Below are positions 1 to 64,000 of a stretch of DNA of 64,000 nt, one piece after another (position 1 is the first letter of the stretch; every line of letters begins with the position of its first letter). The notes under the pieces are model-generated. The model did not search any database. It saw only the letters and a program-made list of their open reading frames with translations, and had not been told where the DNA came from. The stretch is from the NCBI RefSeq assembly GCF_001677475.2, contig NZ_CP015229.1; one strand, 5' to 3'. A program made the position numbers and the translations under genes. The stretch comes from Escherichia coli (GTDB taxonomy: Bacteria > Pseudomonadota > Gammaproteobacteria > Enterobacterales > Enterobacteriaceae).

Positions 1-1134
1 TCTGAACTGAACGATCTTCTGACCACCCGTGAGCTACAACGCTGGCGATTAATTCTTGGAGAAGCGGCAGAAACGACGCTTTGTGGGCTGGATGACAACG
101 CCCGGCAGATAGACCACGCGCTGGAGTGGCTGTATGGGCGCGATCCTGAACGGCTCCAGCGTGGTGAACGTTCCGGTGGATTAGGTAGCTCAAATCTCAC
201 CACCCCTGAGTGGATCAACAGTATTCACACGCTGTTTCCGCAACAGGTGATTGAGCGGCTGGAAAGCGATGCCGTACTGCGCTACGGCATTGAAGATGTG
301 GTGACGAATCTCGACGTGCTGGAACGTATGCAGCCTTCTGAAAGCCTGCTACGCGCCGTTTTGCACACCAAACATCTGATGAATCCCGAAGTACTGGCTG
401 CCGCCCGCCGGATAGTGCGCCAGGTTGTTGAAGAAATTATGGCTCGACTGGCAAAGGAAGTTCGTCAGGCTTTTTCTGGTGTCCGCGATCGCCGTCGCCG
501 CTCATTTATTCCACTGGCGCGAAACTTTGATTTCAAAAGTACTCTGCGCGCCAACCTGCAACACTGGCACCCGCAACACGGCAAGTTGTATATCGAATCC
601 CCCCGCTTTAACAGCCGCATTAAACGCCAAAGCGAACAATGGCAACTGGTCTTACTGGTTGATCAAAGCGGCTCGATGGTTGACTCGGTGATCCACTCAG
701 CGGTGATGGCGGCCTGTTTGTGGCAGTTACCCGGCATTCGTACCCATCTGGTGGCGTTTGACACAAGCGTCGTTGATCTCACGGCAGACGTTGCCGATCC
801 GGTAGAACTATTAATGAAAGTACAACTGGGCGGCGGAACCAATATCGCCAGTGCCGTGGAGTATGGTCGGCAACTTATTGAACAACCAGCAAAAAGCGTC
901 ATTATCCTCGTGAGCGATTTTTATGAAGGAGGTTCATCATCATTGCTGACGCATCAGGTGAAAAAATGTGTCCAGAGCGGCATCAAAGTGCTGGGACTGG
1001 CGGCGCTCGATAGCACCGCAACACCTTGCTATGACCGCGATATGGCCCAGGCACTGGTTAATGTCGGTGCACAAATAGCCGCCATGACGCCGGGCGAACT
1101 GGCATCATGGCTGGCGGAGAATCTTCAGTCATGA
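1..1134 (+). CDS. yehP: VWA-domain protein YehP, 5' end cut by window edge (about one codon missing)
   Basis: Frame 1 is open from position 1 to TGA at 1132-1134; ORF-track product matches YehP (vWA-like C-terminus); stop overlaps next start (ATGA). Confidence 0.85.
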   Translation, partial: SELNDLLTTRELQRWRLILGEAAETTLCGLDDNARQIDHALEWLYGRDPERLQRGERSGGLGSSNLTTPEWINSIHTLFPQQVIERLESDAVLRYGIEDVVTNLDVLERMQPSESLLRAVLHTKHLMNPEVLAAARRIVRQVVEEIMARLAKEVRQAFSGVRDRRRRSFIPLARNFDFKSTLRANLQHWHPQHGKLYIESPRFNSRIKRQSEQWQLVLLVDQSGSMVDSVIHSAVMAACLWQLPGIRTHLVAFDTSVVDLTADVADPVELLMKVQLGGGTNIASAVEYGRQLIEQPAKSVIILVSDFYEGGSSSLLTHQVKKCVQSGIKVLGLAALDSTATPCYDRDMAQALVNVGAQIAAMTPGELASWLAENLQS

Positions 1135-3131
1135 ATTCACTACGTCCGGAATTATTAGAACTGACACCGCAGGCGCTGACGGCGTTAAGCAATGCCGGTT
1201 TTGTGAAGCGCAGTCTTAAGGAACTGGAAAATGGCAACGTCCCGGAAATCAGCCATGAGAACGGTGTTTTACTCGCCACGTTCAGTGACGGTGTCCGTAC
1301 CCAACTGGCGAACGGTCAGGCACTGAAAGAGGCTCAGTGCAACTGCGGGGCCAGCGGCATGTGCCGTCATCGCGTGATGCTGGTGTTAAGTTATCAACGA
1401 CTTTGCGCTACCGCCCAGCCCACGGAAAAAGAAGAAGAGTGGGATCCAGCAATCTGGCTGGGAGAGCTGGCAACCCTACCCGATGTCACCCGTAAACGTG
1501 CACAAGCTCTTGTCGCTAAAGGCATCACCATTGAGTTGTTCTGTGCGCCGGGCGAAATTCCCTCTGCCCGCTTACCGATGAGTGATGTGCGTTTTTATTC
1601 CCGCAGCAGCATTCGTTTCGCACGCTGTGATTGTATTGAAGGCACGCTGTGTGAACATGTAGCACTGGCTGTGCAGGCCTTCGTCGAGGCCAAAACTCAG
1701 CAAGCGGAATTTAACCATTTGATCTGGCAGATGCGCAGCGAACACGCCGCATCATCTGACGATCCATTTGCCAGCGAAGAAGGCAAAACGTGTCGTCAAT
1801 ATGTTCAGCAATTAAGTCAGGCATTATGGCTGGGCGGCATCAGCCAGCCGCTTATTCATTACGAGGCTGCTTTCAGCCGCGCGCAGCAAGCGGCGGAACG
1901 CTGCAACTGGCGCTGGGTAAGTGAATCACTACGACAGCTACGGGCAAGCGTTGATGCCTTCCACGCCCGCGCCAGCCACTACCATGCCGGAGAATGCTTA
2001 CGTCAGCTTGCGGCATTAAACAGTCGATTAAATTGCGCACAAGAGATGGCCCGGCGCGACAGTGTTGGTGAAGTTCCTCCCATGCCGTGGCGCACGGTCG
2101 TTGGCGCTGGCATTGCCGGAGAAGCAAAGCTTGATCATCTGCGGCTGGTGTCTTTAGGTATGCGTTGCTGGCAGGATATTGAGCAGTATGGTTTACGCAT
2201 CTGGTTTACCGATCCCGACACCGGCAGTATTTTGCATCTTTCGCGTAGTTGGCCGAGAAGCGAACAGGAAAACTCACCGGCAACGACGCGTCGGCTGTTT
2301 AGTTTTCAGGCTGGCGCACTGGCTGGTGGGCAAATTGTTTCACAAGCAGCAAAACGCAGTGCCGATGGCGAGCTGCTGTTAGCTACCCGCAACCGCTTAA
2401 GCAGCGTTGTGCCGCTGTCGCCAGACGCCTGGCAAATGTTGAGCGCGCCATTGCGCCAGCCGGGCATTGTGGCTTTGCGGGAATATTTACGCCAGCGTCC
2501 CCCCGCCTGCATACGGCCTCTTAATCAGGTGGATAACTTATTTATTCTGCCAGTCGCTGAGTGTATTTCACTCGGTTGGGATAGCAGCCGCCAGACGCTG
2601 GATGCGCAGGTAATCAGCGGCGAAGGTGAAGATAATCTGCTGACGTTATCACTGCCAGCCTCAGCCAGTACGCCTTATGCCGTTGAACGTATGGCGGCGC
2701 TTTTGCAACAAACAGAGGACCCCGTGTGTCTGGTTTCTGGCTTTGTCAGTTTTGTAGAGGGGCAATTGACACTGGAACCACGGGTGATGATGACAAAAAC
2801 CCGCGCCTGGGCGCTGGACGCAGAAACTGCGCCTGTGGCACCGCTACCTTCTGCCAGCGTTTTGCCTGTGCCGTCTACCGCTCATCAGTTGCTGATGCGC
2901 TGCCAGGCGTTACTTATTCAACTGCTCCATAACGGTTGGCGCTATCAGGAACAGAGTGCTATTGGTCAGGCAGAGTTGCTGGCGAATGACCTCACCGCGG
3001 TGGGTTTTTATCGGCTGGCACATGTGTTGGCACAATTTCGTAATACAGAAAGCGAGGCATGGGTAGAAGCAATGAATAACGGTGTTTTACTTTGCGAACA
3101 ATTATTCCCCATGCTTCAGCAACAAGGATGA
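1131..3131 (+). CDS. yehQ: SWIM zinc-finger protein YehQ
   Basis: ATG at 1131 overlapping yehP stop; product has two CxC...CxH SWIM-like motifs (QCNCGASGMCRH, CDCIEGTLCEH); conserved position after yehP. Confidence 0.8.
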   Translation: MNSLRPELLELTPQALTALSNAGFVKRSLKELENGNVPEISHENGVLLATFSDGVRTQLANGQALKEAQCNCGASGMCRHRVMLVLSYQRLCATAQPTEKEEEWDPAIWLGELATLPDVTRKRAQALVAKGITIELFCAPGEIPSARLPMSDVRFYSRSSIRFARCDCIEGTLCEHVALAVQAFVEAKTQQAEFNHLIWQMRSEHAASSDDPFASEEGKTCRQYVQQLSQALWLGGISQPLIHYEAAFSRAQQAAERCNWRWVSESLRQLRASVDAFHARASHYHAGECLRQLAALNSRLNCAQEMARRDSVGEVPPMPWRTVVGAGIAGEAKLDHLRLVSLGMRCWQDIEQYGLRIWFTDPDTGSILHLSRSWPRSEQENSPATTRRLFSFQAGALAGGQIVSQAAKRSADGELLLATRNRLSSVVPLSPDAWQMLSAPLRQPGIVALREYLRQRPPACIRPLNQVDNLFILPVAECISLGWDSSRQTLDAQVISGEGEDNLLTLSLPASASTPYAVERMAALLQQTEDPVCLVSGFVSFVEGQLTLEPRVMMTKTRAWALDAETAPVAPLPSASVLPVPSTAHQLLMRCQALLIQLLHNGWRYQEQSAIGQAELLANDLTAVGFYRLAHVLAQFRNTESEAWVEAMNNGVLLCEQLFPMLQQQG

Positions 3132-3255
3132 AATAGTGCTTTTTACTAAGAGTTCTACTCCAGTTCCGGACTGCTCACGCCACGGCATTAGGCATATCCT
3201 ATATAGCCCCTGGTGAGAGTCACCAGTTTCTTGATTAAATAAAATGGAGTTTTAC

Positions 3256-3717
3256 ATGAAGGCTTTCAATAAGCTGTTTTCCCTCGTTGTTGCATCTGTT
3301 CTGGTTTTCTCTCTTGCTGGCTGCGGTGACAAAGAAGAATCGAAGAAATTCAGCGCCAATCTGAACGGCACTGAAATTGCCATTACCTATGTCTACAAAG
3401 GTGACAAGGTGCTTAAGCAATCTTCTGAAACCAAAATTCAATTTGCCTCCATAGGTGCTACCACCAAAGAAGATGCTGCCAGGGCACTTGAGCCGTTAAG
3501 CGCCAAATACAAAAACATCGCGGGTGTTGAAGAAAAATTAACCTATACCGATACCTACGCGCAGGAAAACGTGACTATCGATATGGAAAAAGTGGATTTT
3601 AAAGCCCTGCAGGGTATTTCAGGAATCAACGTTTCTGCTGAAGATGCCAAAAAAGGTATCACTATGGCGCAAATGGAACTGGTGATGAAAGCCGCTGGTT
3701 TCAAAGAAGTGAAATAA
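3256..3717 (+). CDS. yehR: Lipoprotein YehR (DUF1307)
   Basis: Signal peptide with lipobox LAGC; internal ATG at 3256 chosen over ORF-track start 3244. Confidence 0.8.
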   Translation: MKAFNKLFSLVVASVLVFSLAGCGDKEESKKFSANLNGTEIAITYVYKGDKVLKQSSETKIQFASIGATTKEDAARALEPLSAKYKNIAGVEEKLTYTDTYAQENVTIDMEKVDFKALQGISGINVSAEDAKKGITMAQMELVMKAAGFKEVK

Positions 3718-3722
3718 TCTGT

Positions 3723-3748
3723 CGGCGGCCATGTTTCGCATGGCCGCC
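3723..3748. terminator. GC-rich hairpin between convergent yehR and yehS, likely bidirectional terminator
   Basis: Inverted repeat cggcggccatg / catggccgcc with 5-nt loop immediately after yehR stop. Confidence 0.45.
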
Positions 3749-3757
3749 ATACCCGTC

Positions 3758-4228
3758 TTAGCTTTTCTTCACATGCTGGCGCGCTGCCAGTCCACGCAGA
3801 AAATAACGTAAAAATTGATCGCCGCATTCGCGGAAGTTTTTATGATCCGGTGCGCGCATCATCGCCGTAATTTCCGGCATCGAAACGCGGAACTGCTGTT
3901 CGGTGAGGATCGCCAGAATGTCATCGGTTTTCAGCGAAAACGCGATGCGTAATTTTTTCAGCACGATGTTGTTATTAATGCGACGTTCCGGTTCCAGTGC
4001 CGGAGCAGACTCATCCTTGCCGCGTTTTTCATAAATCAGGCCATTGAGGAATGACGACAAAACAATGTCCGGACAACGCTGAAAACCCTCTTCGTCTTCT
4101 TTACGTAGCCAGACGGCGATCTGTTCCGCGGTGGCTTCGACATTACCCAGCGCCAGAATACGAACCAGGTCATTATTATTGGCTTTCAAAATGTAGCGCA
4201 CGCTGCGCAGAATATCGTTACTTAGCAT
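3758..4228 (-). CDS. yehS: DUF1456 protein YehS
   Basis: ORF-track 175 aa trimmed to internal ATG (MLSNDILRSV...) giving 156 aa. Confidence 0.8.
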   Translation of the reverse strand: MLSNDILRSVRYILKANNNDLVRILALGNVEATAEQIAVWLRKEDEEGFQRCPDIVLSSFLNGLIYEKRGKDESAPALEPERRINNNIVLKKLRIAFSLKTDDILAILTEQQFRVSMPEITAMMRAPDHKNFRECGDQFLRYFLRGLAARQHVKKS

Positions 4229-4274
4229 GAGGCCTTCAGGTGTTGATGAGGCAAAAAGCCATTTTAGCAGTCTT

Positions 4275-4994
4275 TTACAGGCCAATCGCCTCTTTTAAGC
4301 TTTTCAGATAACGGCGGCTGACCGGCACGGTTAAGCCATTACGCAAAATCAACTCGGCCTGGCCGTTATCTTCCAGACGAATCTCCTGTAAATGCGCGAG
4401 GTTAACCAGATACTGACGATGGCAGCGCAGTAGTGGTGTACGACTCTCCAGGGTACGTAATGTCAATTCGGTAAAGCCCTCTTTCCCTTCGTGGCTGGTA
4501 ACGTAGACACCGCTCATCCGACTGCTGACAAATGCCACATCTCTCATTTGCAGCAAATAAATCCGACTATGCCCCGTACAAGGGATAAATTTCAGCGCCT
4601 GTTGATTTTCCGGTAACAGCGAAACATCCTGCTTGCTGCGTTCCTGACGCAAACGCGCCAGCGTTTTCTCCAGTCGAGCTTCATCAATTGGCTTCAGCAG
4701 ATAGTCAAAGGCATGTTCTTCAAAGGCTTTAATAGCGTATTCGTCAAACGCGGTGAGAAAAACAATATACGGACGATGTTCCGGGTCGAGCATCCCCACC
4801 ATTTCCAGACCACTGATGCGCGGCATCTGGATATCGAGAAACAGCACATCCGGGCGCAGTTTATGCACCGCGCCGATCCCTTCCACGGCGTTTGAACACT
4901 CACCAACGATTTCAATATCGCTCTGCTCCTGCAAAAATACGCGCAGGTTCTCCCGTGCTAACGGTTCATCATCGACAATTAAGACTTTAATCAT
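4275..4994 (-). CDS. btsR: LytTR-family response regulator BtsR (YehT)
   Basis: Receiver domain ([11 protein letters not shown]...) plus LytTR C-terminus; start ATG at 4994 overlaps btsS stop. Confidence 0.85.
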
Positions 4995-6676
4995 GCCTCG
5001 TCCCTCCATGGTAGTCGTAACGTTATTCGGGTGTAACTATCAGGCTCACAGGCGACGCTTATCCCATAGTCATCGCCAAACCGTTCACGTAAACGCTTAT
5101 CCACCAGATTCATCCCCAGCCCACTGGCATTGGTTACCGGTTGATACAAACCGGCATTGTCTTCGATCTCCAGCATCAAATGTTGCCCCTCACGTCGGGC
5201 GCTGATTGCCACTCGCCCTGTATCCAGCAGTTGTGATGTCCCATGTTTAATGGCGTTTTCCACTATCGGTTGCAGGGTAAACGCGGGCAATTGCTGCCGG
5301 GATAATTCCTCCGGAATAGCAATGTTGACCTGCAACCGTGACTGGAAGCGCGCCTTTTCAATTTGCAGATAAGCGTTCACATGTTCAATTTCGTCGGCGA
5401 GAGTAACAAACTCCGAAGGCCGCTTTAAGTTTTTGCGGAAAAAAGTGGAAAGATACTGCACCAGCTGGCTGGCCTGTTCGCTGTCGCGACGGATCACCGC
5501 TTTAATGGTGTTAAGCGCATTAAACAAAAAATGGGGGTTCACCTGGGCGTGAAGCAGTTTGATCTCTGACTGGGTGAGCATCGCTTTTTGCCGCTCATAT
5601 TGCCCGGCAAGGATCTGCGCCGAAAGCAGTTGCGCAATCCCCTCGCCCAGCGTGCGGTTGATTGAACTGAATAAACGGTTTTTGGCTTCATACAATTTGA
5701 TGGTGCCCATCACCCGCTGATTTTCACCACGCAACGGAATTACCAGCGTCGACCCCAGTTTGCATTGCGGATGCAAAGAGCAACGATAAGGTACTTCGTT
5801 GCCATCAGCGTAGACCACTTCACCGGTTTCAATCGCTTTTAAGGTGTAAGTCGAAGAAATCGGTTTGCCGGGTAAATGGTGATCGTCACCAATTCCGGTA
5901 AAGGCCAGCAATTTCTCTCGATCGGTAATCGCGACTGCACCAATATCCAGCTCCTGATACAGCACCTGTGCCACTTTCATGCTGTTCACTTCGTTAAACC
6001 CCTGGCGCAAAATGCCTTCCGTCGAGGCCGCCACTTTCAGCGCAGTGGCAGAAAAAGCTGAAGTGTATTTTTCAAACATCGCGCGTTTATCGAGCAATAT
6101 ACGCATAAACAGCGCCGCGCCGACGGTATTGGTGACCATCATTGGCGCAGCAATATTACTCACCAGACGCACCGCATCTTCATAAGGTCGGGCGATTGCC
6201 AGGATGATCAACATTTGCACCATTTCAGCGACGAACGTGACGGCACCGGCGGTAATGGGGTTAAAGACTTTATCAGTGCGCCCGCGACGGATCAGGATGC
6301 TGTGTACCAGGCCGCCGAGCAATCCTTCAACGATGGTCGAGATCATGCAACTTAGCGCGGTCATGCCCCCCATCGAATATCGATGTAACCCGCCGGTCAG
6401 GCCAACCAGCCCACCGACGACCGGACCGCCGAGTAAGCCGCCCATTACCGCGCCTATCGCACGGGTATTGGCAATAGAATCGTCAATGTGCAACCCAAAC
6501 CAGGTGCCCATGATGCAGAAGATGGAAAAGACGATGTAGCAGAGAAATTTATGCGGCAGACGAACCGTGACCTGCATTAACGGTATGAATAATGGCGTTT
6601 TACTCATTAACCACGCAATGACTAAAAAAACGCACATCTGCTGAAGCAGCAGCAACACCAGATTAAAATCGTACAT
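4991..6676 (-). CDS. btsS: Sensor histidine kinase BtsS (YehU), LytS family
   Basis: 561-aa membrane histidine kinase with 5TM-LytS, GAF and HATPase regions; start trimmed to [10 protein letters not shown]. Confidence 0.85.
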
Positions 6677-6897
6677 ACCCGCAAACCACACTTCCCTTTA
6701 AAACGCGTAACATACATTGCCTGCGTTTAACTTTCTTTGAACTCTTGCAGAAAAATGAGAATTCGTGAGTACGATCACTCAAAATCGCCTGGCAAAAATA
6801 AAATCACCCTATAAATGCACAAAAAACGGGCAAAACTACCTGGTTCGCAAAACTGCGTCTAAAGTTAAACCGGGACCTCGCGAGCAAGGGTGAGACG

Positions 6898-7629
6898 ATG
6901 GCGCTTTACACAATTGGTGAAGTGGCGTTGCTTTGTGATATTAACCCTGTCACGTTACGCGCGTGGCAGAGGCGTTACGGATTGCTGAAACCGCAACGGA
7001 CAGACGGCGGTCATCGGCTGTTCAACGATGCCGATATTGACCGTATCCGCGAGATCAAACGCTGGATCGACAACGGCGTGCAGGTCAGCAAAGTTAAAAT
7101 GCTGCTCAGTAATGAAAATGTTGATGTGCAGAACGGCTGGCGCGATCAGCAAGAAACATTACTGACCTACCTGCAAAGCGGCAATCTGCATAGCCTGCGA
7201 ACGTGGATCAAAGAGCGCGGTCAGGATTACCCCGCCCAGACACTCACCACACATCTGTTTATTCCTCTGCGCCGACGGCTTCAGTGCCAACAACCGACTC
7301 TCCAGGCGCTGCTGGCGATCCTCGACGGCGTACTGATCAACTACATCGCCATTTGTCTGGCTTCGGCACGTAAAAAACAGGGTAAAGATGCGCTGGTGGT
7401 TGGCTGGAATATTCAGGATACCACCCGTCTGTGGCTGGAGGGCTGGATTGCCAGTCAACAAGGATGGCGCATTGATGTCCTCGCCCACTCGCTCAATCAA
7501 CTACGCCCTGAACTATTCGAAGGCCGTACATTGCTGGTGTGGTGCGGTGAAAATCGAACCTCCGCCCAACAGCAGCAACTCACCAGTTGGCAAGAACAAG
7601 GCCATGATATTTTCCCACTCGGCATTTAA
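6898..7629 (+). CDS. mlrA: MerR-family transcriptional regulator MlrA (YehV)
   Basis: 243-aa product with N-terminal MerR HTH (MALYTIGEVALLCDINPVTLRAWQRRYGLL). Confidence 0.85.
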   Translation: MALYTIGEVALLCDINPVTLRAWQRRYGLLKPQRTDGGHRLFNDADIDRIREIKRWIDNGVQVSKVKMLLSNENVDVQNGWRDQQETLLTYLQSGNLHSLRTWIKERGQDYPAQTLTTHLFIPLRRRLQCQQPTLQALLAILDGVLINYIAICLASARKKQGKDALVVGWNIQDTTRLWLEGWIASQQGWRIDVLAHSLNQLRPELFEGRTLLVWCGENRTSAQQQQLTSWQEQGHDIFPLGI

Positions 7630-7688
7630 TGATTCGTTAACAAATGCGCTTTACTGTACAATCCTTTCGTTAACATAAGGAGTGCATT

Positions 7689-7796
7689 ATGCGCATAGCT
7701 AAAATTGGGGTCATCGCCCTGTTCCTGTTTATGGCGTTAGGCGGAATTGGTGGCGTCATGCTCGCAGGTTATACCTTTATTTTGCGTGCTGGCTAA
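7689..7796 (+). CDS. yohO: Small membrane protein YohO (35 aa)
   Basis: ATG preceded by TAAGGAG; encodes [35 protein letters not shown]; not in ORF track because shorter than its cutoff. Confidence 0.6.
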
Positions 7797-8508
7797 GCGC
7801 CTGCACCAGCCTTTCAAACAGGCGGTCTGCGATGATCGCCGCCAGTGCCACCAGTAACGCCCCCTGGATCACATACGCGGTATTAAATCCGCTAAGCCCG
7901 ATGATGATGGGCGTACCCAGCGTGCTGGCCCCTACCGTTGAGGCGATCGTCGCCGTACCAATGTTGATAATCACCGAAGTTCGCACGCCCGCCAGAATCA
8001 CCGGAGCCGCCAGCGGTAGCTCGACCTTACGCAGTCGCTGACCACGACTCATTCCCATACCTTTCGCAACTTCTGTCACGCTGGCATCAATCGCTCCCAG
8101 CCCGGCAAGTGTCGCCTGCAGGACGGGCAGCACACCATAAAGGATCAAGGCGATAATCGCTGGTTGCAGACCAAAGCCGATCACCGGAACAGCAATCGCC
8201 AGCACTGCGACAGGCGGAAAAGTCTGCCCAACGGCGGCAATAGTTTCCACCAGTGGGCGAAATTCCGCGCCCCACGGGCGAGTGACTGCAATTCCGGCAC
8301 CAGTGCCAATGATCACCGCAAACAAACTCGAAATTCCCACCAGCCAGAAATGAGCCAGTGCCAGAGCCGCAAAACTTTCTTGCTGATAAACGGGTCGTGG
8401 CAGTTGTGGGAACAAGGCAGCAAACAGCGGCTGGCTGTAAGGCAGCCAGAAAATCAGTGCCACAAACAAAGCAATGAGCCAGAACAGCGGATCGCGCAAC
8501 ATCTTCAT
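7777..8508 (-). CDS. yehW: Osmoprotectant ABC transporter permease YehW
   Basis: 243-aa polytopic permease, first gene after osmF-yehY-yehX in operon order. Confidence 0.85.
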
Positions 8509-8512
8509 ACGC

Positions 8513-9439
8513 TTACGCCTCCTCCAGCAGATCCTGAAAATGCAGCGTGCCGCAAGGCTGGCCCTGCGTGTTCACCACCGGCAGCACCTCGCATCCCCGC
8601 GCGACAAACAGAGAGAGCGCATCGCGTAGCGTCATCTCTTCTGCCAGTGCCTCACCTTCTGCTCGTTCTTCGCGACGCACGTAATCCGCCACACTACGTA
8701 ACGAAAGCAGGCGCACACCCAGTTCACTACGTCCAAAAAACTGGCGGACAAAATCATTCGCCGGACGAGTCAGCATCGTCAGCGGACTGCCCTGCTGCAC
8801 CACTTCACCGCGATCCATCAACACCAGATGTTCAGCCAGCCGTAGCGCCTCATCAATATCATGAGTGACCAGCACAATAGTGCGCCCCAGCAAACGGTGA
8901 ATGCGCGTCATCTCTTGTTGCAACGCGCCGCGCGTTACCGGGTCCAGTGCGCCAAAAGGTTCATCCATCAGTAAGACTTGCGGATCGGCAGCCAGTGCGC
9001 GCGCCACTCCCACACGTTGCTGCTGACCACCGGAAAGCTGATGCGGATAACGCTCACGCAAATTTGACTCCAGCCCCAGTAGCGCCATTAATTCGTCGAT
9101 ACGATCGTCAATCCGCGCCCGCGACCATTTTTGCAATTGCGGCACGGTAGCGATGTTTTGCGCCACGCTCCAGTGGGGAAACAGGCCAATAGATTGAATG
9201 GCATAGCCCATCCGGCGGCGCAACTCCAGTACTGGCAGCGAGCGAATTTCTTCTCCGGCAAAGCGGATCACGCCGCTGTCATGCTCCACCAGGCGGTTAA
9301 TCATTTTCAGGGTGGTGGATTTGCCGGAGCCAGATGTGCCAATCAGCACCGAAAAACTCCCTTCCTGAAAATTGAGATTGAGATCGTTAACGGCTTTTTG
9401 TGCGCCGAACAGTTTGCTGACATGGCTAAATTCAATCAT
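8513..9439 (-). CDS. yehX: Osmoprotectant ABC transporter ATP-binding protein YehX
   Basis: Walker [13 protein letters not shown] signature [10 protein letters not shown]-terminal CBS-like region. Confidence 0.9.
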
Positions 9440-10589
9440 TACGTTTCACCTTCAGCAGTGCGATAAGCAAATCGAACAGCGCGTCGGTAAGCACCGCCAG
9501 AACAATTACCGGGATCACCCCGAGCAACACTAAATCAATGGCGCTGCTTAGCAGCCCCTGGAAAACCAGCGCACCAAAACCGCCTGCGCCGATTAACGCC
9601 GCAATCACCGCCATACCTACAGTTTGCACCATCACCACCCGCAGGCTGCGCAGAAATACCGGTAACGCCAGTGGTAACTGAACATGCAGAAAACGCTGCG
9701 CCCCGCTCATGCCCATCACTCTGGCGCTCTCCAGCACATCGCGCGGGATCTGGTTCAAACCGACTACCACGCCGCGCACCAGCGGCAGCAAGGCATAGAG
9801 CACCAGCGCAATCAGTGCGGGTGTCATTCCGGTTCCTGCTATGCCGAGCTTCCCCAGCCACGGAAAGGCCGTAACCAGCGCGGCAAGCGGCGCAATCAAC
9901 AGGCCAAAGAGCGCCACCGAAGGCACGGTCTGAATGACATTGAGCAGAGAAAAAATCGCCCCCTGCCGCGCAGTGGAAAAGTAGCACCAGATGCCCAATG
10001 GCACACCAATCACTAACGCAGGCAGCACCGCACCAAACAGCAACGTCAGATGTTGCGCCAGCGCGTCGTCAAACACATCCTGACGGTTGACGTACTCTTT
10101 CATTAGCGAGAGATCGTTAAGCGCGCCGGAGTACAGCAACCACAGCGGAATGATGGCAATCTGCATATGCAACAACCAGCGCCACAGCGGATGCGTGGAG
10201 ATTCGGCGGATGGCATCACTACAGGCCAGCAATGCCAGCGCCATAGCCAACCAGAAACCACTGCCGAGGCTGGTACGCGCCAGCGCACTACCATTTTGCG
10301 CCAGTTGTGTCGCCGCCTTTCCAGCTCCCCACACCAGCAATACGAAGACGAATTGCGCCAGAATGAGTGCAAAAATGCTGCCTTTTTTAGCGGGAATAAA
10401 ACAGGCTGTCAGCCAGGCGCAACCAACGCCCACCAGCATCCAGATCGTTTGCGGCCACAGTTGCCAGAGATGACGCCCTTCACCCGAGACTAAACGATTA
10501 GGCGCGTAACTGATAAACGGCAGCGCCGCTGCGATTGCCGTCAGCAACAGCAGCAGCGCCAGAACAGGATTAATACGTAGATAAGTCAC
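9432..10589 (-). CDS. yehY: Osmoprotectant ABC transporter permease YehY
   Basis: 385-aa polytopic permease; GTG start at 10589; overlaps yehX start. Confidence 0.85.
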
Positions 10590-10595
10590 GGGAAA

Positions 10596-11513
10596 TTACT
10601 TCGTCCACCCTTTTTGTTTCAGGTAGTCGGCAGCCACTTTTTTGGCATCCAGTCCTTCCACTGCAATGCTGGCATTCAGTTGCTGCAATGTTTTTTCATC
10701 GAGGCTGGCGAAGACTGGCTGTAGCCACTGTGCCATTTGCGGATACTCCTTCAACACCGATTCACGCACCACTGGTGCAGGCGCGTAGATAGGTTGCACG
10801 CCTTGCGGATCGCTTAAGGTTTGCAGCCCCAGCGCCGCGACCGGACCGTCAGTGCCGTAAGCCATTGCGGCATTAACGCCAGAAGTTTGCTGGGCAGCGG
10901 CTTTAATCGTTACCGCCGTGTCGCCGCCAGCCAGTGACAGTAACTGATCCTGACCGAGCTTAAAGTCATAGGCTTTTTCAAAAGCGGGTAAGGCATCGGC
11001 GCGTTCGATAAACTCTGCCGAGGCTGCCAGTTTGAAGGTGCCGCCCTCTTTCAGATAACGACTCAGGTCGGCAAGCGAAGTGAGTTTGTTTTTCTCTGCC
11101 ACATCCTGACGCACGGCGATGGTCCAGGTGTTATTCGCAGGTGCGGGCGTCAGCCAGATTAACTTGTTTTGCTCTGCATCGAGTTTTTTGACTTTCTCGT
11201 AACCCTGTCCGGCATTTTTCCACGCTGCATCGTTTTCATCTTTAAAGAAGAAAGCGCCATTGCCGGTATATTCCGGATAGATATCCAGTTCACCGGAAGT
11301 AATCGCTCCGCGAACCACAGGAGTCGTTCCGAGTTGCACTTTATTGACCGTCGGTACGCCGTGGCTTTCGAGTACCTGCAAGATGATGTTGCCGAGTAGC
11401 GCGCCTTCGGTATCGATTTTTGAACCGACTTTAACGGGGGAAGCCGCGTGCAGCGGCAGGCTCACGGCTGCCAACAAAACCAGTGAACCTGCCCAGACCT
11501 TTGAGAGTGGCAT
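10596..11513 (-). CDS. osmF: Periplasmic glycine betaine-binding protein OsmF (YehZ)
   Basis: 305 aa with signal peptide, substrate-binding fold, first gene of yehZYXW operon. Confidence 0.85.
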   Translation of the reverse strand: MPLSKVWAGSLVLLAAVSLPLHAASPVKVGSKIDTEGALLGNIILQVLESHGVPTVNKVQLGTTPVVRGAITSGELDIYPEYTGNGAFFFKDENDAAWKNAGQGYEKVKKLDAEQNKLIWLTPAPANNTWTIAVRQDVAEKNKLTSLADLSRYLKEGGTFKLAASAEFIERADALPAFEKAYDFKLGQDQLLSLAGGDTAVTIKAAAQQTSGVNAAMAYGTDGPVAALGLQTLSDPQGVQPIYAPAPVVRESVLKEYPQMAQWLQPVFASLDEKTLQQLNASIAVEGLDAKKVAADYLKQKGWTK

Positions 11514-11641
11514 GATGCTTTCCTCATTCTTTTACTGTTGTTTTCAGCGAATTAAGAGAAAAGCATAGTTGATAATGGCGGGGTTAGCCTGACTGGGCGG
11601 ATTCAGTTGCAGAATCAGATAAATACTTAAGAGGCATATTC

Positions 11642-11692
11642 GGTCCGGCCTTTCCTGCCGGATGCGGCGCGAGCGCCTTATCCGGCCTACAA
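11642..11692. repeat. REP (repetitive extragenic palindrome) element
   Basis: gccggatgcggcgcgagcgccttatccggcctac matches E. coli REP consensus in osmF-bglX intergenic region. Confidence 0.6.
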
Positions 11693-36378: not shown

Positions 36379-37047
36379 TCAGTTGTGATGACGCACAGCG
36401 CGCAGAAACTCGTGGCGCGTATTCTGACTGGATTTGAACAATCCACCAAGAGAGGTCGTTGTCGTGGCACTGGTTGCATCGCGGATGCCGCGCGCTTTCA
36501 CGCAGTAATGCACCGCGTCGATAGAGACAGCCACGTTATTGGTGCCCAGCAGCGTTTGTAGCGCAATGAGAATTTGCTGGGTCAGACGTTCCTGTACCTG
36601 TGGGCGCTGGGCAAAGAACTGCACGATGCGGTTAATTTTTGACAGACCGATCACCGAATCTTTCGGGATATAAGCCACCGTCGCTTTGCCATCGATGGTA
36701 ACAAAATGGTGTTCACAGGTGCTGGTCAGGGTGATATCGCGCACGGTGACCATTTCATCGACCTTCATTTTGTTTTCAATGAGGGTGATTTTCGGGAAAT
36801 TGGCGTAATCCAGACCGGAGAAAATTTCATCGACATACATTTTAGCGATGCGATGCGGCGTTTCCATCAAACTGTCATCAGCCAGGTCGAGATTCAGCAG
36901 CTGCATGATTTCGGTCATATGACCAGCAATAAGGCTTTTGCGCGTTTCGTTATCCATTTCATGCACGGGCGGGCGCAGCGGTGTTTCCAGTCCTCGCGCA
37001 ACTAACGCTTCATGAACCAGGGCCGCTTCTTTACTGAGTGATGGCAT
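36379..37047 (-). CDS. folE: GTP cyclohydrolase I
   Basis: 222 aa, FolE family. Confidence 0.9.
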
Positions 37048-37271
37048 TTATGATTTCTCCTGCAGGTGTGACGCCTCCGCCCTGCGTGGGGGCAAAGTTA
37101 TTAAGCTGATTTACAGCCTGATTATTGTGCGTGAGGCGGCGCACATAATCCAGTATTCACAGCGATAATTATTGTAATTGCCGCTGCCTTTCATCAGCAG
37201 ATGTTAAAACATCGTTATGCAAATACGGAAGTGAAAGTTACTCACAGCACATTGAATAAACGGTATGATGA

Positions 37272-38141
<870 letters not shown>

Positions 38142-38145
38142 AAGT

Positions 38146-38163
38146 CCGCCCGGTTCGCCGGGC
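38146..38163. terminator. Hairpin between convergent yeiG and cirA, likely bidirectional terminator
   Basis: gcccgg-ttcg-ccgggc stem-loop. Confidence 0.5.
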
Positions 38164-38172
38164 ATCTTCTCA

Positions 38173-40152
38173 TCAGAAGCGATAATCCACTGCCATAAAG
38201 TAACGACGTCCGTCTTCGTTATAGCTGTAGTCATCACGACTGAGATCCTTGTCGCCAAGGTTCAGCACGCCTGCGCGCAGTTTGACGTCTTTAGTTACCT
38301 GCCAGGCCGCGCCGGTATTCCAGATGGTATAACCGCCCGGTGTTTTAGCCGTAGCGCTGTCGGCTCGTTTCTGCCCGGTATAGTGCCCAGAAACATAGAA
38401 TGACCAGTCTTCCAGCGCCAGCGGTTTCCAGTCCAGCGTACCGTTAGCGGTATGGAACGGCAGATCGGATAGCGGTTTGTTTTCGCCGTTGCTGACATCA
38501 CGACCATCGTTGTAGGTGTAGTTGAGTGACAGTTTCCATTCATCGTTGAACGGAATTTTCAGTTCGGTTTCCACGCCCTGAATACGAGCTTTGTTAACGT
38601 TGTAGTAGCTAAATACCGGCACACCGTTCGCTGTAAAACCAACAAAGTTTTGGTAGCCCGGTGCAGCATTGACGTCAGACGTACGGCTGATGCTGATACG
38701 ATCTTTCACATCGTTACGGAAAACGGTAACGCTGGATTCAACCCCTTCCAGCCAGCCTTCTTCACCCATGTAGTAAAGCCCCAGCTCCCAACTTTCGCTG
38801 GTTTCTGGTTTCAGATCCGGGCTACCCACAATCTTACATGCGCCACGGCAGGAATTGCTCGTCCAGTCAGGGCTAAGTTGCAACAGAGAAGGTGCTTTAA
38901 AAGCTGTCGCCCAGCCCCCTTTCACCGTTACGGTGTCGGTGGCGTTATAAACCAGGTAGGCACGCGGACTCCAGTGTTCACCGTAGGTTTCGTGATCGTC
39001 CATACGCACGCCGGTCGTCAGCGCCAGCGGCTCGAAGATCCGCCATTCATCTTCCACAAATAGCGCGTACTGGCTGGCAGACGTTTTGGAGCTGGTTCCC
39101 CCGGTCAGGTTCACCGCATCACTAAGTTTGTCGTGACGCCATTCACCGCCAACCGTGAGAAACTGATTAATCGCCGTCAGCGGCAACGTGTATTTGCCGT
39201 CGACCGTATTGCTTTCGGAAGTTATCGGACTGCTGTTGCCAGGGTTTTTATTCTCGACTTTCTCACCGTAGTATTTCAGTTCGCTGGTGCCGTAATCCCA
39301 ACGCCCATTATGGCTGACGGAGTAGTTCTGGCGTTCCAGGCGGTTTTTGTCCAGCGAGTCGGAATCACGATCCTGACGGTCGAAACCGTATCCGGCAGTA
39401 AAATCGTGATTTTGATTCGGTGTCCAGGCAAATTCGACATTGCCGTCGCGGCTGGAGAATCCTTCAATACGCGGCGTTTCTCCGGTATCGGTTGTCGTTG
39501 AGTTTTGCGGGTCATCCTTTTCACGTTTTGCCAGGCTGCCGTAAGCTTTCATTCCCAGCACACCGTCAATTAATGGTCCGCTGGTAAAGAACTGACCGTT
39601 ATAGGTATCACCGCGATCGCGATGTTCCTGAATGGTGGTATCGACGGTAACGGTACCCGACCATTTCTGACCGATTTTTTTGGTGATGATATTCACTACA
39701 CCGCCGAGCGCATCGGAACCGTACAGCGACGACATCGGGCCACGAACCACTTCAATACGTTCGATGGAATCGACCGGGATCCAGTTCAGATCGAAATCAT
39801 TGTGGCGGAAGACGGCATTGCGGGAGTTAACGCGTTTACCGTCGACAAGAATCAGGGTATAGCTGCTGTCCAGACCACGAATACTAACGCCCTTACGGTT
39901 ATCCCCTTCGTTCGTCAGTTGTACGCCAGGCACTTCTTTGAGGACATCCTTCAGATTCTGTACCGGTTTTCGCTGTAGGTCTTCCTGGGTAATGACGCTG
40001 ATACTGGCGGGAGCATCTTTAAGGTTTTGTTCAACGGAAGATGCAGTGACAACCATCGTTTCGCCATCATCATCGACCGCTAACACAGGCCATGCACAAG
40101 AAATAGCGGACAAACACAGCCCGACCCGTACGAAAGGGTTCAACCTAAACAT
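38173..40152 (-). CDS. cirA: TonB-dependent catecholate siderophore/colicin IA receptor CirA
   Basis: 659 aa with signal peptide, TonB box region, C-terminal ...YRF. Confidence 0.9.
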
Positions 40153-40321
40153 TCCATATCTCCATGAGGTAACTACGAAAATAAAATGGGTTATCGCTCA
40201 CATCTTCTTCACGTCCCCTTGCGTACGGCAGCATCGCGGTGGACTTATTTATATGCAGGTGATCATCCCAGAAAGCCGGAACAGCCTCTGATTTGTCAGC
40301 CTTTTTTGATTGCGGCGTAAC

Positions 40322-40350
40322 GATAATGCAAACGATAACAATTATCAATC
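40322..40350. promoter_or_regulatory. Candidate Fur box(es) in cirA promoter
   Basis: gataatgcaaacgataacaattatcaatc resembles overlapping GATAAT-type Fur hexamers. Confidence 0.5.
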
Positions 40351-40443
40351 CAAATGTTAAATTTTATATCCGCATGATTTGTCAGGGAAATGGAATTGAA
40401 AAAGCCCTCTCGGTTGAGAGGGCTTAGCAAGGAAGGGAGAAAC

Positions 40444-41913
40444 TTATTTCTTATCGTTCTGCGGGAACTTCATTTCGCTGTAGCGTACGAAGTGAGTTCC
40501 TTTAATCAGCTTGTAGCCGAACCAAATAATCAGGAACAGCGGGATACCAATATACGTTGCCGCTACGCCGCCCCAGTCAATGGTATCTTTCAGGAATGCT
40601 TCGTAGTTCTGGCCCAAAGTGATAATCAGACACAGAATGAATGCGAAGATCGGCCCCAGTGGGAAGAAACCTGAACGGTACGGCAGATCGTTAATGTCGT
40701 GTCCCTGCAATACGTAACCGCGACGGAAGCGATAGTGGCTAATGGCAATCCCCAGCCAGGCGATAAAACCCGTCATCCCGGAGGTGTTCAGCAGCCACAG
40801 GTATACCGTCTGATTGCCAAACATGGAGGTCAGGAAGCACAGACCGGCAATCACCGTCGTCGCATACAGCGCATTACGCGGCACGCCACCACGCGACAGT
40901 TTAGCGAAAATGCGCGGCGCTTTACCGTCACACGCCAGGGTGTACAGCATACGAGTAGACGCATACATACCGGAGTTACCCGCTGACAGCACCGCCGTCA
41001 GAATAACTGCGTTCATCACCGCCGCCGCAGAGAGCAGACCCGCGTGCTGGAACACCAGGGTGAACGGACTGACGCTGATGTCTTTAACATCGTTACGCAG
41101 CAGGCTCGGATCGGTGTACGGAATAATCAGGCTGATAATCAGGATCGCGAACACATAGAACAACAGGATTCGCCAGAACACCTGACGTACCGCGCGTGGA
41201 ATGTTTTTCGCCGGATCTTCGGACTCGCCTGCAGCAATACCGATCAGCTCGGTTCCCTGGAAAGAGAAGCCGACAATCATAGCTACGCCGATCATCGCCG
41301 CAAAACCACCAGCAAACGGCGCTTCGCCGATTGTCCAGTTGCTCCAGCCCGCAGGCTGCGCGCCTTTGAAGATACCGATAATCATCAGCACGCCAACGAT
41401 GATAAAGACAATAACTGTCGTGACTTTGATCAGTGAGAACCAGTATTCCGCTTCACCAAAGCCACGAACTGAGATGTAGTTCAGCAGGAAGATAACGCCG
41501 AGGAACAGCGCACTCCAGATCCAGCCCGGTGTATCCGGGAACCACCAGCTCATGACCAGCTGAGCTGCAACCAGGTCAACGGCGATAGTCACCGCCCAGT
41601 TGTACCAGTAGTTCCAGCCCAGCGCGAAGCCAAAGCCTTCTTCAACATAGTTCTGACCATAAGTGGCAAACGAACCGGAAACCGGCATATATGCAGCCAG
41701 TTCACCGAGACTGGTCATCAGGAAGTAAACCATCAGGCCAATCAACATATACGAGAGCAATGCCCCGCCCGGACCTGCCTGAGAAATCGTTGCGCCAGAG
41801 GCAACAAAAAGACCTGTACCGATGGAACCGCCAATGGCAATCATCGTCAGGTGACGCGCCTTTAATTCACGGAGTAAGCCCGGCGCTTCTGTGGTTTTAG
41901 TTTCGGAAACCAT
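40444..41913 (-). CDS. lysP: Lysine-specific permease LysP (APC family)
   Basis: 489-aa amino acid permease. Confidence 0.9.
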   Translation of the reverse strand: MVSETKTTEAPGLLRELKARHLTMIAIGGSIGTGLFVASGATISQAGPGGALLSYMLIGLMVYFLMTSLGELAAYMPVSGSFATYGQNYVEEGFGFALGWNYWYNWAVTIAVDLVAAQLVMSWWFPDTPGWIWSALFLGVIFLLNYISVRGFGEAEYWFSLIKVTTVIVFIIVGVLMIIGIFKGAQPAGWSNWTIGEAPFAGGFAAMIGVAMIVGFSFQGTELIGIAAGESEDPAKNIPRAVRQVFWRILLFYVFAILIISLIIPYTDPSLLRNDVKDISVSPFTLVFQHAGLLSAAAVMNAVILTAVLSAGNSGMYASTRMLYTLACDGKAPRIFAKLSRGGVPRNALYATTVIAGLCFLTSMFGNQTVYLWLLNTSGMTGFIAWLGIAISHYRFRRGYVLQGHDINDLPYRSGFFPLGPIFAFILCLIITLGQNYEAFLKDTIDWGGVAATYIGIPLFLIIWFGYKLIKGTHFVRYSEMKFPQNDKK

Positions 41914-42117
41914 ACAAAAATGCTATCCATCTTAAAAATGAGGCGCGATTGTAGCAGACGATTGGCAATCCTTCCGGCAGAAATACACGGTTATAAGACA
42001 CCTTCATGATCGCCCAGGGATTATAAGTAAAGCAGCCAATCTCTTTTCTGGCGAATGCATGCTGAGGGCGCTGCGTCACGAAATCGACACAGCACCAGCA
42101 TGTTCTTGTACAGCAAC

Positions 42118-42999
42118 TTAACGCGGTACATTCGCGGGATCGCAATAGTCCAGAAAGCGCCGTAGCGCGTTGGAAAGGTGTTTTTGCCGATGATGTATAC
42201 GCCACAACGTACGCATCAGGCGCGGCAGAGGGACCGCAACTTCACTTAATGTGCCTGCCTGCAATTGATCTTCAATCACCCGTCGCGACAGGCAACTAAT
42301 TCCCAACCCATGACGCACCGCATGTTTGATTGCCTCGGAGTTACCTAATTCCATCGCCATCTCAAACTTCGGTAAATGTGACAGCAACAGATAATCGACA
42401 ATCTCCCGCGTGCCGGAGCCGCGTTCACGCAGGATCCACGGCGCAGCGGCCAGCTGTTCTAAGGTGACCGGACCACGAGCCAATGGCGAAGTCGGCGCGG
42501 CGAAAACCACCAGCTCGTCTTCCAGCCACGGTTCAGAAATGATTTCAGTGCTGTGGCACGGTCCTTCAATAAAGCCAATATCAACGCGGAAATCCAGCAC
42601 CGCTTGCATCACGTCCTGGCTGTTCCCAACGCTAAGTTCAATCGGCAACTGCGGATAATCATGGCGATAACGGGCGATAACTGCAGGCAGAATGTAGTTA
42701 CCGATGGTACTACTGGCATAGATACGAATCGCGCCGTTGTCTTCGCGAAACAGTTGTTCGATTTCAACCGCCTGTTCAAGTAGTGCCAACGCACGCGGAT
42801 AGAGCAGCCGCCCGTGTTCATTAACAACTAGTCTTTTACCCACGCGATCAAACAATTGCACGCCAAGCTGCCCTTCCAGGTCGGTCAAGGCTGCGCTCAC
42901 TGCTGATTGCGACAACGCCAGCATCACCGACGCCTGGGTGGTTGATCCACTTTTCAATACTTCTGCAAAAACTTCCAACTGCCGGAGGGTGATGTGCAT
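42118..42999 (-). CDS. yeiE: LysR-family transcriptional regulator YeiE
   Basis: 293 aa with N-terminal LysR HTH; divergent from yeiH. Confidence 0.85.
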
Positions 43000-43097
43000 A
43001 GTCGCTTACCACTTATAAAGATTAATTATAAATATATAATCAATTTTATTTTTAAACCAGTTAGTCGTAACCTTATGCCCGGTTAAAGGAGAGGGTT

Positions 43098-44147
43098 ATG
43101 ACGAATATCACCTTACAGAAACAACATCGTACACTGTGGCATTTTATTCCGGGGTTAGCCCTGAGTGCAGTTATCACCGGGGTCGCCCTGTGGGGTGGTT
43201 CCATTCCCGCGGTTGCGGGTGCCGGGTTTAGTGCCCTCACCCTCGCAATCTTGTTGGGGATGGTTTTAGGCAACACCATCTATCCGCACATCTGGAAAAG
43301 CTGTGACGGTGGTGTGCTGTTTGCCAAGCAATATTTATTACGTCTGGGTATCATTCTTTATGGCTTCCGTCTGACGTTCTCGCAAATTGCCGATGTCGGT
43401 ATCAGTGGGATCATCATTGACGTGCTGACGCTGTCCAGTACCTTCCTGCTGGCTTGCTTCCTGGGGCAGAAAGTGTTTGGTCTGGATAAGCACACCAGCT
43501 GGTTGATCGGTGCCGGTAGCAGTATCTGTGGCGCTGCCGCGGTACTGGCGACTGAGCCGGTAGTGAAAGCGGAAGCCAGTAAAGTAACCGTGGCTGTTGC
43601 AACCGTTGTTATCTTCGGGACCGTCGCGATTTTCCTCTACCCGGCGATATATCCGCTGATGTCTCAATGGTTTAGTCCGGAAACTTTCGGTATCTACATT
43701 GGTTCTACTGTGCACGAAGTGGCGCAGGTGGTGGCGGCAGGTCATGCCATCAGCCCGGATGCAGAAAACGCAGCAGTTATTTCCAAAATGCTGCGCGTGA
43801 TGATGCTGGCTCCGTTCCTCATCCTGCTGGCGGCGCGTGTTAAACAGCTGTCTGGGGCGAACAGCGGCGAGAAAAGCAAAATCACTATTCCGTGGTTTGC
43901 CATCTTGTTCATCGTAGTTGCCATCTTTAACTCGTTCCACCTGTTACCGCAGAGTGTGGTGAACATGCTGGTAACGCTGGATACCTTCCTGCTGGCAATG
44001 GCGATGGCGGCGCTGGGTCTGACCACTCACGTCAGCGCGCTGAAAAAAGCCGGGGCGAAACCTCTGCTGATGGCACTGGTACTGTTTGCCTGGCTGATTG
44101 TTGGTGGTGGTGCGATTAACTATGTGATTCAAAGCGTCATCGCATAA
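43098..44147 (+). CDS. yeiH: Inner membrane protein YeiH (UPF0324)
   Basis: 349-aa polytopic membrane protein. Confidence 0.85.
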
Positions 44148-44220
44148 ACCACTACATCTTGCTCCTGTTAACCCGCTATCATTACCGTTTTCCTCCAGCG
44201 GGTTTAACAGGAGTCCTCGC

Positions 44221-45078
44221 ATGAAATACATTGGAGCGCACGTTAGTGCTGCTGGCGGTCTGGCAAATGCCGCAATTCGCGCCGCCGAAATCGACGCAAC
44301 CGCGTTTGCCTTGTTCACCAAAAACCAACGTCAGTGGCGTGCCGCACCGCTCACGACGCAAACCATCGATGAATTCAAAGCCGCCTGTGAAAAATATCAC
44401 TACACATCGGCGCAAATTCTTCCCCACGACAGTTATCTGATTAACCTCGGACATCCGGTCACTGAAGCTCTGGAAAAATCGCGCGATGCCTTTATAGATG
44501 AAATGCAGCGTTGCGAACAGCTGGGGCTTTCTTTGCTCAACTTCCACCCTGGCAGCCATCTGATGCAGATTTCAGAAGAGGATTGCCTTGCGCGTATTGC
44601 CGAATCCATCAACATTGCGCTGGATAAAACTCAAGGTGTAACAGCGGTGATTGAAAACACCGCCGGTCAGGGCAGCAATTTAGGGTTTAAATTCGAACAT
44701 CTCGCGGCGATTATCGATGGCGTGGAAGATAAATCCCGCGTCGGCGTCTGCATTGATACCTGCCATGCTTTCGCTGCCGGGTATGATTTGCGTACTCCAG
44801 CCGAATGCGAGAAAACGTTCGCTGATTTTGCCCGTATTGTTGGCTTTAAGTATCTGCGTGGGATGCACCTTAACGATGCGAAAAGCACCTTTGGCAGCCG
44901 CGTTGACCGCCATCATAGCCTCGGTGAAGGCAATATCGGTCATGATGCGTTCCGCTGGATCATGCAAGACGACCGTTTCGACGGCATTCCGCTGATCCTT
45001 GAAACCATCAACCCGGATATCTGGGCAGAAGAGATCGCCTGGCTGAAAGCGCAACAAACTGAAAAAGCGGTAGCCTGA
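44221..45078 (+). CDS. nfo: Endonuclease IV (AP endonuclease)
   Basis: 285 aa, Nfo family TIM barrel. Confidence 0.9.
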
Positions 45079-45080
45079 AG

Positions 45081-46169
45081 ATGAATAACCGGGAAAAGGA
45101 GATCCTTGCAATTTTACGGCGTAACCCGCTGATTCAGCAGAACGAAATTGCGGACATGCTGCAAATCAGTCGTTCGCGCGTTGCGGCGCATATTATGGAT
45201 TTAATGCGTAAAGGGCGGATTAAAGGCAAAGGTTACATTCTCACTGAGCAGGAATACTGCGTAGTGGTGGGGACAATCAATATGGATATTCGCGGGATGG
45301 CGGATATCCGTTACCCGCAAGCGGCTTCTCATCCCGGAACAATTCATTGCTCGGCGGGCGGCGTTGGACGCAATATCGCCCACAATCTGGCGCTGTTAGG
45401 CCGCGACGTCCATTTGCTTTCAGTGATTGGCGATGACTTTTATGGCGAAATGCTCCTGGAAGAAACGCGCCGTGCCGGCGTGAATGTCTCCGGCTGCGTT
45501 CGTTTACATGGCCGAAGCACATCGACGTATCTGGCAATTGCCAATCGAGACGATGAAACCGTGCTGGCGATTAACGATACCCATCTGCTGGAACAGTTAT
45601 CGCCGCAATTATTGAACGGGTCGCGCGATTTACTTCGTCATGCGGGCGTGGTACTGGCTGATTGCAACCTGACAGCCGAGGCGCTGGAGTGGGTCTTTAC
45701 CCTCGCTGATGAAATCCCGGTGTTTGTCGATACCGTTTCAGAATTCAAAGCGGGCAAAATCAAACACTGGCTGGCGCATATTCACACCCTGAAACCCACT
45801 TTACCGGAGCTGGAAATTATATGGGGACAGGCGATCACCAGCGATGCTGACCGTAATGCCGCAGTGAATGCATTGCATCAGCAAGGTGTTCAGCATCTGT
45901 TTGTTTATTTGCCCGATGAGTCAGTTTATTGCAGCGAAAAGGATGGAGAACAATTTTTGCTGACCGCGCCAGCGCATACGACAGTAGACAGTTTTGGTGC
46001 TGACGATGGTTTTATGGCGGGCCTGGTATATAGCTTTCTGGAGGGAAACAATTTCCGTGACAGCGCCCGTTTTGCGATGGCCTGCGCGGCAATTTCACGC
46101 GCCAGCGGCAGCTTAAACAACCCTACCCTGTCTGCCGATAACGCGCTTTCATTAGTGCCAATGGTGTAA
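45081..46169 (+). CDS. yeiI: PfkB-family sugar kinase with N-terminal HTH, YeiI
   Basis: 362 aa; N-terminal winged-helix region then ribokinase-like domain; paralogous to psuK. Confidence 0.8.
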   Translation: MNNREKEILAILRRNPLIQQNEIADMLQISRSRVAAHIMDLMRKGRIKGKGYILTEQEYCVVVGTINMDIRGMADIRYPQAASHPGTIHCSAGGVGRNIAHNLALLGRDVHLLSVIGDDFYGEMLLEETRRAGVNVSGCVRLHGRSTSTYLAIANRDDETVLAINDTHLLEQLSPQLLNGSRDLLRHAGVVLADCNLTAEALEWVFTLADEIPVFVDTVSEFKAGKIKHWLAHIHTLKPTLPELEIIWGQAITSDADRNAAVNALHQQGVQHLFVYLPDESVYCSEKDGEQFLLTAPAHTTVDSFGADDGFMAGLVYSFLEGNNFRDSARFAMACAAISRASGSLNNPTLSADNALSLVPMV

Positions 46170-46172
46170 CAA

Positions 46173-46215
46173 TGTTGCCGGATTCGACGCTTGACCGCAT
46201 CTTATCCGGCTCATA
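46173..46215. repeat. REP-like element
   Basis: tgccggattcgacgcttgaccgcatcttatccggc. Confidence 0.45.
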
Positions 46216-46224
46216 AATCGCGCA

Positions 46225-47475
46225 CTACGCTAAGCCAATAAAGAATCCTGCAATGGTGGCACTCATCAGGTTAGAAAGTGTCGCCGCCGCCAGCGCGCGT
46301 AAACCAAGCTGGGCGATTTCCGGCGCACGGTGTGGCGCAACCGCAGAAAACGCCCCCACCACCACCCCGATAGAACCAAAGTTAGCGAAACCGCACAACG
46401 CGAAGGAAATAATCGCCACGGTTTTAGCATCCAGAGTGCAAGCCGTTTGCAGATAGGGTGAGAAATTGAGATAAGCGACAAATTCATTTATTGCCAGTTT
46501 CTGTCCAATCAAACTCCCGGCAAGATTCGCATCACTCCAGTCAACACCCATCACCCACGCTAGTGGGGCCAGCAGGTAACCTAAAATGGACTCCAGCGAG
46601 GCATGTTCAAAACCAAACCAGCCGCCAACGCCGCCGATAATACCGTTAATTAACGCAATGATAGCGACAAATGCCATCACCACTGTCGCCACACCTGCGG
46701 CGATTTTCAGCCCGGTCATTGCCCCTGTCGCAGCGGCTTCAATAATGCTTTTTGGCGGTGTTTCGGTGAAAGAGAGGTTATTAAAGGAAACCTGCGAAGA
46801 TTCCGTTGCCGGGCTTAACAGGCGGGCAAACAAGATCCCGCCGGGGATCGCCATTAACGATGCCGCCAGCAGATATTCCACAGGCACGCCCAGTGCGGCG
46901 TAACCAATCATTGTCGAACCAGCAATCGAGGCCATCCCGCTACAAATCGCTGTAAATAGTTCATTGCGATTCAGACGATCGATAAAGGGTTTGACGATTG
47001 CCGGAATTTCGTTTTGCCCGAGGAAAATGGTAGTGACCGCGACGAATGACTCAATCTTGCTGATATTTAATGCTTTCTGGAATATACCGCCGAGAATGCG
47101 AATTAAGATCCCCATCACACCGATGTAGTAGAGAATACTCACCAGTGCTGTAACGAAGATAATTGCCGGTAATACCCTGAAGCCAAAGATAAATCCTGCG
47201 CCATCAAATAAGGTGTCCATTTTCGGTCCGACCAGAGAACCGAAGATAAAAGCGCTACCTGCATCGCTGTACGCCATCACTTTATGCACGCCAAAAGCGA
47301 CTTTTTCAGCGACCCAACGCCCTGGAGGTAACCAAAGCATAATCCCGCCAATCACGACCTGTAATACCAGCGCCGCACCGACAGTACGCAGGCTGATCTT
47401 CTTCTTGTTTACTGACAGTAAAAATGCAATTGCCAGCAGTACCACCATTCCCAGAACACTTCTCATGACATCCAT
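46225..47475 (-). CDS. nupX: Nucleoside permease NupX (CNT family)
   Basis: 416-aa concentrative nucleoside transporter; very similar to psuT. Confidence 0.85.
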   Translation of the reverse strand: MDVMRSVLGMVVLLAIAFLLSVNKKKISLRTVGAALVLQVVIGGIMLWLPPGRWVAEKVAFGVHKVMAYSDAGSAFIFGSLVGPKMDTLFDGAGFIFGFRVLPAIIFVTALVSILYYIGVMGILIRILGGIFQKALNISKIESFVAVTTIFLGQNEIPAIVKPFIDRLNRNELFTAICSGMASIAGSTMIGYAALGVPVEYLLAASLMAIPGGILFARLLSPATESSQVSFNNLSFTETPPKSIIEAAATGAMTGLKIAAGVATVVMAFVAIIALINGIIGGVGGWFGFEHASLESILGYLLAPLAWVMGVDWSDANLAGSLIGQKLAINEFVAYLNFSPYLQTACTLDAKTVAIISFALCGFANFGSIGVVVGAFSAVAPHRAPEIAQLGLRALAAATLSNLMSATIAGFFIGLA

Positions 47476-47574
47476 AGTTATTATCTCTTCATGTCATTTT
47501 GGGCGACGGCTTTCTGCCCATCAGAAATAGCCGGGCCTGCATCTTGCGATACTGACCCGGCTTGTTATCAACAC

Positions 47575-48516
47575 TTAATGGGTTTTGATATAGCCGCGCA
47601 CGCACTCTTCGACTAATCCCCAGAACCAGTCGGTATCAATAGTGATGCCGACTTTGGTATTAGCGGGCTTGCCAAGAACGCCCAGCTCGTCGCAGACAGT
47701 ACGCCCATAGCAAGGTCCACTGTTGACGTCCACTTCGACGTACATCTCCTGGGTTTTAATGCCATCAGGGTTAATCAGATAACCGATGCAGGTGGCGTCA
47801 TGCACCGGGCCGCCAGCCAGGCCGTAGTTTTCGAACTGGGTTTTGAGAGTGAAGTTCATGATGTCGCTGAACAGCTCTCCGGCAGGGCCGCCTGCCCTTT
47901 CCATTCGTGCAATCACGTCCGGGGTGCAAACGGTCTGGTTGGTGAGATCGAGGCCCATCATTACTAATGGAACGCCGGAGGTGAACACCACACGTGCCGC
48001 TTCCGGGTCAGCAAAGATGTTGAACTCGGCAGATGGGGTGAAGTTGCCAGTACCGTAAGCGCCGCCCATTAGCACTATTTCACGGATTTTCGGCAGGATT
48101 GCTGGTTGCATACGCATTGCCACCGCGATATTTGAAAGCGGACCAACCGGCACCAAAGTGATATCGCCATCGCTTGCCATCAGGGTATCAATGATATATT
48201 TCACCGCATGAGTGCTTTCTGCCTGGCGGGTCAGCGGCTCGAATACCGGGCCATCCAGTCCGGTTTCACCGTGAATATTATCGGCAACGATTTGTTGCCG
48301 CATAATGGGCTGTGGCATCCCCGCATAAACCGGAACATTAATCTCCAGTTTCTGGCAAACATTCAGACCATTAATTAATGTTTTATCGAGGGTTTGATTA
48401 CCCGCTACAATGGTGATACCTAATAAATCAATCGCCGGATGTTTCGCTGCCATCATCATTGCAATAGCATCATCATGACCCGGATCACAATCCAGAATAA
48501 TTTTTCTCTTTTCCAT
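47575..48516 (-). CDS. rihB: Pyrimidine-specific ribonucleoside hydrolase RihB
   Basis: 313 aa with N-terminal [11 protein letters not shown]-nucleoside hydrolase motif. Confidence 0.9.
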
Positions 48517-48684
48517 TGTTTATTTCCTCTGTTTCCAGTTGCGTTATTTTTTCTACAGCAAAGAAAATTCGACCGGGCCGATGATTGAATCTTAACAACA
48601 GCGTACGTATGCTAAATATGAGAAATCTCATAGCGGATAAACATCGTGAAAGAAATCCACAATAATGATCTTAAGCAGCAATTG

Positions 48685-49344
48685 ATGAGTGAATCCGCGT
48701 TTAAGGATTGCTTTTCAACGGATATTTCAGCCGATACGCGGCTGTTTCATTTTTTAGCGCGTGACTACATTGTGCAGGAAGGGCAACAGCCATCCTGGCT
48801 GTTTTACTTGACGCGAGGCCGCGCCAGGCTTTACGCCACGCTTGCTAATGGTCGCGTGTCGCTGATCGATTTCTTTGCCGCGCCCTGTTTTATTGGCGAG
48901 ATTGAGTTAATCGATAAAGACCATGAACCGCGTGCGGTGCAGGCTATTGAAGAGTGTTGGTGTCTTGCGCTCCCTATGAAACATTACCGCCCGCTGTTAT
49001 TAAACGACACGCTATTTTTACGAAAACTCTGCGTCACCTTAAGTCATAAAAATTACCGTAATATTGTTTCTTTAACTCAGAATCAATCATTTCCGTTAGT
49101 GAATCGCCTGGCAGCTTTTATATTACTCTCGCAGGAGGGTGATCTTTATCACGAAAAACATACCCAGGCAGCAGAGTATTTAGGTGTTACTTATCGTCAC
49201 TTGCTATATGTGATCGCTCAACTCATTCACGACGGTTTATTAATTAAAAGTAAGAAAGGGTATTTAATTAAAAACAGAAAGCAGTTGTCAGGACTGGCGC
49301 TGGAGATGGACCCGGAGAATAAATTCTCCGGGATGATGCAGTAA
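48685..49344 (+). CDS. yeiL: CRP/FNR-family regulator YeiL
   Basis: 219 aa from ATG 48685 (ORF track begins at in-frame GTG 48646); cNMP-binding-like domain plus C-terminal HTH. Confidence 0.7.
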
Positions 49345-49361
49345 AAAATAATCTGCAATAG

Positions 49362-49405
49362 CGCGATTGCCGGATGCAACGCTTAATAAGGCGTACATCC
49401 GGCAA
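49362..49405. repeat. REP-like element
   Basis: gccggatgcaacgcttaataaggcgtacatccggca. Confidence 0.45.
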
Positions 49406-49411
49406 TGAAAC

Positions 49412-50662
49412 TCAAGCTAAACCAATAAAGAACCCGGCGATGGTCGCGCTCATCAGGTTGGAAAGCGTTGCTGCTGCCAGCGCCCGTAAACCAAGCTGGG
49501 CGATTTCCGGCGCGCGTTTTGGCGAAATAGCCGAAAATGCGCCAACGACAACACCGATAGAACCAAAGTTAGCAAAACCACAAAGCGCAAAGGAGATAAT
49601 CGCCACGGTTTTCACTTCCAGCGTGCCGCCCGTTTGCAGGTATGGGGAGAAACTCAGGTAAGCGACGAATTCGTTAATCGCCAGTTTCTGCCCAATCAGG
49701 CTACCCGCAAGGTTGGCATCACTCCAGTCCACGCCCATAATCCACGCCAGCGGTGCCAGCACATAGCCAAAAATACTTTCCAGAGAGGCATTGGCGAAAC
49801 CAAACCAGCCGCCAATTCCGCCGATAATGCCGTTGATCAGCGCAATAATTGCGACAAACGCCATTACCACCGTCGCCACACCGGCGGCGATTTTCAACCC
49901 GGTCATCGCACCGCTCGCCGCTGCTTCGATAAAGCTTTTTGGCGGCGTTTCGCTGAACGACAGATTTTCAAATGTCACCTGCGAAGGCTCGGTTGCCGGG
50001 CTAAGAATACGTGCAAACAAAATACCGCCAGGGATCGCCATCAGCGATGCCGCTAACAGGTAGTCAATTGGTACGCCCATTCCGGCATAACCAATCATCA
50101 TCGAACCAGCAATGGACGCCATCCCGCTACAAATTGCGGTAAACAACTCGTTGCGATTCATACGTTCGATAAACGGTTTAACGATCGCAGGGATCTCATT
50201 TTGCCCGAGGAAAATAGTAGTAACCGCAACAAAAGATTCGATTTTGCTGATGTTGAGGGCTTTCTGGAAAATGCTGCCAAGGATGCGAATCAGCAGCCCC
50301 ATCACGCCAATGTAGTACAGCAGACTGATGAGCGCAGTAACGAAAATAATCGCCGGAAGTACGCGAAAGGCGAAGATAAAACCCGCACCGTCAAACAGGA
50401 CATCCATTTTCGGCCCAACCAGCGAACCAAAAATGAAGGCGCTACCGGCATCACTGTAAGACATCACTTTATGAACGCCTAATGCCGCCTGTTCTACTGC
50501 CCATTTTCCCGGTGGGAAGTAGAGCATGATGCCACCAATAGCGATTTGCAGCAGCAGTGCGGCTCCAACCGTGCGCAAACTGATGCCCTTTTTATTCACT
50601 GACAACAGAAATGCTATTGCCAGTAACACCACCATCCCCACAACACTTCTCATTATATCCAT
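49412..50662 (-). CDS. psuT: Putative pseudouridine/nucleoside transporter PsuT (YeiM), CNT family
   Basis: 416 aa, paralog of nupX, last gene of psuKGT. Confidence 0.85.
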   Translation of the reverse strand: MDIMRSVVGMVVLLAIAFLLSVNKKGISLRTVGAALLLQIAIGGIMLYFPPGKWAVEQAALGVHKVMSYSDAGSAFIFGSLVGPKMDVLFDGAGFIFAFRVLPAIIFVTALISLLYYIGVMGLLIRILGSIFQKALNISKIESFVAVTTIFLGQNEIPAIVKPFIERMNRNELFTAICSGMASIAGSMMIGYAGMGVPIDYLLAASLMAIPGGILFARILSPATEPSQVTFENLSFSETPPKSFIEAAASGAMTGLKIAAGVATVVMAFVAIIALINGIIGGIGGWFGFANASLESIFGYVLAPLAWIMGVDWSDANLAGSLIGQKLAINEFVAYLSFSPYLQTGGTLEVKTVAIISFALCGFANFGSIGVVVGAFSAISPKRAPEIAQLGLRALAAATLSNLMSATIAGFFIGLA

Positions 50663-50755
50663 AATGATTTTCCCTTCATGCCAGTAAACCCGGCGGCAGC
50701 GCCAGGTTTTGGTATGTTTGATGAGTACGGGCGACGGCTTTCTGCCCGTCAGAAA

Positions 50756-51694
50756 TTAACCCGCGAGACGCTGGTATTCTTTGGCAATTTCACTCGCCAG
50801 AATGGCGTTGTTGAACACCAGTTGGATGTTGGATTTCAGGCTGTCACCGCCGGTCAGTTCAGCAACGCGCGCCAGCAGGAATGGCGTACTTTCTTTACCA
50901 ATAACACCCTGCGCTTCAGCTTCAGCTACCGCCTGATCGATCGCCGCATTGATAGTGTGTTCCGGCATAGCAAACTGTTCCGGGATCGGGTTCGCTACCA
51001 CGAGGCCACCGTTCAGCCCGCTTTGCCATTTCACCGCCATTGCACGGGCAATTTCGCTGGCGCTGTCGAGACGAATGCTGACGTCAAACGGGCTGGTGCG
51101 GCAGAAAAACGCAGGCAGCGCTTTTGTCTGATAGCCAATTAACGGCACACCAAAGGTTTCTAAATACTCAGTGGTTAATCCTAAATCGAGAATAGATTTC
51201 GCCCCGGCACAAACAACGGTGACATTAGTATTTGCCAGTTCTTGCAAATCGGCAGAAATATCGAAGGTATGTTCCGCCCCGCGATGCACACCACCAATTC
51301 CCCCGGTGGCAAATACTTTAATTCCGGCAAGCGCCGCAATAATCATCGTTGAAGCCACAGTGGTTGCGCCATTTTTTCCGGCGGCAACAACAAAAGGTAA
51401 ATCGCGACGACTAACTTTGGTCACGTTATGCCCTTCACGACCCAGTAATTCAATTTCTTCTTTGCTTAAACCCACTTTCATCACGCCGCCAATAATGGCG
51501 ATAGTGGCAGGTACTGCGCCCTGTTTACGAATAGTTTCTTCTACTTCAATTGCGGTCTTGGCATTTTGTGGGAACGGCATCCCGTGAGAAATAATGGTTG
51601 ATTCCAGCGCCACAACCGGTTTTTTGTTTTTTAAAGCGTCCTGCACTTCCGGGGAAATTTGTAATAATTCAGGGGAAATTTTTAATTCAGACAT
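50756..51694 (-). CDS. psuG: Pseudouridine-5'-phosphate glycosidase PsuG (YeiN)
   Basis: 312 aa, indigoidine synthase A-like family. Confidence 0.9.
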   Translation of the reverse strand: MSELKISPELLQISPEVQDALKNKKPVVALESTIISHGMPFPQNAKTAIEVEETIRKQGAVPATIAIIGGVMKVGLSKEEIELLGREGHNVTKVSRRDLPFVVAAGKNGATTVASTMIIAALAGIKVFATGGIGGVHRGAEHTFDISADLQELANTNVTVVCAGAKSILDLGLTTEYLETFGVPLIGYQTKALPAFFCRTSPFDVSIRLDSASEIARAMAVKWQSGLNGGLVVANPIPEQFAMPEHTINAAIDQAVAEAEAQGVIGKESTPFLLARVAELTGGDSLKSNIQLVFNNAILASEIAKEYQRLAG

Positions 51695-52623
51695 TCTGCG
51701 TTCTCCACTAACGATATAACGTTGGCAATCGATAAATCGGGGTTATTGGTGTATTCACAGGAGAGCGCCATTGACGAACATCCCTGTGCGAAACGAACAG
51801 ATTCGGCAAACGGCATTCCGTCTACCCAACACGAAGCAAGTCCCGCCATCATGGCATCGCCCGCTCCGGTAACATTAATAACATTGGTTTTGATCGGGGC
51901 AGACCAGCCACTTTCACCGCTGATATCACTGTAATAAACGCCATCGCCGCCCATGCTCAATACCAGTCGGTTCAGGCCATGTTGATGGAACCAGGCAGCA
52001 ACTTTTGCCACATCTTCACGCCCTGACAGCGCAATCCCACTCAGGGTTTCCGCTTCAAGGCGGTTTGGCTTCAGAGTGTGGATCTGATTTAGACGGTCGC
52101 GCACTTTGACACATTTCCACGCTGAAACCGGATCGACAAATACGGGTACGTTGGCGGCATTATCCAGAATCCATGCCAGTGCCTCTTCACTGATATTACA
52201 GTCCGCGACAATGACCTTTGCCCTCTGAATAAATTCACGGTGCTGTGCGAGATATTCAGCTGTAATAGCGTTGCTAATATTCATGTCATTTATAGCAACC
52301 AGCATTTCACCGGTATTATCGAGTAATGATAAATAACTCGACGTATTTTCTCCCGGCACAATCAGGCATTTATCGACATAAACGCCAGATTGATTGGTTT
52401 GCGTTAGCAGCGATTGACCATAAAAATCACTGCCTACGGCGCTCAGTAGCCAGGCTTTGTTACCCAGCAACGCCAGGTTTTGTGCAATATTGCGCCCTAC
52501 TCCACCAGGCGTAAATTTTATTTTACCTGGATTTGAATCCGCATAATTTAATGATTCATGTGAATATCCGGCGACATCAATATTCGCCGAACCTATAATT
52601 ACGACATAATCCTTTTCGCGCAT
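51682..52623 (-). CDS. psuK: Pseudouridine kinase PsuK (YeiC), PfkB family
   Basis: 313 aa with ribokinase-type GAGD motif; stop overlaps psuG start by 13 nt. Confidence 0.85.
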   Translation of the reverse strand: MREKDYVVIIGSANIDVAGYSHESLNYADSNPGKIKFTPGGVGRNIAQNLALLGNKAWLLSAVGSDFYGQSLLTQTNQSGVYVDKCLIVPGENTSSYLSLLDNTGEMLVAINDMNISNAITAEYLAQHREFIQRAKVIVADCNISEEALAWILDNAANVPVFVDPVSAWKCVKVRDRLNQIHTLKPNRLEAETLSGIALSGREDVAKVAAWFHQHGLNRLVLSMGGDGVYYSDISGESGWSAPIKTNVINVTGAGDAMMAGLASCWVDGMPFAESVRFAQGCSSMALSCEYTNNPDLSIANVISLVENAECLN

Positions 52624-52861
52624 AGCACGTCCTCTGGTAAAAAATTACCAACCCTGTCAATCCACAAGAATATAGATACTGCAAAGACGGTTTAAACATG
52701 TGTTCATATTTAAACATGTGCTCATAGTATGCATGTTTTACGTAAAGTAAATTACCGCCAGAGAGGCAAAATGGGCAGATTTGAGCAGGCTCACAAAATG
52801 CGATTAAATGCCTGAATTACAAAAGCGAGGAATTTGTGACGGGATGCACAGAACATGAACA

Positions 52862-52892
52862 CTAAAAAAGGGCAGAAAATAATCTGCCCTTG
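52862..52892 (-). terminator. Intrinsic terminator on minus strand about 155 nt downstream of fruA
   Basis: Minus strand reads agggcaga-ttatttt-ctgccct followed by TTTTTT. Confidence 0.5.
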
Positions 52893-53046
52893 AGGAAATA
52901 ACCTTAGTGTTTGATGAACGTTTCAGGTTTCTACTGAAAGATAAAACCATTTAAATTCATAAAATTACATTCACAAACCGGTCATTCTCTTTGCGCTCAT
53001 CCAATGATACAGGGCAGGAAATTTCTGCCCTGTAACACACCTTTTA

Positions 53047-54738
53047 TTACGCTGCTTTCGCTACTGCGTCCACTTCCGGACGTTTCAGGAAGGCATAGGC
53101 CAAACCCGCCACCAGCGTACCGGCAATAATTGCTACCAGGTAACCCAGTACCGGCGTAATGGCGCCTGGGATCAGCAGAACAAACAGACCACCGTGTGGT
53201 GCCATCAGTTTCGCACCAATCGCCATTGAGATTGCACCAGTCAGCGCCCCACCCACGATACAGCACGGCAGCACTCGCATCGGATCACGGGCGGCAAACG
53301 GAATTGCACCTTCCGAAATAAAGCACAGACCAAGAACCAGAGCGGCTTTGCCACCTTCCTGCTGCGCTTTGTCGAATTTGCGACGCGCCACCATTGTTGC
53401 CAGGCCCATTGCCAGCGGTGGCACCATACCTGCCGCCATAATCGCCGCCATCGGGCCATAGGTTTGAGTACTCAGCAGACCCACACCGAACGCGTACGCT
53501 GCTTTGTTTACCGGACCGCCCATGTCAGTACACATCATGCCACCGAGGATCGCCCCCAGCAGAACCGCATTCGCAGTCCCCATGGTCTGCAGCCAGTGAG
53601 TCAACCCTTCGAGAATGCCAGCAACCGGTTTACCGATCAGGTAGATCATCGCCAGACCGACCACCAGACTGGAAATTAGCGGAATGATCAGGATCGGTTT
53701 CAGCGCCTCCATACTCTGTGGCAGTTTCAGTTGCGTACTGATTAACTTCGCAATGTAACCAGCCAGGAAGCCCGCAATAATACCGCCAATGAAGCCAGAA
53801 CCGGTGCTGACAGCCAGCATACCGCCAATCAGACCCGGCGTGAGGCCCGGACGATCGGCAATGGAGAAGGCAATATAACCTGCCAGTACCGGCACCATCA
53901 GCGCAAAGGCTGAACCACCACCAATCTGCATCAGCGCCGCTGCCAACGTACCCGGCTCTTTAAACGCTTCGATACCAAAAGCAAAAGAAAGCGCGATACA
54001 CAGACCACCTGCAACGACCATCGGCAGCATGTAAGAAACGCCCGTCAGCAAGTGACGGTAAGCGCCCGCACTCTCTTTCTTACCTTCAGTAGTCGCCGTT
54101 TGAGCTTTGCCCGCCGGTTCATACGGCGTTGCTTCAGCAACCGCTTTATCCAGTTCCTGCGCGGTTTTCTTCAGCGCCAGACCGGTAGAGGTGCGATACA
54201 TCGGTTTACCAGCAAATTTCGCCAGATCCACTTCAATATCTGCCGCCACAATCACCAGATCCGCTGCGGCTACTTCTTCGGGAGTGATTGCATTACCCGC
54301 GCCAACAGAACCACGGGTTTCAACTTTCACCCACCAGCCACGTTTTTTCGCTTCGGTTTCAATGGCTTCAGCCGCCATAAAGGTGTGTGCTACGCCAGTC
54401 GGGCAAGCAGTCACCGCAACTACGCGTTTCGGACCGCTGGCGGCAACCGGTGCTGTCGCAGCGACCGGCGCAGTGTAAGGTTTCGCATGGCCTTTGGCTT
54501 CACTCAGGAACAGCTCAGGGTGCGCAACTGCCCGGGAAATATCGCCCAGCCAGACATTTTTACCGTTCAGCGCGCTGTCGTTCGGGATGGAGTCACCGAG
54601 AACAATCGCCATTTCAGCGTCGTTCGGATTGTCGATGATTTCCAGTTTTGCTTTTCGCGCCGCCGCGCCCAGCAGGGTCTTCGCCATATAGGCGCGTGCC
54701 TGACCGAGATTAGCGTCAATAATCAGCAGCGTTTTCAT
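53047..54738 (-). CDS. fruA: PTS fructose-specific EIIB'BC component FruA
   Basis: 563 aa with duplicated IIB domains and a IIC membrane domain. Confidence 0.9.
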   Translation of the reverse strand: MKTLLIIDANLGQARAYMAKTLLGAAARKAKLEIIDNPNDAEMAIVLGDSIPNDSALNGKNVWLGDISRAVAHPELFLSEAKGHAKPYTAPVAATAPVAASGPKRVVAVTACPTGVAHTFMAAEAIETEAKKRGWWVKVETRGSVGAGNAITPEEVAAADLVIVAADIEVDLAKFAGKPMYRTSTGLALKKTAQELDKAVAEATPYEPAGKAQTATTEGKKESAGAYRHLLTGVSYMLPMVVAGGLCIALSFAFGIEAFKEPGTLAAALMQIGGGSAFALMVPVLAGYIAFSIADRPGLTPGLIGGMLAVSTGSGFIGGIIAGFLAGYIAKLISTQLKLPQSMEALKPILIIPLISSLVVGLAMIYLIGKPVAGILEGLTHWLQTMGTANAVLLGAILGGMMCTDMGGPVNKAAYAFGVGLLSTQTYGPMAAIMAAGMVPPLAMGLATMVARRKFDKAQQEGGKAALVLGLCFISEGAIPFAARDPMRVLPCCIVGGALTGAISMAIGAKLMAPHGGLFVLLIPGAITPVLGYLVAIIAGTLVAGLAYAFLKRPEVDAVAKAA

Positions 54739-54754
54739 TATGCCTCTCCTGCTG

Positions 54755-55693
54755 TCAGTTAAAAGGTTGTAAGTCGACGCGCGCCATCATTGCGGCCAAC
54801 TGCGGACGATCGGTAATACCCACATTGCTTTGACTTACCGCCAGGGCTGCAACAGCTGTCGCCAGACGCAGTGTGTGTTCACTGGATTCACGCATCAGCA
54901 AGCCATAAATCAGGCCACCAACCATAGAATCCCCTGCGCCAACGGTGCTTACGACATCGACTGACGGTGGTTTGGCGATCCATTCGCCGGAGGCATTAAC
55001 CCAAAGCGCGCCTTCGGCACCCAGTGAAATAACGACATGCGCGATACCTTGTTCACGCAGCGCATGCGCAGCTTCAATCACATCTTTCATTTCAGGCAGT
55101 TTACGGCCCGCCCAGATTTCCAGCTCGCGGCGGTTAGGTTTCACCAGCCACGGTGCCGCTTTCAAACCTGCCACTAACGCTTCACGGCTACTATCAAAGA
55201 TAATGCAAGGACACTGACTACGCAGGCGAGTCATCCAGTCGGTGAACGCTTCCGGGCTGACGCCTGACGGTAAGCTTCCGCTGACACAGACCATATCGAA
55301 CTGACCGAGCCAGCTCAGAGAATCAGTCACAAAGCGTTCCCAGTCAGCGGGGGTGACTTCAAAACCCGAGAAGTTGAAGTCGGTCACTTCGCCGTCTTTT
55401 TCCGTCAGCTTAACGTTAATTCGGGTGCGCCCCTGTACAACCTGGAAACGGTTGGCAATGCCCAGCTCGCTGAACAGTTGCTGAAAACCATCCTGATTGT
55501 CTTTACCGAGGAAGCCGCCAACGGTGACATCAATTCCCAGGTCTTTTAATACTTTGGCCACGTTGATGCCTTTACCCGCCGCATGCAGACCGGTGGTTTT
55601 CACCAGGTTCACTTCGCCGCGTTCAATTTCCGGGCAGAAACCAACAAGGTCATAAGCCGGATTAAGGGTAATCGTAGCAACACGTCTGCTCAT
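54755..55693 (-). CDS. fruK: 1-phosphofructokinase FruK
   Basis: 312 aa PfkB family; start overlaps fruB stop by 1 nt. Confidence 0.9.
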   Translation of the reverse strand: MSRRVATITLNPAYDLVGFCPEIERGEVNLVKTTGLHAAGKGINVAKVLKDLGIDVTVGGFLGKDNQDGFQQLFSELGIANRFQVVQGRTRINVKLTEKDGEVTDFNFSGFEVTPADWERFVTDSLSWLGQFDMVCVSGSLPSGVSPEAFTDWMTRLRSQCPCIIFDSSREALVAGLKAAPWLVKPNRRELEIWAGRKLPEMKDVIEAAHALREQGIAHVVISLGAEGALWVNASGEWIAKPPSVDVVSTVGAGDSMVGGLIYGLLMRESSEHTLRLATAVAALAVSQSNVGITDRPQLAAMMARVDLQPFN

Positions 55694-56823
55694 TATGCGC
55701 CCTCCCCAAGACCAGCAGCGATAGCGTCGCCGATTGCTTTCAGCGCCTGTTCAGCATCTGCACCCTGGGCGGTAAAGCGTAGGCGATGACCTTTCTTAAC
55801 GCCAAGTGCCACAACTTTCATCAGACTACGTCCGTTTGCCGGTTTGCCGGTGCCATCAAGGTTTGTCACGGTAATATCACTGTTAAATTGTTTAATGGTA
55901 TTGACCAGCATGGTACCTGGACGAGCATGCAGGCCGTGTTCATTGCGCACCACAAACTCCGCGCTTAACACGTCGTCGGTCGGCGCATCATCGCTGGTCA
56001 GCAGCGCCAGCAACGTTGCCGCATCCGCTTTCAGCAAGCGGTCAGCTTTATTGTCGAGTAACAAATCAGCGAGACGCTTTAGAACCGCAATGGGCTGATC
56101 GTCATTCATCGCCACACTCACCAGCATGGCTGCCGTTTCGCCGTCCACATCAAAAGTATTTGCCGCACGGCTTACCGCAATCGCGCTACGCAGATTGCCT
56201 TCGGCGCTATCGCTCAGCCAGATACCCTGTCCGAGGTTCAGCGGTTGTTCATTGATGGCTTTGGTGACGAAAGTGGCGTCAACTGCCCCCGCCTCTTTCA
56301 GACGCGCAGCGTTCAGCGCCTGAAGAGTCAGCAGATCGCTGGTGACGATATCCAGCGTCAGCATTTCGTTGTCGAGCTTCAGCTGCTCACTCTGCTTTTC
56401 GCCCATCAGCAATGCGCGAAGTTCTTCTGCTGTTGTTGCTGACTTCAGTTGTTCAGCAACGGAATCATCGCTCAGTACGTGGGTCAGCTGGCGTAGCAGG
56501 CCCAGATGCTCATCCGAGCTGGCAGCAATACCGATCGCTACGTACGCTACCTGACCGTCACCCCAAGTGACGCCTTCCGGGAACTGAAATACCTGAACGC
56601 CGGTTTTCAGCACCTGATCGCGGGTGTCGGTAGTGCCGTGTGGAATAGCAATACCATTGCCGAGGAACGTTGAGGTTTGCTGTTCGCGCGCCAGCATGCC
56701 ATTGACGTAGCCTTCTGCTACATTACCGGCCTGCACCAGCGCCGCAGCGACCTGGCGAATCGCCTCTTCTTTGTCTCCGGCCTTTTCGCCCGGATGGATG
56801 TCCTGTACGGATAACTGGAACAT
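55693..56823 (-). CDS. fruB: PTS fructose-specific EIIA/FPr fusion FruB
   Basis: 376 aa with C-terminal HPr-like domain. Confidence 0.9.
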
Positions 56824-56837
56824 AGTTCTCCTCTCTT

Positions 56838-56858
56838 GCTGAATTGAAACGATTCAGC
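56838..56858. promoter_or_regulatory. Candidate Cra (FruR) operator in fruB leader
   Basis: Palindrome gctgaat-tgaaacg-attcagc containing a TGAAACGATTCA core just upstream of the fruB RBS. Confidence 0.5.
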
Positions 56859-57190
56859 TTCTATGAGAAAAAAAGCGCCAACCTGGCTTAGGGTTAAAGA
56901 CAAGATCGCGCTGAAACGTTTCAAGAAAGCATAATACTTCTGTTTCAGCACGCAAGGAAAGCCGTAAAGTTATGAGCAAAAGTTTGATGTGCTGCACAAT
57001 TTTTTGTCATTTTTCCTAATTGCTGATGGGAAAATCCGTTATCAGCAATTTCATTTCAGCAGCGTCAGCAGCCAATCAGCAACAGTGAAATGGCATTTTG
57101 ATTATTCGTGGCGCTTTTGATTTCGCTGCCTGTTTATTTTCTGACAAGCAGCGTAAACTCCGCGTCTTCCTCTTCCAGTGATCGACCAGC

Positions 57191-58372
57191 ATGCATAACT
57201 CCCCCGCAGTCTCCAGCGCGAAATCGTTTGATCTGACCTCGACGGCGTTTTTAATCGTTGCCTTTCTCACCGGTATTGCGGGCGCTCTGCAAACCCCGAC
57301 ACTCAGTATTTTTCTTACTGATGAAGTACATGCCCGTCCGGCGATGGTGGGATTCTTCTTTACCGGCAGCGCTGTCATTGGGATTCTGGTAAGTCAGTTT
57401 CTCGCCGGGCGCTCTGATAAGCGCGGCGATCGCAAATCGCTGATTGTCTTTTGCTGCCTGTTAGGCGTGCTGGCCTGCACCCTTTTTGCCTGGAATCGCA
57501 ACTACTTTGTTTTGCTATTCGTTGGCGTCTTTCTTAGCAGCTTTGGCTCGACCGCTAACCCGCAAATGTTTGCCCTTGCCCGTGAACATGCCGACAAAAC
57601 CGGACGTGAGGCGGTGATGTTCAGCTCTTTTTTACGTGCTCAGGTTTCACTGGCATGGGTCATTGGCCCACCGCTGGCTTATGCCTTAGCGATGGGTTTC
57701 AGCTTTACGGTAATGTATCTGAGCGCAGCGGTAGCATTTATTGTTTGCGGCGTGATGGTGTGGCTGTTTTTACCGTCGATGCAAAAAGAGCTTCCGCTGG
57801 CGACCGGCACGGTTGAAGCGCCGCGCCGTAACCGTCGCGATACGCTGCTGCTGTTTGTCATTTGTACATTGATGTGGGGCTCGAACAGCCTGTACATCAT
57901 CAACATGCCGCTATTTATTATCAACGAACTGCATCTTCCCGAGAAACTGGCCGGTGTGATGATGGGGACCGCCGCCGGGCTGGAAATCCCGACGATGTTG
58001 ATTGCCGGATATTTTGCCAAACGTCTGGGTAAGCGTTTCTTAATGCGCGTTGCCGCCGTGGGTGGCGTCTGTTTTTACGCAGGTATGCTGATGGCGCATT
58101 CACCTGTCATTCTGTTGGGCTTGCAACTGCTAAATGCTATTTTTATTGGCATTCTGGGCGGCATCGGGATGCTCTATTTTCAGGATTTGATGCCCGGTCA
58201 GGCAGGTTCAGCCACCACGCTCTATACCAACACGTCGCGCGTGGGCTGGATCATCGCAGGATCAGTGGCGGGCATCGTCGCCGAGATCTGGAATTATCAC
58301 GCTGTGTTCTGGTTTGCGATGGTGATGATTATCGCCACTCTGTTTTGCTTACTGCGGATTAAAGATGTTTAA
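57191..58372 (+). CDS. setB: MFS sugar efflux transporter SetB
   Basis: 393-aa 12-TM MFS protein. Confidence 0.85.
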
Positions 58373-58623
58373 GGCGCGGTCAGGATTTCCAGATCGATAA
58401 GCCAGGTCATTGCCTGCTGACGCGAGTTACCGCACATTTCAGCGCTGGCTTGTAAGCCTGCACAGACTTTCGGTCGCAGTGGCGAGGTGAAAATTTTACA
58501 GCGTTGCTGTTCATCAAGCTGAATGCAGGGCGTATTGGCGGGCTTGCCATCTGGCATACCGGGAATAGGGCTGGAAATTGAAGGGGCAGTGCAACACGCC
58601 CCGCAACCCGGACGGCATTCCAT
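58369..58623 (-). CDS. yeiW: Cysteine-rich small protein YeiW (UPF0153)
   Basis: 84 aa from [11 protein letters not shown]; ORF-track 128 aa trimmed; 4-nt convergent overlap with setB. Confidence 0.7.
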
Positions 58624-58777
58624 ACGTTGTTCTCTTAAGGTTAACCACCGGATTGATGAGCGCGCACAGTACCACCTTTTTTGCACCAGCAAAAGTGCGA
58701 ATACCACTTGCCCGAAAGGCCCGTCGCGAGTACTTTGTCGCGATATTTTTGACATTTTCGACTACAGGAATTTTTCG

Positions 58778-59350
58778 ATGCCAAGAGCGAACGAAATTAA
58801 AAAAGGTATGGTACTGAATTACAACGGCAAACTGCTGCTGGTTAAGGATATTGATATTCAGTCGCCCACTGCCCGCGGTGCCGCTACGCTGTACAAAATG
58901 CGTTTTTCTGATGTCCGTACCGGGCTGAAAGTAGAAGAGCGTTTCAAAGGTGATGATATCGTTGACACCGTGACGCTGACCCGCCGTTACGTTGACTTCT
59001 CCTATGTCGATGGCAACGAATATGTCTTTATGGATAAAGAAGACTATACCCCGTATACCTTCACCAAAGATCAGATTGAAGAAGAGTTGCTGTTTATGCC
59101 AGAGGGCGGCATGCCGGACATGCAGGTGCTGACCTGGGACGGTCAACTGCTGGCGCTTGAGCTGCCGCAGACCGTTGATCTGGAAATCGTTGAAACCGCA
59201 CCAGGCATCAAAGGGGCATCTGCCAGCGCCCGTAACAAACCGGCGACATTGAGCACTGGTCTGGTGATTCAGGTACCAGAATACTTAAGCCCGGGCGAAA
59301 AAATTCGTATCCATATCGAAGAACGCCGTTATATGGGGCGTGCTGACTAA
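58778..59350 (+). CDS. yeiP: Elongation factor P-like protein YeiP (EfpL)
   Basis: 190 aa from [10 protein letters not shown]; ATG after AGGAA; EF-P fold. Confidence 0.85.
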
Positions 59351-59368
59351 CTTCAGCCGCATGCAGAA

Positions 59369-59397
59369 AAGGGATAGCTCAGGCTGTCCCTTTTTTA
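59369..59397 (+). terminator. Intrinsic terminator of yeiP
   Basis: agggatagc-tcag-gctgtccct hairpin followed by TTTTTT. Confidence 0.6.
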
Positions 59398-59572
59398 ATT
59401 TATTATACCAATCTTCTATTTTGCGCTTCCTGAACACCTTACACCCGCAATTTTCACTCGTGGATTGATCGCCCTCACACTTCATCGCATTAACAATCCA
59501 GACCAATTTCAATTGCTGTCATATAACTTTACACTGTCATTGTTAATTAATCGTTACTAAGACGTGACCCCT

Positions 59573-64000: not shown

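Follow-up and report, generated by a model that had tools for sequence, protein, structure and literature searches.

The yehP and yehQ genes

The window, a stretch of 64,000 nucleotides from Escherichia coli contig NZ_CP015229.1, opens with yehP and yehQ (Table 1) and holds only these distal two genes of the yeh operon. The annotated E. coli yehP is 1137 nt long and the window match begins at base 4 of the gene; the missing ATG is the 3 nt before the window start, and the rest of the coding sequence is complete, its translation beginning SELNDLL. The yehQ ATG overlaps the yehP stop codon (ATGA), and the two are the last genes of a conserved operon and are translationally coupled. A yehQ start at 1107, given by the program that lists open reading frames, adds 8 residues backed by no homologue.

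Table 1. Features of yehP and yehQ, with window coordinates
Feature	Position	Strand	Basis or remark
yehP CDS	1..1134	+	frame 1 open for 377 codons, TGA 1132-1134; annotated yehP in E. coli
VWA_CoxE domain, YehP aa 150-371 (of 377 translated)	448..1113	+	Pfam PF05762
YehP MIDAS motif D-Q-S-G-S	661..675	+	homologue alignment
Other YehP MIDAS residues	Thr 838-840, Asp 916-918	+	homologue alignment
+1 frameshift-prone cassette GTGGAGTATGGTCGGC in yehP	856..871	+	exact match to published K-12 yehP site
yehQ CDS, 666 aa, intact full-length form	1131..3131	+	full-length alignment to homologues
SWIM motif 1, CNCGASGMCRH, aa 70-80 (C70-x-C72-x5-C78-x-H80)	1338..1370	+	Pfam, conservation
SWIM motif 2, CDCIEGTLCEH, aa 166-176 (C166-x-C168-x5-C174-x-H176)	1626..1658	+	second Pfam stretch, conservation
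Helical bundle joining YehQ SWIM region to OB folds, aa 216-311	1776..2063	+	
Predicted OB fold 1 of YehQ, about aa 330-430	2118..2420	+	
Predicted OB fold 2 of YehQ, about aa 468-562	2532..2816	+	model topology; Foldseek
C-terminal helical bundle of YehQ, aa 583-665	2877..3125	+	model
Terminator-like hairpin between yehQ and yehR	3210..3226	+	consensus scan only

Both the C-terminal vWA domain and the pair of SWIM-type CxC...CxH motifs of the original prediction were recovered by the domain searches that it had named as its refuting test. In YehP, a region of about 150 residues is followed by a CoxE-type VWA domain that covers the full 222-position profile of PF05762 (E=2.2e-72, 243.5 bits, cut-off 26.4) and is also matched by VWA_2 (E=1.3e-8). 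The MIDAS is complete: 78/78 aligned homologues have DQSGS and the Asp, and the Thr is found in every one of the 79 rows of the alignment. The sequence ends with this domain, and by Pfam no effector is fused at its C-terminus. At the K-12 yehP site, +1 frameshifting has been demonstrated by reporters and mass spectrometry (PMC2790909). As a family-wide conserved feature the site was rejected, the shifty GGT-CGG pair occurring only in Escherichia loci.

The SWIM family PF04434 matches YehQ in two stretches (E=4.8e-7, 29.6 bits, cut-off 19.6). All eight predicted zinc-ligand positions are at least 90% conserved among 125 homologues, down to 24% identity, a conservation that at the sequence level lies far beyond chance. 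Structure prediction, proposed as a check on YehQ, returned a confident model in which helices begin at residue 79 of SWIM 1 and residue 175 of SWIM 2. The model suggests two consecutive five-stranded OB barrels, the second with the classical strand order b1-b2-b3-helix-b4-b5. Its closest PDB matches in Foldseek are RPA70 DBD-A/B, Teb1, POT1 and LEF-3, with the MNDA HIN domain also matched; the alignment to RPA70 DBD-A/B (1jmc) spans 255 columns with a probability of 0.99 and a marginal E-value of 2.5e-3. Sequence and profile searches of the PDB with YehQ, YehP and YehM gave no significant match. A YehQ 'interaction' in a cross-linking paper was dismissed as a false match to an entrapment database. 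Downstream of yehQ, the hairpin in Table 1 is a possible operon end, judged from its sequence, and Rfam has no match within positions 1-6000 of the window.

Compared with two E. coli strains, yehP has a dN/dS of 0.04 and yehQ one of 0.10, and these sequence comparisons place both genes under purifying selection. The alleles of yehQ within E. coli are unusually deep, with dS of 0.16-0.23 vs 0.02-0.07 in the adjoining genes. K-12 yehQ has TAG at codon 615, where the window has GAG (2973-2975), and its product is without the final 52 residues, in the region of the C-terminal helical bundle; the dominant E. coli YehQ clusters consist of full-length proteins of 666-667 aa. The K-12 molR gene is also broken, being split into yehF and the pseudogene yehH. 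Because two components are thus broken in K-12, genetics in that strain may have been uninformative.

Operon partners and distribution

In the E. coli annotation yehL and yehM lie directly upstream of yehP, outside the window, as had been predicted, and the gene order is (molR, yehI, yehK) - yehL - yehM - yehP - yehQ. Just two MoxR ATPases are found in E. coli, and YehL, one of them, defines one of seven MoxR subfamilies. It is matched by AAA_5 (E=1.6e-34), and 74 sequences show no variation in its Walker A and Walker B motifs, sensor 1 or Arg finger. The literature treats it as type member of the 'YehL subfamily' (PMC3893208).

YehM (DUF5682) falls outside current Pfam models, the nearest being ChaN (E=0.06 in 3/35 members) and TraB (E=0.33 in 1/35). 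Its structure model suggests a fold of the TIKI/TraB/ChaN/erythromycin-esterase type, with a parallel beta-sheet core, followed by a HEAT-like solenoid of about 500 aa. Residues H11, E35, H51, E83 and H202 are invariant, are placed after core strands and may include a catalytic 2His/2Glu motif. The MolR/YehI-type partner, of about 1,300 aa, consists of a WGR domain, about 900 aa and DUF4132, the only two Pfam matches being WGR and DUF4132. An N-terminal WGR was present in 5/7 DUF4132 proteins checked (E=2e-15 to 3e-19), and its profile finds 2ra8 (E=3e-18) and the PARP3 WGR (E=1e-3) in the PDB. For the approximately 1,100 aa beyond it, DUF4132 included, the profile-to-PDB search returned no solved homologue.

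A genomic-context survey of the kind proposed originally, run with a 20-sequence alignment, found the order AAA_5-DUF5682-VWA-SWIM fixed in 79/79 loci with sufficient sequence, from three phyla (Gamma- and Betaproteobacteria, Trichlorobacter and Actinobacteria). The commonest gene junction in these related loci is a 4-bp overlap; such overlaps and the strict operon linkage lend indirect support to a putative contact between the MoxR ATPase and its VWA partner and to a putative stimulation of the ATPase by that partner. The four-gene module of the original prediction therefore holds as a collinear core, whereas its boundary does not: a DUF4132 gene is adjacent in all of the roughly 70 genome loci with enough flank. 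It is absent beside two distant metagenomic versions. Since the WGR-DUF4132 protein of about 1,300 aa nearly always joins yehLMPQ, the unit usually comprises five or six genes, and the operon and its partners probably encode one multi-protein machine. No further neighbour gene was conserved around the operon in a single-linkage clustering of flanking open reading frames, a clustering that merged all those on the plus strand.

One variant, L086, seen on a single metagenomic contig, fuses DUF5682 to VWA (YehM to YehP) and carries the WGR on an NAD-dependent DNA ligase (OB, BRCT, WGR) in the same operon. A VWA-SWIM fusion (P0179) was rejected as an artefact of a contig full of frameshifts, and an E. 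coli cluster of 1,044-aa fusions has 2 members only.

Within E. coli the yehP/yehQ locus has a single chromosomal site and is close to fixation there, being present in 5,414/5,426 complete genomes (99.8%). The system is rare on plasmids (21/72,556 records) and was not found in phage genomes; an apparent phage copy, a VT1-Sakai match, proved to be host flank within a prophage record. Its patchy distribution across phyla and its genus-specific flanks point to horizontal transfer of the operon. With respect to regulation, yehLM is silenced by H-NS/StpA (PMC3686432), and molR, reportedly a member of the LexA regulon (PMC8533742), has in E. coli a LexA-box-like site 10 nt upstream of its ATG. SOS control as a general feature was rejected, since outside Escherichia and Intestinirhabdus such boxes are not conserved, 6/54 loci carrying one, which is the background rate.

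Possible roles of the putative machine

In line with the original prediction, the module has no experimental function in the searchable literature. There, no paper joins SWIM, WGR, MoxR and VWA, DUF5682 is never mentioned and DUF4132 appears once. The further statement that nothing more could be concluded was too pessimistic, for the tandem OB folds of YehQ, the TIKI-type fold of YehM and the ligase-WGR variant all provide leads. While yehP and yehQ are themselves ordinary, well-annotated Escherichia genes, what is new are testable predictions on the roles within the operon. We propose, in falsifiable form, that YehQ is a zinc-finger and RPA-like DNA reader, YehM a hydrolase of the TIKI type with a HEAT scaffold and MolR/YehI a WGR-headed partner.

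WGR is the module by which PARPs read DNA breaks. Our favoured reading, tentative and falling a little short of probable, is an ATP-gated MoxR-VWA machine for the recognition of DNA that is nicked or single-stranded; YehM would probably be its hydrolase. By analogy to RavA-ViaA, CoxD-CoxE, BchI-BchD and Rea1-MIDAS, the YehL ring would consume ATP, and the YehP MIDAS would serve as the adaptor, gripping a partner by an acidic residue and remodelling that partner. Recruitment of the complex to DNA that is nicked, gapped or single-stranded, or its gating at such sites, may fall to WGR together with the YehQ SWIM/OB module, and the output through YehM would be hydrolytic, as protease or esterase, or that of a scaffold. 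The physiological role could be DNA-damage handling or foreign-DNA control. We count in favour of this DNA-directed machine the collinear order, the DUF4132/WGR partner, the invariant motifs of YehL and YehP, the ligase-WGR variant, the low dN/dS and the LexA-like box of molR. Its limits are that the OB and TIKI assignments come from predicted structures, the Foldseek E-values being marginal. An OB fold, SWIM finger or WGR domain can also serve in contacts between proteins, and for ChaN and HopBA1, which share the TIKI fold, we know of no hydrolase activity. The two distant loci with no DUF4132 gene beside them, the narrow conservation of the LexA-like box and the single contig behind the ligase-WGR variant speak against the reading as well. 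A bolder version, which we consider doubtful, is that the module belongs to a class of ATP-gated machine not recognised before, which DNA nicks or single-stranded DNA would trigger and which would control a TIKI-type hydrolase, and is thus a new response system for DNA damage or foreign DNA. Under this version, the system would have been missed despite its near-universal presence in E. coli because K-12 has a damaged copy (molR pseudogene, yehQ amber) that H-NS keeps silent.

Several of the same observations can be read as dedicated anti-phage or anti-plasmid defence, where the MoxR-VWA pair would set an ATP-dependent threshold, WGR and SWIM-OB would sense invader DNA and YehM, as a TIKI-type protease, would be the toxic effector. 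The patchy distribution with flanks that vary by genus, the silencing of yehLM and the deep yehQ alleles agree with it, toxins with a TIKI fold are known (RRSP, HopBA1), and Kaur et al. 2020 (PMC7159879) argued for the repeated recruitment of CoxD-CoxE-type pairs into conflict systems. However, a PADLOC-DB 2.0 scan of YehP, YehQ, YehL, YehM, YehI and YehK gave zero matches, and a defence-island location was not seen among 102 flanking proteins from 25 genera, which yielded isolated single-component matches and a mostly housekeeping Pfam content. The near-fixed E. coli site also sits poorly with defence systems, which usually vary, as do the scarcity on plasmids, the lack of phage copies and a low dN/dS with no sign of diversifying selection. 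The Pfam match to bpMoxR stays below threshold (18.6 bits vs 27). Taken together, we judge a dedicated defence role unlikely.

CoxD-CoxE matures the Mo-Cu centre of CO dehydrogenase, and the yeh proteins might similarly be a chaperone for a metal cofactor or metalloenzyme, as are CoxD-CoxE, NorQ-NorD, CbbQ-CbbO, CobS-CobT-CobN and BchI-BchD-BchH, with MolR/YehI as the large subunit and a ChaN-like domain of YehM binding metal or haem. This appears quite improbable to us. Across the 79 loci, neither client metalloenzyme, transporter or cofactor-biosynthesis genes nor an XdhC/CoxF-type partner is conserved beside the operon; the conserved partners are instead proteins with modules of the WGR, SWIM and RPA-like OB kinds and, in one case, a DNA ligase. 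By Pfam, MolR/YehI has no similarity to the CobN/BchH-family subunit of the CobNST and BchHID chelatases, and the YehP cobaltochelatase match reaches only 18.5 bits against a cut-off of 779. In a Deinococcus study, DUF4132 and WGR genes were strongly induced by DdrO depletion, whereas expression of moeA and moeB, of molybdate metabolism, was reported unchanged. That the locus is a decaying, horizontally acquired cassette, functionless in present-day Escherichia, is suggested by the split molR and yehQ amber of K-12, the H-NS silencing of its transcription, an apparently truncated yehM in one Escherichia sp. genome and the lack of a reported clear phenotype. The selection and conservation data largely refute it and leave it very improbable: yehQ and, apart from the ATG outside the window, yehP are intact here, both have low dN/dS, nearly all complete E. 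coli genomes keep the locus, full-length YehQ dominates, and the motifs with catalytic residues or metal ligands are all kept from phylum to phylum.

Comparison with known systems

RavA-ViaA is the other MoxR-VWA pair in E. coli, and its clients are LdcI, Nuo and Frd. Like the yeh operon, this system joins a MoxR-class AAA+ ATPase and a VWA/MIDAS protein in one operon and is thought to be chaperone-like (PMC3893208); it differs in having two genes and an ATPase of another MoxR subfamily, while in yeh a further three or four large partners are present (YehM with its TIKI fold, SWIM-OB YehQ and WGR-DUF4132). CoxD-CoxE-CoxF of Oligotropha is related through YehP, which belongs to the VWA_CoxE family, and CoxE-type proteins have a helical N-terminal domain followed by the VWA (Kaur et al. 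2020, PMC7159879). Unlike it, yeh has neither cox structural genes nor a CoxF-like gene in its vicinity and its partners carry nucleic-acid-type domains. The vWA-MoxR ternary conflict systems, said to derive from CoxD-CoxE pairs, share with yeh a MoxR-VWA core and extra large components that could sense or execute; their description does not mention SWIM, WGR or DUF4132 (Kaur et al. 2020, PMC7159879), and by Pfam yeh is without a VMAP, iSTAND or beta-propeller-type component.

Similar comparisons can be drawn for the individual partners. For YehQ, the tandem OB barrels of the model can be superposed on those of the DNA binders RPA70 DBD-A/B, Teb1 AB, POT1 and baculovirus LEF-3, although sequence identity is only about 10%, and in none of these proteins is the OB pair set between SWIM fingers and helical bundles as in YehQ. 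From the known members of the TIKI superfamily (TIKI, TraB/PrgY, GumN, ChaN, erythromycin esterases, RRSP, PMT-C1/C2, HopBA1), YehM differs by its fused HEAT-like solenoid. The MolR-type partner shares a bona fide N-terminal WGR with PARP1-3 and a bacterial WGR protein (PDB 2ra8), but is without the PARP catalytic domain. If the link to DNA is true, yeh would be the first case of a MoxR-VWA system with a connection to nucleic acid instead of metalloenzyme maturation.

Genes and domains of yehP and yehQ

The stretch at the 5' end of the window is present in 5,414 of 5,426 complete E. coli genomes (megablast), where the matches are annotated as a VWA protein (yehP) and a SWIM protein (yehQ), flanked by yehM upstream and yehR downstream. 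Annotated yehP measures 1,137 nt and the match starts at its fourth base, so that nothing but the ATG of this gene is outside the window. A mechanical listing also offered a longer yehQ frame from 1107, to which homologues give no support, all starting near MxxxRxDLL.

Coordinates of features in the window, the encoded proteins and the compared loci
Feature	Location	Detail
yehP	1-1134	frame 1, open for 377 codons; TGA stop 1132-1134
YehP VWA_CoxE	aa 150-371
YehP MIDAS	661-675; 838-840; 916-918	DQSGS; Thr; Asp
Frameshift site	856-871	in yehP
yehQ	1131-3131	ATGA overlap with yehP stop; 666 aa
YehQ C-x-C-x5-C-x-H motifs	aa 70-80; 166-176
YehQ model, part 1	aa 1-210	two alpha/beta modules containing SWIM
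YehQ model, part 2	aa 216-311	helical bundle
YehQ model, part 3	about aa 330-430 and 468-562	two beta-barrels
YehQ model, part 4	aa 583-665	C-terminal helical bundle
yehQ GAG codon	2973-2975	TAG in K-12
Hairpin	3210-3226	between yehQ and yehR
mlrA	6898-7629	uninterrupted
K-12 yehQ	L084 16101-17945	614 aa
K-12 yehF and yehH	L084 3475-7270	broken molR
yehK-yehL intergenic, K-12	L084 11291-11596	~0.3 kb
yehK-yehL intergenic, 47-1826	L001 4388-5626	~1.2 kb
LexA-box-like site, 47-1826	L085 2796-2811	10 nt 5' of molR ATG
MOD1-EC7003 yehM	L005 6596-8125	509 codons
Variant operon	L086 1-11938	JGI metagenome 3300044952
Core-only loci	L091 2667-8921; L092 5351-11965	metagenomic

Both domain assignments of the original prediction were confirmed. 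YehP matches the whole Pfam VWA_CoxE profile (E=2.2e-72) and its MIDAS residues are invariant throughout the homologue alignment. Pfam SWIM matches YehQ in two stretches (29.6 bits; cut-off 19.6), and conservation of the two motifs is 90% or more across 125 homologues, a number of which are no more than 24-30% identical. An exhaustive HMMER search for YehQ relatives returned 827 clusters at 50% identity (E<=1e-3), mostly full-length with 620-700 aa. In the AlphaFold2 model built from 125 homologues (pLDDT 94, pTM 0.92), the second predicted barrel follows the classical OB order b1-b2-b3-helix-b4-b5. For YehM, the TIKI-type proteins listed are, with figures as given, ChaN (9.8), HopBA1 (9.7), erythromycin-esterase-like Bcr proteins (8.9 and 7.5), PMT (7.6), EreC (7.0) and RRSP (6.8).

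Within yehP lies the published +1 frameshift-prone cassette of K-12 (PMC2790909); a shifted product would lack the last MIDAS Asp. Since its shifty GGT-CGG pair is confined to Escherichia loci, the site looks incidental and not a family property. Downstream of yehQ, a terminator-like hairpin CTGGTGAGAGTCACCAG with a T-rich tail could be the operon end.

The conserved operon and its variants

The genes expected upstream were found in E. coli 47-1826 and K-12: yehL has an AAA_5 (dynein-related/MoxR) match (E=1.6e-34) and yehM is DUF5682. YehL, one of only two MoxR ATPases of E. coli, is the namesake of one of seven MoxR subfamilies (PMC3893208). Scanning one genome per species gave 79 loci from Enterobacterales, Burkholderiales, Xanthomonadales, Neisseriales, Trichlorobacter, Mycobacterium and Propionibacteriaceae, and tblastn with the E. 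coli proteins placed AAA_5, DUF5682, VWA and SWIM in this order on the same strand in all loci with enough sequence. The conserved unit goes beyond the proposed four genes, usually including a large DUF4132 gene (1,200-1,420 aa) directly upstream or, in Burkholderia, directly downstream. Consecutive genes most often meet in a 4-bp overlap. No further conserved neighbour was found among the loci compared; yehK occurs in Escherichia alone, yehR in Klebsiella as well.

A WGR domain (Pfam E=2e-15 to 3e-19) heads MolR, a DUF4132 protein of E. coli, and also the versions from beta-, delta- and actinobacteria; the protein's profile matches the WGR of PDB 2ra8 at E=3e-18 and that of PARP3 at E=1e-3. 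As in E. coli (molR and yehI), the gene is present as a tandem pair in several lineages, with WGR on one paralogue and absent from the other. Two distant metagenomic loci (L091, L092) consist of the four-gene core, with no DUF4132 gene found within 7-10 kb; the fifth component, though usual, is therefore not required in cis. Downstream of one of them (L092) lies a gene with a faint Pfam match to DNA_alkylation (AlkD-like HEAT).

In a further metagenomic contig (L086), the first gene encodes an NAD-dependent DNA ligase that has adenylation, OB and BRCT domains and ends in WGR, followed by MoxR, an ankyrin-DUF4132 protein lacking WGR, a single 1,107-aa DUF5682::VWA_CoxE protein, and SWIM. This fusion argues that YehM and YehP act as a single physical unit. 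The move of WGR onto a ligase would link the system to DNA nicks. Coming from a single contig, this variant is a lead, not a rule.

Strain differences and regulation

The K-12 copy of the system is crippled. An amber mutation at codon 615 of MG1655 yehQ (GAG to TAG) leaves 614 aa versus the full 666 in the window, and molR is broken into two parts, yehF, which is a remnant with WGR, and the pseudogene yehH, so K-12 knock-out phenotypes may tell little about the intact system. Among the 5,426 complete genomes, the best identity to window 1-3400 (yehPQ) is 96.4%; flanking segments reach 98.9-99.2%. In comparisons within E. coli, dS is 0.16-0.23 in yehQ (1131-3131) versus 0.02-0.07 in yehR, yehS, btsRS and mlrA (3300-7629). 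Such unusually deep alleles with low dN/dS (0.10) suggest that the polymorphism is old or that there was recombination with divergent lineages of Escherichia.

In Escherichia sp. MOD1-EC7003 the yehM frame appears to stop early (full length ~759 codons), which may reflect a pseudogene or faulty assembly. The VT1-Sakai (Stx1) prophage record AP000400.1 contains yehP and yehQ as host flank, with yehV (= mlrA) also among the annotated features under the match; mlrA is uninterrupted in the window and so free of any prophage insertion.

The molR promoter is activated by BglJ-RcsB (PMC3950696), and molR has been cited as a LexA regulon member (PMC8533742). A LexA-box-like sequence CTGGATAAAATTACAG precedes molR in 47-1826 and a similar site occurs in Intestinirhabdus, but the box is otherwise not conserved between genera (present in 6 of 54 loci, the background rate), so that SOS control is lineage-specific at most. 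In Deinococcus, the genes DRA0166 (DUF4132) and DR2173 (WGR) are strongly derepressed on depletion of DdrO, the RDR-regulon repressor (PMC8533742). H-NS binding has been reported upstream of yehL (PMC3686432); the yehK-yehL intergenic region is AT-rich in 47-1826 (GC 43-46%).

Possible function and comparison with known systems

Judged from sequence, YehL looks like an active MoxR ATPase and YehP, whose MIDAS site is perfect, like its VWA adaptor. These are strictly co-inherited and translationally coupled with a predicted TIKI-fold/HEAT protein (YehM), a SWIM/tandem-OB protein (YehQ) and a WGR-headed giant. By analogy with RavA-ViaA, CoxD-CoxE, BchI-BchD and Rea1 (Kaur et al. 2020), the YehL ring would pull a partner gripped at the MIDAS site, WGR and SWIM/OB would bring the complex to nicked or single-stranded DNA or gate it there, and the output of YehM might be hydrolytic or scaffolding. 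We hold this nucleic-acid-directed reading tentatively, with slightly less than even confidence.

A dedicated defence system would fit the patchy distribution, the silencing of yehLM by H-NS (PMC3686432) and the deep yehQ alleles, but seems unlikely given that a PADLOC scan gave no match, the flanking genes are mostly housekeeping, and the operon is nearly fixed at a single site in E. coli, rare on plasmids and absent from phages, with low dN/dS. Rather doubtful, and a shade less probable than defence, is metal-cofactor maturation: the CoxE family assignment of YehP, the ChaN-like fold and the old name molR (molybdate) point that way, yet a client enzyme was never linked among the compared loci. 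That the cassette is in decay is very improbable, with conserved motifs and dN/dS of 0.04 (yehP) and 0.10 (yehQ).

The partner set of this module has no described counterpart in the literature searched, Kaur et al. 2020 included; its genes were already known and annotated, and the module belongs to the known MoxR-VWA kind.

Follow-up and report, generated by a model that had tools for sequence, protein, structure and literature searches.

The convergent 20-bp overlap of yohO and yehW in Escherichia coli: a conserved, probably nested antisense arrangement

The genes yohO and yehW of Escherichia coli are both translated and overlap convergently, in an arrangement that is genuine and already annotated; their coding sequences (CDSs) share 20 bp. 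Published maps, some of them available as values reproduced in a later paper, show that yohO transcription ends antisense within yehW, partly through Rho, that the osmF-yehYXW operon RNA extends over yohO, and that cleaved double-stranded RNA (dsRNA) is formed. The best explanation, and in our judgment a highly probable one, is a nested convergent overlap in which a Rho-stopped yohO RNA pairs with the operon RNA and is probably cut by RNase III, with modest dampening as the likely outcome and a probably inert persistence of the overlap. The coding overlap is retained in every locus examined that holds the yehW 3' end.

Results

Geometry of the overlap

All positions refer to the window, the 64,000-nucleotide stretch of E. 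coli DNA (NZ_CP015229.1) that was analysed. MG1655 coordinates are obtained by adding 2,207,968 (U00096.3) or 2,205,989 (U00096.2) to window positions. The yohO CDS occupies 7689-7796 on the + strand (ATG, 35 codons and TAA at 7794-7796), and the yehW CDS occupies 7777-8508 on the − strand (243 codons and TAA at 7779-7777), both in the ORF listing and in RefSeq. The two adjacent genes are oriented tail to tail. Both stop codons lie inside the 20 bp common to the two CDSs (7777-7796), where the + strand encodes the end of YohO, (F)ILRAG*, and the − strand that of YehW, SQHAK*. The codons for YohO Phe30-Ile31 contain the yehW stop codon. A sequence-only reading of this DNA had placed the end of yohO at 7796 and that of yehW at 7777, with a 20-bp convergent overlap, which is exact according to the ORF listing and RefSeq. 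Its description of the last codons as mutually antisense was also correct, as were its gene identities (ORF listing, RefSeq and the family model NF010225). Because the CDSs interpenetrate, there is no intergenic room for a terminator, and each transcript must end inside the other gene.

On the E. coli chromosome, the gene order is btsS, mlrA, yohO, then yehW-yehX-yehY-osmF on the opposite strand. The RefSeq annotation of E. coli NCTC9064 has an identical yohO/yehW geometry, and the locus was found in 5423 of 5426 complete E. coli genomes, with the stretch 7300-8600 at 95-100% identity. As a local baseline, nine convergent gene pairs were counted in the ~50 kb of annotated flank; yehW/yohO is the sole overlapping pair, the other eight being separated by gaps of 31-372 bp.

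The yehW product is the permease of the OsmF-YehYXW glycine betaine ABC transporter, and its operon is annotated in the order osmF-yehY-yehX-yehW. Pfam BPD_transp_1 (PF00528) covers residues 68-239 of its 243 residues (95.8 bits vs a cut-off of 26.4).

YohO is a translated small protein

YohO is a small membrane protein that has one helix and a GGIGG core. Its match to the NCBIfam equivalog NF010225 (PRK13681) spans positions 1-35 of 35 (80.1 bits, cut-off 57, E 8.8e-23). A representative search for relatives returned 17 matches, several of which are frameshift or chimera artefacts. Across 78 distinct yohO sequences, the entropies at the three codon positions are 0.54, 0.23 and 1.22, a coding signature, and in an 11-residue core they are 0.32, 0.03 and 1.15. 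Judged from these aligned sequences, the pattern is the signature of purifying selection acting on the protein. A Shine-Dalgarno sequence AAGGAG at 7677-7682 (+), 6 nt before the ATG, is kept in most loci. At the protein level, YohO was seen by top-down mass spectrometry (PMC12529367), and its translation is supported by ribosome profiling and by Hemm 2008, both as reported in a citing paper. The sequence-only reading had named ribosome profiling as a check; profiling, cited second-hand, and top-down mass spectrometry both bear out translation of yohO.

These data bear directly on the idea that the overlap is an annotation artefact, yohO being an untranslated chance ORF or yehW truly ending upstream. 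This idea draws on the size of yohO, just 35 codons, on the lack of a known function and on a Pfam search that returned no family for YohO. The NF010225 match, the coding entropy pattern and the strong AAGGAG ahead of the ATG all argue against the first part of it. As for the second, the yehW frame has no earlier stop and the YehW tail aligns across genera through its stop codon. An artefact is effectively refuted, and its probability is close to nil.

The yohO transcript ends antisense to yehW

A candidate −10 element of yohO, TACAAT, is located at 7657-7662 (+), 8 nt upstream of the published transcription start site (TSS), and its putative promoter role is consistent with a TATAAT/TATACT-like hexamer kept at this position across genera in upstream regions aligned by eye. 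According to Conway 2014, whose values are reproduced in Huang 2020 (Table S1e), the yohO transcription unit extends over 7671-7925 (+) (254 nt, P 2213660, T 2213914).

The 3' end of the yohO mRNA has been mapped to 7845 (+) (MG1655 2,215,813), 49 nt past the stop codon and inside yehW antisense. In the Term-seq data of Adams 2021 (PMC7815308), the 2,215,813 end has three entries in a file covering three growth conditions and is labelled 'primary' with respect to yohO and 'antisense' with respect to yehW. An independent method gave a yohO 3'-end peak at 2215809-2215818 (TRS 2023, PMC10687069). The 3'-end mapping that the sequence-only reading had proposed as a check is thus available for yohO from two independent datasets, which place the end at 7845, antisense inside yehW. 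There is no U-tract at the mapped end, the longest U run being 1. Further downstream, a Rho-dependent termination region, also antisense to yehW, peaks at 8027 (+) (MG1655 2,215,995; Adams 2021, PMC7815308, supplement 2), with a Rho score of 5.6 (p 9e-16). In the presence of bicyclomycin (BCM), coverage downstream of this region rises from 44 to 152. The + strand is C-rich and G-poor here, with a C/G ratio of 1.6 just after the yohO stop codon and of 1.9-2.1 at 7997-8116. The real RNA overlap amounts to ~250-300 nt, of which the 20-bp CDS overlap is the core.

An unannotated antisense transcript of ~800 nt against yehW, accompanied by TSS and RpoD-binding data, was presented as a figure example in K. 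pneumoniae MGH 78578, at 2,810,932-2,811,731 of that genome. We infer that this RNA is the Klebsiella yohO transcript.

Several features were observed around the yohO promoter. A 10-nt direct repeat, TTCGTTAACA, is present at 7633-7642 and 7666-7675 (+), 33 nt apart, and flanks the −10 element; most Enterobacteriaceae loci retain its TTAACA cores. From the sequence, this repeat could be a putative regulator binding site. The first copy is separated from TGTACA (7655-7660) by an N12 spacing, giving TTAACA-N12-TGTACA. This arrangement resembles the published MlrA box, TGTACA-N12-TGTACA, and is a candidate for such a site. On the − strand, a promoter-like site, ATGACC-17-CATAAT, runs from 7714 to 7686, and its −10 reads as the reverse complement of the region around the yohO start codon. 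Window position 7679, 7 nt downstream of this site, corresponds to a published antisense TSS, U00096.2 2213668(−). An RNA initiated at 7679 would be antisense to the yohO 5' UTR and to the 3' end of mlrA.

The operon transcript covers yohO

The osmF-yehY-yehX-yehW operon transcript extends over 7671-11555 (−), that is 3,884 nt (MG1655 U00096.2 2213660-2217544; Conway 2014, reproduced in Huang 2020, PMC7373196). With these second-hand values, the transcript starts at 11555, 42 nt upstream of the osmF ATG (11513), and extends 106 nt beyond the yehW stop codon, covering the entire yohO CDS. By the same boundaries, the whole yohO unit (7671-7925) is nested antisense inside the operon transcript (7671-11555). 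The operon end at 7671 has as its basis one RNA-seq study (Conway 2014), taken from its reproduction. A 3' end for the yehW transcript is absent from both 3'-end mapping supplements (Adams 2021; TRS 2023), and the SMRT-Cappable-seq supplements hold no entry for yohO or yehW.

Double-stranded RNA is formed over the overlap

p19 capture yielded a dsRNA cluster, S-173 ('yehW yohO', type 'Full'), at 7701-7992 on both strands (Huang 2020, PMC7373196, Tables S1e and S7). In stationary phase, it accounts for 368 RPM in total, 194 sense and 174 antisense. This is a mid-ranking value, since the top 20 coding clusters reach 4,478-17,960 RPM, and the same study found dsRNA to be far scarcer in convergent than in divergent overlaps. 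Three ~21-nt duplexes were placed on the window: + 7794-7814 with − 7792-7812, + 7798-7818 with − 7796-7816, and + 7832-7852 with − 7830-7850. Their 2-nt offsets match RNase III products; the dependence on RNase III was demonstrated for p19 capture in general rather than for this locus.

The pair also figures in the ExcludonFinder 2025 catalogue (PMC12288877), as one of 165 convergent excludons seen in 50% or more of 58 RNA-seq samples of MG1655. Of the features by which convergent excludons are recognized, published data show overlapping transcripts for yohO-yehW, and the published p19 data show formation and processing of dsRNA. The antisense pairing suggested by the sequence-only reading thus finds support in the p19 duplexes at 7792-7852 and in S-173 over the overlap, in the yohO 3' end located inside yehW and in the excludon listing.

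Two observations concern the neighboring gene mlrA. RNase III-type p19 duplexes are found at 7316-7336, inside the gene. Antisense RNA, arising either from operon read-through or from the antisense TSS at 7679, must therefore extend into mlrA by 290 nt or more. In addition, Term-seq detects a 3' end within the mlrA ORF, 38 nt from its start (MG1655 2,214,904; window 6936, +), directly after a terminator-like hairpin at 6902-6924 that is followed by GCGTTGCTTT. Premature termination may occur at this position inside the curli regulator gene.

Hairpins at the overlap

A scan for intrinsic terminators over 6600-8700 gave none convincing near the overlap on either strand (4 sites vs 3.1 expected), and a search of 6700-8700 with the Rfam 15 covariance models gave 0 matches at E up to 1. 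Two hairpins can form in this region. One of them, GUGCUGGCUAAGCGCCUGCAC at 7784-7804, is a 7-bp interrupted helix centered on the yohO stop codon that can form on both strands. The other, GGCGGUC-UGCGAU-GAUCGCC at 7821-7840 (+), lies in the yohO 3' UTR, 5 nt upstream of 7845, and is antisense to the YehW AIIADR codons. A selected RNA structure was considered for both hairpins and rejected. Their folds are no better than those of shuffled sequences (z −0.8 for 7784-7804 and −0.7 for 7821-7840). In 71 aligned sequences, 67 of 500 shuffles equalled or exceeded the covariation score, and pairs changed on both sides were below the shuffle mean. The pairing of the hairpin at 7821-7840 is explained mainly by the conserved YehW residues AIIADR that this stretch encodes.

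The position of GUGCUGGCUAAGCGCCUGCAC, a 7-bp interrupted hairpin possible on either strand right at the overlap, invites the view that it acts as a bidirectional intrinsic terminator ending both transcripts. However, no U-tract follows it on either strand, and a T-rich run is on the wrong side. It is absent from the output of the terminator scan, its z of −0.8 comes with 59% of alignment cells paired and no covariation, and the mapped yohO 3' end at 7845 is 41 nt further downstream. Moreover, dsRNA spreads well past 7784-7804 on both sides. Overall, the hallmarks of a bidirectional intrinsic terminator, a hairpin with flanking A- and U-tracts and both 3' ends at its base, were not found at the overlap, and we regard this view as very improbable.

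Conservation across genera

A scan using one genome per GTDB species yielded 80 loci encoding YohO relatives. The yehW 3' end is present in 72 loci, from Enterobacteriaceae and Erwiniaceae and from more than 15 genera, and every one of them retains the CDS overlap. This conservation is new in this analysis. An overlap of 20 bp occurs in 33 loci including the E. coli reference (Escherichia, Salmonella, Citrobacter, Intestinirhabdus, Pseudescherichia, Shimwellia and others), and one of 26 bp in 31 loci (Raoultella, Klebsiella, Kosakonia, Phytobacter, Trabulsiella, Pluralibacter, Yokenella and others), where the YohO tail reads RGGVG. The overlap measures 17 bp in one locus and 14 bp in six Erwinia/Pantoea loci. 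A seeming exception, L057, comes from an assembly with ambiguous bases; by alignment it belongs with the 26-bp group. The YehW tails differ (...SQHAK, ...TRHVK, ...SRHRREQ, ...FKNG), and the YohO tail is also variable.

Two situations separate yohO from a complete partner. In Escherichia sp. MOD1-EC7003 (L005, 2589-2783), most of osmF-yehY-yehX-yehW is deleted. What remains is a 64-aa ORF in which the OsmF signal peptide is fused to the last ~40 YehW residues, with the 20-bp yohO overlap intact; bglX comes directly after this ORF. Separately, yohO is present without yehW in nine Erwinia/Pantoea loci (including L029, L034, L047 and L078). There, a GC-rich hairpin (e.g. GGCGGCA-loop-TGCCGCC) lies within ~15-40 nt, and a co-directional MFS transporter gene of ~492 aa is found ~130-150 nt downstream.

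Upstream, the distance from the mlrA stop codon to the yohO ATG is 51-74 nt, mostly 59 nt, in most Enterobacteriaceae. The mlrA-yohO linkage is roughly as conserved as the yohO-yehW linkage (loci L001-L081), and it is kept without yehW in three Erwinia/Pantoea loci. In the Erwinia group, the yohO −10 reads GCTATACT, which resembles a sigma-S-type −10.

Discussion

We propose that the overlap is best understood as the center of a short nested gene. In the published maps, the yohO unit starts at ~7671, from what is probably its own promoter, and enters the 3' part of yehW antisense without an intrinsic terminator. Transcription of yohO is stopped, partly by Rho, over the next 100-250 nt, and a stable end lies at 7845, just past the 7821-7840 hairpin. 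This end would be that of a Rho-terminated transcript trimmed back to the hairpin. In the opposite direction, if the published boundary of the operon RNA holds, that RNA would pass the yehW stop codon and span the yohO CDS to ~7671, so that the yohO unit would be nested antisense in the operon tail. With both RNAs present, they pair, and the duplex is probably cut by RNase III. The likely outcome would be a modest, mutual dampening of yohO and osmF-yehYXW by polymerase collision and RNase III decay, and not a dedicated switch. The long persistence of the overlap probably reflects, for the most part, how little it costs to keep two weakly constrained tails interlocked.

Comparison with known systems helps to place the locus. 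Like the convergent excludons of Conway 2014 and ExcludonFinder 2025, yohO and yehW are opposite-strand neighbors with overlapping transcripts and RNase III-cleaved dsRNA. However, most listed excludons overlap in their UTRs only, with a spacer averaging 95 nt (PMC12288877), whereas here the CDSs themselves overlap and the small gene has its entire transcription unit nested within the operon on the other strand. For yohO-yehW, the mutually exclusive expression that marks an excludon functionally is putative. The organization is also akin to that of tpx within tyrR/ycjG, of cspD and of yjjY (Huang 2020, PMC7373196), and to the non-contiguous operons of S. aureus, in which a short coding transcript is antisense within a longer one; Conway 2014 listed 18 annotated transcripts located completely within opposite-strand operons. 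The tpx, cspD, yjjY and yohO clusters alike show p19 dsRNA over more than 50% of the CDS and bear the 'Full' label, but the first three, which are top clusters, have 10-50 times more dsRNA reads than yohO. Some of the top clusters have Northern or Lybecker dsRNA-IP support, whereas the Lybecker columns are empty in the yohO row (PMC7373196).

Type I toxin-antitoxin systems (ibs/sib, ldr/rdl, hok/sok) were considered as another model, as they also place a gene for a tiny hydrophobic membrane peptide under an antisense RNA, and the antisense TSS at 7679 adjoins the yohO start codon. This model was rejected. yohO is a single-copy core gene across two families, and its antisense partner is the mRNA of a transporter operon, not a dedicated small RNA; the peptide is not known to be toxic. 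Furthermore, YohO is readily detected by mass spectrometry and, as cited second-hand, by ribosome profiling, so it is not tightly silenced.

In another alternative, the pair would be a selected convergent excludon: transcription of the sigma-S-dependent osmF-yehYXW operon and that of yohO, with its neighbor mlrA, would be mutually repressive, by polymerase collision and cleavage by RNase III. The resulting exclusive expression would have been maintained by selection since the Enterobacteriaceae-Erwiniaceae ancestor. The unbroken overlap in 72 loci, despite a length drifting between 14, 17, 20 and 26 bp and despite variable tails, is compatible with such selection. The alternative is also consistent with dsRNA formation and cleavage in vivo, with the cataloguing of the pair as an excludon, and with the GC-rich hairpin that yohO has downstream when yehW is missing. 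Nevertheless, 276 of 370 convergent operons (75%) overlap at their 3' ends (Conway 2014), so RNA overlap is the rule and not a sign of function. yohO is independent of its partner, since it survives without yehW in nine genomes and in one where nearly all of yehW is deleted, and the hairpins of the overlap show no covariation. Inertia also explains persistence, as separating the two genes needs a premature stop codon or an insertion. We therefore hold this alternative to be unlikely. The narrower claim that the nested yohO unit is a selected, RNase III-dependent reciprocal switch, kept since that ancestor, appears somewhat more doubtful still. If it were true, the switch would inversely couple YohO, and through read-through antisense RNA the curli/biofilm gene mlrA, to the stationary-phase glycine betaine transporter.

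The nested overlap with modest dampening thus remains our preferred explanation. The overlap of yohO and yehW was already known from annotation, transcript overlap, dsRNA, the mapped 3' end and the excludon listing, and in itself it is of little consequence. Bringing these scattered datasets onto one coordinate frame shows the 20-bp CDS overlap to be the visible core of a short nested gene. The interlocking is kept in every examined genome with a yehW 3' end, across two families, which makes yohO-yehW a clean, small and naturally replicated test case for asking whether conserved convergent overlaps are regulatory or merely tolerated.

Follow-up and report, generated by a model that had tools for sequence, protein, structure and literature searches.

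Two nucleoside-catabolism operons with paralogous, recombining CNT transporter genes at the fruA-nfo locus of Escherichia coli

Positions 45081-52623 of the window, a 64,000-nt stretch of DNA from an E. coli-like genome, contain the fruA-nfo locus for nucleoside catabolism, whose pseudouridine and pyrimidine-nucleoside genes are known from E. coli. The gene yeiI (45081-46169, plus strand) starts 2 nt past the nfo stop codon and encodes an N-terminal wHTH followed by a PfkB domain. Convergent to it lies nupX (46225-47475, minus strand), the distal gene of the rihB-nupX operon, which encodes a 416-aa CNT-family nucleoside transporter; rihB (47575-48516, minus strand) encodes a pyrimidine-specific ribonucleoside hydrolase (PMC10526354) scoring 728 against the NF007417 cut-off of 459. 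Divergent from rihB is yeiL (48646-49344, plus strand), a CRP/FNR-family regulator gene that matches NF007707. The remaining genes lie on the minus strand: psuT (49412-50662), again encoding a 416-aa CNT-family transporter, psuG (50756-51694), encoding pseudouridine-5'-phosphate glycosidase (Indigoidine_A, E = 3e-132), and psuK (51682-52623), encoding a pseudouridine kinase of the PfkB family that has no HTH domain (PMC9247573). The operons at the locus are rihB-nupX and psuK-psuG-psuT, with membership that we infer; spacing, the sole basis here, suggests co-transcription of rihB-nupX and likewise of nfo-yeiI.

The same gene names appear in the RefSeq annotation of matching E. coli genomes, and genes b2160-b2166 of E. 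coli K-12 show the same order, orientation and products, namely yeiI-nupX(yeiJ)-rihB(yeiK)-yeiL-psuT(yeiM)-psuG(yeiN)-psuK(yeiC), with proteins that meet the same NCBIfam models. DNA identity between the window and K-12 or the best complete E. coli genomes is only about 95-97%.

We compared the two transporter genes along their full length. Both are 1251 nt long and align without gaps, with 981 of 1251 nt identical (78.4%); the collinear proteins share 367 of 416 residues (88%; BLASTP E = 0). The first-pass annotation had described long near-identical stretches with identical termini. The final 35 residues, which are also the longest identical amino-acid run, are indeed the same, whereas the N-termini differ once (MDVMRSV in NupX, MDIMRSV in PsuT). 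At the DNA level its wording of highly similar DNA was too strong, since the longest identical tract is 29 nt (gene positions 1150-1178). Differences fall mainly at third codon positions (203 of 270), and the paralogs show a saturated dS of 1.46 with a dN/dS of 0.05; for comparison, psuT of E. coli and of Citrobacter differ by a dS of 1.22. Judged by these values, nupX and psuT are old paralogs with both copies under strong purifying selection, and the proposed ancient duplication holds for the transporter genes.

Both proteins match Nucleos_tra2_N, Gate and Nucleos_tra2_C in this order (Pfam E = 1e-15 to 1e-72), the three domains of the CNT family members NupC, vcCNT and CNTnw, and both exceed the TIGR00804 cut-off of 442 bits (NupX 499.7, PsuT 517.1). 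They have been assigned to the CNT group that includes vcCNT, with weak, low-efficiency uridine/cytidine transport by NupX and no detected uptake of uridine, cytidine or xanthosine by PsuT; gemcitabine transport was not shown for CfPsuT of C. freundii (PMC11241209). The operon context of PsuT suggests that it transports pseudouridine.

In neighbor-joining trees of 13-23 taxa, E. coli NupX fell into a clade of rihB-linked CNTs with the Superficieibacter protein (bootstrap 91-93), and PsuT joined the E. albertii and Citrobacter CNTs that are linked to psuKG (bootstrap 81-90). The same two clades, each roughly tracking genus relationships, appeared with broader taxon sampling, where bootstraps were not printed. 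All-site DNA trees of the CNT genes did not resolve because synonymous sites are saturated.

The similarity of the two copies extends beyond the coding sequence on both sides. A REP-type palindrome (GCCGGAT...ATCCGGC) lies 3' of each transporter gene, as had been noted: copy 1 (46177-46210) between the convergent stop codons of nupX and yeiI, and copy 2 (49369-49403) between those of psuT and yeiL, forming the 3' boundaries of repeat copies 1 and 2, respectively. These are imperfect palindromes of about 35 nt, outside genes, at 3' ends and multicopy; the whole window contains three REP matches, including a canonical copy at 11657-11686, against a chance expectation of 0. The 46177-46210 copy resembles by eye the REP in the psuT-yeiI spacer of E. 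albertii, with a handful of mismatches. In K-12 the 3' REP forms are exchanged between the paralogs, and an additional 51-nt REP lies past nupX.

Upstream, a 28-nt leader element with the core GGGCAGAAAGCCGTCGCCC, possibly forming a hairpin, precedes nupX (47501-47528, minus strand) and is identical at 27 of 28 positions to the copy preceding psuT (50729-50756, minus strand), whose first base coincides with the final one of the psuG stop codon and which forms the 5' boundary of repeat copy 2. A G+C-rich hairpin 3' of the rihB stop codon (47530-47561, minus strand; GCCGGG...CCCGGC then UAUUUCU) appears terminator- or attenuator-like, and the leader fold that includes it reaches -42.1 kcal/mol (z = -4.3). 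Leaders of the psuT type carry a 41-nt stretch that the nupX leader does not have, containing a second leader hairpin of putative function (50689-50706, minus strand; CCUGGCG-CUGC-CGCCGGG then UUUAC). A hairpin motif, YGGGC-AGnnnGCnGUC-GCCCR, is kept in the leader of every transporter gene of the NupX/PsuT clade. Homology at the DNA level is limited to leader, CNT gene and REP, about 1.4 kb, and the genes form direct repeats with a period of 3187 bp.

YeiI and PsuK both belong to the PfkB family, as had been proposed (Pfam E = 4e-68 and 9e-70), with PF00294 spanning residues 58-348 and 5-295, respectively, a resemblance far above chance. They are 39% identical and, by their family placement, are paralogs within the pseudouridine-kinase branch; PsuK is the nearest characterized relative of YeiI (PMC9061257). 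On the pseudouridine-kinase equivalog model NF007355 (cut-off 540 bits), PsuK passes with 716 and YeiI fails with 257, and YeiI is therefore not to be filed as a pseudouridine kinase; it meets its own model, NF007416, with 809 against 561. The GAGD motif, which includes the catalytic Asp256, is present in PsuK and in all Yersinia-type homologs. YeiI has GADD at this site, and all 10 YeiI-clade sequences examined carry GADD or GADE, keeping the Asp and replacing Gly255. Eleven residues of EcPsuK contact pseudouridine (N14, D16, G41, N45, Y97, M114, N143, V166, S167, K170 and D256; PMC9247573). By hand mapping on the BLASTP alignment, all but M114, which is T in YeiI, are conserved there (10 of 11), which suggests a ligand similar to that of PsuK.

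The wHTH-PfkB proteins of Yersinia, Serratia, Photorhabdus and Pasteurella share the N-terminal wHTH and the domain order of YeiI. In the kinase domain they share 57-61% identity with E. coli PsuK and retain GAGD, whereas YeiI, with GADD, is 42-47% identical to them and PsuK has lost their HTH domain. One speculative reading, to which we give rather low probability, is that YeiI is no redundant kinase but the regulatory part of an ancestral wHTH-PsuK that was split, and acts as a sensor of pseudouridine or of some modified nucleoside, with the leader hairpin as a second level of control. What is one wHTH-PsuK protein in other Gammaproteobacteria would appear to have been divided in the Escherichia-Citrobacter group, the HTH and contact residues staying with YeiI, where GADD became fixed, and PsuK losing the HTH. 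With its HTH, 10 of 11 contacts and fixed GADD, YeiI could therefore regulate both transporter operons, and the conserved leader hairpin would be an undescribed second control element of the transporter genes.

To examine how the repeats behave in nature, we queried 5,426 complete E. coli genomes with a synthetic chimera. Five contained yeiI, a single CNT gene and psuG side by side; in each, the CNT gene is a hybrid of a psuT 5' part and a nupX 3' part, and rihB-yeiL is absent. An independent count found exactly five records in the 80-90% identity band to nupX. Based on 160 diagnostic sites, four hybrids switch cleanly from psuT to nupX at 753-792, 924-960, 960-1035 and 1083-1089, and the fifth apparently switches, by eye, within the last ~50 nt. 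The YeiI protein accessions differ among all five genomes. The CNT gene of C. werkmanii has a psuT-like 5' end, and from about position 750 onward its identity to Citrobacter nupX is 91-94%. These independent hybrids confirm natural recombination between nupX and psuT with loss of the intervening genes, and so bear out the earlier suggestion that the repeats flanking rihB-yeiL could serve as recombination substrates. In addition, K-12 nupX carries psuT states at 9 of the 13 last informative sites, and stop-codon/REP junction forms are exchanged between the paralogs when the window is compared with K-12. From this pattern of shared states, the 3' ends of the two genes are subject to gene conversion.

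We therefore hold with considerable confidence that the locus combines two operons, each with its own CNT transporter derived from an ancient leader-CNT-REP duplication, and that the 1.4-kb repeats recombine and thereby delete rihB-yeiL. Genes, families and NupX/PsuT paralogy were already present in E. coli annotation and literature; paralogy, synteny, hybrid genes and crossover points were observed directly in our analysis. In this explanation, the locus joins two functionally distinct units, each with a terminal CNT gene. The psuK-psuG-psuT unit serves pseudouridine uptake, phosphorylation and C-glycoside cleavage, with yeiI as a long-standing neighbor; yeiL with rihB-nupX supplies a regulator, a hydrolase for cytidine and uridine, and a transporter that carries these two nucleosides weakly. 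The paralogs nupX and psuT go back to a duplication that comprised the leader, the CNT gene and probably the REP and that dates at least to the separation of Escherichia and Citrobacter. As direct repeats of 1.4 kb with 78% identity at 3187-bp spacing, the copies undergo occasional unequal, presumably homologous, recombination, leaving one gene with a psuT 5' part and a nupX 3' part and no rihB-yeiL, and they also swap short gene-conversion tracts at the 3' ends.

The age of the combined locus bears on a different account, in which the E. coli lineage recently acquired the yeiL-rihB-nupX cassette horizontally next to an ancestral psuKGT-yeiI. The route would be a circular intermediate inserting by a single Campbell-type crossover in or near the psuT 3' end, with the hybrid deletions as the reverse reaction. 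Our contig comparison covered the matches listed, with E. fergusonii, E. marmotae and most Salmonella outside the sample. Among these matches, the order psuKG-CNT-yeiI-nfo was seen in E. albertii, in three species of Citrobacter and in a Leclercia MAG; C. portucalensis, L. adecarboxylata, Salmonella and a Logan assembly have yeiL-rihB-CNT-nfo. Recent acquisition would fit the absence of the cassette from E. albertii, the closest relative sampled, the likeness of the E. coli nupX-REP-yeiI junction to the E. albertii psuT-REP-yeiI junction, and the different genomic context of yeiL-rihB-CNT in Superficieibacter; moreover, IncHI1A plasmids bear an IS-flanked yeiL-psuT-psuG-psuK segment, so the region can be mobilized. 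However, C. portucalensis retains psuT'-yeiL-rihB-nupX-yeiI(pseudogene) at the same fruA-nfo locus, with a CNT 3' remnant adjoining yeiL and pieces of the yeiI pseudogene, and yeiI remnants adjoin nupX in L. adecarboxylata. Remnants in two genera thus indicate that the combined locus is probably older than Escherichia, although whole-locus horizontal transfer could be another source of them. The C. werkmanii hybrid and the rough agreement of both transporter clades with genus relationships also argue against recent acquisition, a search for plasmids with rihB-nupX found none, and the E. albertii state can be read as a deletion with an extreme-3'-end crossover, as in E. coli 11PC. We accordingly consider recent acquisition improbable.

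Less probable still is the origin that the first-pass annotation had favored, a single segmental duplication of a kinase-plus-CNT salvage cassette; rihB-yeiL and psuG would then be later insertions. Both pairs, YeiI/PsuK and NupX/PsuT, are true paralogs, PsuK is the nearest characterized relative of YeiI (PMC9061257), and the kinase tree did not resolve at its deep nodes, where support is 32-43. Yersinia- and Serratia-type genomes have one wHTH-kinase beside psuG and one CNT gene, so a two-gene ancestor existed. The two pairs have nevertheless not diverged to a comparable extent: the kinases are 39% identical, the transporters 88%. Orthologs of E. coli and Citrobacter diverge by about 16-20% for the kinases and 6% for the CNTs, and at such rates kinase copies as old as the transporter pair should still be about 60-65% identical. 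The orientations also differ, yeiI being convergent to nupX and psuK co-directional with psuT with psuG in between, and no DNA homology continues past leader, CNT gene and REP. Linkage points the same way: nupX is linked to rihB-yeiL in at least six genera, yeiI lies only 2 nt behind nfo, and in other genera yeiI occurs with psuK-psuG-psuT without an intact rihB-nupX, as does rihB-nupX without an intact yeiI. The duplicated unit was most likely the transporter gene with its leader and probably the REP, and the kinase-transporter cassette was not upheld.

That the five E. coli genomes with one transporter gene merely reflect repeats collapsed by faulty assembly or annotation is scarcely credible. 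Three are chromosome-level WGS assemblies (CM accessions), but two are finished CP genomes; repeats with 22% divergence are not collapsed by assemblers; every hybrid is an intact 416-codon ORF with one clean switch, placed differently in each; and C. werkmanii, of another genus, carries an analogous hybrid.

The deletions resemble those at rrn operons, tuf genes and globin Lepore-type fusions, in which direct repeats yield a single in-frame chimera and the interval is lost; here too events recur independently, crossovers differ and conversion affects one end. Unlike those substrates, nupX and psuT share only 78% identity and a longest exact match of 29 nt, so events are rare (5 in 5,426 genomes); this count does not separate rate from selection. 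RecA-type recombination is the presumable mechanism, and an exact match of 29 nt is close to the shortest tract that supports RecA-dependent exchange. Recombination at 22% divergence is expected to be strongly suppressed, so a RecA-independent route for the deletions is possible.

The locus shows clearly, in natural genomes, how repeats of only 78% identity can repeatedly delete what lies between them and undergo gene conversion; the crossover points are mapped, and the in-frame chimeric transporters are material for tests of substrate specificity. Reading the region as two distinct catabolic operons with transporter paralogs, rather than as two kinase-transporter cassettes, is, like the recombination and the fluidity of the locus, relevant to users of these genes in metabolic models, pseudouridine-production strains and typing schemes. 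As separate observations, psuT has deeply diverged alleles, and nupX is inactivated in ~18% of complete E. coli genomes; together with the psu operon copy on plasmids, these mark fruA-nfo as a fluid locus.

The locus is bordered by yeiH-nfo at one end and by fruA at the other, and comprises yeiI (45081-46169, + strand; wHTH and PfkB domains), nupX (46225-47475, - strand; CNT transporter), rihB (47575-48516, - strand; pyrimidine nucleosidase), yeiL (48646-49344, + strand; CRP/FNR-type regulator), psuT (49412-50662, - strand; CNT transporter), psuG (50756-51694, - strand; IndA-like glycosidase), and psuK (51682-52623, - strand). The ORF list reproduced exactly the coordinates of the first-pass annotation, and complete E. 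coli genomes are annotated with the same gene names and order. We assigned families using Pfam and NCBIfam. Both transporters exceeded the TIGR00804 (CNT) cut-off of 442 bits (NupX, 500 bits; PsuT, 517 bits), and the PfkB-type character proposed for both kinases was borne out by a PfkB domain in YeiI and a pseudouridine-kinase equivalog match in PsuK. YeiI scored above its own NCBIfam model but below the PsuK equivalog cut-off (257 vs 540 bits). PsuK and PsuG act on pseudouridine to yield uracil and ribose-5-phosphate (PMC9247573, PMC9061257), and RihB hydrolyzes cytidine and uridine (PMC10526354). Uptake of uridine and cytidine by NupX is weak, uptake of uridine, cytidine, or xanthosine by PsuT was not detected, and the role of PsuT with pseudouridine has been inferred from its operon (PMC11241209). 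We infer that NupX and PsuT diverged in specificity, each serving a different catabolic route.

The nupX and psuT genes, each 1251 nt long, align without gaps at 78.4% DNA identity and 88% protein identity. The N-termini are near-identical and the final 35 residues are identical, in agreement with the long near-identity and matching termini read from the sequence at first pass. Of the 270 nucleotide differences, 203 fall at third codon positions, and exact DNA matches reach at most 29 nt. With a dS of 1.46 (saturated), a dN of 0.076, and a dN/dS of 0.05, the nucleotide comparison upheld a paralogy of old origin; the two genes are old paralogs under purifying selection on both. DNA identity increases along the gene, from ~70% (5') to ~85% (3'). 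The genes are direct repeats 3187 bp apart, and the homology between the copies runs past the coding sequence on both sides. Upstream lies a 28-nt leader element, identical at 27 of 28 positions (47501-47528 and 50729-50756); in the psuT copy, the element begins on the final base of the psuG stop. On the 3' side, each transporter gene is followed by a REP-type palindrome (46177-46210 and 49369-49403), as had been annotated. Because the homology reaches the leader and the REP, the repeated unit is leader, CNT gene, and REP, ~1.4 kb in total.

The first-pass annotation had also proposed that the similar DNA flanking rihB-yeiL could act as a substrate for homologous recombination. We searched 5,426 complete E. 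coli genomes with a synthetic junction composed of the yeiI 3' end, the nupX 3' half, the psuT 5' half, and the psuG 3' end, which intact genomes can match only at two separate places. A single-place match was obtained in seven genomes. Two were IS1-associated rearrangements (one of them in TOK-001), and five (EH10-18-47, SY019, CFSAN004176, E203449, and 11PC) carried yeiI, one 416-codon CNT gene, psuG, and psuK, with rihB and yeiL absent. These five genomes originated from Laos, South Korea, the USA, Mali, and a mink in China, and an independent check returned exactly five records in the 80-90% identity band to nupX. Based on 160 diagnostic sites that distinguish nupX (8 alleles) from psuT (10 alleles), four of the five single CNT genes have a psuT 5' end and a nupX 3' end, with one main switch in each, at gene positions 753-792, 924-960, 960-1035, and 1083-1089; one of the four has an additional short psuT-state patch at 1119-1122. 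In the fifth, the switch appears by eye to lie within the last ~50 nt. The crossovers are all located within the 3' 40% of the gene, the more similar part. Since the crossover points are distinct and the YeiI protein accessions of the five genomes are all different, at least five independent events are represented. The same hybrid architecture is present in another genus: C. werkmanii has a sole CNT gene whose 5' part matches a Citrobacter psuT at 89-97% identity and which, from about position 750 on, matches Citrobacter nupX at 91-94% identity. The five E. coli genomes and the C. werkmanii hybrid support the proposed role as a recombination substrate, in which the residual DNA similarity of nupX and psuT would make the intervening rihB-yeiL deletable.

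Differences between the window and K-12 were observed at the 3' ends of both transporter genes. K-12 nupX has psuT character states at 9 of the 13 last informative sites, a sign of gene conversion. The stop-codon/REP junction, consisting of the last two codons and the REP, occurs in two forms, ...GGTTTAGCTTGAGTnTCATTGCC... and ...GCGTARTGCnCGATTT..., and their assignment to nupX and psuT is reversed between the window and K-12 (46170-46230 and 49345-49420, compared with the K-12 locus L011). An additional REP of 51 nt accompanies nupX in K-12. The swapped forms and the extra REP point to turnover of REP elements, to conversion between the paralogs, or to a combination of the two.

To place the locus in a wider context, related loci were gathered by protein-guided retrieval together with their encoding contigs. 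The fruA-nfo interval is variable from genus to genus. Among the matches listed, a psu-only arrangement (fruA-psuK-psuG-CNT-yeiI-nfo) was found in E. albertii, three Citrobacter species, and a Leclercia MAG, and a rih-only arrangement (fruA-...-yeiL-rihB-CNT-nfo) in one each of C. portucalensis, L. adecarboxylata, Salmonella, and a Logan assembly; Superficieibacter has yeiL-rihB-CNT elsewhere in its genome. Synonymous saturation left all-site nucleotide trees poorly resolved, so these were dropped in favor of protein and codon-position-1+2 trees. In the latter two, E. coli NupX clusters with the rihB-linked CNT of Superficieibacter (bootstrap 91-93) and PsuT with the psuKG-linked CNTs of E. 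albertii and Citrobacter (bootstrap 81-90). A 23-sequence tree, giving topology without bootstrap values, recovered the same NupX and PsuT clades with several genera in each.

In C. portucalensis (locus L097), a CNT 3' fragment (residues 329-415; L097 3846-4106) directly adjoins the yeiL stop codon, and three yeiI pseudogene pieces lie between nupX and nfo (L097 7307-7951). The fragment, a psuT remnant, is 96.5% identical to the nupX 3' end of its own genome. Remnants of yeiI are also kept in L. adecarboxylata. These remnants indicate that the two rih-only loci derive from an E. coli-like combined locus containing psuK-psuG-psuT, yeiL-rihB-nupX, and yeiI; that of C. portucalensis is such a combined locus in decay, its paralog ends homogenised locally. 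Judging from the sequences compared, both the CNT duplication and the combined locus are most likely older than the divergence of Escherichia, Citrobacter, and Leclercia. Alternatively, the whole locus may have spread horizontally. An E. coli-specific insertion of the yeiL-rihB-nupX cassette is less likely, because the remnants and a hybrid were found in Citrobacter and Leclercia. A plasmid origin of this cassette was rejected, as no true plasmid carried rihB-nupX and the top matches were chromosomes mislabelled as plasmids. Earlier work already covers the locus, its families, and the relationship of NupX to PsuT. Full-text literature searches turned up no account of the natural hybrids or the history of the combined locus; both are incremental additions to a known locus.

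The reading of the locus as a duplicated kinase-plus-transporter cassette was not supported. YeiI and PsuK are 39% identical across 307 residues, compared with 88% for the transporters, and the orientation differs between the supposed copies: yeiI is convergent to nupX and starts 2 nt past the nfo stop codon, whereas psuK is co-directional with psuT, with psuG in between. The phylogeny proposed for both protein pairs placed NupX and PsuT in two separate clades, but the deep nodes of the YeiI/PsuK tree had support of 32-43, and dating of the kinase duplication by tree was abandoned; its timing was thus taken from a crude rate argument alone. Orthologs of E. coli and Citrobacter diverge by 16-20% in the kinases and 6% in CNT, the kinases evolving ~3x faster. 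By this argument, kinase copies of the same age as the CNT copies would be expected to retain ~60-65% identity rather than the 39% seen. The minus-strand transcription units are psuK-psuG-psuT and rihB-nupX, so that the natural modules consist of catabolic enzyme(s) and a transporter; the adjoining enzymes, PsuG and RihB, have unrelated folds according to Pfam.

Proteins combining wHTH and PfkB domains are widespread in Gammaproteobacteria, with PsuK-like kinase domains carrying GAGD; Yersinia, Serratia, and Photorhabdus each encode just one wHTH-PsuK-like protein, which has GAGD. This PfkB motif is replaced by GADD or GADE in 10 of 10 YeiI-clade sequences examined. In an alignment using the residue list of PMC9247573, 10 of the 11 residues through which EcPsuK contacts pseudouridine are conserved in YeiI. 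This pattern suggests that an ancestral regulator-kinase may have split into PsuK, as the kinase, and YeiI, as a sensor or regulator. The wHTH-kinase of one locus labelled Klebsiella sp. BIGb0407 (L022) has the same N-terminus, MFKNKQVSNMTSREKQILQLLRRDP, as the Serratia protein and groups with it; the locus or genome label looks Serratia-like, not Klebsiella.

The leader contains a core, GGCAGnnnGCnGTCGCC, which in each of the 25 NupX/PsuT-clade loci matching the pattern lies 25-70 nt upstream of the CNT gene; it was found in none of the 75 other fetched loci, mostly distant CNT homologs. The core occurs exactly twice in the window, as the motif GGGCAG-nnn-GCnGTCGCCC on the - strand (47501-47519 and 50729-50747), and the motif is also present in comparison loci L016-L023, L097, L099, and L100. 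The two leaders have stable folds (z = -4.3 and -3.0), and the core can form a 5-bp stem closing a conserved 11-nt loop. This YGGGC/GCCCR stem shows 2 compensatory pairs with weak statistics, its covariation score being reached by 32 of 500 shuffles. An alternative TTTCTG/CAGAAA hairpin, attractive in E. coli, pairs in only 64% of cells across genera with covariation absent, and was rejected in favor of the YGGGC/GCCCR stem, itself modestly supported. An Rfam scan of 44-54 kb (E <= 1) placed no known RNA family over either leader; its sole return was a sub-threshold DapZ match in the psuK-fruA intergenic region (52963-53040, + strand; 25.6 bits vs a gathering score of 56, E = 0.49), which is probably due to chance. 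Promoter and terminator consensus scans were uninformative, with match counts at or below shuffle expectation.

Finally, we compared the window with the 5,426 complete E. coli genomes. The best match was 97.6% at the locus (44000-54000) and 97.3% in an unrelated 20-kb stretch (10000-30000). These values place the window in a divergent, E. coli-like lineage beyond the diversity sampled for E. coli, perhaps in a cryptic clade of Escherichia. About 986 of 5,430 E. coli records had no nupX match above 80% identity, and strain 20AR0479 (L002, NZ_CP195410.1) has a 1,135-bp deletion inside nupX (window 46274-47408), which spares ~67 nt at the 5' end and 49 nt at the 3' end; a large part of the species can thus dispense with nupX. 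A comparison of psuT (49412-50662) in the window and in loci L013, L002, L014, and L021 revealed deep allelic divergence in E. coli, reaching 88.6% DNA identity and a dS of 0.56. One allele class clusters with E. albertii, and the psuT of L014 looks like a recombinant of two classes; the divergence may reflect introgression or ancient polymorphism. A chromosomal yeiL-psuT-psuG-psuK segment, IS-flanked and adjoining an ISVsa5 transposase, was found on an IncHI1A plasmid (L096, NZ_CP063342.1) and five similar large E. coli plasmids (H34-H38), encoding the same proteins as the divergent class of chromosomal alleles represented by strain MS1665. Two other rearrangements occur in L003 (NZ_CP180694.1) and L009 (NZ_AP018395.1): one is a deletion of 5.7 kb with endpoints within yeiI and psuK (window 45987-51726) that yields an extended psuK ORF, and the other is IS1-associated, with loss of the nupX 5' end and rihB.

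Follow-up and report, generated by a model that had tools for sequence, protein, structure and literature searches.

Among the described systems, promoters of the lac, gal and deo type, in which a local repressor is combined with CRP, are among the closest to the promoter in front of the pseudouridine operon psuK-psuG-psuT of Escherichia coli. As in these, the psuK promoter has palindromic candidate operators over the core promoter and a putative CRP site at class I distance, the gene of the proposed regulator, yeiI, is a neighbour of the operon, and the inducer is presumed to be the substrate. In contrast to the distant auxiliary operators used for looping in the lac, gal and deo type, the psuK operators are adjacent (18 bp). 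YeiI does not belong to the LacI, GalR or DeoR family.

Regulators derived from enzymes, also called trigger enzymes, are a second group for comparison. They include BirA, NadR, the ROK repressors NagC and Mlc, PurR of Bacillus subtilis (a winged helix-turn-helix, wHTH, joined to a PRT pseudoenzyme) and the archaeal RbkR. Like them, YeiI has a DNA-binding domain fused to an enzyme-like domain of the pathway that it would control. The enzyme motifs are degenerate in the YeiI clade, as in PurR, NagC and Mlc, while the related proteins of the Yersinia type have intact motifs, as BirA, NadR and RbkR do. The sensor domain of YeiI differs from those of the other trigger enzymes in having the PfkB (ribokinase) fold, and we know of no characterised transcription factor based on PfkB. 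The two-box operators of the MarR type, such as PI/PII of MexR, resemble the proposed arrangement in that a winged-helix dimer binds each pseudo-palindrome and that two neighbouring boxes lie over the promoter. The best Pfam match of YeiI is, however, HTH_24, and its single short wHTH is without the dimerisation helices of MarR, so that the PfkB domain would have to mediate dimerisation. The AACA-NN-TGTT shape of the boxes is also shared with the PrfA box and the Gram-positive LexA 'Cheo box' (GAAC-N4-GTTC), the core of which equals GAACATATGTTC of E. albertii. This is a likeness in sequence only; neither protein is present in E. coli, and YeiL, the CRP/FNR-family protein encoded nearby, does not co-occur with the boxes.

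In the 64,000-nucleotide stretch of E. coli DNA analysed here (the window), psuK (51682-52623, minus strand) encodes a pseudouridine kinase consisting of the PfkB domain only. It is the first gene of the regulated operon and is followed by psuG (50756-51694, minus strand) as the second and psuT (49412-50662, minus strand) as the third. The fruA gene is located upstream on the same strand as psuK; to the left are yeiL, rihB, nupX and yeiI. A convergent yeiI comes directly after psuT in E. albertii, Citrobacter, Buttiauxella, Enterobacter, Salmonella and Affinibrenneria, and all of these retain the boxes described below, with yeiL being absent. In E. coli nothing but an insertion of nupX-rihB-yeiL separates yeiI from psuT. 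NupX is 88% identical to PsuT, and the nupX-rihB-yeiL segment (46225-49344) looks like an Escherichia-specific insertion or duplication.

The original prediction described two direct copies of a 16-bp sequence upstream of psuK. Both taaacatgtgttcata at 52693-52708 and taaacatgtgctcata at 52711-52726 were confirmed by reading the window sequence, and their placement upstream of the psuK start was borne out, the elements being 70-117 bp from the ATG at 52623 (minus strand). The unit had been drawn too small: according to the repeat search it is 18 bp long and contiguous head-to-tail, TTTAAACATGTG[T/C]TCATA at 52691-52726, with 17/18 positions identical between the copies. TRF gave a period of 18, 2.0 copies, 94% and a score of 65. 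This tandem is more than chance: by our own arithmetic about 5e-5 tandems of 18-bp period are expected per window, and among periods of 12-30 it is the sole full-period tandem with at most one mismatch in the 64 kb. The repeat region is identical in K-12 MG1655, and the psuK promoter region was found in 4225 of 5426 complete E. coli genomes. About 22% of the genomes (1201/5426) had no match to this region, and the psu cassette may thus be variably present within E. coli. The swine E. coli isolate NZ_CP015912.1 (1140682-1141050) carries three units of the 18-bp repeat, which is a natural three-operator allele and indicates that slippage is still active.

A third element of the original prediction, catgtttta at 52732-52740, is present as described, but it does not hold up as an inverted partial copy. 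It lies in the spacer between the -35 and -10 hexamers, is conserved as AAACAyGC and could at most be a half-site, AAACAyG. None of the 18-mers covering it scored above 0 with the operator matrix presented below.

Our survey covered 20 psu loci, from Escherichia to Shewanella. A scan with PsuK gave 11 orthologous loci, from other Escherichia species, E. albertii, Citrobacter, Buttiauxella and a Raoultella MAG. When 240 bp upstream of psuK were aligned for 12 Enterobacteriaceae promoters, the conserved blocks were, in the sense of psuK, TGTGy-N6-TCwCA, TTGTGA-N6-TCAwATCT, ATTTACTTT, AAAC..GC and TAyTAT, together with two further blocks rArCAyrTGyTy between which no genus had an indel. The leader and the 8 nt between the box cores were variable. 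The distal operator box O1 (52709-52726, minus strand; sense-strand TATGAGCACATGTTTAAA) has its core GAGCAC/ATGTTT, the slash marking the centre, at 52723-52712. It is conserved in the 12 aligned promoters and spans about -9 to +9, overlapping the -10 hexamer and the predicted start site. The proximal box O2 (52691-52708, minus strand; sense-strand TATGAACACATGTTTAAA; core GAACAC/ATGTTT at 52705-52694) covers about +10 to +27. The centres of O1 and O2 are 18 bp apart, a spacing which is invariant in the alignment. Within each unit the palindrome rAACA-NN-TGTTy is conserved, in both boxes, in the 12 aligned promoters and in 8 further loci.

Both boxes, the 18-bp spacing and the position at the core promoter are common to Escherichia, Citrobacter, Buttiauxella, Enterobacter, Salmonella and Affinibrenneria, the second box being degenerate in Salmonella, Enterobacter and Buttiauxella. 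The two blocks differ from each other in genomes outside the E. coli clade; those of E. albertii, TATGAACATGTGTTTAAA and CCGAACATATGTTCTAAT, are not copies of one another. A perfect palindrome, GAACATATGTTC, is found in E. albertii, with CAAACAgaTGTTTG in Enterobacter and AAACATATGTTT in Salmonella. As each block is palindromic and the blocks are non-identical outside the E. coli clade, the functional reading is that of two boxes of dyad symmetry whose centres are 18 bp apart. The phylogenetic footprinting that the original prediction had proposed for the psuK upstream regions therefore upheld a multi-site operator, since the paired boxes, their spacing and their core-promoter position are kept across genera, but it replaced the direct repeat by the palindrome as the functional unit. 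The 17/18 direct-repeat identity is confined to the clade of E. coli, E. whittamii and Escherichia sp. E1V33, and the near-perfect repeat is a recent Escherichia event in which a copy of box 1 replaced box 2, probably by slippage. We consider it highly probable that the psuK promoter carries a conserved dual operator.

For the 12-bp core by itself the window has 8 matches with up to one mismatch, and 8.8 are expected, so that it is not rare. The significance of the boxes rests on their flanks, pairing, position and conservation, and the bare 12-mer is insufficient. Other operator readings were compared by eye only. Those placed on the junction between the box centres (the GlpR-type TGTTCG...CGAACA and a DeoR-type one) were dropped because no part is less conserved than the 8 nt separating the cores, and TorR, KdgR, PrfA box and Cheo box readings were rejected.

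The same motif was found in more distant taxa. The Yersinia upstream region contains AGACAcaTGTTT and AAACAagTGTCC, 18 bp apart, and the pair of Serratia is nearly identical to it (AAACTcaTGTTT and AAACAagTGTCC, 18 bp apart). Pasteurella has AAACAaaAGTTG and AAACAggTGTTG, also 18 bp apart, Aliivibrio has a motif pair with 19-bp spacing, and Shewanella has three sites, one of them a perfect GCAAACAtaTGTTTGC, with a spacing of 19 bp. An extra distal AACCAAACAnnTGTTTGGTT is present in Yersinia, Serratia and Xenorhabdus. In Aliivibrio and Pasteurella a promoter-like element precedes the boxes, which directly adjoin the start codon, and where a gene for an HTH-PfkB fusion heads the operon, the motif is directly upstream of it.

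A symmetric operator matrix was built from 14 sites of six genera, none of them Escherichia (Yersinia, Serratia, Xenorhabdus, Pasteurella, Aliivibrio and Shewanella). When this matrix was applied to the E. coli window, the proximal box ranked 1 and the distal box 6 of 63,983 positions. At that matrix score O1 and O2 were the only pair in the window spaced 18-19 bp, and any such pair appeared in 1 of 200 shuffles. The matrix was also run over eight more loci, each taken as a whole (4-17 kb): those of Salmonella, Enterobacter, Affinibrenneria, E. albertii, Buttiauxella, two Citrobacter and the Raoultella MAG. In each, the highest-scoring match was in the psuK upstream region, in most of them with a recognisable partner box 18 bp away. 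Some other matches were also obtained. The one at 50810-50827 is inside psuG, at its 3' end, and recurs in Salmonella and Affinibrenneria. It was not accepted as an operator, as the sequence codes for the conserved peptide IQLVFN and synonymous changes move the score between -1.9 and 12.6. The match at 7246 was rejected as intragenic. A single site, TATGAGCAAAAGTTTGAT at 56971-56988 (score 11.5), which resembles the distal psuK box, is located about 150 bp upstream of fruB. The matrix scan found no sites comparable to the boxes upstream of the stand-alone yeiI of E. coli, Salmonella and Affinibrenneria.

The boxes overlap what appears to be a conserved sigma-70 promoter, P1, in which ATTTAC-T is followed after 16 bp by TACTAT. 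The -35 hexamer TTTACT (52746-52751, minus strand) is part of the ATTTAC that is invariant in the alignment, and the putative -10 hexamer TACTAT (52724-52729, minus strand), 16 bp downstream, is conserved as TAyTAT in most of the 12 promoters. P1 was missed by the promoter consensus scan because it scores only 8/12. The transcription start of psuKGT is predicted, from the promoter geometry only, at 52717-52719 (minus strand; 2259390-2259392 of NC_000913.3), 5-7 nt past the -10, so that the 5' UTR would be about 94 nt long. The Cappable-seq supplement has no start-site entry near the psuK promoter. The boxes begin inside the predicted -10 and extend from about -9 to +27, which would be the position of a repressor. 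A second promoter-like match, TTTAAA-16-TATATT (52696-52669), was found in Escherichia only. It has 9/12 in the consensus scan and its -35 is inside the proximal box; if it were used, the boxes would centre at about -37.5 and -55.5. In another E. coli strain, SCPM-O-B-8794 (locus L003, 2880-3000), a 12-bp deletion directly downstream of the proximal box leaves the boxes intact and removes the spacer of the TTTAAA/TATATT match.

Two CRP-like sites, 55 bp apart, lie further upstream. The proximal one, TGTGAGCCTGCTCAAA in the sense orientation (52780-52795), is centred at -70.5 and is a 9/10 match to TGTGA-N6-TCACA, its TTGTGA and TCAwATCT being invariant across genera. The distal one, TGTGCATCCCGTCACA (52835-52850, sense), is centred at -125.5 and is partly conserved as TGTGy..TCwCA. 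In the window 7 matches to TGTGA-N6-TCACA within one mismatch were found and 1.9 were expected; two of the 7 are those at psuK. Relative to the predicted start, the putative CRP site at -70.5 is close to -71.5, one of the positions (-61.5, -71.5 and -82.5) suited to class I activation. The psuK upstream region is not among the sites of the CRP Footprint-seq preprint. Tandem CRP-like sites (52780-52850) ahead of a nucleoside-catabolic operon recall promoters of the CytR type, and in E. coli there are GCATT motifs between the two sites, which are not conserved in other genera.

Some further elements were seen in the intergenic region, where a search with Rfam gave nothing near threshold. Directly upstream of the psuK Shine-Dalgarno sequence there is a short conserved hairpin or palindrome (52630-52649, minus strand; GGTAAttttTTACC in E. 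coli), which is GGCAA..TTGCC in Citrobacter and GGCAT..ATGCC in Salmonella, with apparent compensatory changes. RNAalifold gave no consensus structure for the psuK leader, as indels in the loop length misalign the short stem. The segment from the fruA stop to the psuK promoter holds a pair of similar terminator-like hairpins (GGGCAG..CTGCCC), one at 52868-52891 and the other at 53005-53037 (both minus strand). Their distance is about 140 bp, with about 110 nt of unassigned sequence between them and no Rfam match. A Cra/FruR-like palindrome, TGAACGTTTCA at 52913-52926 downstream of fruA, is altered to TGAACGTTTGA in K-12 and is probably not functional for that reason.

An adaptive mutation of E. 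coli falls within P1. An A>C change in the psuK/fruA intergenic region, at 2257444 of NC_000913.2, arose in 5/7 mice (PMC9509342), the same change recurs in old mice (PMC7518454), and an A>C 'psuKp' allele was found in 3/4 long-term stationary-phase populations (PMC7858067). According to the authors, the SNP is located in the psuK promoter and changes expression and growth. In our coordinates the A>C change (plus strand) maps to 52749 of the window, which is the third base of the -35 and turns TTTACT into TTGACT. This position was obtained from the offset of +1978 between genome versions, taken from srlR L25S (2827142 in version 2 and 2829120 in version 3), and from the collinearity of the window with K-12. 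For the offset we assumed that there is no indel between the two K-12 versions from 2.26 to 2.83 Mb. The SNP would be a 'promoter-up' change, and it provides independent support for the P1 assignment. In the experiments concerned the adaptive mutations were always in the -35 and never in yeiI or in the boxes (PMC9509342, PMC7518454, PMC7858067), while loss-of-function alleles of other local repressors (frlR, srlR, dgoR and glpR) were common in the same experiments. The absence of mutations in yeiI or the boxes is compatible with conditions in which the operon was already induced, yet it is unexpected for a simple repressor.

YeiI, encoded at 45081-46169 (plus strand), is the proposed regulator. 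It consists of an HTH_24 domain (residues 1-48) and a PfkB kinase-like domain (residues 58-348). The N-terminal winged helix matches Pfam HTH_24 with E = 1.2e-10, with weak matches also to MarR and MarR_2, and it is nearly invariant across the family, the HTH columns being at least 90% conserved in alignment A2. In the same alignment S30, N143 and K170 (EcPsuK numbering) are invariant, YeiI included; these are the pseudouridine-binding residues (PMC9061257). Two kinase motifs, the anion-hole or catalytic-site GAGD and the glycine-rich MGxxG, are retained in PsuK and in the Yersinia-type fusions. In the YeiI clade they are replaced by GADD/GADE (GADD in E. coli YeiI) and LPDES. Judged from these active-kinase motifs, which it lacks, the YeiI clade has presumably lost kinase activity. 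The identity of the YeiI clade to PsuK is 38-43%, and that of the Yersinia-type fusions to E. coli PsuK is 53-60% in Yersinia, Serratia, Pasteurella and Xenorhabdus and 41-45% in Aliivibrio and Shewanella. A psuK mutant is reported to be unable to use pseudouridine despite the presence of yeiI (PMC12506659, citing Preumont 2008), which fits duplication followed by subfunctionalisation.

The HTH-PfkB proteins of Yersinia, Serratia, Xenorhabdus, Pasteurella, Aliivibrio and Shewanella are 41-51% identical to YeiI. In these genera the HTH-PfkB gene is the first of an operon with psuG and with or without psuT, and operons headed in this way have no separate psuK. Altogether, the HTH-PfkB gene was adjacent to or in one operon with psu genes in 17 non-E. 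coli loci from 13 genera. The linkage of yeiI to psu genes held in every locus examined, and the cassette of yeiI and psuT-psuG-psuK was kept together across different genomic neighbourhoods. The Yersinia and Serratia proteins are annotated with 372 aa, with the ATG inside the first operator box (ACACATGTTTAAA; 8001-8030 in both loci, L014 and L015). Translation probably begins at the second ATG instead, 9 codons further on, giving 363 aa as in the other genera. The stop of nfo and the start of yeiI are 2 nt apart in E. coli and Enterobacter (45078-45081 in the window), and because of this short gap yeiI is probably co-transcribed with this endonuclease gene. A published RpoD genomic-SELEX list has an entry between nfo and yeiI (PMC3946193). 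The NCBIfam name of the YeiI family is only 'sugar kinase' (June 2026), and no PDB entries with the HTH-PfkB architecture were found. Our literature searches on a pseudouridine regulator and on YeiI acting as a transcription factor gave only lists of 'hypothetical TF', and the searchable literature gave no description of a psuK operator or of the function of YeiI.

We propose, with a probability of roughly 0.65, that the two repeats form a dual operator on a CRP-dependent sigma-70 promoter and that YeiI is the most likely protein to bind them as a repressor. Both the assignment of the regulator and its repressor role are deduced from motif, linkage and position. A dimeric winged-helix YeiI would occupy both boxes, from about -9 to +27. 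As the boxes are over the core promoter, the bound protein would block the binding or the escape of RNA polymerase and hence repress psuK-psuG-psuT. Binding of pseudouridine or its 5'-phosphate to the PfkB-like domain would then release YeiI, after which CRP at -70.5 could activate transcription. The 18-bp spacing sets two dimers on different faces of the helix, which we have counted against the YeiI model. The same holds for the degenerate second box of some genera, for the lack of a box in front of the stand-alone yeiI, and for the Escherichia-only promoter-like match with its -35 in the proximal box.

It is possible, though unlikely, that the boxes are the real operator of another, unlinked factor of global or nucleoside-related function, and that YeiI is a kinase paralogue with an unrelated DNA target. 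Such a factor would agree with the fact that yeiI and operator mutations were never selected in the evolution experiments, with the lack of a box upstream of yeiI and with the CytR-like arrangement of the tandem CRP-like sites 55 bp apart. It is harder to reconcile with the motif tracking the HTH-PfkB gene across Enterobacterales, Pasteurellales, Vibrionales and Alteromonadales, with operons in which HTH-PfkB is the first cistron directly behind the boxes, and with the yeiI/psu cassette moving as a unit. We also know of no E. coli operator consensus which the box motif resembles, and this too speaks against an unlinked factor. Less probable still is that the protein on the boxes is an activator of the TTTAAA-16-TATATT promoter, turning psuK on with pseudouridine. 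That promoter scores 9/12 and P1, before the SNP, 8/12, and sites at about -37.5 and -55.5 would suit an activator. However, the TTTAAA/TATATT match is not conserved outside Escherichia, and its spacer has been lost by the 12-bp deletion in L003 with the boxes retained, whereas P1 is conserved in all genera and it is the -35 of P1 that the adaptive SNP improves. The boxes of Aliivibrio and Pasteurella, which likewise follow a promoter-like element and abut the start codon, also argue against activation.

The regulator named as a speculative candidate in the original prediction was YeiL, and this part of it did not survive the comparison of loci. The yeiL gene is adjacent in E. coli, and PrfA, a member of the same CRP/FNR family, recognises TTAACA-NN-TGTTAA, a site of similar shape. 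A role of YeiL in nucleoside catabolism was proposed by Anjum et al. 2000, as reported by a citing source. Nevertheless, YeiL was rejected as the box binder on synteny, since yeiL is absent from orthologous loci that retain the boxes. In Hafnia (L023) and Enterococcus (L024, 58% identical) YeiL homologues are encoded divergently to operons of the rihB-like IU_nuc_hydro kind, with no psuKG near them, and this suggests that YeiL regulates rihB-nupX. YeiL is furthermore annotated as an activator, whereas the boxes are at -9 to +27. From the sequence comparisons YeiI thus appears the better candidate, and we give YeiL very little weight. Equally improbable is that the repeat is a neutral slippage duplication or a set of direct-repeat boxes of the TorR type. 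The copy number does vary, up to the three units of the swine isolate, the direct-repeat identity in E. coli is recent, and GTGTTCATAT matches the tor box, CTGTTCATAT, at 9/10. Against both versions, the pair of boxes keeps its position and spacing in genera whose two boxes are not direct repeats of one another, and the conserved pattern is palindromic. For TorR, in addition, the 18-bp period differs from the 10-11 bp phasing of OmpR-family direct repeats.

As to the origin of the system, we lean, by a narrow margin over even odds, towards YeiI being a pseudouridine-sensing repressor made from a dead kinase, which arose when an ancestral bifunctional HTH-kinase was duplicated, with the repeats as its dual operator and with recurrent selection on the pathway in the gut. 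The ancestral HTH-pseudouridine kinase would have phosphorylated pseudouridine and repressed its own operon, a form that may still exist in Yersinia, Serratia, Pasteurella, Vibrionaceae and Shewanella. After a duplication in Enterobacteriaceae, one copy would have lost the HTH and become the enzyme PsuK, and the other would have lost the kinase motifs and become the regulator YeiI. The pathway may be under recurrent positive selection in the mammalian gut. If this is true, YeiI, which is among the predicted transcription factors of E. coli K-12 that are still uncharacterised, would gain a function, a DNA motif and a target. The enzyme-derived regulators would be joined by a sensor of the PfkB fold, and the family would provide a clear case of subfunctionalisation after duplication. 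For the engineering of pseudouridine production, the locus would offer a defined promoter and operator together with a candidate pseudouridine-responsive switch.

Follow-up and report, generated by a model that had tools for sequence, protein, structure and literature searches.

The window analyzed in this study, which is the whole DNA stretch of 64,000 nucleotides, contains the fruBKA-psuKGT region of E. coli. A 601-nt query found matches of 90–99% in 5425 of the 5426 complete E. coli genomes, where fruA and psuK were annotated. The fruA gene is on the - strand, encodes a polypeptide of 563 amino acid residues and ends with a TAA codon at 53049-53047, in agreement with the stop at 53047 given by an earlier note on this DNA. 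This codon is followed by a second TAA, and the tandem stops (TAA TAA, 53044..53049, - strand; TAATAAAA) were invariant in all window-type Escherichia alleles. The start of psuK is at 52623 and the intergenic region between fruA and psuK is 423 nt long. No RefSeq annotation was found in this intergenic region in MG1655 or the other strains checked, except for one call of a 48-aa protein, and a full-text literature search did not identify any published work on the 3' UTR of fruA.

Two hairpins, h1 and h2, follow the stop codons on the fruA strand, and the distance from the fruA stop to the end of the T-run at h2 is about 183–185 nt. For the 192-nt segment between the stop codon and the U-tract, a folding energy of -63.7 kcal/mol was predicted, while shuffled sequences gave -38.5 ± 4.5 (z = -5.6). 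The arrangement described in the earlier note, a long 3' UTR with a U-less hairpin and a strong terminator on the same strand, is thus present and spans ~185 nt. The distal hairpin h2 (52868..52891, - strand), identified by terminator scan and by folding, is the stem-loop of a functional-looking intrinsic terminator of fruBKA. Its sequence, AAGGGCAGA-uuauuu-UCUGCCCUU, forms a 9-bp stem with 5 G-C pairs and a 6-nt loop (-15.5 kcal/mol, z = -5.2). A run of six Ts at 52864..52869 (- strand) provides the U-tract, of which the first two Ts are also the last two stem positions. This run was invariant in 8 window-type alleles, and its place in MG1655 is about 2259536-2259541. The stem-loop at 52891-52868 and the six Ts at 52869-52864 are the strong intrinsic terminator that had been noticed on the fruA strand before. 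In the terminator scan, h2 was the sole terminator-like site of the - strand between fruA and the promoter region of psuK. Its stem was invariant in 8 Escherichia alleles, except for one A-to-G change in Escherichia sp. L005 that gives a G-U pair. As is expected of an intrinsic terminator, h2 combines a G+C-rich stem and a short loop with an adjacent U-tract, a position on the strand of the gene it follows and conservation in orthologous loci. Transcript 3'-end or half-life data for the fruA-psuK locus were not found in the accessible Term-seq, TERMITe, Rend-seq, APERO and O157 small-gene supplements.

The proximal hairpin h1 is at 53008..53034 on the - strand (core stem 53033-53009) and was identified by folding, by the terminator rule and by comparison. 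The earlier note had correctly recognized a hairpin without a U-tract immediately after fruA, but its coordinates, 53000-53023, are corrected here to 53034-53008. With the sequence ACAGGGCAG-aaatttc-CUGCCCUGU, h1 folds with -18.4 kcal/mol (z = -7.1) and starts 12–13 nt past the stop codon of fruA. E. coli intrinsic terminators require a U-rich tract adjoining the stem. The tail of h1 in the window, UAUCAUUGG, has 3–4 U in the 8 nt 3' of the stem; h1 failed the terminator rule and was absent from the terminator scan. The tails in K-12 and L005 are UAACAUUUG and UAUCAUUUG, respectively. In L005, h1 was called terminator-like by the simple rule on account of the 5 U in 8 of its tail, UAUCAUUU. 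In K-12, the stem of h1 carries one C-to-U change, which gives a G-U pair.

The space between h1 and h2 is occupied by an AT-rich (~33% GC) spacer of 116 nt that is specific to Escherichia (52892..53007, - strand), hereafter called the filler. With sensitive blastn, the filler was found in 4230 of 5426 E. coli genomes, at one place per genome, by which a mobile or multi-copy element was rejected as its source. O157:H7 has the filler of the window without any difference. Three further candidate sources were also rejected. For a decayed duplicate of the 3' end of fruA, with which the filler shares the 10-mer CCTGAAACGT, 13 of 500 shuffles scored equally well. For a copy of the DNA downstream of the terminator, 244 of 500 shuffles did. 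For a decayed BIME, a MAFFT alignment was suggestive, but the local scores were about those of dinucleotide shuffles (z from -1.2 to +0.5). When a profile of 8 fillers was searched with nhmmer against the masked window, the best match had an E value of 1.9 and was outside fruA.

The 3' end of fruA and its flanks were collected from 80 species, including 75 non-Escherichia loci, and the DNA 3' of each stop was inspected. A single GGGCAG...CTGCCC hairpin with a T-rich tail followed fruA in 33 of the 75 non-Escherichia loci, among them loci of Citrobacter, Klebsiella, Enterobacter soli and asburiae, Atlantibacter and Pseudescherichia. The hairpin started 18–31 nt past the stop in all of these 33 loci except L046, where the distance was 47 nt. 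Measured from the stop codon, the first terminator-like stem ended at a median of 42 nt (IQR 39–46) in the 67 of 80 loci with a rule match. The window-type Escherichia alleles L003 and L004 were outliers with 178 nt. Within the psuK-adjoining loci (C. amalonaticus, C. sedlakii, E. soli, E. asburiae and Kosakonia), the alignment with the window began at h2. Positions 45–157 of the intergenic region of the window did not align in these loci, and the filler was not found in any of the 75 non-Escherichia loci.

The two Escherichia hairpins resemble the single outgroup hairpin in different ways. h2 is the counterpart of the one terminator that Citrobacter, Klebsiella and others have. Its U-tract and the DNA downstream of it are common to the Citrobacter and Enterobacter loci in which psuK is beside fruA, and its 10-nt 5' flank, AUUUCCUCAA, is identical in the terminator of C. 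sedlakii. Moreover, h1 is at the position of the ancestral terminator. Given the single terminator of the outgroups, the position of h1 and the flanks of h2, Escherichia therefore holds two copies of the ancestral terminator hairpin. As far as these alignments tell, the conservation of the hairpin sequence and of its position after fruA across many enterobacterial genera is beyond chance.

Substitution rates were compared between the window and three Escherichia lineages, which were E. whittamii L004, Escherichia sp. L005 and L003. The divergence from the window was 22–27% at the four-fold degenerate sites of fruA and psuK, 19–32% in the filler, 4–16% in h1, 7–10% in h2 plus its U-tract and 5–12% in the promoter and operator region of psuK. 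As its divergence is about that of the four-fold sites, the filler is near neutral. These rates indicate constraint on both hairpins and on the control region of psuK, whereas the filler drifts at an approximately neutral rate. The identities of h1 in the three other Escherichia species ranged from 84 to 96%, where those of the four-fold sites were ~75%, pointing to retention of h1 by selection. RNAalifold recovered h1 and h2 from 8 alleles with only two substitutions in the stems, both of which lead to G-U pairs. A proposed long-range central domain was rejected as a conserved structure, as its covariation support was negligible: the covariation term contributed -0.15 of -41.2 kcal/mol, and 4 of 48 pairs were compensatory while many were broken. 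In addition, the filler tolerates gross changes. In one strain IS1 is inserted in it, and in Escherichia sp. MOD1-EC7003 a 1353-bp deletion starts in the filler and reaches into psuG.

No match to the intergenic region or filler of the window type was found in ~22% of the complete E. coli genomes. The similarity of these genomes to the window ends ~25 nt inside fruA. In ABU 83972, the B2-type strain examined, and in E. albertii, the two hairpins are separated by an unrelated filler made of two inverted REPs and a linker. We take these inverted repeats, which were recognized by eye and are unannotated in the record, to be a BIME. In this BIME-type allele, h1 is a long U-less hairpin, UCAUCAUCGGGGCUGAGACAUCUCUGCCCCGAUGAUGA (-29.3 kcal/mol), whose tail, ACAAACGC, does not contain any U, and h2 is GAGGGCAGAAACAUCUCUGCCC plus U5 (-15.1 kcal/mol). 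Neither in the window nor in the B2 allele is h1 therefore followed by the U-tract of an intrinsic terminator. Different from the filler of the BIME allele, that of the window is not a G+C-rich, multi-copy palindrome; it is single-copy with 33% GC. Both alleles keep two hairpins around unrelated fillers, and thus the architecture is maintained while the content of the spacer is free to vary. The two alleles may have arisen by one event followed by replacement of the filler or by two independent events. Within one allele, the loops of the two hairpins were more alike than loops of different alleles were.

RNA from this intergenic region was found on Hfq. Table S1 of Bar et al. (2021; PMC8175672), which re-tabulates the Hfq RIL-seq data of Melamed 2016 for K-12, contains an entry named "fruA.psuK.IGR". 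It was recorded in stationary phase only, with 42 chimeric fragments and one unique partner. Its SIC of -1 means that it was never second in a chimera, the longest nearby U-tract was 6 and the sRNA score was 0.00103, compared with the authors' threshold for sRNA candidates of > 0.1 (PMC8175672). The conditions covered were LB exponential, stationary and iron-limited, and a fructose condition was not among them. The partner is listed in the same sheet with 60 interactions and a SIC of 0.969744, values that belong to RprA, from which we infer that the partner is RprA. The sequence of RprA was confirmed against annotated rprA genes. The RILseq software presumably estimates UTRs as 100 nt by default, so that an "IGR" label would mean a distance of > 100 nt from either gene. 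As this label would exclude the start of psuK and the 6-U tract fits h2, the chimeras most likely come from the distal 3' UTR of fruA. The RIL-seq data as tabulated show that RNA from the intergenic region reaches Hfq in K-12, where its behavior is that of a target-like partner rather than that of an sRNA.

A possible site of contact with RprA is the stretch just 5' of h2 (52893..52910, - strand), which includes the U-rich GGUUAUUUCCUC. In K-12 this site, CACUCAGGUUAUUUCC, is complementary to nt 35–50 of RprA; in MG1655 it is at about 2259566-2259581. The predicted duplex of 8 + 6 bp has -21.5 kcal/mol, which is in about the top 0.1% of 11,634 background 22-nt windows; the translation start site of psuK gave -18.3 kcal/mol with RprA. 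The allele of the window, CACUAAGG, has an A in place of the central C of K-12 and hence one mismatch to RprA, and its best nearby duplex is in a shifted register with -15.4 kcal/mol. The C needed for the match is also an A in the other aligned alleles that are not K-12-like.

We interpret the tail of fruA as the end of the fruBKA unit as it was remodeled in Escherichia, with h1 as a relic, a neutral filler and h2 as the working terminator, and assign this reading a probability of roughly 60%. The ancestral state would be a single intrinsic terminator, GGGCAGAGAUUUCUCUGCCC plus U6-8, within ~20 nt of fruA. A rearrangement or insertion in the Escherichia lineage would then have split the terminator region, leaving the hairpin present twice. 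At the old position, h1 would have lost its U-tract and most likely terminates poorly, as judged from its tail. RNA polymerase would read through the 116-nt filler and would stop at h2 plus the six Us, which would insulate the promoter and operon of psuK. The RIL-seq entry with its nearby 6-U tract fits transcription that reaches the distal UTR. By analogy, h1 was most likely kept as a stable 3' stem-loop. Once the AU-rich filler had been cut by an endonuclease or trimmed in the 3'-to-5' direction, this stem-loop would shield the mRNA of fruBKA. REP/BIME elements in 3' UTRs stabilize the 3' ends of mRNAs, for instance that of malE-malF. We liken the suggested role of h1 to that of REP hairpins, which are found at this position in the alternative allele. 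The conservation of h1 could also come from another function, such as one in translation termination 12 nt upstream or a role at the DNA level.

Within this locus, h1 might still end a substantial fraction of the transcripts despite its poor tail. Taken further, h1 would be the main, U-poor terminator of fruBKA and h2 a back-up for transcripts that leak through, in which case the filler would be mostly untranscribed and fruBKA would lack a genuine long 3' UTR. We regard such tandem terminators as unlikely. That h1 folds more stably than h2 (-18.4 vs. -15.5 kcal/mol), is conserved exactly at the ancestral terminator site and is followed by some U, including the 5 in 8 of the L005 allele, argues for them. 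However, the 3–4 U in 8 of the window did not suffice for the scan, and a U-rich tract beside the stem is generally needed by the intrinsic terminators of E. coli. Moreover, h1 of B2 and E. albertii was kept and even lengthened even though no U follows it, and the intergenic RIL-seq reads are most simply explained by read-through of h1.

A 3'-derived small RNA had been suggested for this region by the earlier note. In one form of this proposal, RNase E would cut in the AU-rich filler and release a fragment of ~50–150 nt that ends in h2, that is, a type II 3' UTR-derived, Hfq-binding RNA, acting either as a regulator in trans or, in strains of the K-12 type, as a sponge or decoy of RprA. Such a fragment would use the terminator of fruA itself, and U-rich GGUUAUUUCCUC, the hairpin h2 and the six Us have the makings of an Hfq-binding module, to which Hfq would be predicted to bind from the sequence. 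RNWUU motifs are somewhat frequent in the filler (7, compared with 4.4 ± 2.0 in shuffles). The stationary-phase chimeras on Hfq with a single partner matching RprA are also in its favor, and the complementarity of the K-12 allele to RprA (-21.5 kcal/mol) favors the sponge version. An IGR-labeled sponge has a precedent in PspH, which was labeled pspG.qor.IGR at first and had Spf as its sole partner (PMC5145812).

Other features argue against this possibility, which we consider quite doubtful. Since the filler drifts at an approximately neutral rate, it holds no conserved candidate seed; neither seed nor body is conserved above that rate (19–32% vs. 22–27%), and covariation is negligible. The sRNA score of 0.00103 is far from the threshold of 0.1 and the SIC of -1 is that of a target; the entry in the K-12 RIL-seq data has neither several partners nor a second position in chimeras. 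The match to RprA hangs on a C that is replaced by an A in the window, and the 41-mer of K-12 was found exactly in only 913 of 5426 genomes. In addition, ~22% of E. coli, of the B2 type, have an unrelated filler in place of that of the window, and the IS1 insertion and the deletion are tolerated. A scan for sigma-70-like sites did not find any such promoter on the - strand between 53400 and 52892. An Rfam scan of 51500–54500 at E ≤ 10 gave no match at the gathering score and only sub-threshold chance matches. The Erwinia amylovora sRNA hrs29, from the nfo/fruA intergenic region, was rejected as a relative; it converges on fruA, and no homology to it was found here. With a nearly neutral filler, negligible covariation, replacement and interruption of the filler and a target-like RIL-seq entry, the suggestion of a 3'-derived sRNA regulator is not supported. 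In particular, a conserved 3'-derived sRNA is not supported, and the region is an ordinary, evolutionarily plastic long 3' UTR. A fragment bound by Hfq in some strains may still exist.

A more speculative possibility, which we consider improbable, is that a regulatory RNA has newly arisen from the neutral insertion. The C-for-A change of the K-12 type would complete a 14-bp match to RprA, and the Hfq-bound distal 3' UTR of fruA would serve as a target, decoy or sponge of RprA, giving a strain-specific link between the fructose operon and RprA/RpoS.

The opposite strand was also considered. A gene on the + strand, whether for a small protein or for an sRNA that extends from the vicinity of h2 to the h1 complement, is highly improbable. 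A promoter-like match on that strand (TGAACA-16-AATAAT, 9/12) is present at 52856-52883, but neither the -35 nor the -10 hexamer is conserved even within E. coli, and for this reason the reading of a + strand promoter or sRNA fails. A weak match to the Rfam family DapZ at 52963-53040 (25.6 bits, E = 0.15) is far under the gathering score of 56 and consists of the complement of h1 followed by CCUUUUAUUA. A 48-aa "hypothetical protein" on this strand is annotated in one RefSeq genome, that of strain MBT-5, but its frame is interrupted by two stops in the window. The 12-codon open reading frame that overlaps the terminator, MNTKKGQKIICP* (52855..52893, + strand), had rightly been called spurious in the earlier note; its coordinates there, 52854-52892, were one base off, and the translation from that position has an internal stop. 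It is spurious because its ATG is private to the window allele, being AGG in the other aligned E. coli strains, and K-12 has a one-base deletion. On the - strand, another 48-aa open reading frame is frameshifted in L004 and L005. A small protein gene was rejected for either strand, as no open reading frame is conserved in frame and length.

Equally hard to credit is an attenuator-like switch, in which the 3' arm of h1 and the 5' arm of h2, able to pair since both hairpins are copies of the same sequence, would form an anti-terminator, so that read-through into psuKGT depends on whether h1 forms, for example with a ribosome at the fruA stop. Two mutually compatible hairpins are indeed kept in both alleles, and with the 5' arm of h1 masked and the 3' arm of h2 untranscribed, the predicted MFE fold pairs the two arms in question. 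However, cross-pairing is a trivial consequence of duplication and was predicted only under this unrealistic masking: a ribosome at the stop codon covers only ~15 nt, h1 still forms with nt 1–16 masked, and once the RNA is complete, h2 re-forms even with all of h1 masked. The arms are also ~115 nt apart, and psuK has a strongly conserved promoter and operator region of its own. To our knowledge there is no physiological link between fructose uptake and pseudouridine catabolism, which also counts against a switch. The model was rejected, as its geometry does not fit.

The elements of the fruA tail, an intrinsic terminator, a 3' stem-loop and a long 3' UTR, are of known kinds, and the novelty is modest, lying in the architecture of a duplicated terminator with interchangeable fillers at the fruA-psuK locus. 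If the reading of a relic h1, a neutral filler and a working h2 is true, this is an ordinary operon end that needs no annotation beyond "fruBKA terminator, long 3' UTR". It would also be a clean natural example of how a 3' UTR is lengthened, by duplication of a hairpin whose proximal copy is U-less and nevertheless retained. The space between the copies would be a dumping ground, in which unique AT-rich DNA, a BIME, IS1 and deletions are found. Neutral, transcribed spacers capped by a terminator are a possible substrate for 3' UTR-derived sRNAs and sponges, and the RprA match specific to K-12 hints at this. For the scanning of genomes, the lesson is that an sRNA should not be deduced from a long structured 3' UTR and a strong terminator alone, and that comparing the substitution rate of the UTR with that of synonymous sites is a cheap way to separate the two readings, spacer and sRNA.

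Among known systems, the type II 3' UTR-derived Hfq sRNAs include CpxQ, UhpU, SdhX, MalH and GlnZ (for the definition, see PMC12704781). Similar to these, the tail of fruA has a long 3' UTR, the terminator of the parental gene, a U-rich flank 5' of the hairpin and six Us; its filler is also AU-rich with RNase E-like motifs, and its RNA in K-12 is on Hfq. Different from these, it has no conserved seed and evolves at an approximately neutral rate, and its sRNA score is 0.001, whereas the scores of cpxP.3UTR, uhpT.EST3UTR, sucD.EST3UTR and malG.3UTR ranged from 0.35 to 0.96 in the same tables (PMC8175672). PspH, a sponge of Spf from the 3' UTR of pspG, is alike in the IGR label given by RIL-seq, in its position downstream of a gene and in having a single sRNA partner (PMC5145812). 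However, PspH was validated experimentally and may own a promoter (PMC5145812), whereas the pairing of the fruA tail with RprA is only predicted, and for the K-12-type allele only. Similar to 3' stabilizers of the REP/BIME type, h1 is a stable U-less stem-loop just past the stop codon and upstream of the real terminator, and the allele of B2 and E. albertii carries two REPs at the very site of the window filler. The window allele differs in that it has no REP and that its h1 is derived from the terminator and not from the REP family. There is also a likeness to the fruBKA terminators of Citrobacter, Klebsiella, Enterobacter soli and asburiae, Atlantibacter and Pseudescherichia, which are like h2 in their stem, their U-tract and the psuK-proximal DNA downstream, and like h1 in their stem and their distance from the stop codon. 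Different from these outgroups, Escherichia has two copies of the hairpin, which are 116 nt apart in the window type and ~145 nt apart in the BIME type, and of which the stop-proximal copy is without a U-tract.

Roughly 22% of the complete E. coli genomes had no match to the window-type region at the 3' end of fruA. A different allele of this gene end was found in E. coli ABU 83972 (locus L082, 3177-3420) and in E. albertii (locus L006, 3652-3872). Its likeness to the window stopped ~25 nt inside fruA, and the last 8 fruA codons therefore differed. In this allele, the gap between both GGGCAG hairpins was filled by two inverted REPs and a linker, which we take to be a BIME. Moreover, the loops of the two hairpins, which in the window are the U-tract-less hairpin after the fruA stop (h1, 53034-53008) and the distal terminator copy (h2, 52891-52868), were more alike when taken from one allele than when compared across alleles. 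This pattern suggests gene conversion or, alternatively, that the hairpin was duplicated twice independently.

The fruA 3' end of the window (52850-53250, 401 nt) was at most 98.3% identical to that of any complete E. coli genome, and the AT-rich filler between h1 and h2 (52892-53007) was 100% identical to the filler of O157:H7 strains. Four-fold degenerate sites of the window diverged from those of four E. coli strains by 11-14% over the last 459 nt of fruA, compared with 0-8% over the first 228 nt of psuK. Judged from these identities, the segment 52850-53250 looks locally mosaic or recombinant.

Insertions and deletions were also found at this locus. In E. coli strain 203740, an IS1 sits in the filler at the equivalent of window position ~52980, between fruA and the distal part of its 3' UTR with the terminator. 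In Escherichia sp. MOD1-EC7003 (locus L002, 3775-3776), 1353 bp are deleted between the equivalents of window positions 52925, in the filler, and 51573, in psuG; h2, psuK with its promoter and the beginning of psuG are missing. With an additional deletion toward psuT, the psu operon of this species appears to be decaying.

In the K-12-like allele (locus L084, 602-617), CACUCAGGUUAUUUCC, the equivalent of window 52894-52909, is predicted to pair with nt 35-50 of RprA (8+6 bp, -21.5 kcal/mol), and the window allele has one mismatch to RprA at these positions. This complementarity matches the Hfq RIL-seq pair of fruA.psuK.IGR, the label of this intergenic RNA in K-12, with RprA, which was recognised by its partner values and was represented by 42 chimeras (PMC8175672). 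In the same table, the fruA coding sequence had 11 chimeras with one partner in exponential phase (PMC8175672), and the tabulated values of this sole listed partner match CyaR.

Upstream of psuK, two copies of the direct repeat CACATGUUUAAA were found on the minus strand (52720-52709 and 52702-52691), of which the second shares bases with the -35 element of a promoter-like sequence match, TTTAAA-16-TATATT (52696-52669, minus strand). The block AAAACATGCATACTATGAGCACATGTTTAAATATGAACACATGTTTAAAC (52691-52740 region) was unchanged across E. coli, E. whittamii and two other Escherichia lineages, apart from a single-base difference in one strain of E. coli, whereas neutral sites in the same comparison were ~25% different. 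This block is probably an operator for a regulator of psuKGT.

In Erwinia amylovora, a screen for Hfq-regulated sRNAs reported hrs29, a 207-nt RNA between nfo and fruA that is encoded on the nfo strand, convergent with fruA (PMC4070566). A search for a sequence relation between the hrs29 region and the window found none. In seven loci of Enterobacter, Lelliottia and Huaxiibacter (L022, L024, L030, L033, L036, L050 and L079), a REP-like palindrome (GUCGGGUGGCG...CCCGAC) lies immediately 3' of the fruA stop, at 5-50 nt, and is followed by an A-tract/U-tract terminator, which looks bidirectional and would serve a convergent gene too. As in Escherichia, the fruA end at these loci places a U-less hairpin ahead of the real terminator.
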